A DNA stretch of 58,007 bases, filler included, from Platydemus manokwari (GCA_037951405.1; 4 parts of 4 records of this genome joined end to end with filler, not necessarily neighbours in it), one strand, 5' to 3'. Counted from the first letter of the whole stretch, positions 1-58,007 are shown. Translations and numbers: made by a program. The notes: generated by a model from the sequence alone, not told the origin.

Positions 1-515
1 TACCAATATTACAGGATTGAAATATAATGAGGTAAAAAATTCATTTTTGAATATGGGTTCGTACTTACTTTATAAAGAACATCATTTAAATACGTATGAC
101 AAACCAAAGACTATCTGAATCACAATATTCTGAGTTTAAATGGCTCTTACTTCCCCGTACTAAAAGTTGGGCACCTGAAAAAGTTAAGCGATGTTTTATA
201 TTAAGTCATGAATACATCTAAAAATAAACAATTGATTAAGTAATTAATTCAAATTAAATTACTTTTATCACATGAAAGTTGAAATTAATTAAATACAATA
301 TGAAATAAAAAGTGAATTTTTTGTTTAGCAAAAGTTATTATAAATATAAAATGATTTTTACGAAATTAATATGAAAAATAATAAAAACTTAAACTTAAAC
401 GTATATTTTAAACAAGTAATATTAATTATTTTTTATATTTTATTGAATTTTCATATTATTAATATAAATTTTGTTTAAATCTTCTCTTCTTACTTTTTAC
501 TTTAAAGCACGCGAT

Positions 516-3107
516 ATGTATCAAAATTCAGAAATACATTCTCAAGTAAAGGTATGATAATAGCAAGAAGATTTAGCTTATTAGTTAAAAATTTATTTAC
601 GATTATTTATTGAATTAATAATTCAAATTTACTTAGAATGAAGATAATGTAGTTAATTTTTTCAACGAAAAGGAGGTCAGTGAAAGTCATATTGTTAGAA
701 TATCGTTTTGATTTTTAAATTAGTGCGATGCTGATGAACTATTGGATCTGGAACAGTACGTTGATCAAATTTTGGAGGTTGAATTAAATCTTGTAGAACC
801 TTGATTTTGTAACATTTTGTAAATATTTCAGTTGAATGGGAAATTTTATCGAGTAGTCAGAGATGAACATTCAATTAACTTGGAAGAAGTCGATATAAAT
901 GAAATCAATAATGTGGGTGAAGAATTTGAAGAAATAGATTTTTGATTAATGTGTTTTGTAGATGGCAACTTCTCAGGAAAGTGGATTATATATGGATGAA
1001 AATGTAATTTTTTTTTCTTGTGACCCAAAAACCTCCAACTTATTGCAAATGATTTTTAATATTTTTAATGAGCTAATTAGTAAAGTTTTCAATCGATGTT
1101 TTTATTTAATTTTGACTAATTGAGTTTTGGTATTAATGATTTGAAAATGGTGATTTTTTATCATAATTTCTAAAGATTCTGATTGGTTAATTATAGTATT
1201 TGAATTTAAATTACTTTTATTGTAATGTTTAAAGTTACATAATAATTTAACGGTTTAATAAAATAAATATTACTGTTTATTAGATGTTACCAAACCAACA
1301 AACGATTAGCAATATAAAATATCCAACTCAGAAAACAGTTTTGGTATGTTGAAATGATTTATTGGGGGATATGTTTATCATGTTATTATCAAAGATGGGC
1401 GACCAACAATATATGCTAGTTGATAATCCCGAAGGGGGTGTTTCCTTTAAAGAAGTCGCCAACACTATCAATTATATTTGCCCGAAAATGGAATGCTTAA
1501 AGCGATTTAATCACGCAAACTCATTGACGAAACATTTCAAAGATGTTCACAACGTTAAAGTTTATATTTGTCGTCAGTGTCCGCGAATGTTTCAAGATCT
1601 GTCTGAACTCTTTCTCCATGCCCGTCGTGATCACGTCGATCCGAAAAAACCCCCTAAAGATCCGCGTAATTATAAATTTCATTGCGAATTTCCCGAATGT
1701 ACTTACATGACAAATAACGGTGGCACTTTCGAACATCATATTCGTGCCCACACCGGTGAGAAACCGTTTCGGTGCGATATTTGCGATAAGCGTTTCTCAC
1801 AAAACGCCAACATGAAAACCCACCGTAGTCGTCATGTTTCCGAAAAGGTGTTCCCGTGTGAAATTTGTAAGAAGAGCTTCAAAACGCACGACATTTATTT
1901 GGCGCATTTGAGGACTCGAGAGCACGAATTGCGCGAACATGTCGAGGAGAATATTGGTTCATCGGTATTTGGTTTTTATTGGTGGATATCATTAACAGGA
2001 ATGTCGCGTCACAGGTGAAAGTTGTGTGTCTGGGCTGCAATGAATGCTTTTTTAAGTTGTTTGATTTGCGAAACCATTCGAAAATGTGCAATCAGCGATT
2101 GGAAAAAATGTACAAATGCGTGTCGTGTGAAGTGATTGTTGCGGATTTCGATTCGTTGAAGAAGCACATCAAGAACCACAAGGAAAACATGACGATCAGT
2201 TGTCCGATTTGTGAAATGCCCGGATTCGAGTTCTACAACCAACTCAATCACCACATCACTCGCAGCCACATGATCAAGGTCAATCGGAAACATGTGTGTC
2301 GGTACTGTGAACGCACATTCCATGAGGAATCACAGATGAACGAACACGTCAAGGAGTATCATGCTGATGAAATCAATTCACGCAAATCACACGGCATCAT
2401 CGGACGATTCCAGTGTCCGTATGAGGATTGTCTGTTCACGGCCAACACAGAAATGCTCATCCAGAGCCACATCAATCAGCACGAGAACGGCAAACTCAAC
2501 GCGGTAAAATCATCACCGAAGAAGCGCGGAAGGAAGCGAAAGTTTCCCATACAGACAGGATCATCAATGGGAGAGCTCGATAATTCATCAGATATCAGGA
2601 ATGAGTGTGGGGAAATTTCACGTAAGATAAATTAAACATGAATCCATGGCAACGGTGATGGATATTTTTCAGTTATCAATAATGGACAAGTAATGCCAAC
2701 CGTGGAGAAAAGAGGACGAGGAAGGCCACGGAAGGTTGTCACTTTGCAGAAACCGTTTCAGAAAACGGAAATGCATGTGTTGCCTGAAATGGACGACGAA
2801 ATCGAAGGAACCCAGCTCGATTATGAGAATCTGGCTGAAGCATTTTGTAAGGGCGCTTTTAAATAAATATTTTATTGATTTTAACGTGTTACCAGTTAAA
2901 AGTGAGGCTGAATTAACCGAGGAATCATCCATTAAAAGGCGAGGAAGACCACGTAAAGGATTGGAGAGTTATAATTGCGTGATGAAAAAATCAGAAACTG
3001 CCGAAAATTCAGAGTTCGCCGTTGAGAACTCAGCAGAGATTTTTACCCCCTATATAAAGAGTGAAGGTATTTTAGAAAATGTCGATTCAGATTGCTTATA
3101 TGTTTGA
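516..3107 (+). CDS. Multi-C2H2 zinc-finger protein with C-terminal AT-hooks (10 exons, ~624 aa)
   Basis: Manually spliced exons 516-551, 637-675, 724-777, 832-912, 962-1003, 1284-1343, 1395-1964, 2015-2621, 2673-2846 and 2896-3107 give 1875 nt in one open frame with GT-AG introns, mostly 48-54 nt. About 10 fingers (one C2HC), a canonical HTGEKPF linker, AT-hooks KRGRGRPRK and KRRGRPRK plus KKRGRKRK, and an acidic N-terminus. The 5' micro-exons are less certain than the finger exons. Confidence 0.88.
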
Positions 3108-6005
3108 TTTAAATATATGTTGATAATGTTTTTCGGTGATATTTTCGTTTTATTGGGGTTGCTATTAGTTACGGCTAGTGTGTTCAAAGGAGTCACTATT
3201 AGTATGATAAAATTGAAATGTTTCGCCTATCAACTTGGTACTTCTCGGCTATATGACTTGATCTTATACAATATATAGGCTCAGGCACTAAATAATTGAA
3301 TTGTCTGTCAAATCGCTTGCGTCAGATGAGCTTGTCGACAATAAATTTCACTTTCAGCTATCGATACTTTCTCCGACTGTAATTAGTATTCATTCTTAAC
3401 TCGAAGTACCAAGAAGTTTAGTACTAAAATAAGCAAAATATGTATAGAAAAATATTTCCCGTACCTCAAAATAAAAAGAAACTGGAAAGACAAGTAAGAG
3501 CATGATTAAACTGATACAATTATAAAAAGGTCGAGTGAAAGATAATTTCCTTATAAAAGCCTTTTAGAATAATGGCTATGTCTTCTTATTTTAATAGGCA
3601 CTTGAAGTCGGAGGTCAATTAATTGAGATCCACCATCGATTACCTTAATTTTTCATTTAAAATTATATGCTAATTAAATTGTTTTTTAAAAAATTAAAGG
3701 ATATAGTATTCTAGTGGAGATATCAGAACTGGCGAGCTGAAACTAAATAGCCACTATTTCAGCACATGATGTAATCATATCATTATATCCAAGAGGATAT
3801 TTGTTTGAAATTATTTTTATTCAAATTGATTAAGGATTACCAAAATCTATCACATGCGTAGACATGAGACATTGGCATTTTCTATAAATAACACGTGATA
3901 TAATTTTTGCGTCAGGCTTCATGTTCATGATATAATCAAAAATATTTAAGATAATGTGTTTTAAAAAATGATTACATCACGTCGATTTGATAAGTGAAAT
4001 TTTTTGATATTTCTTAAATATGTAATTTTATATTTATCTTGACATAATTTATGACTGATCGTAATAAATTTAAATTTTGCATTAAAAGCTCCATCCAGAC
4101 TTTTATTTCTACGGATATCAGCCCATATAGGAGATGTACTTACATTTTTATTGCCAACCATGCCACGTTCAATCGTATTATATAACATTAACACGCAAAC
4201 AAATTGTTAATTATCTCTGAAAACCCCTATACATCCATTTTATGTCCAAATATACAACATACATATATATGCTATTAATAAAGAACAAAATAAGTAAATA
4301 AAAGTCAAATGATATTAAACAATCAATATTTTCTAAAGACTCCGATCCGACTCATGATATTATATCCATCTAGTTTAACCCAATTCAATCCATCAATTTC
4401 CATATTGATACGATGACAATATTCAAATTTTAATGATTTCAAAATTCTAACAATTATTTTGAAAATTTAATATTTGTTATTGATCTTTAAAAACAAACTT
4501 ATTTAATTTCTGGTTTTTATTCTTAAATCTAGTTGATTTTATCTATGAGTAAGTTTTTAAAATTGTTATTTTCATTCAATGTATACTTTAATTGTATTGT
4601 CATCATTTATTAACTGAGTATATTTATGCCCAATTTACCCGGCAATAATGGTTAAAACATTATGATGTATTAATGATTAATGGTGAATTATTTAAATTTG
4701 TGAATTGATGGTTAAATTATTAATGTGAAAGAATAAGATGATTTGAATAAGATAAATAAAATAAACAACAAGCTAAATAAGAAATAAATCTAAAATGAAA
4801 ATTAAAAAAATTAATATTATATGTAGAAAGAATAACTTTTATTACAAGACTTTGTGCAAAATCAACTTCAGCAGTGTTGCTATTTGAGATAAATTTAAAA
4901 TTACTTAAGTGCATAACAGAAGTTGGATATGTAATTATGAGCAAAACTGAACCTATTATTATTTAACCAAAAAGAAATTGTTCCAGCAAACTTTAGGATT
5001 TTCTCAACTCCATGAAACACGGAAAGTTGAAATAAAAATAATTTAATATAACTGAAAATAATCACGAATAACCAGATACAATGTCAATGAATAAGAAAGC
5101 CACGAAAATTTTACCAGTTAAAAAAATTGGATTAATGATGGAATTTTTACATTTATTTTTGTTTTTCCCTTTGGCTACTGGTATGAGTATTCATGTTCCA
5201 CTAATGGACTAACTTGAAATTCGAATATAATACAAAAATTTAGCAGAGTAATTCGAATCAAAGCAATGTGATTCGTAGTAATGTCTAATTTTAATGGGCC
5301 TTCACACAAATAGTGGTTCCAATAAAAATGGGAAAATATTTGTACATCATATGTCCATATAATATTGGCACGTATTATTGCAATAATTAGACAAATTATT
5401 TCAAAATTGATCGTGATTTTTTTATCTACGGGTGAAATTTTAATACTGGGTTAATCTTATGCTATTTTCTTTTTGATAAGAAATTTGATTTGCTGGCATT
5501 TATTCTGGCGTTATTTTTACTATTAATTGTTTTATTATTTTATCTAAAAATTTTAATCGTATTTCTTATGCTATAAATACATAACATTTTGGTAATTTTA
5601 AATTGTTACCGCTGCTGTGCTCTGAAGGAGATTGAAAAACCAATGTTTGGAACTATGGCAACCCAACTCTGATGTAAAAAGAAGGTCTATAGAAGAATTA
5701 AGTTTTGAATGAAGTCAAATGTTCTTCGATAACTTTTACTATAAAATTTTTATTTTCCAAGCTTTCTACAACACTCCCGCTGGTTGTCATAACTAGGTGT
5801 TCCATTTTTATGTTTATTATTATGAATTCACAATACAAAGTGAGAGACCAGAAAAGTGATAATAATTGACAAAGAAATGAATTTTAGTTTTATTTTAAAA
5901 ATTATCTGTTAAATTTAGTAATTATAAATTAATTTTAGTTTTAAAACAAACAACTACCCGCTAAATTCGGTAATTGGACGTAATAATTATAAACCAATAA
6001 GATAT

Positions 6006-6469
6006 GGACAGGAGGGATGTGCATAGAGAAATAAGTATATAAAGAACGAGATAATTATTTATTTTCATACTTTCAAAATCTAAAACTTCAAGGGTTAGAT
6101 GTATTATATTAGTAATGTATTTTGCCCTACAACCAGTGTACTTGTAAGGGAGTAGCGTATAATAAAAGTAGATTTGTGTCGGTTTTAGCAATGCACTAAG
6201 CCATTTAGAGGTAAAGCATTGTATTGCAATAAGCCAGGAGTAGATTCTGAGCTAAGGTAATCAGAAGAAGTACCGGGATCCAGTCCTCGATTTATTAACT
6301 TAACTTTTTAAGGATTTGTGTTCCCTTGGTGTAATCTTTTATCGGTGTATATTGTTATATAAATAAAGTTTAATCATAAATTTGTTTTATCTTAGTGTGC
6401 ACCGGTTATAATATGAGTCAGATAGGAAGATAATCGAGCCGTTAAGTTAGCGTAGGTCTAAACTAAACA
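6006..6469 (+). mobile_element. Possible 3' LTR remnant with polypurine tract (PPT)
   Basis: Purine run GGACAGGAGGGA is followed by TGTG..., then a GC-richer non-coding tract with AATAAA that ends in ...AAACA. Same PPT-TG geometry as other LTR elements here. No partner LTR or TSD seen. Confidence 0.3.
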
Positions 6470-7651
6470 ATTATATCAAATTACCATTATTCTTAAGTCA
6501 ATTTATTATTAGCAGAATTTATTGTTATTATCACAAACGACAACTGGCTTTTTGTATTGCCCATTATTTTTTAATTATTATACTATTCTCACATTACCAT
6601 GTTGCGTTTATACAGTCATCAGATAATCACAAGATAATTATTAATAAAATACTTATGTATAAATTTGTGCAAATATTGATATTGCCATTCACATATCGAT
6701 ATATGGTATAGAGCTCAACTACATATCGTTGTAATTTTAGAAGGAAAATCAAACCGAAACAAAAACAAAACTAAAATCGTTAATCAAGAGAAGCTGAAAC
6801 ATTGAGATTATTGATTACTGAGAATTACATACGACCATACATTGGTGGATTTACAATGACAGAGCATTTCAATCAAAGAGCAAATTCTGTTATTGTTATA
6901 TGAAAATTTGCTGATATCTGGTGAATTATAAGGTATAGCGATAATTTGAAAAGTATTTTTTTTATATTAAAGTAATCTACGTTTGTATGTAATATATTTC
7001 TTTCCTGGTACTCACGTTATTGACGAAGTTAACGAAATAATATTGTCAATTAATTAGAGTTTGTGCAAAATTCGTTTATGTTTTTTGATCAATTAATAAA
7101 AATGTCTTTTATGTTTATTCAATTTGTTATTAACACTATCTGTGTCTTATCAGATTCTATATTAGCAGGTATTAATTTGAATTATTCTGTTTTTCTTATG
7201 CCTCTACGTGCTTGGTGAATGGTTTAAGATAATGTTCGCAGTCTTGATATAAAAGTTAACACAATTTACAAATCTAATACAATATCCCTCACTCTGATTT
7301 TATTTAATTCTCTAATTGACACAATTATATCATATCAATACCAAAGGTGATAAATTGATAAAATCAAAGACACTCATACTAACAAATGTGATTATGATCT
7401 CTAATTGCTCGATCAATAACCAACTTCAATTTAATACTAAACGTTTATTAATGAACACAAATTCAAATTGATAAACAAACAGCAAGTTTAAAATACATGT
7501 TATGTTTAATAAAATATAATATCAGAATGATTACAACCTCTTGTAAAAGTTTATTGTTGAAAAACCATTACTAACATGCGGCATAGCTCAGTAAAAAAGA
7601 ATACACGACGAATGCCGTATATAAATATTAATTTTATATTATAATACCATT

Positions 7652-9638
7652 TGTAAGGGAGATTCGTATATAGAAAGGTGGATGTCGTATGTTTTTTGAT
7701 TTCATGTTGATTAGTGATTGCGCAATTGTTAGTTGCTTCAATCCAATAAACCTCACAAGACGTTATTACATCATCAATAATAAAATTATGTATATAACAT
7801 CGTTATTGTATTAAATAAATTATTCGGCGTAAAAAGACTTATTTGTAACATGGCGACCAACGTCCAGAATTTTATCAAGCCTCCAGAGCAATTGAAGCCT
7901 AGAGATTATTTGGAGAAATTCATTATAAAATTGAAGAGATTTATCGAGCTGCCTCAACAGCCAAGAGAATTCGAAGAAACACTGGCGAAACACTTTTCTC
8001 GAGATAGAATTGCTGCCAATGTATGAGGCCACCGAAGGAAGAGGTTTTGAAGAAACCCTTAGAAAAGTGTTCGAGCTTAAAATGAACCTCACTGCAGATC
8101 TTGATGCAACATTGAGATACCGGAAAGGAAAGGAAGAAAGCTGCAATCAACTGACAGATAATATTCTTCGGCATAAATTAACTTGGCCGTCATTGATGAT
8201 GTTTTTGACTTAACACTCAATTGAGGACGTGGAAATAAAATAGATCCACAATCGAAAGGATCATTCTATTCACAATCAGGAGGGCAGAGGCAGTTTAATG
8301 CCATGCATGACTATGATGAAGAGATGGACAGAGACATAGAGAAACACTCAAACGAGACTGCATTAATAGACGAGGCTCTTGTGTACAGGGAGGCGTTAGG
8401 AGCCATAAATTTGGTTTAAGTAGGTATTTAACTGACAATAAATGTATGAATGAGAATGTATGTGAAATGTATGTATGTGTGTCTGAATATATGAGAATGA
8501 ATGATGATTTTATTTCGAATGATTGTGATCGTATTTCCATTAATGATGAAACCTCTTATAATATACCTATATTTAAGAATAAGCTGGATAATATTGTTAA
8601 ATTTAAAAATTTACATAAGTATGCTTGTAATGCGGTAGATGTAAGTAATTTTTGTAACTTGAAGAAAGAAAAATTGAATATCGTTTATGATGTTATGAAT
8701 GGCAGACCCAGCATTAAGATTTTGTTAGAAAAGCATATTAAATTGCATTGCTTGTTGGATACAGGTGCTAAAATCAATTTTATCAGTGAATCAATGATTA
8801 AAAAACTAAATATGATTGATGGAATAGGTGAATCTTTAGGCGCCCCTAAAACGCCAGATAGAGAAAGAGTCTTCGAATCCAAAGTTATTTCAGAACTCTT
8901 GTATTGAAACAATGAAGTCCTTATCATCACAGTACCAATGGTCTGATCGAGCAACAATTTCTAACAATACGTGACGCAATAACGGCAAGTATTCAAGACA
9001 AGAAATACACAGATTGGCTTGACTTATTGCCTCATATCGAATTTATGATTAACGCTACAATACAACAATCGACGAAATTTTCAGCAGCAGACATAGTTTT
9101 TGGTAGACCTATTAATAAAGAATGGCAAGAAAGACAAATTACGGAAGAAGATATAAATGTACACCAATTAGAAAATCAGAGAAAACAGAATCAAAAGAAT
9201 ATTGAAAAGCAAACGAGGGCTAGATATCTTGAGACGAATAAGGTAGAACCACAAACGAAAAGAAAATACAATGTTGGCCAATGAGTATTAATAAAAAGAG
9301 AAAACCCTAATAAAATGGAAGATAGATACGAGGGCCCATATTAAATAATAGAAAAAATTCACGACAGGAGTTACAAGCTGAAGAATGGAACTGGAAAAAT
9401 GAAAATAAGATTTTAAAAGAGAAGATGTAAGGGAAATTCGTAAATGGAAATGTGAATGTAATATGTATATTGAGTGTGTTTGTTTGATTGTATGTTGATT
9501 AATGATTGCGCAATTGTCAGTTGCTACAATCCAATAATCCTCGCAAGACGTTATTACATCACCAATAATAAAATTTTGTATATAACATCGTAATTGTATT
9601 AAATAAATTATTCAGTATAAAACGATTTATTTGTAACA
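7652..9638 (+). mobile_element. Internally deleted Ty3/Gypsy LTR retrotransposon (gag and protease joined to integrase C-terminus)
   Basis: LTRs TGTAAGGG...TGTAACA at 7652-7850 and 9426-9638, clearly homologous but diverged. Primer-binding site (PBS) TGGCGACCA at 7851; PPT AAAAGAGAAGA before the 3' LTR. Aspartic protease motif LLDTGA (ORF 8446), then integrase remnants (YHHSTNGLIE, LPHIEFMINATIQQSTKFSAADIVFGR, RYEGPY). No RT/RNaseH, stops and frameshifts present, no clean TSD. Confidence 0.9.
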
Positions 9639-10856
9639 ATGATTATTATCAATTTTATTAATGATTAACGAAAACATTTAAAATGAAAACAAACACAATC
9701 ATAATAAAAAAATCAACTTTAAAAGCATTATATACACATACTAACACACATGCATTGTCAATTTTAAATTTTATGAAAGAGTTTACACTCGCTTTTTTGA
9801 TTTAGTTAAACAAACTATTAATTTGTCAATATAAAATTGGATGATAGAATTATTGTATTGTGTTATTTTAGTTTGATTACTGAGTGTTGAATTTGTAGCT
9901 GGTAGCTGTGTATATAAGTCAGTATAATCGTTTCATTTGCTGTGAGTATAGAAAATGTAGATTTCAATGATAAGTATAGGGAGAATGTGGCTGATATTAT
10001 GTCATTGTAGGTTAGTATTTCAAACCGATTTATTTAGAATTATTGATTGCTACAGTAATATCAAAAATTTTCTTGTCATTTATCACGATTATGGTCGTAC
10101 AACTATTTCCAATGTGTGTCAAAATCTGTTTCAATGAACCTAACATTATCAAATTCAAATTCTGTGTTAAAAATTCATAATTCAGATTCATAAAATTCAA
10201 ATTATTATTATTATCAAAAACTGTCAGTTATATTTTACAGAAAATTTATGGTCAATATTGTCTTCGATTCGATAATGGGCTGTCTTCATGATTCTTTTCT
10301 GTTTATCAAACATTGGTGTATAACGATTTGGTAATGATATCTTTATGATGAATGAATTCATAAAACATTTATCAAATACATTCTCAATTCAATAACTGAT
10401 TCATATGGTTCAAACTTCAATGGAAATATCTGAAGTGTAAGTACTGGTTTATATATTTTTAATTCTAGTAATCAAACGAGTTGGTCTTGTTTTTATACTT
10501 CATCAAACGATATATCTTCGTAAAATTTGAAAATTAGAATGTTTCATCTTATGGAGTTAAAAATGCTTTTAACTTCTCAGATAAAATTCTTGACAGACAG
10601 ATTTACATTAAACTATCTCTGTACTTTGAAATCAATCAAGATAAATGTATTAACAATGAGAAGGTCAATAAAATATTTTTGATAGAAATAATAAATGATT
10701 TGTGTAAACTAAAGCTCCATTCATCAATAATCATAACGATGATGTATTATAATATAATTTTATTTATGAAAACGTAATAAGTTTGTTTATCGGTTAATTG
10801 TATTTATATTTAATTACTCTGCCAATGCATTCATATTGGTTTTTGAGATATTTTTG

Positions 10857-12254
10857 ATGAAATTTCATAAAATCGATATTTTTATTATTGTAACTTTGGC
10901 TATACCGAAATTCTCTTTGGGTTTCATCACTAGTTTGGTAATTCCGATCTTTCCAACATTGATTGCAAATTATTTCCAATCGAACCAAACCTTGACAAGC
11001 TCAGACAACAATGAGACGAGTTCTGATATGAAAAACATCAATTTTAATTATCAGAAATTATCGATTTTATTTGCCATCAAATTTATTATTCAAGTCGGTG
11101 CTGGTCCATTGTTGGGATATATTTGTGAAATACTTGGATCGATCAATATATTATTATTCGGTGCAATATCTCAAGGATTCACGATTTTTTTCTATGGGTT
11201 TGGAAATAAATTCTTTCTTTTGATTGTGGGTCGCATAATTGAAGGAATAGCAAATTCTGCTATAAATTGCGGAGTATTATCGTTTATTCCTTATCGTTAC
11301 AATGAACATAAAACACAAGGTTTTGTGTATGGAGTAGTAGGATTGAGCCATTATATCGGAGCATCCTTAGGGCCGGCTTATGGTGGATATGTTTTTCAAT
11401 ATTATGGAAAAACTGTGGTATTTCTCGCATATTTTTCATGTATAATTTTGGAAACAATTTTTGTAATTTCTTTATTAGTGTATCTTCGTTTCATGGAGAA
11501 AAATTCATCCATTAAAAAGCCAAGATTACATGAACCAATTAATATAGAAATAACTGATAGAACAAACATCGATATAAAAGAAGATAAGAACTGTCAAGAA
11601 ACATTATTGGATGATGCTAATGAAAAAAATAATCCAGTATCAACTGATATCTCATTATCCACAAGGAAACATAATATATGGCAATTTCTTAAGGATCCGT
11701 ATTTTCTAATTGGTGTGACATCAACACCAGTGATTTTAATCACTATCCACATTTACATGGCCACACTTCCTCGATACATGAGAGAAAGGTTCAATTCAAG
11801 TGAATTTCAACAAGGTGTAATATGGTTGCTCAATATCGTTGGATATATTACTGGATTTTTTATTGGAAATGTTCTTAATAATAAATTCTCAAAAAGTCGA
11901 CACATTGTTTTAATGATAACATTATATCTTCAATCAACAGCATCTATTTGTATGGCTTTTCTACCGAATTGGTGGTCAATATCTTTCATTTTATGTTTCA
12001 TCGTAAATCAACAATTACTTTTTGATATAGTTTTGTCACCTATAATCGCTATCATTGTCGATAAGAGACATTATGGAAATTTCGGTATGATGGGTGGAAT
12101 AATTGGAACATGCCATGCTCTGAACTTCTCGATCGGAAATTATTTAGGTCCAATTTTATACAGTAAAATTGGATTTATATATTTGAATGTGATTATTTTA
12201 TTGTTCGGAATTGCATATGGACCTCTGTTATTGCTGTTTAAAAAATTCTTATAA
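10857..12254 (+). CDS. Intronless divergent SLC18 family MFS transporter (VAChT/VMAT-like), copy 1
   Basis: Single-exon 465-aa ORF from ATG 10857 with ~12 TM segments. SLC18 hallmarks: VIPIFP, glycosylated loop 1 (NQT, NET), LFAIK, GRIIEG, GPAYGG..Y.GK..VFL, FLKDPY, FDIVLSP..VDKRH, YGPLLLL. AATAAA lies just 3' of the stop. Confidence 0.9.
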   Translation: MKFHKIDIFIIVTLAIPKFSLGFITSLVIPIFPTLIANYFQSNQTLTSSDNNETSSDMKNINFNYQKLSILFAIKFIIQVGAGPLLGYICEILGSINILLFGAISQGFTIFFYGFGNKFFLLIVGRIIEGIANSAINCGVLSFIPYRYNEHKTQGFVYGVVGLSHYIGASLGPAYGGYVFQYYGKTVVFLAYFSCIILETIFVISLLVYLRFMEKNSSIKKPRLHEPINIEITDRTNIDIKEDKNCQETLLDDANEKNNPVSTDISLSTRKHNIWQFLKDPYFLIGVTSTPVILITIHIYMATLPRYMRERFNSSEFQQGVIWLLNIVGYITGFFIGNVLNNKFSKSRHIVLMITLYLQSTASICMAFLPNWWSISFILCFIVNQQLLFDIVLSPIIAIIVDKRHYGNFGMMGGIIGTCHALNFSIGNYLGPILYSKIGFIYLNVIILLFGIAYGPLLLLFKKFL

Positions 12255-12413
12255 TTCCTTTTATAAATAAAACAGACATTCAATTCTACTTGGCTTGATT
12301 TTAGGATTTTATTTCATCCATTATGAATGAAATCATTATATTTGATAAACAATTTTACTAGATTGTCGATCGATTATATTCAATATTAATTATTTCGATT
12401 AGATAATATAATA

Positions 12414-12821
12414 TGATCAGTATAGATTATTACAAACTACGGTGTGTGCCCCCTAAGAGGGTGTGAAACATTGTATTGGGGACGCTAAATTTTTTAATTC
12501 TAAATTAAAATTTAGTTGTTATAATTTCTGGTTTGTTGAAAGAAATTTATTGTACGAATTAAACTCTTCATTTCATTGCTGTTGTTTTAATAATATTGAA
12601 ACACAGCACATTTATAAAAATTTTATATCCAGGAAAATGGGTAAGTGGCTAATGAAAAGTGATGCAAAAAATTCTGCAGCTTCAGATCTGGAATTACAGA
12701 TTATTTATTAATAAAAAAGTATTATTTGAATAATCTTTCTATGAAGAAGATATTTATTTCATTTGAATAATATTTCATATGGGAGATATCACCTATTACA
12801 ATCTGATTTTAGGGGCGTCAG
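12414..12821. mobile_element. Small insertion (MITE- or SINE-like) present behind SLC18 copy 1 only
   Basis: Absent from the paralogous flank behind copy 2. Bounded by a 14-bp direct repeat TAGATAATATAATA (12400-12413 / 12822-12835). Has imperfect inverted ends GCCCCCTAA...TTAGGGGC with TA outside. Confidence 0.5.
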
Positions 12822-13794
12822 TAGATAATATAATAAAAATGAAGGAGCAATTTAAAAAGTTTTCATACCACTGGATTATATAACTAACAATCTTACATCG
12901 ACTATGACTTAATAAATCGGAATAAAAGTAATTATTTTGAATTAGAACTAATATTTAAAGGCATTTTTATGAATTTCAAAATGTAAAAATGTCTTCATCT
13001 GTCATATATAATGTTTTTTTAAAATCAACTAGGATATAAATGACCATTAATTAATGGTCAATGTAAAATTTAGTTGTCCTACTTTTATCTTTGGATGAGA
13101 AAAGTTTTATTGATTGATTTCTATGTGTTTAATTTTTTTTAAAAATATTCACTCGCTCTTGTCGATCACTCTTCAACACTACATTATATTTCATTCTGTG
13201 AATTTCAATTTCTCGATTTTAAAAAATTAATTTGTTTCTCGATATAAAGTACATGTTTATTTATTTATTAAAATATTTTATTTATTTTTTATTTATTTAT
13301 AGAAATACAACAGTTTTTTCAAAATTAAAGTACTTTATTTATTTTTATAAATTTTTGTCATGGCTGACACTGTGATATGCGATTGCAAGTACGTAAATTG
13401 AAAGAGAGTATTGTGCCTTGTAGTAAAATGTGTTTGAGCCCAAATGTGCTTGATTTACTACACTCATTGATCTAAGAAAAAATAAACCACATTAATTATT
13501 TTTCCGATTTAGAGTACCGTTTTGATGAATTTTTCGTTAGATATTAGAGAATAAACTATTTATTATCAGTTATGAAACTGTCATTGTTCTTGATGTATCG
13601 TTTGAGTAGCTTTTTAATTGTAATGCTTTTATTAATTTATAATGTTGCGTACTAAAAATGTACTATTATATGATGCTAGAATTTGATGTACGATTTGAGC
13701 ACATTATATTATCTTATAAAGCTGTCAGTTAAAAGATGAAGTTTTATAGCAGAAATCGCAAAAATATAAACAAACACTTTATAATAATAATTAT

Positions 13795-16150
13795 GGTAAC
13801 ACATCGATTAAAAACAATTGTGGATCTAAACTGCTTACTCGCAAATATTAGAAAATATTTTTGGAGGGAACGATATGTGACGTGTTCTCCTAAACAACCT
13901 TCAAAGGCTGTCTTTTTTAAACTATTCCGAGTTAGAGAGGTTTATCTAAGGTTGTTTTGCACGTTTGAAACAACATTCTTGAAATTTTGCATATGAATAG
14001 AAGAAACTAAAATGGAGTCTTTTGTAAAGCCATTTCGAATAGCAATCGTTTGCTGGTCAGCTGACACGATAACAAGAAGCTTCCATTATAGAAATTGATA
14101 ATCCTCTTGTGATGAAAAGTAAACACCTATCATTATCCTGTCTTAAACCATTTTGTTTAAACATTTTTGTATAACAGTGTCATTTGTTTCATGAAATTTT
14201 TCTACCTATATCGGGTGTGTATAAAATATAATTTATTGCCTTATGTTGGTGTCCCAATATGTCTTCATGACTGACTAAAATAATTTGTTTAGCAAAGATA
14301 TTTATTCATAAACATTGGTAATCGATGTATTCATACATTAAAATATGGGATGTACATGATTTTTTCCTTAAATTGTTCCATGGATCACAATTTGATAGTT
14401 CAATAATACAATGAATTCAATATTTCAATCAATTATGTCTCCGACTTCCAACCGTTGTGACGGAGATATCTTCTTTACTAATTTTTAAAGCTGCTTTTGT
14501 TGCTGTCCTCTTTTTATCCTTCATTGCAGTTAGTTTGCATTTATATTTGACTTTATACAAGCAAGAGCTGTTTTATTTATTATTTTCTTATTCATCTCTA
14601 GTTTCTTTAGAACTACTTAATTGAACTATGTTTGCAAAGTTCCAAAAATCATTACAACAAAAGCGAACAGTTCCACAGTTCAGTCGCATCGATTTTTTAA
14701 TCTCATTTCAGAGGTCTAAAAAATTTTCGATAATCTTTTGATCAGTTTCATCCATTAGGGCAGGTTTGTCCACAGAGTAGTTTATATCCATTATGATAGT
14801 CATAGATTTAGTAGTTGAAGATCCTTTCTTGGTTTGGATTCCGTGAATTGGCATTCTTTCTCCACGAGGACTCTTTAATACGCATTGATAGCAATTTCCT
14901 TGGCCAATATATTCATCGTTTTGTCGTGCCGGTAGAGTACAAAAGAGTGTGATGATTTACAGCATTTGAAAATGTGTATTTGCAATTCCGGTTCATACAA
15001 GCATGTCTGCATGTCATACATCTCGTAAACTTTTACTTCAGAGTGAGAAGGTTGTCTGTTTGTGCGCTATGAATAAATCTGAATTCAACAATAGAGATCC
15101 CTAATAAAAACTACCTTTGACCACATTGGACTAATAACACTTCAGTTGCTGTTAAACCATCCACTTCTGGTTTAATTAGTCTAGTTTAACTGGTATGATC
15201 GCTTAAAATATTGTTTCATTAATTTTTGTGTACATTGATCTTCTTTGATTTGTCTTAGCTTCCAATTTCATAACGAAAACCATTGATGATAAGGCTTTGT
15301 TGAACTTTGAACTTTATCTCACGGTTGATAAGAATGAAAGAAACCGTGGTACAAATTTTCTTTGAGACATATTTAATGATCTCTGTTATTTTGTCCAACG
15401 ATATTTTGCTCATTTCACTTGGTAGAATTGACTCATTCTAATACCTCTTCGATTGTTGTAACTTGGTTATTTAGTCCAGCATTTTTTGCGTAAGGGGTAT
15501 ATGGCTGCCATTTTAATAATATATTGTTTTCTTGTTAGTAGATAATACTCTTGAGGTTTTGATTACATGATATACTCCTCCGTCATGTTTCGTAGTCCAC
15601 AACAGCTATTTGGTTTGATAAATTTGATAAAGATAATTCAATGAGCAATATTTCGGTAAACCAATGATGATTTTCAGATATTTTCTTAAGATCACATCAA
15701 ACCGTAGCAGCCTAATAAACATGATATAGTAATTTCTCACTGAAAAACTCAAAGGTCCTCAGCTTCTGTCATTCCATATTTATTATTAGTCCTTTAGCAA
15801 TATTACGTAATAATACTCTTCTAGTCTGATTGTAGGAATTTTCTCCTTATACATCATGAATTTCTTCGTGTTAGTACTTGCTTTTAGATTTGAGGTTTGA
15901 AGTTGAACCCTATTTGGAACCTGTGAACCAATGTTTCGTTGATCATCAATTTGAGTCTATTTTTGTTTATCTCAGTAATTGTTAGCATAGACGTGACATG
16001 AAATTTGATGATCTGAAATTATACAGGCTCTCTTTTTTAATTATTTGTTTCATAATGTCTGTATTCAAGAATAATTTGAACTTTTTGCTGGAGGTATCGC
16101 ATGATGGAATTTTCATTCAGACTCATATGTTCAAGGACTGAGAATCTAGC
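13795..16150 (-). mobile_element. Decayed RLE-endonuclease non-LTR retrotransposon (R2/NeSL/R4-like group)
   Basis: Minus-strand frame fragments: ISCHVYANN (YADD-like); LRKYLKIIIGLPKYCSLNYLY and CGLRNMTEEY (thumb); TCRHAC/YEPELQIHIFKCCKSSHSFVLYRHDK (CCHC plus RHD); KPRKDL...IIMDI (PD..D-like); VELFAFVVMIFG..VLKKLEM (REL C-terminus). Also RT subdomain 1-3-like WKLL...SILVSS...AFEGCLGEH...FLIDV at 14090-13800. Many stops and frameshifts. Confidence 0.7.
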
Positions 16151-16353
16151 TTTAAATTATAATAATGGAATTATAATAATGTCTAAGAACCTCATTGAAC
16201 ATTGTCGATATTTTTCATACTGGGTCTTTCAAAAATGACTCAATACAAAAACTTGTGTTCTGCACGCCTATCATTTCAAAAACACACTTCGAATTAACTA
16301 AAAAATCAAAATTGTAATAATTATTATCATAATAATTTTAATAATGATCTAGA

Positions 16354-16730
16354 TGTTGTCAACAATGAAAATAATGAAATTAAAGGCAACCACTGCAATA
16401 AGTCAAAAACAAGGTTTAACACCAAGAAATTATCATGCTTTTAAGCCGGAACTTAAAAGAATACCATATGCCCAAAACTAGAATGAGACACTTGTATTCA
16501 AAATAATGAGTTTGTAGAGTCCATACGTAGAGTCGATCCGTAGTGCATGTACAGAACGCAGTCAAAATGCAAGGAAATGTGAAACATCGATAGATCATGT
16601 ACATTTTAACGAGTCTTTCCTAAAATTCAGGACAAACAACCAGTTACCAATGACCAACAGAATCAAAATGAATCAGCTTTTATAATACATGTTAGTAGCG
16701 GCTACGTCACTCGCTATTGATGTGTCAACA
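16354..16730 (-). mobile_element. Possible solo LTR
   Basis: Ends TGTTGTCA...TGTCAACA (imperfect inverted TG..CA), TATAAAAG on the minus strand, GC-richer than flanks. No clean TSD. Confidence 0.3.
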
Positions 16731-18767
16731 AAAGAACTCATGATTTGGATTTTCTTAACTTTTATTTAATAACAAATAAAACATTTTTCAAACAAATTTA
16801 TGGAGAGCTTTATCTTTTATTTTTAATCTCAATTAGGATTATGTATATAAATATTTATTTTGAAAAATTAAAATCAAATTAAAATTTAATTTTAAAATTT
16901 TAAAACATTTTATTTAAAGATATTAAATTTTATAATTTATTAATTTCTTTTAAATCGTAATTTGAAAGTTGTTATTTAAAATTATTTTAATTAATGCTCA
17001 CAGTACAAACCCATACACTTTGATGAGAGTACAGTAATTTGAATAAACTCGTCGAGTGGAAACCATACTACAAGGTTACAATACTCGCAAACGCCTGCCA
17101 GACTGTCAGCAGAGACAAAAATTTATAAATAAAGAAATATTTTTATTTTGAAAAACTTTTGTATTTAAAAATTCTATATTTAATGATCAGAAGGACACTT
17201 AACAAAGCATCACGAAGATAACCCTTTACTGAACCGAGGACAATATGTATCGTAGATTTCATGTTAAAAATATGTTGAAGTTCTGGCCCAACAAGTTACT
17301 TACAACAATTAATTCACATTGGAAAAAAAATATGTGTATACATTTGCATGACAATACGTACGAAATATCCATTAATTTTTATTATATGACTTTTTATTTA
17401 GTCAGCATGTATTTTTATGTTTTTACAACTCTTGGATTTTTTGCGCAAAATATCGATATTTATAATAATTATTATTCATATATACGTACAATAATAATAC
17501 CAATAAAATCACCAATAGCAAATCCATTGAAATTCCCTAAAATAAAAAAATAATTTATAAAATATTAGTACGCAATAAGATATCGCGCATTAACAGCGAC
17601 AAATAAATTGTCATCTATTTTCGCGCATGAAAATCATGTCACAGAATAAAAAAATCATTTGATTAAATTTAATCGAGAGATATTTTCTCTGTCTAATAAA
17701 TTTATTCAGAGAGGATTTTTGTCACTAGTGAATAAATTCGATCGATAAAATAACAAATTCACTGGAATTAGATTTAATCACAAGAAAATATCTGAAAGTG
17801 ATTCACACTGCCTCTATAAGACAGTAATCATAATCAACGCGGACACAATTTTACTGCCGTTATTTTCGGTGCCCGCAGTTCCACAGACGACATTATACTC
17901 CACATCAATTGGAGAAGGCACATTGTTTAAATTTCAATTTGACACACAATAGAAGATCATCTGGTGCAGAAGACCAATACTCCTGTATATGCCCGGCATT
18001 TGCTGGAAGACTCAAAGTAAGACCATGCCTGTAAAATACTTGTCTATAATATATACTGTATCATTTTATTCCTATTATCGAGTTTGTTGCTGAAAAAACC
18101 TCGAAGGTAACCGGGCTTGCTCCAAGAGAGTGGAGTTTATAAACCGTCAACTTAATCCAGGAGTCGTAAAGTTCGTCTTTAGTTTAATTTGATGTATAGA
18201 GTAGTTAAAAAATCAATTTCTAATTTTATTTTATTTTATGTCAATCAGTACTTGTATTGGTGTTATATTTAACAAACATGTGTAGCATAAAATTTTGGTT
18301 CTTGATTATATAGGGACTGTAAAGTCAATTATTCATAACCATTGTAATAAACACAGTTAATAGTTTAAATAGGGTTTAAGTATTTTGAGACTGATAATTA
18401 AGTTAATACGAATATATCGCTACTGCCACACCTGTGGTGTCTTCACTTAATGAGGCTGTGCGAGGTGAAGAACATCATTATAAGATAGATTACATCTGTG
18501 GCCTTAATCAAGAGCTCATATACACAAGTGATATCAAATAAGATTAATCTTAGTTTAACAATAAAATCAATAAAGCCCGAACTTAACAAATTTATGAATT
18601 ATTGAAATGGAATTTGAATTTGATAATGTTAGATTCATTGGAAAAGATTGGGACACAAGTCTGAAATAGCTGAACGACGATAGTCGTGATAAACGATAAG
18701 AAAAATTTTAATACTATTGCTACAGTGATTCGTTTGCTACTAAACTTACATTAAAACCAATCAATAT

Positions 18768-19290
18768 AAATGCTATTATTTGATTTGCTTGAGAGTAATG
18801 ACAATAATTGTTGATATTAATAATGTTATTTAAGAAACTGAACAAGATACAAAATAATAACAAAAATTGGAAAATTGCGAAACACATTACTCAAGCAGAT
18901 TGCTGCTAAATAACCGAAAGTTGGATATCGGAAAAAAGCACGTGGAGGAGACTGTTTTTATTAATAAGAAATTGATTTAATTAATGAATGTTTTAAAAAA
19001 TAGCTTCCATGGTGCTATGACTAAATATTGTTTGAAAGTTTCTCACTCTAAAAATCTCCTCCACAATTTTGCATGCTGTATCCCGATTCGTCATTTATCT
19101 TGGAATTGAGTTTTTTCTATGCATTTGCTTTCGTTCTTTGTTTTCCTCCGGATGAATCTATTTGAGTATCTACTTGGGAAATATTTCTTGTTCTTGTGCT
19201 ACTTGTTCAATTTTCGGTTTCATGAACGAATATTATTAATATCAAAAATTATTGTTATTACTCTCTAAGCAAATTAAATAATGGCATTGA
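18768..19290. repeat. ~520-bp imperfect palindrome (foldback/MITE or inverted duplication)
   Basis: ATGCTATTATTTGATTTGCTTGAGAGTAATGACAATAATTGTTGATATTAATAAT (18770) matches the reverse complement of 19232-19289. Inner GTGGAGGAGA (18942) pairs with TCTCCTCCAC (~19055). Confidence 0.75.
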
Positions 19291-19829
19291 TACCAGGACG
19301 AACAATCCTTGTTTCAACCATCAATTCAAAGAGCTTCAAATTTTCTGATAATTTAATTGATTTCAACGGTAACTTCATCATTATATGAGTTATTGAAACC
19401 CTCTAGAACCACTAAGAGTTAACATAAAACATCGTATCATAATATATATTTAATACTTTTATACATTATTAGTAATTCTCTTGTATCACGTGGTCCTTTA
19501 TTAAAACCGTAATGCACTAATGACAATAAGATCTAAATTTAATTATCTCAGTACTTTGAAGTTGATCTAGATAAAGGTATTATTAATGAGAATTTCAATG
19601 AAATATTTTACAGAAAAAAAGCTGAATGGCATTGATTCAAGCTTTATTAATCAATAATCACGACAATGACATAGTATAACATTATTTTATTTATGAAAAC
19701 GTAATCTGAAGCACAATAGAATCCTTTTATATCATTGATTGTCATTTCGTCTATCAGTAAATTGTATTTTTCATTCAAATACTTTGTCGTTGTTTTCATA
19801 TTGGTTTTATTTTCATATTGGAGATTTTA

Positions 19830-21227
19830 ATGAAATTTCATAAAATCGATATTTTTATTATTGTAACTTTGGCTGTACCGAAATTCTCTTTGGGTTTCAT
19901 CACTAGTTTGGTAATTCCGATCTTTCCAACATTGATTGCAATTTATTTTCCTTCGAACCAAACCTTAACAAGGTCAGATAACAATGAGACGAATTCTGAT
20001 ATACAAAACACCAATTTTAATTATCAGAAATTATCGATTTTATTTGCCATCAAATTTATTGTTCAAGTCGGTGCTGGTCCATTGTTGGGATATATTTGTG
20101 AAATACTTGGATCGATCAATATATTATTATTCGGTGCAATATCTCAAGGATTCACGATTTTTTTCTATGGGTTTGGAAATAAATTCTTTCTTTTGATTGT
20201 GGGTCGCATAATTGAAGGAATAGCAAATTCTGCTATAAATTGCGGAGTATTATCGTTTATTCCTTATCGTTACAATGAACATAAAACACAAGGTTTTGTG
20301 TATGGAGTAGTAGGATTGAGCCATTATATCGGAGCATCCTTAGGGCCGGCTTATGGTGGATATGTTTTTCAATATTATGGAAAAACTGTGGTATTTCTCG
20401 CATATTTTTCATGTATAATTTTGGAAACAATTTTTGTAATTTCTTTATTAGTGTATCTTCGTTTCATGGAGAAAAATTCATCCATTAAAAAGCCAAGATT
20501 ACATGAACCAATTAATATAGAAATAACTGATAGAACAAACATCGATATAAAAGAAGATAAGAACTGTCAAGAAACATTATTGGATGATGCTAATGAAAAA
20601 AATAATCCAGTATCAACTGATATCTCATTATCCACAAGGAAACATAATATATGGCAATTTCTTAAGGATCCGTATTTTCTAATTGGTGTGACATCAACAC
20701 CAGTGATTTTAATCACTATCCACATTTACATGGCCACACTTCCTCGATACATGAGAGAAAGGTTCAATTCAAGTGAATTTCAACAAGGTGTAATATGGTT
20801 GCTCAATATCGTTGGATATATTACTGGATTTTTTATTGGAAATGTTCTTAATAATAAATTCTCAAAAAGTCGACACATTGTTTTAATGATAACATTATAT
20901 CTTCAATCAACAGCATCTATTTGTATGGCTTTTCTACCGAATTGGTGGTCAATATCTTTCATTTTATGTTTCATCGTAAATCAACAATTACTTTTTGATA
21001 TAGTTTTGTCACCTATAATCGCTATCATTGTCGATAAGAGACATTATGGAAATTTCGGTATGATGGGTGGAATAATTGGAACATGCCATGCTCTGAACTT
21101 CTCGATCGGAAATTATTTAGGTCCAATTTTATACAGTAAAATTGGATTTATATATTTGAATGTGATTATTTTATTGTTCGGAATTGCATATGGACCTCTG
21201 TTATTGCTGTTTAAAAAATTCTTATAA
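19830..21227 (+). CDS. Intronless divergent SLC18 family MFS transporter, copy 2
   Basis: 465-aa ORF from ATG 19830, offset 8973 from copy 1. Differs at 9 residues, all within the first ~80 aa; the remainder appears nucleotide-identical. Confidence 0.9.
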   Translation: MKFHKIDIFIIVTLAVPKFSLGFITSLVIPIFPTLIAIYFPSNQTLTRSDNNETNSDIQNTNFNYQKLSILFAIKFIVQVGAGPLLGYICEILGSINILLFGAISQGFTIFFYGFGNKFFLLIVGRIIEGIANSAINCGVLSFIPYRYNEHKTQGFVYGVVGLSHYIGASLGPAYGGYVFQYYGKTVVFLAYFSCIILETIFVISLLVYLRFMEKNSSIKKPRLHEPINIEITDRTNIDIKEDKNCQETLLDDANEKNNPVSTDISLSTRKHNIWQFLKDPYFLIGVTSTPVILITIHIYMATLPRYMRERFNSSEFQQGVIWLLNIVGYITGFFIGNVLNNKFSKSRHIVLMITLYLQSTASICMAFLPNWWSISFILCFIVNQQLLFDIVLSPIIAIIVDKRHYGNFGMMGGIIGTCHALNFSIGNYLGPILYSKIGFIYLNVIILLFGIAYGPLLLLFKKFL

Positions 21228-22129
21228 TTCCTTTTATAAATAAAACAGACATTCAATTCTACTTGGCTTGATTTTATGATTTTGTTTCATCAATTATGAA
21301 TCAAATCATAATATTTTATAAGTAATTTTATTAGATTGCCGATCGATTATATTCAATATTATTTATTTCTATCAAATAATATAATATAACCCGTATCTAA
21401 CAATCTTACATCGACAATAATTTAATAACTCGGAATAAAAGTATTTATTTTGAATTAGTGTACAAATTTATTAGCATCTTTATGTAAATTTTAACTCATC
21501 TCAAATTATAATTTTAAAATCAGTTAGAAAATAATGATAATAAATCAGGTATAAAATAATAAATTTTTGAGTTGAATTGGCATCGAATGATCCATGAGTT
21601 GATGAATAGTTTGACCACACAGTAGATCCCTAAGCGAGCGTGAAATGAGCCCATGAAAAGAAGTGATATCGTATGAAGTTAGGTGTTGAACTAAGGCCTT
21701 CCGATTGGGAGAAGAAAAGGTCAAAAATGGAATGTTGGACTGAATAGGTTATCAGTCATCGGTGATGGTTTTTATATGCCTGTAATGCCAAGGTGCAACT
21801 GAAGGATGTTACTCTATGTATTTTAATAAAGTCGATAGAGTAGTTACACTGTTGTAAAATCCTTGACCGGATAAGTTTGTCCTTGAATTGAAAAATGACT
21901 CCAAGACTATGTTCATCGTTTTTCGCTTTGCCTATGTGGTAAAGTTAGAGGGGTAAATTGCCTTCTGTTTTACTTTGGGAAATATTTTTCAGCATCGGTT
22001 TTTCATTCATCAACTACTGGTCTCTGTATTGGGATAGAGTGTTGTGACGGACTGGAATTGGGATTCCTCCAATCTTTAGGTCAGTTAGATGGTGTTGCCA
22101 AACCTTGACGTTAGATTTTGTTACGTTTA

Positions 22130-23700
22130 AGCGCTATCTCGTCGTTATTAATGAAATTCGCGACTATCTGGGCAGATTAAAACACAGACTTGACTTTGAG
22201 GAATCGGAAATCACTCAACACAATTGGGCTCAATCTTTACAAGCAAACAGCCAAGTTCTTCGGTGGACCTATTGTTTGGATTATCGTCTGGGCGATATAC
22301 GAATCAAATGGAATATCACAATTATTAATCTAATTATAGAACCGTTTCAAAGAAGACCTTTGCTTCTATCATCCGTGACCAAAATCAAAGAATCGCGTCG
22401 GTTAAATACAGTGAGTTCAAAGCAAGTAATTTTAAAAAGTGCGACAATACGCAACACAATTTTAATGAACATTGTATCAACCTAATAACATCCCATTAAC
22501 ATCGATTTGAGATCAGATCATCAAAAATGCGCACAAAATTTTAAAATTATGAAATGATAACCTTGTAAATTCGTCCAAAATTTTTGAAAGACTACAGACA
22601 TAATACCGAGTCAGTCCAAATAATATAACCCTGTATCAGCAGACCAATGCCTTCCTATCGATAATAATTACTGTCTGCTATCGATGAAATTTGTCTCTTA
22701 TCAGTAAGATGTGCTGACCACTCTCTAGGCTCTCATAATAAACATAAAGATATTGCCGATCTTGTGGTCTTTGGAGCCTTCTTTGAATTGCTATACAAAC
22801 ATCCGGACACTAATAACAGTATCAGAAGGCCATAAAACTCATATTTACTCTTGTTCCAATACTTGCTGCAGTTAAATTGTTCAATCGATGATTTTACTAA
22901 ATCAATCAGTCTAAACTTTATAATCCTAAACCCCACTTCTTGAAAATATATGAAATTCAGCCAAGAAGCGCATTACTGGTCCAAACATCAGCAACCTCTC
23001 AATACACACCGAATATCTAGATGTCTATACTGTCAACAATATGCAATGTCTATTGATCACCTGTTCTTATCCGATCAAGCAAATGTCGAGCTCTCCAAAT
23101 GTACAAAAAGGCAGTCCCAAAAGGTTAAACACGGTACACTAAACGAGATTTACTAAACTCTACAATGCCGATGCAATTAATGCACGAACAACTCTGTCAA
23201 AGTTTTTTCCTGACTCCACACATACCTGTTTTCCAAGACGTTCTGTTATGCAAAGCAAATTATGCAATTCAGATTTCACAAGTGTATTTCATGCCCTGGA
23301 AAACATTAAATGCAACTGTGATTTCTGTAAAGATTAATTCCACAAAACAATGACCAGCTCATTCGGAATGACAGCCTATGAAATCATACTGCCGTTATCT
23401 GATTTATTGCGCAAATTGCGACCGTTGAAGGCACCGCAAAAAAACACGATCTCAGATTTCAAATGAATATCCTGTGATCTTGCATGACATGCTCCAAAAT
23501 TCTCCAAGCTGACATCAACAATTTAGGCTCAAAACAGCCTATTTGCATTACTACTCAAGCTCAATCTATACAAACTACCATCTCTCAATTATGTGCGAAA
23601 GATTCTGCCCAACCGAATAAAAGTTTAATACAACTTCAGTATTAAACGGTGTCAAAGACTGATAATGATTAACAAGGAAAAGCAATCTAATCCCATTTCA
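22130..23700 (+). pseudogene. Decayed PIF1-like superfamily-1 helicase (Helitron/Helentron or DNA-virus derived)
   Basis: Motif-like fragments in PIF1 order across shifting frames: AIDEICLLS (II, ~22680), LVVFGAFFEL (III), KLYNADAINARTTLSKFFP (A), KTLNATVISVKIN..SFGMT (B), QQFRLKTAY-CITTQAQ (V, ~23520-23560). Walker A and motif VI are not convincingly recognisable. Confidence 0.45.
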
Positions 23701-25451
23701 CTTCTCATACCATCCTAACTATTCTTCTAATCCATATCAGATTATTAGCATGATATTAACATATATGATGTGGCTCTAAATCAAACGACAACTGCCACAA
23801 TATCACAAACTCCCTATAGTATATCCGTTAATGAAGGAGTCTTGGACATCGAACTTCAGCCTCAATCGTAAATTCCAATCACATCGACCTACATTCTACA
23901 AACTGATCACATCCCTTTAAGGCAATTCCTGTCGAAACTGTATGGGGGGTTTTCAACAAAGTCACCATTCAAGCCTCTAATCGATGACCGAAATGCTCAA
24001 TGGCCAGTGTTATACATCACGTGAGTTGGTGTGCGAGTGTGCCTGTGGCACAAAAGACTGATCTTATTTCTAATATTACGCTTTTTCAAGCAGAGAATTT
24101 CACTAATTCGGTGTTTATTCGTGATTAGCTGAAGTGATTTGTCAAACATTTTGACCGATACTCATAATCCTGAATAAGCTCATACATTTTGGTTGACAGC
24201 ATAAGAACCATTTATGAATTTGTTTCGAACTATTAAGTTAATTTATGAGTGGTAATAACTAAATGATATTAGGTTATTGTGTACATAAACCATTGTTAGG
24301 TCTTGTAAAGGACTATATTAACACCAATAATTGGAGTCAATAGATGATAAAATAAATTACATCAATTGATTGGCTTTATAATATAATAAACCGAAATCAA
24401 TAGATAAGTTCTTTAGATTGATAGAATAATATATTTTAATCAGTACCAGCCATCATTAAAATCAAAATAATTTAGAATACTCAATCTAAAGGTTTAGAAT
24501 CATTGTTTCAATAACAATATTACCAAATGCAAATAATAATGATAGATTGTGACATTTAACGTGTCATACACCCTATGGAAAAAACCAGTGAGAGGATGTT
24601 GATTTTAGGTCTCTAAGTTATGCTTAACAAAATAGGATAAAATGTTTAAAAGAATTTGCTTATTGAAAGAAAATTTTATTAATATATTTAATTTGAATTA
24701 TAATAATCTGCAAAAATTTGGGCATGATAATCGATTATTGTTTAAAATTTTATTGAAGCCCTTTCACCAAACATCATCGATAATATTTTTTCGAATTTAC
24801 TTATGATTATGTGTTCGATTAATGGGATTTGTAAATTTCTAATAGGAATTATTAGTCGCTACCATTTAATAAAGAGCGCATTGGAAAAGAAAAGTGACGA
24901 CATCATTTATATTTTAATTCCAATCATTAAAACAAATTAATCTTTTATTTAAACAGGATAAATTTTAACTTATAATTGATTGGAAATAATCACAGGAATA
25001 ATATGCTCGAGAATTATTGTGCAGTAATATATGTACTGAGTTATGACCTACTATTTTGTTTAAATTAAAAGATTTGGCATTGGCGGTACAGGTCTTTATA
25101 TTATTTTTTTCATTTTTATTTTTTTGTTTTTATATACGCAAACACAAAGCTGCAAACCAAATATATTGATTGATTTAGTGTATTATTGGCAAATATTGAA
25201 CCTTGCCGGGTTTTCTTTGTTAGATAAAAAATATTTTATCAATACGTTTTGTTTATTTTGTATAAAATTTTAAGTACATCATTGATTCGTTAGTTTGTCA
25301 TTTCTCGTGTTTCGGAATTTCTTTGTCACTTTCTTGTTTAAATGTTTAAATCGAATGATTTATATTTGGTTTATATATTCGGGAACTTTTCATCAGACTT
25401 TATTCCAGTTATTCCATTGACCTGATCAATGTTTAATACCCTTATTGATTG

Positions 25452-26047
25452 TTCAAATTTAATTCTTATTTTATATAAAATCATATTTTTATATAATTAA
25501 ATTTATTTGTTTATATATTTGTATTTAAATAGATTTTTCGTGTCTTGACTTCTCAGTTCCTTTTAATGTGTGGTTTGTAAAATAAAAGTGGCTCACATGG
25601 TGACCATGCATCTGGATTCAATTCGGAAAAGGTCAATGACTGAAAATTATAGAAAAGAAGAAGGAAAATACTGAGACTATATTGAGAACATATGAAGAAG
25701 ATATAAGAAAGATAAAAGAAGTTGTAGAAAAGATAAATAAGGGATATAAAAGTAGAAATAAAATAAGATATAAACACATAGAAGAATTAGAGTTTTCGAG
25801 TAATGAAATATGTAGAGTATTCGATGCAGAGAAAATTAAAAAAATCCAAGATTTTAAAGAAAGGGAGATGTGAGATATTTTAAATGAATTAAATTTTTAA
25901 TTCAAATTTGATTCTAATTTAATATCAAATCATTTTCATATAAAATTAAATTTATTTGTTTATATATTTGTATATAAATAGATTTTGGGTGGCTTGACTT
26001 TTCAGTTCGTTTTTAATGTGTGGTTTTTATAATAATAGTGGCTAACA
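25452..26047 (+). mobile_element. TRIM-like miniature non-autonomous LTR element
   Basis: Direct repeats 25452-25597 (5'-eroded) and 25869-26047 (TGTGAG...GCTAACA). PBS TGGTGACCA at 25598; PPT AAAGAAAGGGAGA before the 3' LTR. The ~270-bp interior ends in EKIKKIQDFKERE, similar to the integrase end at 44.7 kb. Confidence 0.85.
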
Positions 26048-26283
26048 AAAATTATTGGCTAAAGTTAAGGAAAAACGTCTTAAAATAAAATTTTTAATAT
26101 TGCTGAGTGTATTGCAAAAATCTATATAGTTTATTTAATTAAATTCTCTAAAAACATTTTGAATTATTAGGTGTATAACCTTAAAATTTCGGTTTTTTTT
26201 TGAAAAATATTTATTTATTTAAAGTACATTTTGCATAGTAACATTAATCAAAGTATTCTCCATCAGAAGCTATAACATTTGTC

Positions 26284-26383
26284 NNNNNNNNNNNNNNNNN
26301 NNNNNNNNNNNNNNNNNNNNNNNNNNNTTAATTAATTAANNNNNNNNNNNNNNNNNNNNNNNNNNNNNNNNNNNNNNNNNNNN
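26284..26383. other. Artificial contig spacer N44-TTAATTAATTAA-N44
   Basis: 100-nt linker with stops in all six frames, identical at three places. Confidence 0.98.
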
Positions 26384-26581
26384 CACAGGCCATGCCTCTT
26401 ATTTCGTGATAGTCCTCTCCACATTTGAGTGGCTGTTTTGGGTATAAAAATTAAACTTTCCTGCAATTACAATGCATATATTGTACTTTCTAGAACCATT
26501 TTTTAAAATTATTGCTCTATTCAATCTATTATATTCATTACTTTGCTCTTTATTGCGTGCCAATAATTTCCATATTTCTAG

Positions 26582-26795
26582 CACCACCATCCAGGAGCAA
26601 TCACAACCAAGGACTACCTCCAAATTATCCAAGCCAGAATCAGAAACCGATTTCCTTGTGTAAGGAATCGCAAGTGACTGCGTTCATCCAAAAGTATGTG
26701 TCCAGTGCATACCTGGTGTCTGAGAATGTTAGAGAACTTCATTATATCCTGCCATTTGAGGAGGTCAAGAAAGGATGTTTCGAGAAACTCTTCAC
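26582..26795 (+). CDS. Single exon of an ABCA-subfamily transporter (post-NBD1 regulatory region, ABCA2-like)
   Basis: AG/GT-bounded exon encoding ...CKESQVTAFIQKYVSSAYLVSENVRELHYILPFEEVKKGCFEKLF, matching the ABCA motif V..FI.KHV....LV......EL.Y.LP.E..KKG.FE.LF. No further ABCA exons recognised downstream. Confidence 0.75.
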
Positions 26796-27431
26796 GTAGG
26801 AATTATTTTATTATGAATTAATGATTTATATAATTAATATTTATTGATTAATTTTTCTATTATTCTATTGATTATTTCCAGGTTTTGTTGCATAATCAAT
26901 ATAACAGTTTTTTTTGTATTTTCCCAGCATATTATTTATATGATAAACTATTTTATTAACACATTATATTGAAGGCACTCAACATTCCAAGAGTTTTTGT
27001 CAAAATCTTTGACATCCATCAGAGAAAAACTGATTCGCCTCAAAATCAGAAACATATCGAGAAATTGTATCTCATAAATTTGAAATCGAAAACTATTTCA
27101 TCATCAAATGCTCTGTACCCTGTGTCATTTCATGCAGATCGATTCCATTTAATTAACGATCTTTAACATTCAACTCTAGACTCATTTTTAAAGTTACTTC
27201 CTAAGACAGTTACAGATTGAAATTGAAGATGTTTCATTGTGACTTTTCGTAATTATAATAATGGCACATTATCGATTATTTTTATTTTTAAAAATATTTT
27301 AGCTAAAGACTTCTACAATATAAGTTAAATTAAGATGGTGACGTAGAAGTGAGCAGAGGAATACCAAAATCTGGTTTGTCCTTAAAAAGGGCTAGTTAAA
27401 AATTGATCCTACAAATTCCTCATTAAAACTA

Positions 27432-27500
27432 GCACACAGACACACAGGCACACGGACACACAAGTGCACAAACACCCACCCACCCACCCACACATATATA
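27432..27500. repeat. Compound CA/CACC microsatellite
   Basis: GCACACAGACACACAGGCACACGGACACAC...(CCCA)n...ATATATA. Confidence 0.8.
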
Positions 27501-29659
27501 ATAGAAGGTTTCCAGAACTTGCTTCTTGATTTCATGATTAGTCAATTCGATATTGTCCATGGTCAATTGATAAATTGTATTTTTTTTGAAATTAAGAGAT
27601 GTTTTCTGAGCTTTCGCTTTTCTCAGAAATTGACTTTGAAGAGTAAAATATTAATTATTCCAGTCAATGTTACGTTTTCATTTGTCGGTCAGATATCAAA
27701 AAGTCTCATAATCGATGTTTATCTACATCAATGAATTTTGTGATTAAAAATTTTTTGAAAAACTCGAAAAAGAATAAAAAAAAATTACAAAATAAATGAG
27801 AAAATTTATCAAAACATATTTACTTATTAATTTTCTAAAAAATCAATTAAAACAACAACAACAACATTGATTTGTTTAAATTAATTCTTATTTTCATAGA
27901 AATTTCCTCGCAAAATTAAGCGAAACGTTTTTTTTTTGCCAGAAATTCTTTCAAAATTAAAATTAAAAAATAAATCAATTTCCAATCAATATCAGAAAAA
28001 TTGAATTTAAATTATTGATTAGTTTTGGACTTATTTATTTAATGGATTCCATGATATTAAAAACTTTATTTCAATCACAGCTATTCATAAAGGAACCTGG
28101 TAATGGATCAACAAACAATTTCCCCATCTATCTCCAATGAAAACACAAAAAATCAGTTGAACTATCATCGTAATCGTTCAACCATGATCTAAATAGCTAT
28201 TTGAAAAACACATTCGATAATGGAATTAATCTATGACAAATCACGGTCTCCTCCGTCACTCAACGTTGCCAATGATCAATAAATACAATTCTCCTCAAGT
28301 ACAGTCGGCATCTTCACGATAATTTGATTTAACACCCAGATTCCGACTCCAATACCTCAACTCAGAACAACAAATCATTCTGTCACAGCCACCATCAATG
28401 ACATTTGTATTCACTATTTGTCGATGCACACAAGCATAGTAAAGCCGAGAAATTAAATATCGAAAAACCAATCTAATAAGATGGAGTATCGTCTATTTAT
28501 TTCCTATTCACAACAGCAGTTTCGTCGACACCGATGCGGAATATTCAATTAGCTCGTAAGTGTCGGTTTTAATCAATTGCAAATTTATCTAATTTTCTTT
28601 GACCATCATCGTTGAATTATTTCAATTGACTGCTACTCAATCAACCATATGGACCACATTCTGAATCCAGTATGAATTTTGCAGTATAAAAATATATGAA
28701 ACCTTTATAAATTGTATTGTAATTAAAATTTGAATTATTTAATAACCCATTAACTACTTATTATAATAAACACTAAATAATAATCTTTAAAAATGATTTC
28801 ACAACAATTCATATTTTTGAAAATGATGAAACTTATTAAACGATATTAATAAAATATCAATGATATGTATAGCATTGTCAAACTAATTATTATCACCATT
28901 ATGATTGTTATATAATAAAAAATTATTGATAATTAAAATATTTTTTAGCTTTTGTTTGATTTGTGCAGCCCAATTTCATAGCAGCGTAAAAGCATTAGTT
29001 GGAATTAGTCAATTCGGGCTCTGTTGTCGGTATTGCCTTCTGTAATTTTAAATATCCGAAGTCCTGACGAGTGTTATCAATACTTTCTTTAGTGCGATTG
29101 TCTTGAAAGCAATGCCTCACTTCAGTGTCAGTGAGTTTCATCTATAATTTCTAGATTGGATTGACAAAACATGTTTATCCATTCATCAGTTTGATTGTGG
29201 TACCAGATATGAGCATTTATATGAGCATATATTACACATAATTAATATAATAAGAAAAACTCAATAAAATGTTTTCATTACTTGTTTATTAATATTGCTT
29301 GCAAATAAAAAATAATAATATTAATAATAATATTAAGGACAATATTAATAATATAATAATGGGCATAATGGTTTGGTTGTAAATATCTGCATTTTGCATC
29401 AGATTATTCGGGTCAAGAAGACACTTGACATATGAGAAGATTCTTTGACTGAGGGAATCTTAAAAACATTAATTCACTAGATATTTAGAGATACGTTCGA
29501 GACCAACTCAATAAATTTTATTTTGAAATAACAAAAGCATCTCATTAGCCATTTACAATCATTTGCTTAATTTCTAAGTAATTACTACTCTTGACATATT
29601 CAAGCCACAATGAAGTTTAGTAATTAAGAAACTAAGAGTCTGTCAATGCTTTGTAGATT

Positions 29660-30000
29660 TCAACGAATACTTGAAGAAGATTGGTACTCTTCTATATTAC
29701 TAGAACTCCGCAAAAAGGGGTTTTCGGATCGACTTAAAGTTTATCAAGACATCTTTGCAGTTATTTTGTCGATAAAATTGTTGAGTGAGATAAAATTCTG
29801 CTAAAGAAAAACGGATTTGCACCTTGGAACCCTTGCTTAAGCACTTTAAGCATTTGCATATCTACACAACCATACAGGCATAGCAACCAGTCAATAACAT
29901 TGGATTTTGATAGTAAACGACAATTAGAAGAAGTGGCATAGCCACACAACAACACGCACATAGGGATTGGTCAATCCCACTCATGCAAAAACTTAAAAGC
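29660..30000 (+). mobile_element. Highly decayed Gypsy-like integrase fragment
   Basis: Frame fragments GFAPWNP / HFKHLHIY / WILIVNDN*KKW resemble the gypsy integrase core start (HPW..P..PW.RLHIDF...LIVVD.YSKW). Confidence 0.4.
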
Positions 30001-33000
30001 CTAATAGGAACATGGAAAAGCAAATTTCGAATTAAAATGTGATACAGCATGATACAAAAAATTGCACACAAATCTCGAATAAAATATCGATGTCAAGATG
30101 ATCAACTGTCAGTTGGAAGCCAGGTTTTGTTTATACTTTGAGAAGTATATTGAGTGGATTTGTTTTATTAGTCGAACTGAGTAGTACGCAGTTGAAATAA
30201 AATTTTATACTTCTAGTTTTAGAGTCAGTGATTAGTTAATTGTTAAAGAGTATCTCAACACTATCAAGGAATAAATGAGTATTTCTAAGGTTTAAGCAAA
30301 AATGCACAATTTAGCTATTTTTGCTGATGTGTCTAATAATATTTATAGATTGTCGATATATTTGGCCAAATTAACAAGATTATTAGCATAGACAACGAGG
30401 AAAAATCTTTGTTGAAAATCTCATAATCATTATTATTATTCTACTCCGACGATGTGAAAGGCGTAGTGATTATCAATACACATAAAAGTGTAGAAAGGAT
30501 ACAGTGTTGGTTTAAGATTATCTATTGCATTTGAATGTAGAATGTCAGTAAATACTTTATAGCTCGATTTTGATAGCGCTATCAATCACCTTCGAAATTG
30601 ATCCTTGATAAATCTATTTTGATTTTGAAATCAGTAAGTGTCTAAGCTGTTTTAATCCAGAGGGAACATTTTGGTAACTATAATTTCAATGGAAAATGCT
30701 GAAAAAGTTTATCTTTGAAATTTAGCACCTTAAGATGTGAATAGTTCGCATTATCTGAGCATTGGATTTGAGCGTCTTCACAATTTTAAGAGTATTATGA
30801 CTAAATAATTTCCATTTCGTGAATGTTGGTTTGCTGACGGAGGTCATTTGGTAAAACACCTTTTGTGCTGCCTCCGTGCACCACAAATAACTTCAGCCTA
30901 GAATGCCAAAAATAGACAACTCCGAAATGTTGATCAAATTCCTTAAACGAATCCCGAAACTTGTTTAACATTTCTAGCATCTCCATCCGTAGAATTTATT
31001 TAATTTCATGTCACTACCGTATTGACAGATTAAATAAACATTCATGAACTTATTTTAAGTTCAAATACAAGTATCTAAGTCCTTACGCGCTTGAATTATT
31101 TCCCAATCGTTTTTCTTGTAAAATAGCTCTAAAAATTTTAAACAATGAACCATTTTGTTTTAATATTAAAACAGTTTATTCGCTAATTTTCAATAAATTG
31201 CAATTTGATCTATTTAGACCGATTTTCCAAATAATCTATTTTTAGGAAATTTTAAACTTTTTTCAAGTTATTTTTGTGTTTAAAAATACTAAATTCATTT
31301 TAGATATTTAAATAAAAAGTTAAAAATGATTTTAATGAATACAATTAAATAAACTATATAGATTTTTGCAACACACTTAACAAATTAAAATTTTCATTTT
31401 ATTACTCTTTTTCTTAAATTTAGACAATTCATTCTAAAAAATATTTTAAGATACGCGATAAAATTTTTGAAAAAAGTTGAAATAGAACTTAATGAATGAA
31501 ATAAATTTTTATAAAGCAAAAAAAATATTTAAAATAATTCATCTGAATTTAGAATAAAATGAATTCTTAAAATTAAAATAATTTATTTTAATGATACAAA
31601 TAATATACTACAGTTTTTTTTCAGATGAACCGAGTCACATAGAACAAGAATAGAAAGCAAAAAATATTAACCACGTTATACATAACGATAAAATATTAAA
31701 ATTAACAATAAACGTCACCAAAATTAAGATGTTGCTAAAAATAGTAACTGGCTTCTTTAGAGATACTAAAAATAATCACAATGTGTGATATTAAAAATAG
31801 TAAATAGAAAAACTCAGACATTTACTGGCACATTATTTAGTCAGTCACATTTTCACGAGGACAAAATTCTCAGACAATTTAGAATTACCAATTTTTCAGA
31901 TCTTGATTTTGGGAAATTGATTTTTACGTAGATTCCTCCAAATTTGATTTTATCATTATTATAATTGTCTAGTAATAAATAGAAATATTTCTTCGTTGCT
32001 TATTTTATCAAGAATTTCTGAAAAATAAATGCATTAATCGGAAATTATTTTTGGCACTTTAATACAAAGAGATAGGTAAATATTTTGTTGTATTTAAGCC
32101 TTCGGCTACCTCCATAACCATGTTATTTTCTTAAACATATTAGATATTTATCCTTAAAGTTCCCCATTTACATTTGTATTCACAAGTGTGTCCTGCATAT
32201 GAGTTAGGTACACTCGGCTCCTTTTCCCAGAGGTGTCTTTCATTCATTAACTAGAATTGTAATGATTTTTAGTGTATTTGAAAGTATCAATTTTTATTTA
32301 ATAGATTTTATTGTGTTGATTGCGTTCAATTATTTTATGCCCTGTTGAGGATACACCCAATCCAAACACAAATCCAAACACATTCAACACCTAATTCCTT
32401 ATCTTTATTCCTTAATTAAAATTCTTACACAATTCCAACAACACATACAAATTCAAACAACACATCAGTCCACATTCCTTAATCAATTGCACATCTAAAA
32501 ATCATGATCTGTAATTACAATCCACACAACAATCCCATTTTTTTTAATCAACTCTCATCGAATAATCAAGTCCCAACTCAATCGCCCATTACCGACTTCG
32601 ATTCCCATTAAACAACAATAAACTTTTAACTGATAATTATTTGACAGTGATTTAATTTAATTTGACTTACGTTTTAATTGTTATTGATTGATGAACTCTT
32701 AAATTATCTTTGCTTTGCTTAAAAATTACCTTTGATCTTTGATTGTGGAATAATTATCTAGTAGTTGTGGATCCATTCTTTTAATTTGTAAACCAGAAGA
32801 TGGAAGTTATAGAGAGTAACACAAGGTTGAGCAGGGTTAATTAAAAATCAAATAATAAAAACAGGAACAAAATCACAATAGCAATAATAACGATTAATAA
32901 GAAACAAAACATATCAATCGGGTGGACACAACAACATAAATAATATTAATATAAGAAAGAAAGAATAAGAAAAGTAAATTATGTTAAATGTTAGAAAATA

Positions 33001-33029
33001 TAATAATAATAATAGTAAGGATATTGGTA

Positions 33030-33058
<29 letters not shown>
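33001..33058. repeat. (AAT)n microsatellite
   Basis: Interrupted TAA run. Confidence 0.9.
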
Positions 33059-33060
<2 letters not shown>

Positions 33061-35687
33061 GTAAAATTCATGAATATAGAATAAAATATTTAGTTTTATC
33101 TGATCGGAAAGAAAGAAATCAGGTACTTTTTCTTGTTTTTATTTGACAATTGTATTTTAATTCTTCCTAAATAAATATTTTAATACATTAATTCAACGAT
33201 TTTGATTATATCTTCATCCATAAGTAATCTTTAACTTATAATCTTCACATTATAGTTCACCAACTGGTTGCAATGGTACGTTTAATTCCTTGTTACTATA
33301 GTCAATAATAACGAGGTTTGTCATTAAAACCTTAAGATATTTTTCAATGATTTCCGATCGCTTCGTCCTCATACGAGCTATTGGAGCCCTCATACAGCTA
33401 GATAAAATAACCAAACCCACGACCCATAAATTTATCTAATATCTATGTCAAGTATTTCAAGTCTGGTTACATTTTATTTCGGACAAATACTATATCAATA
33501 AATAATATTAATAATAATAAACCAAAACCAAGGATTAAAGTCGGATATACATAGTTTATTTTTACAAGAAACGCAACTCAATTACCGCCAGAAATTAGAT
33601 ATTTAGTGGAAAGATCTTAACAAGTGTCAGCTAATAGCTCTAGATAAATCTTGCATGTGAGTATAGTGAATAATCAATTATTGGTAAAAATGCCAGTGAT
33701 TCATCTCGAATAAAACCATAAATTCTAACATCAGTATATTAACACACACACATATATATAAATTCAATAAAATAAATAAAATTTAATAATAATAATAATA
33801 ATAACTGATAATGAAATATATAATTTAAATTCTCTCAAATTAGATACAAATACTCAGTACGAAAATATCGATTAAGTTTCAAAACAAGGAAACTGAAGTA
33901 AACAGGTTTAAATTTTAACATTTGAGTCTCATCAAACTAAGAGCAGTCACGTATATCTAAATAACAATGCTAGGATCCCGGATTTGACTAAATAGGTTGA
34001 TTATTAAATCTCAACTCCATGAAAACTCTGGAAATTTAACAGAAATAATAACAGAAAGTAGTTTTAATTTTCATTTCTGTTAAATATATTAATAAAATGA
34101 TTTAAAAACAAAAGAGTGAAAGAACTATGATTTTTCACCAATATGTAATTCCGGCTTCAACGACCTACACAAAAATTCATAAAAAGACAATAATAGTTCC
34201 ATGATCAAGTACCAATCAAAAGACAACGCAAAAATAGATTTTTGAAAACCTACAATGTTTCGAATGAAAATTTCCATTTAATGATAAATAAATACTGATA
34301 TTCAAACTAATTTGGTATGATTTCTAATATCTAGATAGTACACAAGCTCTCACTGTAATCCGATCCTATCTCGGCGATTTTTAATTAACGTTTTCTAACT
34401 AACTATATAGTGATAGGGTGAATTTAATGACTTTATTTTCCATAGTCTTTCTTTGTTTTCTCTATTTTTATTGGTGGATATTATATTGCAAAGTCATTTT
34501 TTTAGCTTCCATTTTCGTGATTTAAATTCATTCAATCAAGTTGTTTATATTATAATACTAATTTTAGTTACTTTTAATTTACTTTTCCATTTTTCTATTA
34601 TTAATTTTTTAATACTAATGTTTTTAATTAAAAAAGTAATATTAAATAAAATTATATAACAATAACAAGGTTTAATTAATAATAAAATGAGATTTTGTTT
34701 TACAATTTTGAAAACTAATATCTGACAAAACCCGGTGTATTCAAAAATTTATTTAAATATCGTGATAAAATCTAAAATGTAGTTAACATTAAAGCTATGG
34801 ATTTAAGCGTTCAGGAAATAAATGAAAAATGCTGATTTAATGAAAATAATTTCATAATAATTTGAATGTATAATTAAATCGTTTTTAATATTAAATTTTA
34901 AATCAACTAAAGAAAATAATTAATAAATAATATGAAAATCACCATAAAAATTATGATTTACAAGTTGCTCTGCGCCACTATTCATTGCCAGTTGAGATTG
35001 AATGTCTTGCTAATCATGAAAATTATTTATTCCGGAAGCTTTATTTAATTTTATAAATTGACAAAGTGATTGTCGCAGAAAATTAATAAAGCGACTAAAA
35101 TACAAAATCCAAGAACTTTCGGCTAGTAATAGATAAAAGCAAGTTTGCCTTTTTTTGTTGATTAACCCGGTTGAACGATGATAGAAATTCATTGATTCGA
35201 ATGATTATTTGAAGTCACTTCTCAATTCAATATTTATCAACAAAATCGCGATTGTTCATTTGTTTAACTGAACACATCATATATTTTCAAATCCATTCCA
35301 AACCTACCATTGGTATAGTTAGCATTATTATTATTTGAACACTTATTCAATATTTTTTCGGTATAACATTTCAGAATAATAAAACAAAGAAAATAATATC
35401 TAAGTAAAGCCGTCTATTAACAAATATTTACACTTTATTAAATAATTTCAAATATTCACTAACATCGTAGAAAATTAAAATCACAAAAAGTTGTTTAATA
35501 GAAAATGTCAGGTAAAAAATCTTTACAATAAAATAACCCAACGAAGTTCAGCAATATCTATCGATTAAAATCAATTATTGTATAAAGGGTAGTGCATACA
35601 ATGTAAACAATAATCGGATAACGAAGAGACAAAACACGAAAGCTTAATTTACTGTAACGAATACTATTTTGAAAGAGATATAAAAGC

Positions 35688-36771
35688 TCATCGGATAGTA
35701 ATGGTACCAGTGGCACTATCATTTCTACTACTACCACTACTGGAAGAAAGATATACCGGTGGTATGTTGTTATTGCTTCCAGCATTGATTGAATTTGTCG
35801 ATGAAACAGATGACGATACTGTCATCCAATAAACCTCTAAGAGTAATTGTTCTTTGAGACAGTTTGTCAAAACACTCAATCCAGATCCCTTCCAATCTTG
35901 ATTCGTCCGAAGGCTTCCAATCAATGGAGCACTGCCTCGTCGACGCTGAATGTAGGCGGAAGCATTTAGTGATGTCCTTGGTCCAGATGAACTCTTTTTC
36001 GTATTGTTTGATTCTTCCCAAGCCGATGGAATTGGGAAAGCTTGCACCATTAATGGAAGACTACCTCGACGACGACCATGATTAGAGACGGAACTCGCTC
36101 TGGGATGTTGAGGGAGAGATCCTCTACGGTACGATGGTATTTGGCCTGCTGAAGGCCGAGCAAAAGTTATCATGGTTGTTGATAGTCTATGTCTTGGTTG
36201 CTGCTTTGTCAAAGAATTAAACACATTGTCAGGTAAAGAGAGTCTTCTATGAACATCTGGACAAACTTTGGTACTACAAGCAGATACTAATGTTGTTTCC
36301 TCGGTCAAGGTTGCCAAACCTGGCATAGGGGATGTAGAAGTCAGTGCAGAGCAATTTGCTACAGATAAGTCGATTTTTGCAGATGAATTATTAACAACTT
36401 TGGCTGAAACAGCAGAAAATCGTTGCTTATATATTTCCCATTGGTTGAGATTGATGTCAACATATTTGATTAATAAAGCAGATAGAGGAGATTTAAGAAA
36501 TAAGTTCCACTGAGTTACAAGAGGACGTACAATGAATCGAATGAACCCTAAAGAAAATTTCAAATCAATGATAAATCAAAATTATGATAATACCCAATTG
36601 GATATCTGCTTTCGTTGTCATGCACCGGTCATGTGTAGGCATCACAGACAGTCCTTGAGTTTTCTCCATATCGCCTTGAAGAAAAAATTCTTCGCATACC
36701 AAACTTGCCCAACCCAGAGTGACAGGCCAACACCGGCACGGATTACTGATATCCGCACATTTCAGAGCCAA
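35688..36771 (-). CDS. Cyclic-nucleotide phosphodiesterase, PDE7-like, last two exons (5' partial)
   Basis: Exon 36771-36594 encodes LALKCADISNPCR.W....W...VCEEFFLQGDMEK..GL.V.P..DR.....ADIQLG. After a 46-nt intron, exon 36547-35688 encodes FIRFIVRPL..QW..F...LS..L..V..N..QW plus a long Ser-rich tail. The NPCR, IQLG and post-catalytic pattern resemble PDE7. Confidence 0.88.
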
Positions 36772-38649
36772 CTATATTAACCAAGCAATAAATATAATAA
36801 TTCCCTTTTCGAATAAAATACTGGAATCTTAAAAATAAGATCAGCAAAAAAAAACCGGATTACATCAATCATTCTCAATTTTACAAACACGGTCAATTTC
36901 AATCTTGTCATGGTTGGTTATTTATAATTATTTTGATTGGTCATTGAAATTGCATTGTTTGTTGTGAGAGTTGGTTTTTATGTAAATTTTGTGCTTCCAA
37001 GACTCTCAAATGGATTTAAAAATTTTATATTGAAAGAATTGTTTAATTATTAAATTCAAAATCAAAAACACTGAAAGGTTAAACAGTGTAATCAATCAAT
37101 ATCATCAATAAACAAAATAAGACAGATTATGAATCAATATCAAATCACCAAGTGCGTTCAGCACCCAAAAGAATGAAAGATGGATAACCGTTTACCGATC
37201 ACAAAGACTTGAAGTTGTTTTCAAGAGTCCACTCTTTTTGAAAGCTGTATTACATGTAACTACTTGCTGCTGAGAGTTCTGCTTTTCATTTGTTAAAACT
37301 ATTTATAAACTTGTCTATTTCTGAGTTTTCTTCTATTCGTCGTCTCATTGGTTCATTAATTTGTTTGTCGCATTCTGTGTGCTTGTGCTATTAAAAACTT
37401 CAAATAATTGCTAATTTAAGGTTTGAGATTGGTTATTGAAGTAATGTAAGTGTGTTATCTGAAAGAGTACATAAACTTGTAGGTCTCATGATTTTTTAAC
37501 TATTTCAGGTATGCTTAACATATTGCTGAAAACAATACCAGTAAAAAGATAACGTTGGGAACAAGAGCAAAGATGTATACATTGAGAAATCTTAAGATTG
37601 CATTTTAGATTTAGAAATATTTTATTATTTTGCGATGTTTAAATAGACTGTGAGATAATTTGATAAAATTATAAATATCATTGGTGTCCACAAGTGGGAT
37701 TCTAAGTATAATATTTCCGGAAATCCTTAATGATATATTTATGATATATAAATGAGTTGATCAAATTTTATTAAGTAGAATATTTAAAAATCATTTCAGC
37801 TTTAAAATCCCAAAAGCTCAAAAAGCCATTTTGACTTTTATAATTTTTATAACAAAACCTTACACAATCCATTTAAAATTGGACAAGAAATATCAAGATT
37901 TCAACGCTCAGGCTAGAAAAATTAAAGAAAAACTAATCTAAAACAACATAGGTTTATTTTCTTTATTAATTTGGGTTAAATCAATGATATTTACAAAATT
38001 GTCTTTAAAATCTTGACACTTGCAACTCTTCAAAAAGCCACCGGGGATACAGATATTGGGAAATATAAATTTTCAACTTAAACAAGAAGTGTTAATGAAA
38101 TTGTAATCATAATTTTAGCCAATCGAATTTAACCACTTTAAAGTAAAATTTGAAAATTATTTATCGATATTAACCGAAACATTGATATTAAACCAAATAA
38201 ATCAATAACCTTTAGTAAACAGTGAATTGCTTTTCGATTAAAATGATAGTGCGAGTGTATTTTATTATGTGAGGTGATATTAGCAGACCTAGATTACAAT
38301 TTAAAATCAATTCATTACGAATTAAAGACGACAAAAACATCAACATCTCAATTTAACATGAAAAGAGCAATCGAAACCATAAGAGCGTATTATGTGCGTG
38401 AAGAAGTTCTAAGTAGCAAACCACAATATGTCAGTTAAGTATTGAATTGGAAATTTTTAATTTAAATTTAAATTTTAACTGTTTTTAGTGTTACTGGTGA
38501 AATTATTTTGAAATTTTTATAATTTTGTTTCTTAATTTTTTAAATTTTAAAAATAAAAGACACAGTCAAAGAAATATTAGGTTGTAAATAAAGTTCGCGG
38601 ACAAAATTGTAAATAAAAATTTGCCATCACGTTTTGCCATCGATTTATT

Positions 38650-38749
38650 NNNNNNNNNNNNNNNNNNNNNNNNNNNNNNNNNNNNNNNNNNNNTTAATTA
38701 ATTAANNNNNNNNNNNNNNNNNNNNNNNNNNNNNNNNNNNNNNNNNNNN
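38650..38749. other. Artificial contig spacer
   Basis: N44-TTAATTAATTAA-N44. Confidence 0.98.
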
Positions 38750-38880
38750 CTCTTCTTTCCAATTACTATTTTCATCTTTCTTTCTAATTCCTCCTCTATT
38801 TTTAGATTTCCTTTAATTTAAATGTGGTAATTTATTTTTAGATCTGGTTATGACTTAACGAGTCTAAAAATATTTCCATG

Positions 38881-38882
<2 letters not shown>

Positions 38883-38931
<49 letters not shown>

Positions 38932-38938
38932 CATTATT
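38883..38938. repeat. (TAT)n microsatellite
   Basis: About 18 TTA units. Confidence 0.95.
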
Positions 38939-40474
38939 TGTTAACTGGATTGATTTGCACCCAACAGAATGTTATTCCTTTCCAACGTTCGAATTAGAAA
39001 ATTTCATGACTGTTTCATGATTGAAAATTGATTTTAAAAAATTTATAGATTAAATTTCTAAATATTTCATAATAATTAATTAATTATTACTTTACGTTTA
39101 TAATTAATTACTATTATCAATCAGGTTCACAAAGGACCCAATTTCTTTTTTGTATTTATAATCAGTGTGGTCAAAATATTGGTTGGTTTGAAATATGAAT
39201 TTTAAAACTTATTTTTTGTAACCCCTATATTTGCGTATCGCAACATAATAAATACTGAAAATCTATTCTTAGCCATTTATGGCTTTCGTAAATTGAAGTT
39301 TTTTAGGACATTTACAATCTAAGGAGGCATTTCATTTTCTCTTAATATGAATAAAAAATTCTACTAAAGAGTATGCTGAATCACGTTTTTATTGATAAAT
39401 TGTATTTATTAATTATTCAAATTTATAAATATAAAAGTTAAAAACTATGATAAATGGTATGCAGAAAAATAGGAAAAAAATAACATTACTATACATTTCT
39501 GAGTGAAAAAGCTTTATTTAGTAGTTCATTATTTAGAGAAATATTTTAATTTTAAAGCAATTTATCGAATTGATAGTTTTTGTAAAGCGGATCAACCAAT
39601 TACACATTCAACCAATCAGAGCTTACCACAAATGATGTTCGTACAAGGAGATTATAATTGATTTACCTAATTAACTAAAGAACATGCACTCTCCCTTTTA
39701 TTTATATATTTTTTTATCTCATTAAATTTTATAAAAGTTTGTTTGTTGTGGGTATTATGCATATTTATTATTTTGAAATTATTGTATTTATGTATTATTC
39801 AGTTATTTATTATTTAAATTAGTCCACTTAACGAACTCGTAAAGCTTAAGAAAATCGTATTAAGATTATGATCATCAGGGATCCTAAAGCTATATCTTAG
39901 TTATGTATTAATATTAATAAATATTGTGATAATGAATATGTTTAAATATTCGTGAATAAAATATTAACAATCGTTTAAATTAGTTTAACATAGGAACAAT
40001 TGAATGGAACTTATTAATGATCGTTTTACTTCAAACTAATAAAACAATATTATCGTCGTTAAATAAATTGATAACATTAATTTGAACATTAAATCTCATT
40101 TGAGTTCCATTGAATTTATTTTTTACTATAGTCGATAAAGTTATCATTCCAAGTGTAAAAATAGTAATAATATCAATTATATACTAATAGTACAAATGTC
40201 TAGGTTGGTTATCACGTGACACTAATAAATACAAACAATCATATGATGATTTACTTTACGCACTCTCAGCATGATCAGTGTATATTTAATCTGGGGGCAC
40301 TAGATTTGTACATCGACAAAAAGATTATAATCATAATCACTTGTGTGTACGCTTATTGATTTTAATTATTTTTTGTTTTTGATTTATTCGCTATTGTAAT
40401 CATTAATTATTTAACCAAATATTTTTTTTTAAATCAATAAGGAATACGAATAATGAAATCATATATATTTTCAG

Positions 40475-41186
40475 GTTAATTACAGCAATGATTTAAGTCT
40501 GTATGGAAATGCACAAATATTATTAACTTGTTTGGGAAGCGCTTCAGCAGTTGGGCCTTTAATAAATCCATTATTTATTGATAAATTTGAAGAACATATT
40601 TCGAAGTTCAGAATTTTTCAAATTTTTGTTTTGATATATGGTCTAGCTGTCACTTTCTTACCTTTAGTGAATAATTTTAATATTCTTATGTTTCTCTGTG
40701 TGCTTATCGGATATGCCGATGGGTCATTCTCAACGCTCGTAGTTCCCTTAATTATTGATCTGGTTGGTACCGAACAAGCTGGTCATTGTATTGGTATTTA
40801 TTATGGATCAATCTCCATATCAGTTACTATTGCAGCACCTTTGGCAGGTACAGTCATAATGATTCTTATGAATTATTTAATTTTTGAAGGCTTCATATTT
40901 GATTCTTATAACTCTTACACGCCTGCATTTTATGCGGCAGGACTGTTTTTCATTTCAGGAGGTTTAATGTTATCATTGACACACAAAAATTTTAAAGTAT
41001 ATCATATTGATTGTTATATTAAAATTCTAAATATCTTTATTTAAGTATAATGAAACGAAGATGACGTCATCAGAATTGGCTACTATGATTAACTCCAAAC
41101 TTTCTCCCAGTCAACTTAACGAAGAGAAAGAAGAGTCTCGAAAAACGACAAGCCACCAAACGGAAGAAATAATTAACGTTAAATAG
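40475..41186 (+). CDS. SLC16 monocarboxylate/aromatic amino-acid transporter family, last three exons (5' partial)
   Basis: Exons 40475-40847, 40890-40996 and 41046-41186. Motifs IGYADGSFSTLVVPLIIDLVG, AGHCIG, APLAG-FIFDSYNSYTPAFYAAG are typical of SLC16 TM10-12. Confidence 0.85.
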
Positions 41187-44059
41187 TTTTAAATAATACA
41201 TTTAGTCAGATGAATTTAGTATTTTGAAATACGAAAAAACGCGTATCAAAATGATATAATAAAGAAATAATAATGAAAAAAATTTACAAAGAGAAAATTA
41301 ATGATAAAAATTTGCAAATACTAAATTTTTTACAAGAAAGTAATTTAAATTTTACTAAAAACAAGAAAAAGAAAGTTTTAAAATTTGTAAAAAATAAAAG
41401 CAAAAACTTAAATAAAGATTGATTTGTCTTTATTGAATATATAGAAGTTACAACAAATGCAGTAAACTTTACAAAGGAAAGATAATTTACTTTGCAAATC
41501 AATAAATAAAAAAGGCATTATACCAGTAAAAAAGTGAACAAAACCAGAAAATTACAAACAAAGAAACTGATAATAAATTATGGGATGAGACGAAGTCTAG
41601 TGTTAAGTATGCAATGAAATAAGCTTTTTAAAAAATAATTAAAAGTTTTGAATAAGTATTTTATAAAAAATTATAAAATAAAATATTCAGTAATTTAGTT
41701 ACATCAAAAAATATAAATTATTAGAATGTCCCAGAATAATAAATTATTTTAATGTTGTGTGCAATAACATTATGGAAACAATCCATTCTTGGCAAAATTG
41801 CCCGTTGAAAGCCATGTTTTGTTTATATTTGAGTTTGAATATTGTCAGTTTGAAAGCCAAGTTTGGGTTGAGATTATGTAATTCGTGTATTGATCAATAC
41901 ACCGAGAAATACATTCACCTTCAAATTGGAGTCAAGTTTTATTAATTGCTTGTAATAACATCAACATTAGTAAGGTTAAAAAAAATGGAACAAAGACACT
42001 CAAATATTAACAGATAAAATAGTATGAATATTCACGAATAAATCACTCATTTAAACTTATCTAACATTTCATTTGAAACACTTTAGTACAAGTCGAAGAT
42101 TATCCGTTACTACTATGGACTAAACAATTTTTCTATATTATCTTATTAATTTTATCAGGTCACTGAAATGCAATATTTAAATATACATCACCTTGAATAC
42201 TGAGGAGGAAGATGGTCATTTTGTATTAGATCTTTGGAATAATATTCGTCGAAAAGCATTTTTACAAATATATAATTTAAATTGAATAATTATTAGTAGT
42301 CTCGGATGTCATCCAAGGTTTAAAATTTTTTAACAATATTAATGACAAAAAATGTTTCAGATTCATGGAATAGAAAATTTGATTTAGCTATTTAAATATT
42401 CAATACACTTATACCTAGATAATTTGTATAAACTTGAGATTGACTGTGACCTATGTTTTTATTATCTATCCTTGCGATATTGAATTTATTTAAATGCTCT
42501 TTTACATTTATTCATTTACTCAGAACATTTATTAATTTAAATATTTGGGCTATATTAATAATTGTAACATTCCCCATCAATTTTTTCAAATTTTATGATT
42601 CATATATTGTTTATGATGTTATTTGAAATTAATTTTGATAAATTGGACTTGTAATTGATGTATCTGTAGGTTATTATCAATTTTAAAAATAAGTAGATTC
42701 ATGACATTAAAAGTGTAGAAACTTGCTTGATGATTGATAAGTTATTTAAAGTTGATTACAGTTTAACCTGTTACTGGTTCTTAAGGGGCGTCGGTAATGA
42801 GTATCGGTAAATTAACTGAAAGCTTCTAAATGTTCAGTTAAAGCAAGTAATACACTAAGTGATTTAATTTGATTATAATAAGAAAGCTGAGTTTGGTCGC
42901 TGTGTTCTAAATTTAATATATTTAATATAGATATATAATACTAATTTATTTTAAATATGGTAACGACGTTGATTATTGGTAATTATTATGTTATATGATA
43001 GAATAACTCACTAGAAGATATACGCTATGAATTAATTTATTTAGAAAAAACAAATATTAACAAAAGTTGAATCAATAACAAAAAGAATTTAAATTCAATA
43101 GTTACACGTTGCCGTAGCAAGTAGCCGACAAAATCCGAAAGCGGACGGAACAGTGGGCAATATATGGAAAATAGATTTTGGCAGATTTAAATATCGTGAT
43201 AATTATTATTTATCATAAAATTATGAATGGTACAATTTATTATAACTTTGTAATAAAGAAATTAGATATTAATTACGAGATGATAAACAATGAACATATA
43301 CTATCAAATAAAAGTTTACTCCGTGCAATTGTTACGACCGTCTAAGGTTCAAGAAATGAGTTGATTTTCAATAAATCCTGGTGTGCTGATCAACAACTCC
43401 TTTAATTCGATATCCGCCAAGTTCAAAATTTGTCTATTACAATTAAGATTTGCTGTGGCGATTGTGGTTCTCATTAATATTTCAGTATTTTTGTGGGTGG
43501 TCTAACAGTGTATATTGTTAAGTATTTATACTATGGTTTGTTGGCTACTCAAGCAGCCTCCGCTATCTTTTGGGCCATGCTTATGGTCTCCGCTTTTTTA
43601 TTTTGGCTTTTTTCTCTTTTTTTCTTATTATAATAAAAATTGCACTTTTATTTTTTATTAAATTTTATTTTATATTTTATTTTATTATATTATTTTTCTT
43701 TATTAATTTTTTCTATTCCTTTATATCTGCCAAAATCTCATCCTATCGTCCGCGTCATTACATAATATCTAAAAATATAAAAATAATCAAGATTTTGGTT
43801 ATACACCAAAAATAAAAGTTGTTGCTACAAAATTGTAAAAATAAATTCTAATTATTTCAGTAAAATATAAATTAAACAAATATAAAAGTTTGCACCAAGC
43901 ACATTCAAATTGTTTTTCTTCTAAAATAGAATTGTTATGATACTGCAAATTGTTATGATACTGTGTCAGTCATTTGTACTTCAGGCATGCCATTCTTTCT
44001 GCATCCTAGTATTCTTATTCTCTTTTCGGCTACTTTTAGGCTTTATCCATAATCAAAAG

Positions 44060-44772
44060 TGGTGTTATCTTGTATATATATAGTAGGCATTATAGACCAA
44101 TTTAGCAGATATATGTCACTTAAACCAATAAGTAAACAGAATGAAGAAACAATAGAGAAAATGATTCGAGATCAATGGGTTTTGAAGTACGGTGCATCAA
44201 AAGAAATACATGTAGATTGTGGTAAATGTTTTGAATCACAGAGAATCAACGAGATGGCTTTTAGGATGTGAACAGATATAATATTTTCCAGTCCATATCA
44301 CCATAATACAAATGGATTGATTGGGAGACAATTTAGAACGATAAGAGACTATATAAATGAGACAGTGAAGGATAGGCAACACACAAACTGGGTTTCAATA
44401 TTACCAGAAATCTAATATATGCTGAACGCGACAATACAAAAAACCATTGATGTTTGTCCAGCAGAAGTTATATTTGGAAGGAAGATAAACAGATCACGTT
44501 GGTATGACAACATCAGAGTGAGTCGAGAGGAAATTAAACGAAACATTGAGGATAAACAAAAAAGAGAAACAATGGAAATAACAAAACGCAAATTTAAGGT
44601 ATTAGTAAAAAAAGAAGTACGAAATAAAGATCAAGAAAGATATGATGGTCCGTACGAAGTAATAGGAAAAAATCATGAAAGAAGTTACCAATTACAAGAT
44701 AAAAATGGTACAGTAATAAGAAGGAATATAGAGAAAATTAAAAATTTTAAAAAAGGGAGATGTGTGCATTAA
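44060..44772 (+). mobile_element. Ty3/Gypsy integrase fragment with PPT and start of the 3' LTR
   Basis: GIIDQFSRY, KYGASKEIHVDCGKCFES, FSSPYHHNTNGLIGRQFRTI, MLNATIQKTIDVCPAEVIFGR, RYDGPY; two in-frame stops; AAAAAGGGAGA-TG at 44750-44762. Same lineage as the 7.6-9.6 kb element. Confidence 0.9.
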
Positions 44773-45834
44773 TTTTAATTAAATAAATAATAAATTTTAA
44801 AAAAATAGTGTTTTAAAATTTATTATATAAAATAAAATAATTTAAAAAATTATTTTAATATTGTTTTATATAAACCTGATTCAGATGGATATCGAAATTT
44901 TCCGGAATTATAATTTGTTTAAAACATTGTATTAAGTGTTGGAATTAAATAAATTTTAAGAAAATTAGTTCTTCTGTTGAACCATAAATTACAAGCGAAG
45001 TAGCTGCTACTAACATATTGTATGAATGCGATTGCTATATACATGGATTTATATTATGTGTAAGTTGTGCTGTACTGAAGGTTGTGTTGATTAATGGTTT
45101 AAACTGCTGTACATGGGTTGTTGTACATGAGTTATTGGTTAATGATTAGTTGGATAGTTAGTTGGGTGGGTGCTCCCAATAATAATATAAATTCATTATT
45201 GCATAATATTGTACGTCTATTTATAAAAATTTAAGTAAACTTGTCATACCTGATAATAGTAAATACAAGTAAAACGGATTATAAATTTAATACGTTTGAA
45301 TCAGTTGGGTGTAATATGTAAATAAAGAAGTTTTGATTGGGTTGAATTATTGAGTAATAAACATTTCATATACAAAAAGTAATGTCTAGAAACGCTATTT
45401 AATCGGCACTAAATTGAGGAAGAATCTTAAACTACTTTTGTTTTGATTTTATTTTAGTATTAATTTATTATTTATAATTTTTTATTTCAGTTTATTAATT
45501 ACAATTTCGATACCGCAATTACTGAAAAATGTCATCAAAGTTGCATATGTAAACATATCTGATAATTTTCTAATAATAGAAATCATTTTCACTTTACGAT
45601 TTGACAAGAACATTTATATTACACAACTTTAATACTTTTAACTAACTAATATCAATGTTTTAAAATTTCGTTCCATTTTTAGATGTTGGATTTTAGATTA
45701 TTTTCATGGATTATATAATTTAATATTTAAAACAATAACCAATAATGTTAAATAATTTAAAGAATAGTTGCTAAGATCAACAAAGGAACAATTTGAATAT
45801 TAAATAACAATATATTTAACAAAATTTTGTCTTG

Positions 45835-48708
45835 ATGGATTTAAATAAAATAATGGAAATAAAAATGTTTCCATATATCGATGCGTGTCATTATACTTTA
45901 ATGAGTATGGCTGTTCGTGAAGACGCCCAACAATCCGGTTGTTTGTAATATGATGAAATAATTAATTAATTAATAATTTATTTCCCTTAAAGGAAATCCT
46001 TTATTTTCCAAAAGTCACCCTTTAGGTTGTTGGATGGCTTCTATTACAATGTGCTTTGCCGGAAATATTATTTCAAGTTCATTATTAGGAGATTCACTTT
46101 TATATCCGTTTCATGATGTAAATGGCATTATATTAGCTACAATTTGTTGGTAAAAGAAATAATTATTTATTATCAATATAATTAATTTTTCAGGTACTTG
46201 GTTAATTTTTCACCATACGATATAATCTATAAGATTTGTTGTAAATTACCCATTCGAGTCACTATATGTCTTTTGAAAGAAATTCAAAGAACATTTAAAA
46301 TTCATGTCGCTGTTTTGACAGCCAGTCAAAAATATGAACACGCATATCTGGTGTGGATTATCATAGGAATGACAAAGGGTATTTTGTTGTTTAAAAATCA
46401 ACTTCACCCATTTTTATTTCGTCCACACTTAAGAATATTTTCATATTGATTACTCCATCTCCATAATTTGTCTTCTTTCATTTTCTATTAATTTCATTGG
46501 ACCAGATATATTGTTTGAGTCTGACTAGTTGTTTATGTTTTGTATGTTCAGAAGGATTTTAACTCGTTTAAAACAAAATTATATATATTGTGGAGTAATA
46601 GAAACAGTGTAAATAAATAAGAAATTAATGAAAATATAACAATATAATTAAATTAAATGATTTACAGATATCTAACAATAACAATTAACAAATATTAATC
46701 AACCAATTAATCAACTGATAATTATTAAATGACACGTTTACAAATAAGCTGCAAGTTTTAAGATAGCTCGGACATACAAAATCCGTCAAGTATAAAGTTA
46801 AGAGAATCTGGTTTTACACTAGATTTTAGTCGATTAATAAATGAGTTATTGGAACAGGTCCAAGTCATTTTCAATTAAAAATGTTTAATAAAATTTTCAT
46901 ATTAAAATCCATTAAATTCGTTAGATTGATAAAAATTAAATTTACTTTGTTAGGACAATTGCATAGAAAATAACTCCTATTTTTCTTTCTAATGCCTAGC
47001 TCTCTTAAATTTTTTAATGATTCTATTATATTATTATTTTGGAGTGTTTAGCACTCAACAATTTTGTCTTCAACTAAAACATTCTATCCTTGTATCGATG
47101 GAAAAATATTTCACAGTCATTTCGGTTTTCTATTTCAAAGACTGTTAACTCTTGATCTCTAATACTTATACAAATCCTTATATGTATTGTTCATCACATA
47201 TCTTCTTTTCTAAGTTTACAATCATATCTGTATGAATATGATATACCTTATACTTTCTAAGATGGTACTATTTGTAAAGGTTATTAGATTTTAGCTATAA
47301 ATGTGCAATTTGTAAAAAGGTTCTAATAGATTCGTTCAATATCAGGCTCCAAAGATATTAGATACAACTATTTGCAATTTCTCCTAACTATCCGGCTTCT
47401 TCTGAGAAATTAATGTTCGTAACCTCAAATGGAAATTGTGTATATAATTTAATGTATATAAACAAAAGTAAATAATGAGAATTAAAATATAAAAAATTTA
47501 TGGAACTCCAATAACAATGAGATAACAATAGATTTTAATAAGAAAATATACAGATAATTATCCCTCAAGCATTTTTAATTGTCTATCGGGTCATATAAAA
47601 TGCTGGCATACAACCTTTACAATCGCAGAGAAGATGATGTGTATAAATTAGAAAGTACATTAATTTAATTAAAAACTGGCCACTAAACCTATTGCACGGC
47701 TTTGGGTAAAAGTGAAATAATTTTTTACTAGAGTTCACAGCTTCAGAATAACAGAAAATGTTTCTTATATAAATCAATTGAAAAATAATAGTTTTATATA
47801 AACTGAAAGTATCATTGAACAATATTCGTGATATATGTTGGCTGAACTGTATGATAAAATTTCTTGTTTCTCTCTGTAAGAGATTTGTATAGTAAGTGTC
47901 AAATTATTGTTACGTCGTTCATTCTAATACCAAGTCCTCTAGTGCGACCTTTATATCTGAAGAAAACCGGCTATGCATTGTTGGGTAGATTACAAATCAA
48001 TCAAAAAGGTTACAAGAACCAAATAAATAACCCTAAAAAGGGTAATTACTCAAACCCAATAAGCATATGTGCCGTCCATCAATCAGATTAGTTCTAATAT
48101 TAATATATATTTAGTAGCTAAGAATCGACAGGAACATACCTACATACGGCAGTACCGATGGCACGAGAGATGCGAGGAAAATTTCAAGTATATCGATTCT
48201 CAAGCAAATTCAGCAAATGTAAAACGAAGATCCGTGACATCAAGTAGACATCCGACAGGTCTATAAAAGAGTTCGAGTTCCATGAATATTTGCCAGTCTT
48301 TTTTGGCCGGTAACTTGAGTGCTTAGCTTATCTTTGTGGAATTTTTAGTAATCAGAGTTTTTGATTAATTTCCATTCTGTTTTTGACTTTCCTGCGCTGA
48401 TCCTGTCTTGAGTGATTTGCTGTTGTTATTGAGAATTTGATTGCAATATTTTTGGTTAATACAATTTTCAGATCTAAATTGTTGATTGATAACTCAGCAG
48501 TATGTAATTTGAATGAATAGATTAATTTATATACTTTCTTGAAATTGCTTATTTTATTTCAAAGCTTATAATATAAATTTTAACTTTTTAAATATTGAAT
48601 TAAATTATTTCCATTTTAAGGTTCTGGTAGTTCGTTTATGAGATCACTGATATCAATACTTTTCCTTTCAAACTATCAAACTTCAAATGCTAAATATAAA
48701 GTACCAAC
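45835..48708 (+). CDS. TMEM38: Trimeric intracellular cation channel (TRIC), first four exons (3' partial at gap)
   Basis: Exons 45835-45937, 45993-46149, 46194-46378 and 48621-48708 encode MFPYIDACHY, HPLGCWMASITMCFAGNII, LATICWYLVNFSPYD, LKEIQRTFKI (KEV.R..K hallmark) and KGSGSS. Confidence 0.9.
47908..48508 (+). mobile_element. Possible solo LTR in TMEM38 intron 3
   Basis: Starts TGTTACG, GC-richer than flanks, CTATAAAAG at ~48261 followed by a T-rich R/U5-like tract. 3' end eroded. Confidence 0.35.
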
Positions 48709-48721
48709 GTTAGTTGATCTT

Positions 48722-48821
48722 NNNNNNNNNNNNNNNNNNNNNNNNNNNNNNNNNNNNNNNNNNNNTTAATTAATTAANNNNNNNNNNNNNNNNNNNNNNN
48801 NNNNNNNNNNNNNNNNNNNNN
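48722..48821. other. Artificial contig spacer
   Basis: N44-TTAATTAATTAA-N44. Confidence 0.98.
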
Positions 48822-51605
48822 TGATATGATGAAGTAAAATTGAAATATCAAACGAAAAATATAGTAATAATAATAATGATAACAATAATATAGAAATTTA
48901 AAAAAATACAAATGTGGAAAGGTTCAGATTAATATATCAGTAATTAGTGCCGGTCTTATTTATTTAGCCAATTTAAACACATAAGCAGGTACACCGTGAC
49001 AATATAATGGATAATTCATCATATAATTAAAACAGAACACATTAAGAGAAAACGTTAAGAATCAATGGAGTTTTTAACCTGTTATAAGGAAAGCCACATG
49101 AAAATTAAAAAGCTCAAAACATTTCCTACAAAACGACAGGTTGATAGAATTATTGAACTCGAATTTTTTAACTTTCGTAAATCATTATTTAACTTTGTCC
49201 ATTATCAATCATTAATTCTTTCATACAGCTCGGAATTTATAATATAAAATTATTTTTAATCGAATAATTATTTTCACACAATTCTGAGATCTTTACATTC
49301 ATATTTAAAATACTTTTATATCTGCTTTTAATTTATTACTTTTGTAGGTGAAACAAACCATGTCAAGTATTGGAGATTTTGCACACAAGTTCAAAACACA
49401 ACAACATTACAGTGGTCATTAGGACATAAAATCTCTAGAATCTCAAATTATTTTAAATTTTTCAATTAAATTTAAAAAATGACGATTTATTAATAATTTA
49501 TAATAAAATATATTACCTCACATAATACCATAAAATGTTGAGAATGATTATAAATGAATAATTTCATTTTAAATAAGCATCAATGACATACCACATAAAA
49601 GACAAAAATTCTTTGTGAATATTACAAAATTTTTAAATAAACCTTTATTTCAAAATAAACAACAAATATATTGTATTTTTGGTTTAAGTTAAGAAAAAGG
49701 GTCCTTTGATATAATTTCATTTTAATACATTTTAGCTTATGAATTAATTTTAAAATTTTATGTGTGTTATTTTAAATTTCATACAAAAATTTATTTTTAT
49801 TAAATTTTTTAATTTTAGATTGAAAATATAAGAATCAAACGTTCTTCACTAGCATGGTTGTAAATCTATCGTGTTTATAGATTAATGAGCAATTTCGAAT
49901 TGTTAACAGTGTCATGTTGATAATAGATATGTGGTAACCAACTGTAGGACCTCCACTAAACGTATAAATGATTGATAAGACCTTACACATCTTCAATGAA
50001 ATATAATGCTGAACATAGATATAAATTTTATCTTTTAATTTTTTGCTTTTATTATTGCCGTGAATTTATTTTGCACATGAATTACAAAGCAATTGTGATA
50101 TTCCTTATATTCATATTGTGGTAAATTTTGTTTTTGATAATTTGTGATGGTTGATTTATTTACTGAATTTCTTTGGCGGCACACTTCTTCTGATATTAAA
50201 TAGAGACGAAGCAGAATTCTTAAACCAAGTTGCAATTCTAATTACAGTAATTTTTGTATTTATACTATTGAAATCTAGGTGATTTTTTGATTTTGTAAAT
50301 TATTTTTTTACAATATAAATCTACTTACTAAGCTTCTGACATGTTACATAGCGTAATATTACTTCTACTAATAGAATAATTATGAAATTTTTAAGTGTCT
50401 CAATTTGCTTTTAATATTAAGCGAATGGGTTCTAGATATTTTTCAATAATTTGTAATTTGACCTACTTTACCGGTTTTCAGAAATTCACATTTTTTCTGA
50501 GATGTCTAGCTTATAAAATTTTGTCAATTGAAGAATAAAGAAGATTTTTTTATTTGATTACTGATTAAAGTGAAGAAGGCATAAGTAAGGATAATAAAAC
50601 ATTTAAAAAATAAGATATTTTTATAATCAGTAGTAATTTCATGGAATATATTGGTTTATAATAATTGTCATTCTGATTGATTCAAACATATTGTAATTAA
50701 AAGCTTCCATTGAGTTTAATTATATTGAATTGCTGTAGTCAATTAGAATCATATGATTACTAATTTTCATATACATATGGAATTTTGGGCTCAGTATGAG
50801 CAAATGATAGAAAGAAAAGTTGTAAAAGTATTAAAACTGTTTCTGGGTTGATGTGGGCTTATCAGCACCAAGTCACCTATCCAGTTAGTGACATGTTAGT
50901 TACGTCGCTAAAGGCACCATGCATTGAGCGAATATGGTTTAAATCCTACAATAATTGAATTTTCGGTCAACACTGATCTAAGTGGCTACAAAGGAGTACC
51001 GAAAGACATCATAGGAAATGGTTTGCACAAATACTGGATATTCGACTAACAAGATTTATACGAGGGATATCGGAAAGAGATCACCAAATTCATAGTTGGA
51101 GAAATTTTTATTATATGAAAATATTTTGTGTTTGGGAAGGGAATAAAAACTCAAGAGAGTCAGATGAATTGACAACGAGCAGATTGGTATTATAATGAGT
51201 TAGTGAAACATATTATGACAAGATGTCGAAACGGAATAAGTAAGATACACCACAACATCTTATAAATGTGGGTTATCAGAGATGGAAAGTGACAAGGAAA
51301 AGCAGTTCACAATATTTGACAACACCTGAGCCGTCTGAAAAAAGGTATGGAAGAAGTGGAGAGAAATGTAGAGATCAAGCATCCAAAAGGTAATGGGGCA
51401 TAGTGTCGATCTGAATGCCTATTTCCAAATTCAAAAGATTTGAATTTCACATCCCAAATCAAATTCAAGCTCTAAGCCAATGCCATCAATCAGTTCTTTG
51501 ACTTTTAACTTCTGAATAAATTTTATTATCTGATATTTCACACTTGTTTGACCCATTGATGTGTCTTATGAAATTTATTTGGCCTATTTATAGTTGATTG
51601 CAATT

Positions 51606-51705
51606 TGATTACCTTTGTACAAGAATGATTTTTTTATAATTAAAATGTATATTGATTATCTTTGTAAGAAATTATATTGATTACCTTTGTATAAAATGAT
51701 TATTT
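51606..51705. repeat. Three short direct repeats TTGATTAYCTTTGTA
   Basis: Units at ~51606, ~51653 and ~51677. Confidence 0.7.
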
Positions 51706-53681
51706 TAAGAATAAGAATAAGAAAAATATTTATTAAAAATAAAATCAATGGCACAGAATAAAATTAATGGAGTAAGTTGTTTGACACTGAGGTTAATTAT
51801 AGTAATCAAAGTCGATGCGGAAAGTTTAGACGACTGACGGTATAGAGTGTCGAAGGTGGTACGAGTTTGGAGTGAGGTAGTGAATAAGAATATGAATAAC
51901 GGTGCAAAGTACACAAGAACAAACAAATTATAATCAAAATTCTAAAATTCATTGGGTAAAAGTCCAAAAATTAGATAACCCTTGGAAATATTCGGATACA
52001 TTTTAAATAGTTCAATTCAAAAAGTTTATCATTCAATGCTTTGATTGTTTATAATTTTCGTAAAGGCTTTTCAGACCAATATTTTATTCACAATGCTAGG
52101 TACTTTTCTACTGTCAATAATTGTCATATGCAACTTTTTATGTTTTCTGAAGATTCACTTTTCTAAATTGAGATATTATTCACAATTAACTTGCCTGAAT
52201 TAATTGAATTATTGAAAAATTGTATTGATAAATAAATATATAAATCTATCGATATTGAATTCATGTGATTGGAAATATGTGATTGAATAGCGATTTTATT
52301 TATCATGCTTGTTGAGGTATAAGCTTACAATAAAACATGAAAATTATAATTTAAACTACAATATCACAATACAGTTAAAATTTGTCAAAAGTTAATAACA
52401 AATTTTCATACGAGACAGGTCAGCACTCGAAAATCAAACAGAAAATAGAAAACAACCAATAAAACTGGCTGCTAAAAACCACGTAAAGTCATGAATAGAA
52501 TACAGATTACCGACCAAACAAGAATGGTCATTGTTGCCAAAAATTGACTCTTTATAATATTCCCCCACATTGTCACATTGATTAATTTAAACAAATCATT
52601 TTAGAATATTCTATTAATTTTAATTTTTGATATAAGCAATTTATTAATGATTTTCTTTAAGAATATTTCTAATTATGTTTATTTATAATTTTTAATTATT
52701 TTTCAAATTTATTTTTTAAACACTCGACATGTTGTAGAAAAATGATTTGTTAAGTAATATTTCAGAATAAAAAAGAAATTATTAAAAAACTTGAATTTGG
52801 AAAAAATTGTAACCCTTGTCTATATTTAAGCACAAAGACAAATGTTGAAGATAAACATCCATAGTTAATATTCCATTAAAATAAAGAAAATCCGGAAATT
52901 AATTGGACAAAATGTCAAATTATTTTTACACACGGACAAAGGAAGGAAGAAATTTGATAAACAAAAGAAGTAAGAAACAATTCATTAAGAATCAACGGAG
53001 GTAAAAATTCAAATACATATCAAGACAATTCTAATTTGTGGATTCAGTGCACTTAAGACATACTTTAACGTATTGAAAATAAATCAAAGATTAATTTAAA
53101 ATGAAACAAAAAATCAATATTGTCCAAAGGTTTTAATTGCTGCAGCTTAAATATTTACCAAAACTTTTATAGAAATTTTGTAAGGTTTGGCGATGATAAT
53201 TGATCCGTGTTGTGTTTGTCTATTTGACTGAAATTATGTGCATTGAAATGAATTTTTATATTATCGTGTATTTAGAAATTTATTGTGCTTGTGTAAGTTT
53301 GATTCCGTATAAATCAATAAAATATACGCTGTATAATAAATACCAAGTGTCGTTATTTTCGCTAAGATATTTCCATACTTAACAATATCTTGGATAATTG
53401 TTATTTTTATCATTTTACCTAGAGAATGGATCGTTAGTTTTATGTTTGCTTCACATAGCTTTTAAGCGATTGACAATAGAAAGGTGCACATCAAAAAACT
53501 AATGTTAGTGATGTTATCGAAAAAGTCGTAGTCATAAATGAGATTGATATTTTTCTCAACTCTTATCCTTTCAATATATTTTGTTAGAAATTATAAACCA
53601 ATAAAATAAAAATCACAGAAACTCGTGCAATAATAATGAAATTTAAATAAACTCCAATTGTAAACATCTGTAAATATGATT

Positions 53682-56619
53682 TTAACTTTCTTCTGAATTT
53701 GTTAACATCGGGATTTCATCATCATTTGTTGTTGATATTCGGTTGTATTTATTGATTTTGCTATGTCTTATTCCATATCCAAAATAAAGAACGAAACCTG
53801 AAATTACGAAAATTCATTGATACATTAATAATAATCTTTGGTGCCTAATAAATTTATTGAAATACATAAATTTTAATATGTATTTATATAATACGTCTTG
53901 TGATTTCCAGTCGTGAATTTGACACAATCGCATATATAAATAAAATCAAAGAGTCTAGTTGGAAAAGGTTAGAACCACTCTAATCATATTGAACAAGTTT
54001 TGTTCCATGTCATATTACGGTCAAACCAGTTCATTTTTATTCGCAAAACCATTTCCAAGTCCATAGATTTTTGCAATATGTCGGTAATGAAAATTATCTT
54101 TGGATTTTTAATATTTTAAATTAATAGCATTCCCGATCAATTCTTCCGATTCCGAAAGATCAGCTGGACTCATTAGAAATTAAGGTGCAGTACTTTTAAA
54201 AAATCAGATTTATTAAAATTTTTATAAACTACAGACTCGTTGAAGTCTTTATGATTTTAAATTATAGTACCACATCCGTCGGGAAGTAACTACAAAGTCT
54301 ATTTTATTTCAAAATTTTCAAATAACAGAATTCAAAACATAGTACTTGTTAGATGGGGCTAATAAAACAGTAATATCTAATACATAAACTTCATATTACT
54401 GAGAGAAGCTTAATATTAGAAAAACATGGATGAAGAGTTACATTTCTTTTCTTAAGATTGTACCAAGGTAAATTTGATAGGAATTGGAAATTTTTGACTT
54501 TTAAATTTAATTAGATCTGACATGAATTTTGAATTAAATTTTACAGATAAACAATTCTAATGTCAATTCTAATACCACTATAGAATTTTGACAATTCGAT
54601 TTTGGGAAAAGAAAAACACGGTTATTCTCAAAAATCTTTTTCTTTAATTCATAAATAGATAAACATAAATAAATAAAATCGGGAAGATTTGTGAAAATAA
54701 CCGATATTTGTCTTTTTCGAAAATAAAATTGTAAAACATTCAATTTAGTATTGCAATTGAAAATACATGCTTATCGCGACAATTTAATTCGTACCCGTTA
54801 TGAAGCAATAAAAATGTGGAAATATAATTTATAATCATTGAAATCCGAGAAAATTAATTTTGTGCCAAAATTGGACAAAATGAAGTTAATTGTCTGATTC
54901 AGACATTTATTTTTCAGTCACAAATTTCAAAATCATATTTATAATGGCAATTCTGAAATATGAAACTCCTCAATAACTCCATTAAGATTCCATTCAGTAT
55001 AATTAGTCAATGTTAAGTATATAAAAATTATTTTTTTATAGATTTTTATTATTGATTATTCAATAAACATAATTTATTTTATTTTATCATTGCTTATATA
55101 TCTAAGGAAATTAATAAGAAAGTATTCATGTTATTTATAAAAAAGTTATATACGATGACAACAAGACTCAAAAATATTTCAAATATATTTTCATTGAACT
55201 CAAAGACAATGGGAATAATTTCAGCTTTATTATATTTTAGATTGTAAAAATGAGATAGACGTGAGAAAGTTTAAAATGACTTAAATTTAAAAAAAATTAA
55301 TTCAAATTTTTTATAAGATTATATAATTTTTGTTTAAAATTGTATTTAACTATAAATTCAGAGAAGATCAATGACTGAAAATTATGGTTGAAAAGAAAGA
55401 TGATATTGAGAATGTATAGAGAAGATATAAAGATAATATAAAAGATATAAATAAGACAGAAGAATTAGAGATTTTTATGGAGATAAATGTGTAAAGTATT
55501 CGATCCAAAGTCAATTAGGAATATAAAGAAAATCAAAGATTTTAAATCAAGGGGAATGTGAGAATTTTTAAATGTATTAAATTTTTTAAAAAAAAGGTTT
55601 TATATGTATATGTATATTATATTAATTTCTATATTATTATCAGTCAGATTTCAATGCGTGTTATATAAAATAGTACTAGCTTACAATCCACCTACACGAT
55701 AACATTCTCAATATAATAAAATTTAAGAAGCCACTTCATTTTAATATTGATTTTATTAATATTATACAATTTCCGTGCGATTTTCTTTTATCAATTTACA
55801 TTTAAAAGAGATACAAAGAATTTTTAAAAAATATAATGTAAATCCAGTCTCATCAAATTATAAATTAGCAAAACTTATTAAATTTTGATAATATTAATTT
55901 AGATATCATACGTGTTATGAATATTTGTTATAGGGATGATTAGTAATCTCAACAACTAGTAATCTGATACGCTTATTTTCTCGTTTTTTCTACTCACCAG
56001 CATCTGATAGACTCAAGTCTATGATTTCATAAATCACTGATTGGTTGATTCGAACCCACTATCACTTTACACTAATTAGCTGTTACATATTCTTTAATAT
56101 TTTGGTTTCATATCACCTTATCACACACACACATATATATATATATATAATATTGATTAAGTAATAATGAAAGAAAATACTTACCAATGGCTAACCAAAC
56201 TGAAAATCTAGTCCACGTTAAATACGAAAGACGTACCATGAGGATTATGTTGCATATGATAGCACAACTTGGTAATAATGGAACTAACGGGACTTTAAAA
56301 TGAAGTTTGTCAAGTGATGACTGATCTTGTGGTTGCAACATCAAATACAATATACAAATGAAAAGTGCTAAAATAAACAAATCAACATTGAAAGTAGATT
56401 AAAAAATGAAAAATTTACCAAACAATAAAGTTGAAAGTAAAACAATCATAAATGCATTACGATTTATCAATAAATGCTCTCCGAATAGTGCAGCACAGGC
56501 AAAACAAAATGATAAAATCCACAAAGATATGATGGCTATAATGACGTTCCTGAATTGGTGATTCGTGTGAGTGGTTGCGTCTGTGATATTTGCTGGTATT
56601 TTGTCGCCGTTCAAATGAT
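53682..56619 (-). CDS. Cationic amino-acid transporter family (SLC7A4/CAT-like), last three exons (5' partial)
   Basis: Exons 56619-56419, 56367-56185 and 53797-53682. The joined sequence [51 protein letters not shown] is the CAT C-terminal (AA_permease_C) signature. Confidence 0.9.
55260..55590 (+). mobile_element. Second, eroded copy of the TRIM family at 25.5 kb (in SLC7 intron)
   Basis: Shares TCAATGACTGAAAATTAT, ATATTGAGAA, GAAGATATAA, AGAAGAATTAGAG, GTATTCGAT and AAGATTTTAAA..GGG.ATGTGAGA..TTTTAAATG with 25632-25895; an LTR-start-like GTGAGAAAGTTTAAAATGACTTAAATTT lies at 55261. Confidence 0.75.
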
Positions 56620-57603
56620 CTTAATAGATTATAAAAATTGGAGTTGGCGTCAAATTAATTTTTTCAAAATATAACTAAATGACTAGACTTTTGTCTGAGA
56701 AATTTTCTCCACACTTACTTATATCAAAGTAATGGTTTATAACGAATTATTTACATAAATATGACGTGTGATGAAAATATAAATTCAAAGTGCATCGGAT
56801 TCGTTAATCTAATTATCAGACATTTAAAGAACCTTATCAAGGTATCGATAATTTGAAACTCATAACAGACGGTAAATTGATCGATAATATATGAGTATAT
56901 CTCAAAGAGTGCTCACGAAAAATTGTTTTTTCTGCTATGAAAAAAAAACTAATAACGAAAACTAACATTAATATGAACACTTCAAAACGCGGTGGCACAA
57001 ATCCTTAGATCGTCTTATTAGATATTATGAGCATGTTTTGCAGTGTTCTACGCTGTTGAGAGAAGATATTTGATAGCTTTTCAGGATCTAATGAACATTT
57101 TAAAGTTGGTAGTGTTGTTGTTTTTCGGGTTTTATTTTGATTTTTTGCAATCGGTATTGATGAATTAGATCTGATCGTTATATTTCGAACGATAAAATCT
57201 ACAAAGGCTCTTAACACTAAAAATTTATACAACACCATTTATTTAACTTAATAGAAAAATAATGTCTAAGTATAAATCCTCATATATTCAATGGATTGAT
57301 GACGATAAAGTGATAAAAACCCGTTATCAAATTTTGAAAATCAATTTTTATCTTTTCAATTTAGATATATTTTATAAAATAAAAATTACTTGTTGAGATG
57401 CAGTCAATTTCATTCGGCAATACCAGCTTGATCGATGAAGAACTAAAAAGTAGAAACATTTTTAAATGAAGTTCAGCTAAAGAGATTGTAAACTAATGAA
57501 TTTTCGTTTTATCAGTCAAATTGTAATGTGATTTAGGAAAGCGAAATTGTAACTGCTAAATATCATGTATTCCAGTACATATTTATAAATTATTTATTTA
57601 TAC

Positions 57604-57874
57604 CAGTGTTCTTCAAAACAGGGGACGTGACCCACCTGGGGGCACGAAAAAATTTTTAGGGGTCGCGAAAAAATTCAAAATTATAGTAAACTACTCATAA
57701 GAAAATATTGTTTAAATATGAGAAGCATAATTTTAAATAATTTTTTATACAATTATTCTTTTATTTTATTGATATTATTAGGCGACAAAATAATTTTTAT
57801 TTTAGTCCCTAGTGGTCGCGAAAAAATCTGGACACGCAAAGTGAATCGCAATACAAAAAATGTGAAGACCACTG
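57604..57874. mobile_element. hAT (Buster/Charlie-type) MITE, 271 bp
   Basis: TIRs CAGTGTTCTTCA / TGAAGACCACTG; perfect 8-bp TSD ATTTATAC (57596-57603, 57875-57882) with central TA; repeated subterminal GGTCGCGAAAAAA motifs. Confidence 0.93.
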
Positions 57875-57919
57875 ATTTATACAATCCGTGACATAGATTG
57901 AATAATACTTTCATACTAG

Positions 57920-57922
<3 letters not shown>

Positions 57923-57964
<42 letters not shown>

Positions 57965-58007
57965 GCTATTATTATTATTATTATTATTATTGCTATTATT
58001 ATTATTA
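57923..58007. repeat. (TAT)n microsatellite with TGC interruptions
   Basis: Runs to the window end. Confidence 0.95.

Follow-up and report, generated by a model that had tools for sequence, protein, structure and literature searches.

Two tandem copies of a transporter gene

The window analyzed here comprises 58,007 nucleotides, filler included, of Platydemus manokwari DNA (GCA_037951405.1), with positions counted from its first letter. It harbors two open reading frames, hereafter copies A and B (Table 1), each of which encodes 465 amino acids counted from the first ATG. Both frames proved to be intact, as the original prediction had stated, and the probability that 465 codons stay open by chance in DNA with a GC content of 29% is ~8e-18.

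Self-BLAST and alignments place both frames within duplicated segments of 1643 bp that are 96.8% identical, and upstream of this pair a similarity of 77% persists (10599-10778 versus 19529-19705). Within the segments, a fully identical tract extends from nucleotide 233 of the coding sequence to 49 nucleotides beyond the stop codon. All 13 nucleotide differences between the two frames are found in nucleotides 1-232 and give rise to nine amino acid differences. The tract was read as gene conversion, since both of its flanks are only ~80-90% identical. Judged from the sequence, copies A and B are thus an old tandem duplication that has been partly homogenized by gene conversion.

Sequence, profile and fold searches pointed first to VMAT1, VMAT2 and VAChT, in line with the predicted SLC18-type identity. 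A Pfam search with copy A yielded MFS_1 (E 3e-35). In a phmmer search against the PDB, VMAT2 (5e-23), VMAT1 (1e-19) and VAChT (7e-18) were followed by the next family at 2e-5 and, far behind, by NorA at only ~1e-3. The AF2 model of copy A (pLDDT 87.9, pTM 0.86) contains 12 long transmembrane (TM) helices and short connecting helices, and the first 34 Foldseek ranks obtained with it are all VMAT1, VMAT2 or VAChT, with a target-normalized TM-score of up to 0.91. In the atlas, the clusters named 'synaptic vesicular amine transporter' and VAChT lie closest. Taken together, these searches and the model identify both copies as SLC18-type MFS transporters with a predicted 12-TM fold resembling that of VMAT and VAChT.

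The luminal loop between TM1 and TM2, which is modeled with low confidence, is short (~25 amino acids), unlike that of VAChT, and contains two N-x-S/T sequons (N43, N52), candidate sites for the glycosylation that marks this loop in the SLC18 family. The cytoplasmic C-terminal tail of VMAT and VAChT bears vesicle-targeting motifs. Profile alignment indicates that copies A and B end right after TM12 without such a tail, and a vesicular location is therefore not assured.

Table 1. Features of copies A and B in the window; residue numbers are those of copy A
Feature	Position	Strand	Basis or remark
Duplicated segment, copy A	10782..12414	+	Self-BLAST; pairs with 19745-21387
Copy A CDS, SLC18-like MFS transporter, 465 aa, single exon	10857..12254	+	Stop codon included; ORF listing
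TM1 codons K18-F-S-L21-G22, copy A	10908..10922	+	MSA, codon check
K75, VMAT2 K138 equivalent, TM2 Lys kept (LFAIK), copy A	11079..11081	+	Alignments
100% identical tract	11089..12303	+	Matches 20062-21276 of copy B; putative gene-conversion tract
TM4 codons R126-I-I-E129 (GRIIEG), copy A	11232..11243	+	Alignments, codon check
M301 at VMAT2 E312 position, TM7 Glu gone (LEPxLP to IYMATLP), copy A	11757..11759	+	Alignments
Y330, VMAT2 Y341 equivalent, TM8 Tyr kept, partner of D390, copy A	11844-11846	+	Alignments
L379 at VMAT2 N388 position (VMAT2 partner of E312), copy A	11991-11993	+	Alignments
D390, VMAT2 D399/VAChT D398 equivalent, TM10 Asp kept (LLFDIVL), copy A	12024..12026	+	Alignments
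TM11 codons G417-T-C-H420, copy A	12105..12116	+	Alignments, codon check
AATAAA polyadenylation-signal-like hexamer, copy A, 12 nt past stop	12266..12271	+	Sequence match only
Duplicated segment, copy B	19745..21387	+	Self-BLAST
Copy B CDS, 465 aa, single exon, protein 98% identical to copy A	19830..21227	+	ORF listing, Pfam
AATAAA polyadenylation-signal-like hexamer, copy B	21239-21244	+	Sequence match only

A flatworm subfamily on the VAChT side of SLC18

The position of the two copies within the family was resolved in a careful IQ-TREE run with fungal MFS outgroups, with which quick trees agree. The outgroup split off at 100/100, and copies A and B fall into a flatworm-specific clade (100/99) that takes in Schmidtea mediterranea slc18a-3, -5 and -1. 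A branch with a support of 100/100 sets this clade together with the VAChT-type proteins apart from VMAT and the rest, and within the clade a subfamily unites the copies with slc18a-3 and slc18a-5 (100/100). When 1.84 billion representatives were searched exhaustively with a profile, the only matches beyond E-150 were these two S. mediterranea proteins; the next came from Macrostomum at 2e-53. By these comparisons, the clade is a distinct flatworm subfamily whose place in the SLC18 tree is on the VAChT (SLC18A3) side. Thus, the notion of an undescribed subfamily holds as far as its distinctness is concerned, and the literature searches revealed no functional or residue-level study; however, slc18a-1, -3 and -5 had already been cloned and mapped.

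Neither copy is a VAChT orthologue. The signatures LLDNML, D193, LEPT and AIAD are missing and only the TM10 Asp (VDTAL) is kept; moreover, a canonical VAChT gene is present on contig C1452899 of the same genome (56% identity to P0016, a member of the VAChT group of the tree), which argues against one-to-one orthology. The members of the flatworm clade are single open frames, as is this canonical VAChT gene, whereas the VMAT gene of this genome is multi-exon. The identity between the copies and VAChT, their nearest canonical branch, is only ~20%, although the fold is shared (target-normalized TM-score 0.88-0.91).

Within this genome, the pair in the window represents a further lineage-specific duplicate with C6238 as its nearest relative, while the slc18a-3 orthologue is C1614741 (59% identity). 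Six close paralogues are intact and full-length, alongside pseudogenized ones (C1114663 with one stop, C1260686 with at least two). Paralogue pairs showed a pN of 0.24-0.31 versus a pS of 0.59-0.70, corresponding to omega values of ~0.16-0.28, which are rough because dS is near saturation. These values are not near 1 and indicate that the paralogues are under purifying selection.

We asked how these data bear on the view that copies A and B are unexpressed or decaying recent duplicates whose odd residues reflect drift. The family does undergo birth and death, as the two pseudogenes attest, omega between the copies reaches ~0.7 over the first 78 codons, and no RNA run on record contains either copy, the sole run with the sequence being of unknown type. 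On the other hand, both 465-codon frames have stayed open in AT-rich DNA while their flanks diverged by 10-20%, and seven of the nine amino acid differences lie within the variable luminal loop 1. Moreover, the odd residues are common to orthologues and paralogues at saturated dS and to expressed S. mediterranea genes. We therefore consider decay highly improbable.

Loss and gain of charged residues in the membrane

Residue equivalences were taken from a HMMER alignment to VMAT2 of the PDB, an hhalign profile-profile alignment and a 72-sequence MAFFT alignment, all three of which agree. TM1 lies outside the local HMMER and hhalign alignments and was placed by the multiple alignment, in which the conserved P-I-x-P motif serves as a gap-free anchor.

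Of the four canonical membrane acids of SLC18 (VMAT2 D33, E312, D399 and D426), copies A and B retain a single one, D390 at the D399 position. In TM1, LLDNML is aligned over FSLGFI, which places L21 at D33 and G22 at N34; Lys18, located three residues before L21, is a buried Lys or Arg position that is invariant within the slc18a-3/5-like subfamily. In TM11, AIAD is changed to GIIG with G417 at the D426 position, and the absence of an acid here and at M301 of TM7 is found in all three alignments. Relative to VAChT, D46, D193, E309 and D425 are replaced by L, N, M and G, and H338 by Tyr. The inner-gate residues F429 and Y433 of VMAT2 correspond to H420 and Phe, and the luminal-gate residue W318 to Phe (Ser in paralogues). 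In contrast, the equivalents of VMAT2 K138, Q142, R189 (R126), Y341 and D399 are kept, and the copies share with VAChT a DPY motif preceding TM7 and an RH motif that follows TM10. In most paralogues Glu takes the place of the TM10 Asp, and one paralogue has Ser there. These observations agree with the predicted loss of acids in TM1, TM7 and TM11, the retention of the TM2 Lys, TM4 Arg and TM10 Asp, and the new Lys in TM1. The new His residues in TM5, TM7 and TM11 are likewise present (His165, His298, His420), but they are private to the two copies and occur in no paralogue.

The earlier view that most coupling residues were lost is correct in that three of the four canonical acids are non-acidic, but it overlooked a compensating residue. 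At the position of VMAT2 Q192 in TM4, copies A and B carry E129, a gained carboxylate that is invariant in the slc18a-3/5-like subfamily. All 19 triclad-type members of the clade (19/19) lack D33 and have Glu or Asp at this position, while two basal members from Macrostomum (P0003, P0004) keep D33 and have Asn or Gln; Gln or His is found in nearly all other SLC18-like matches. Since a single ancestral event may underlie this pattern, it represents conservation and not repeated covariation. In the VMAT2 structure, D33 directly contacts Q192, K138, N34 and S196, and F429 is assigned to the inner gate (PMC10959523). With Glu129 at a site contacting D33 and co-occurring perfectly with the loss of D33, two buried carboxylates, E129 and D390, remain. 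Consequently, the TM1 charge looks relocated to TM4 and not simply lost.

The S. mediterranea proteins Slc18a-3 (A0A0H3YK86; P0001; 46-49% identity) and Slc18a-5 (A0A0H3YF28; P0002; ~40% identity) share this arrangement: position 18 is Lys or Arg, the residues aligned with D33 and E312 are hydrophobic, Q192 is replaced by Glu, D399 corresponds to an acid and D426 to a non-acid, and the C-terminus is short. They lack His165, His298 and His420 and are not orthologues of the two copies. A different pattern is seen on the VMAT side in invertebrate proteins that are automatically annotated as 'vesicular amine transporter-like' (P0043 of Nilaparvata, P0066 of Ctenocephalides, P0107 of Hypsibius), which we infer to be putative SLC18B1 members. 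They have lost one canonical acid (D426 to Gln), but in contrast to copies A and B they retain the D33, E312 and D399 acids, with Gln or His at the site of Q192.

Transport mechanism, cargo and site of use

Does the altered set of charges still permit proton coupling? Bacterial DHA1 antiporters run on only two membrane-embedded carboxylates, and in NorA it is E222 and D307 that carry coupling; thus, a two-acid core is able to support H+ antiport. NorA and other DHA1 drug/H+ antiporters share the MFS DHA1 fold with copies A and B and are their next-best PDB relatives, although NorA is bacterial, of much weaker similarity and has its acids on TM7 and TM10. In the flatworm proteins, E129 would replace the TM1 Asp in pairing with K75 and R126 in the N-terminal half, and the D390-Y330 pair would keep the proton site of the C-terminal half. 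A rocker-switch antiport coupled to H+ by two titratable carboxylates would then most likely be retained.

The uncoupling from H+ that the original prediction had considered is not indicated by these residues. In a broader form of this idea, the copies would be uncoupled facilitators or non-transporting MFS proteins, for instance a receptor-like or regulatory 'transceptor', in which the fold was kept and the antiport cycle lost. Such a loss would fit with the disappearance of three of four canonical titratable residues, the degenerate motif-A-like loop between TM2 and TM3 (GYICEILG in place of G-x-x-x-D/N-R-x-G), the altered luminal-gate Trp and the missing C-terminal tail. We regard it as improbable, as two buried carboxylates are maintained together with their partners K75, R126 and Y330, purifying selection acts on the family, and the copies conserve the Gly and Pro residues of the TM helices as well as the DPY and RH motifs that characterize functional SLC18 proteins.

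A second question concerns the cargo. Counting equivalent positions, without an electrostatics calculation, predicts a change of the cavity charge from ~-2 in VMAT2 to ~+1 in copies A and B, in keeping with the recharged cavity proposed before. The residues that hold the amine group of monoamines and contribute to the VAChT ligand pocket are absent from the copies, and together with the change in counted charge this suggests that neither acetylcholine nor a classical monoamine is likely to be the cargo. Alternatively, the copies could still act as cationic amine/H+ antiporters, in which E129 and D390 bind both proton and cation in the manner of the bacterial DHA1 acidic pair and the substrate is a transmitter amine that may be restricted to flatworms. 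The TM10 Asp, on which the ligand electrostatics of VAChT depend most, is indeed kept, and the VAChT variants E309Q and D425N bind vesamicol normally, which indicates that vesamicol binding does not strictly need a charge at these positions (PMC11369146). NorA, moreover, has been studied through its acidic pair E222/D307 (PDB title), and the S. mediterranea relatives are expressed in the brain. Conversely, VMAT2 transport is abolished by E312Q and by R189A, and D33 is central to its polar network (PMC10959523). In copies A and B, the D33, E312 and N388 positions are all hydrophobic and TM1 contains an additional buried Lys (K18); this renders the counted net charge positive and unfavorable for a cation. 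The same genome also has canonical VMAT and VAChT genes for the classical amines, and a cationic amine cargo appears somewhat unlikely.

Taken together, there is about an even chance that copies A and B are functional, still H+-coupled transporters that carry a non-classical cargo through a cavity of net positive charge. This cargo could possibly be a neutral, zwitterionic, anionic or weakly basic small molecule; a neutral or anionic one, as proposed originally, is a reasonable assumption given the residues at hand.

As to the site of use, the S. mediterranea members, which were cloned and named slc18a-1, -3 and -5, gave in situ signals in brain, photoreceptors and pharynx. The Smed-slc18a-3 signal was in the brain, in photoreceptors and in discrete cells of the mesenchyme, that of Smed-slc18a-5 in the brain and the pharynx (Vu et al. 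2015 eLife, PMC4500094, supplementary file 1). By relation to these genes, copies A and B probably act in neurons and photoreceptor cells. In a far-reaching scenario, which we deem quite unlikely, a flatworm radiation from an intronless VAChT-like gene would have flipped the sign of the cavity (~-2/-3 to ~+1), moved the TM1 carboxylate to TM4 and deleted the other amine-binding acids. Neurons and photoreceptors would thereby have acquired a new class of H+-coupled vesicular loader whose substrate, a transmitter or metabolite, is anionic or zwitterionic instead of an amine, and in copies A and B the three private histidines of the cavity or gate (H165, H298, H420) could combine with E129 and D390 into a site that senses pH or metal.

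Tandem SLC18-like genes and their surroundings

Contig C1655846 (positions 1-26283 of the window), from an assembly of 911 Mb, 2 million contigs and roughly 29% GC, carries two long open frames, termed copies A and B. With such a GC content, 465 codons without a stop would arise by chance with a probability of ~8e-18. The ATG start of both copies agrees with the N-termini of their paralogues, and a sequence match to the AATAAA hexamer lies 12 nt past either stop codon. The promoter and terminator scan used a bacterial-type consensus and is uninformative for this flatworm locus. An exact-protein look-up with the 465-aa product returned no record, and one sequencing run of unspecified type (X1, 543 M letters) contains 85% of the sampled words.

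The copies lie within a duplicated segment of 1643 bp with 96.8% identity. Their coding sequences differ at 13 positions, every one located in the first 232 nt; nine codons carry non-synonymous and three synonymous changes. Of the nine amino-acid substitutions, seven map to luminal loop 1, which is modelled with low confidence. From nt 233 of the coding sequence through 49 nt beyond the stop codon A and B are 100% identical, and the flanks on both sides of this tract show only ~80-90% identity, with similarity soon gone. Because of this difference between the coding sequence and its flanks, we read the arrangement as a tandem duplication of older date, in which gene conversion would have homogenised the coding part. 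An assembly artefact is a possible explanation for the identity of the copies.

Short dispersed repeats surround the genes, among them a MITE-looking element found ahead of both copies and oppositely oriented at the two. The 153-aa ORF upstream of copy A contains an LLDTGA motif and gives a weak match, short of the Pfam cut-off (E 0.0044), to a gag-type aspartyl protease; it could be what is left of a retroelement. At 1362-2635 both overlapping ORFs encode C2H2 zinc fingers (Pfam zf-C2H2, 1.3e-15, and zf-C2H2_4, 1e-7) in a region with a GC content of 0.34-0.43, richer than the remainder, and probably represent a single gene whose reading frame is broken by a frameshift or short intron.

Features on the contig
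Feature	Position	Strand or orientation	Remark
Long open frame A	10836-12254	+	465 aa from first ATG (10857-12254); ORF listing
Long open frame B	19818-21227	+	465 aa from first ATG (19830-21227); ORF listing
Duplicated segment	10782-12414 vs 19745-21387		contains A and B
Zinc-finger ORFs	1362-2635	+	two overlapping 218-aa ORFs, different frames
ORF upstream of A	8446-8907	+	153 aa
Repeat pair	10053-10180 vs 18592-18719	inverted	81%
Repeat pair	18765-18842 vs 19213-19292	inverted	85%
Repeat pair	7687-7850 vs 9474-9638	direct	90%
Repeat pair	25452-25597 vs 25901-26047	direct	87%

Fold, family and phylogenetic placement

The product belongs to the VMAT/VAChT type. A Pfam search yielded MFS_1 (E 3e-35) and NCBIfam weak DHA1/DHA2 efflux matches only. 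When all PDB sequences were searched, VMAT2 (5e-23), VMAT1 (1e-19) and VAChT (7e-18) were best, followed by other families at 2e-5 and 1e-3. The AlphaFold2 model, derived from an alignment of 72 sequences, was predicted with confidence (pLDDT 87.9, pTM 0.86), with low confidence confined to loop 1 and the central cytoplasmic loop. Foldseek ranks 1-34 are VMAT1, VMAT2 or VAChT chains throughout (target TM-score up to 0.91), in agreement with the ESM Atlas feature search. Orthology to VAChT or VMAT itself was ruled out, as the canonical genes are found elsewhere in the genome.

Unlike VMAT and VAChT, the protein has a short luminal loop 1 with two N-x-S/T sequons, a degenerate motif-A-like TM2-TM3 loop, and Phe (Ser in the paralogues) at the luminal-gate Trp (VMAT2 W318). 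It stops right after TM12 (…LLLLFKKFL) and thus is without the cytoplasmic C-terminal tail, which in VMAT2 and VAChT bears vesicle-sorting motifs. Residues 244-252 of copy A (about 11586-11612) and the aligned paralogue columns contain a conserved S/T-L-L followed by an acidic residue or Asn (ETLLDD, GSLLSEE, KSLLNKD, GSLLNEN) within the otherwise variable, disordered central loop. This motif could act as a dileucine-type sorting signal in place of the tail.

The genome harbors at least eight close paralogues (39-59% identity, two with stops) and about fifteen more distant copies (24-28%); the full-length paralogue copies are single open frames. Seven slc18a-3/5-like loci (contigs C6238, C1614741, C1256985, C1472196, C1114663, C941418 and C1260686) comprise four intact full-length single-exon copies, one cut by the contig end and two with in-frame stops (one TAG in C1114663, two TAA or more in C1260686). 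This subfamily is a lineage-specific expansion under birth-and-death evolution. Smed slc18a-3, from Schmidtea mediterranea, has its best match in the genome on C1614741 (59% identity), too divergent for the assembly to be that of S. mediterranea.

A word-indexed protein search retrieved Smed slc18a-3 only, and a 20-sequence clade profile slc18a-3 and slc18a-1 only; the word-indexed search is uninformative on taxonomic range because hydrophobic words saturate its candidate list. Taxonomic range was taken from a profile search run exhaustively over 1.84 billion cluster representatives. Among the best 150 matches, only Smed Slc18a-3 and Slc18a-5 stood above E-150, followed by a Macrostomum protein (2e-53), transcript-sized contigs and then VAChT/VMAT proteins; several clade members are contigs.

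A careful IQ-TREE run on 54 rows (LG+C20 PMSF) united the flatworm sequences in a single clade (support 100/99), with the window pair in its slc18a-3-like group and C6238 nearest. The clade and VAChT-type sequences are separated from VMATs, other SLC18-like proteins and fungal outgroups with support of 100/100, and quick trees were concordant. Placement as sister of VAChT is tentative, since the branching order on the VAChT side is not settled and the clade has a long stem. The canonical VAChT on C1452899 is a single open frame like the divergent genes, and the VMAT was matched exon by exon, a gene structure consistent with a VAChT-side origin of the clade.

Nei-Gojobori comparison of the paralogues gave pN of 0.24-0.31 versus pS of 0.59-0.70 and omega of about 0.16-0.28, values that are rough given that dS is close to saturation. 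Between A and B the changes are too few to judge (omega about 0.7 across 78 codons, with most of the changes in loop 1). That the window genes are simply decaying duplicates appears very improbable.

The original prediction had proposed an undescribed subfamily. It is distinct and functionally uncharacterised, yet already catalogued: Vu et al. 2015 (PMC4500094, supplementary file 1) cloned eight Smed-slc18a genes, among them the canonical VMATs a-4 and a-7, the canonical VAChT a-6, and divergent genes with BLAST E-values of only 1e-12 to 1e-19. In situ hybridisation detected Smed-slc18a-1, a-3 and a-5 in brain, the first two also in photoreceptors, a-3 additionally in discrete mesenchymal cells and a-5 in pharynx (PMC4500094). 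In the main texts of the literature on slc18a-1, -3 and -5 we found no function, residue analysis or flatworm SLC18 phylogeny.

Charged residues of the central cavity

The four buried acids of SLC18 transporters are considered central to recognising amines and to coupling with protons. Equivalent positions were assigned by HMMER against VMAT2, by hhalign profile-profile comparison of the subfamily with twelve canonical VMAT/VAChT sequences, and by a 72-row MAFFT alignment, which were concordant; TM1 lies beyond the local HMMER and hhalign alignments and was assigned by the multiple alignment, gap-free from the conserved P-I-x-P motif. The residues reported originally were thereby confirmed at every named position.

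Residues equivalent to human VMAT2 positions
VMAT2	Window protein	Remark
A30	K18	buried Lys, new
D33	L21	acid lost
N34	G22	
K138	K75	kept
Q142	Q79	kept
R189	R126	kept
Q192	E129	new acid
S196	N133	
S200	N137	
L228	H165	new His
N305	L294	
A309	H298	new His
E312	M301	acid lost
Y341	Y330	kept
N388	L379	
D399	D390	kept
D426	G417	acid lost
F429	H420	new His
Y433	F424	

The loss of three canonical acids thus stands, but the earlier picture had overlooked a new one in TM4, Glu129, which is invariant throughout the close subfamily. Glu or Asp occupies this position in 19/19 triclad-type clade members without the TM1 Asp; the two basal members that retain that Asp, P0003 of Macrostomum lignano and P0004, show Asn or Gln, and Gln or His is the residue in canonical VMAT and VAChT and in almost all remaining SLC18-like matches. 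The largest polar network of VMAT2 comprises D33, N34, K138, Q142, R189, Q192, S196, S197, S200 and D426, with D33 in a central position touching N34, K138, S196 and Q192 (PMC10959523). Judged from contacts taken from VMAT2 homology, the carboxylate would have moved from TM1 to a contacting TM4 position, still able to pair with K75 or R126. Both partners of the second network (E312-N388) are hydrophobic in the window protein, and the third (N305-Y341-D399) retains its Tyr and Asp.

As a tally of equivalent positions rather than an electrostatics calculation, the cavity contains four acids and two bases in VMAT2, and two acids (E129, D390), three bases (K18, K75, R126) and three histidines in the window protein. 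By VMAT2 equivalence the histidines lie at or beside pocket and gate positions: His165 one turn from V232, His298 three residues before E312 and His420 at the inner-gate F429. In the alignment none of the three is shared by a paralogue (F, L, I, Y, Q, T, S or M occurs instead), so that they are specific to the two window copies and ruled out as a family trait. One flatworm subclade (contig C1532523 and P0010) has Lys at the D399 and Asn at the D426 position and, TM4 Glu aside, no canonical acid left, a charge inversion more extreme than in the window genes.

Coupling, cargo and significance

Taken together, the genes belong to a flatworm-specific, VAChT-side SLC18 clade in which a carboxylate appears to have been relocated from TM1 to TM4 and the sign of the cavity changed. 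The window proteins would be working H+-coupled antiporters with two candidate titratable sites, namely E129 with K75 and R126, and D390 with Y330. With D33 and E312, which bind the amine, absent and one more Lys buried, a classical monoamine or acetylcholine is probably not the cargo. A cation antiporter operating with a minimal acid pair appears less likely, and an uncoupled or non-transporting protein less likely still. Two facts weaken the case for lost coupling. Bacterial relatives such as NorA run on only two acids. In VAChT itself, E309Q and D425N leave vesamicol binding intact and D398 is essential (PMC11369146). The original interpretation is partly supported: the distinct SLC18 subfamily stands, and uncoupling from H+ is weakened.

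A clade under purifying selection has discarded three of four acids and would have relocated one carboxylate to a contacting helix, a natural experiment on the number and placement of charges that an MFS antiporter needs. SLC18 transporters set which transmitters a neuron can package. The clade may also point to a further vesicular cargo in the neurons and photoreceptors of flatworms, a question that is directly testable, as RNAi and in situ hybridisation are feasible in planarians.
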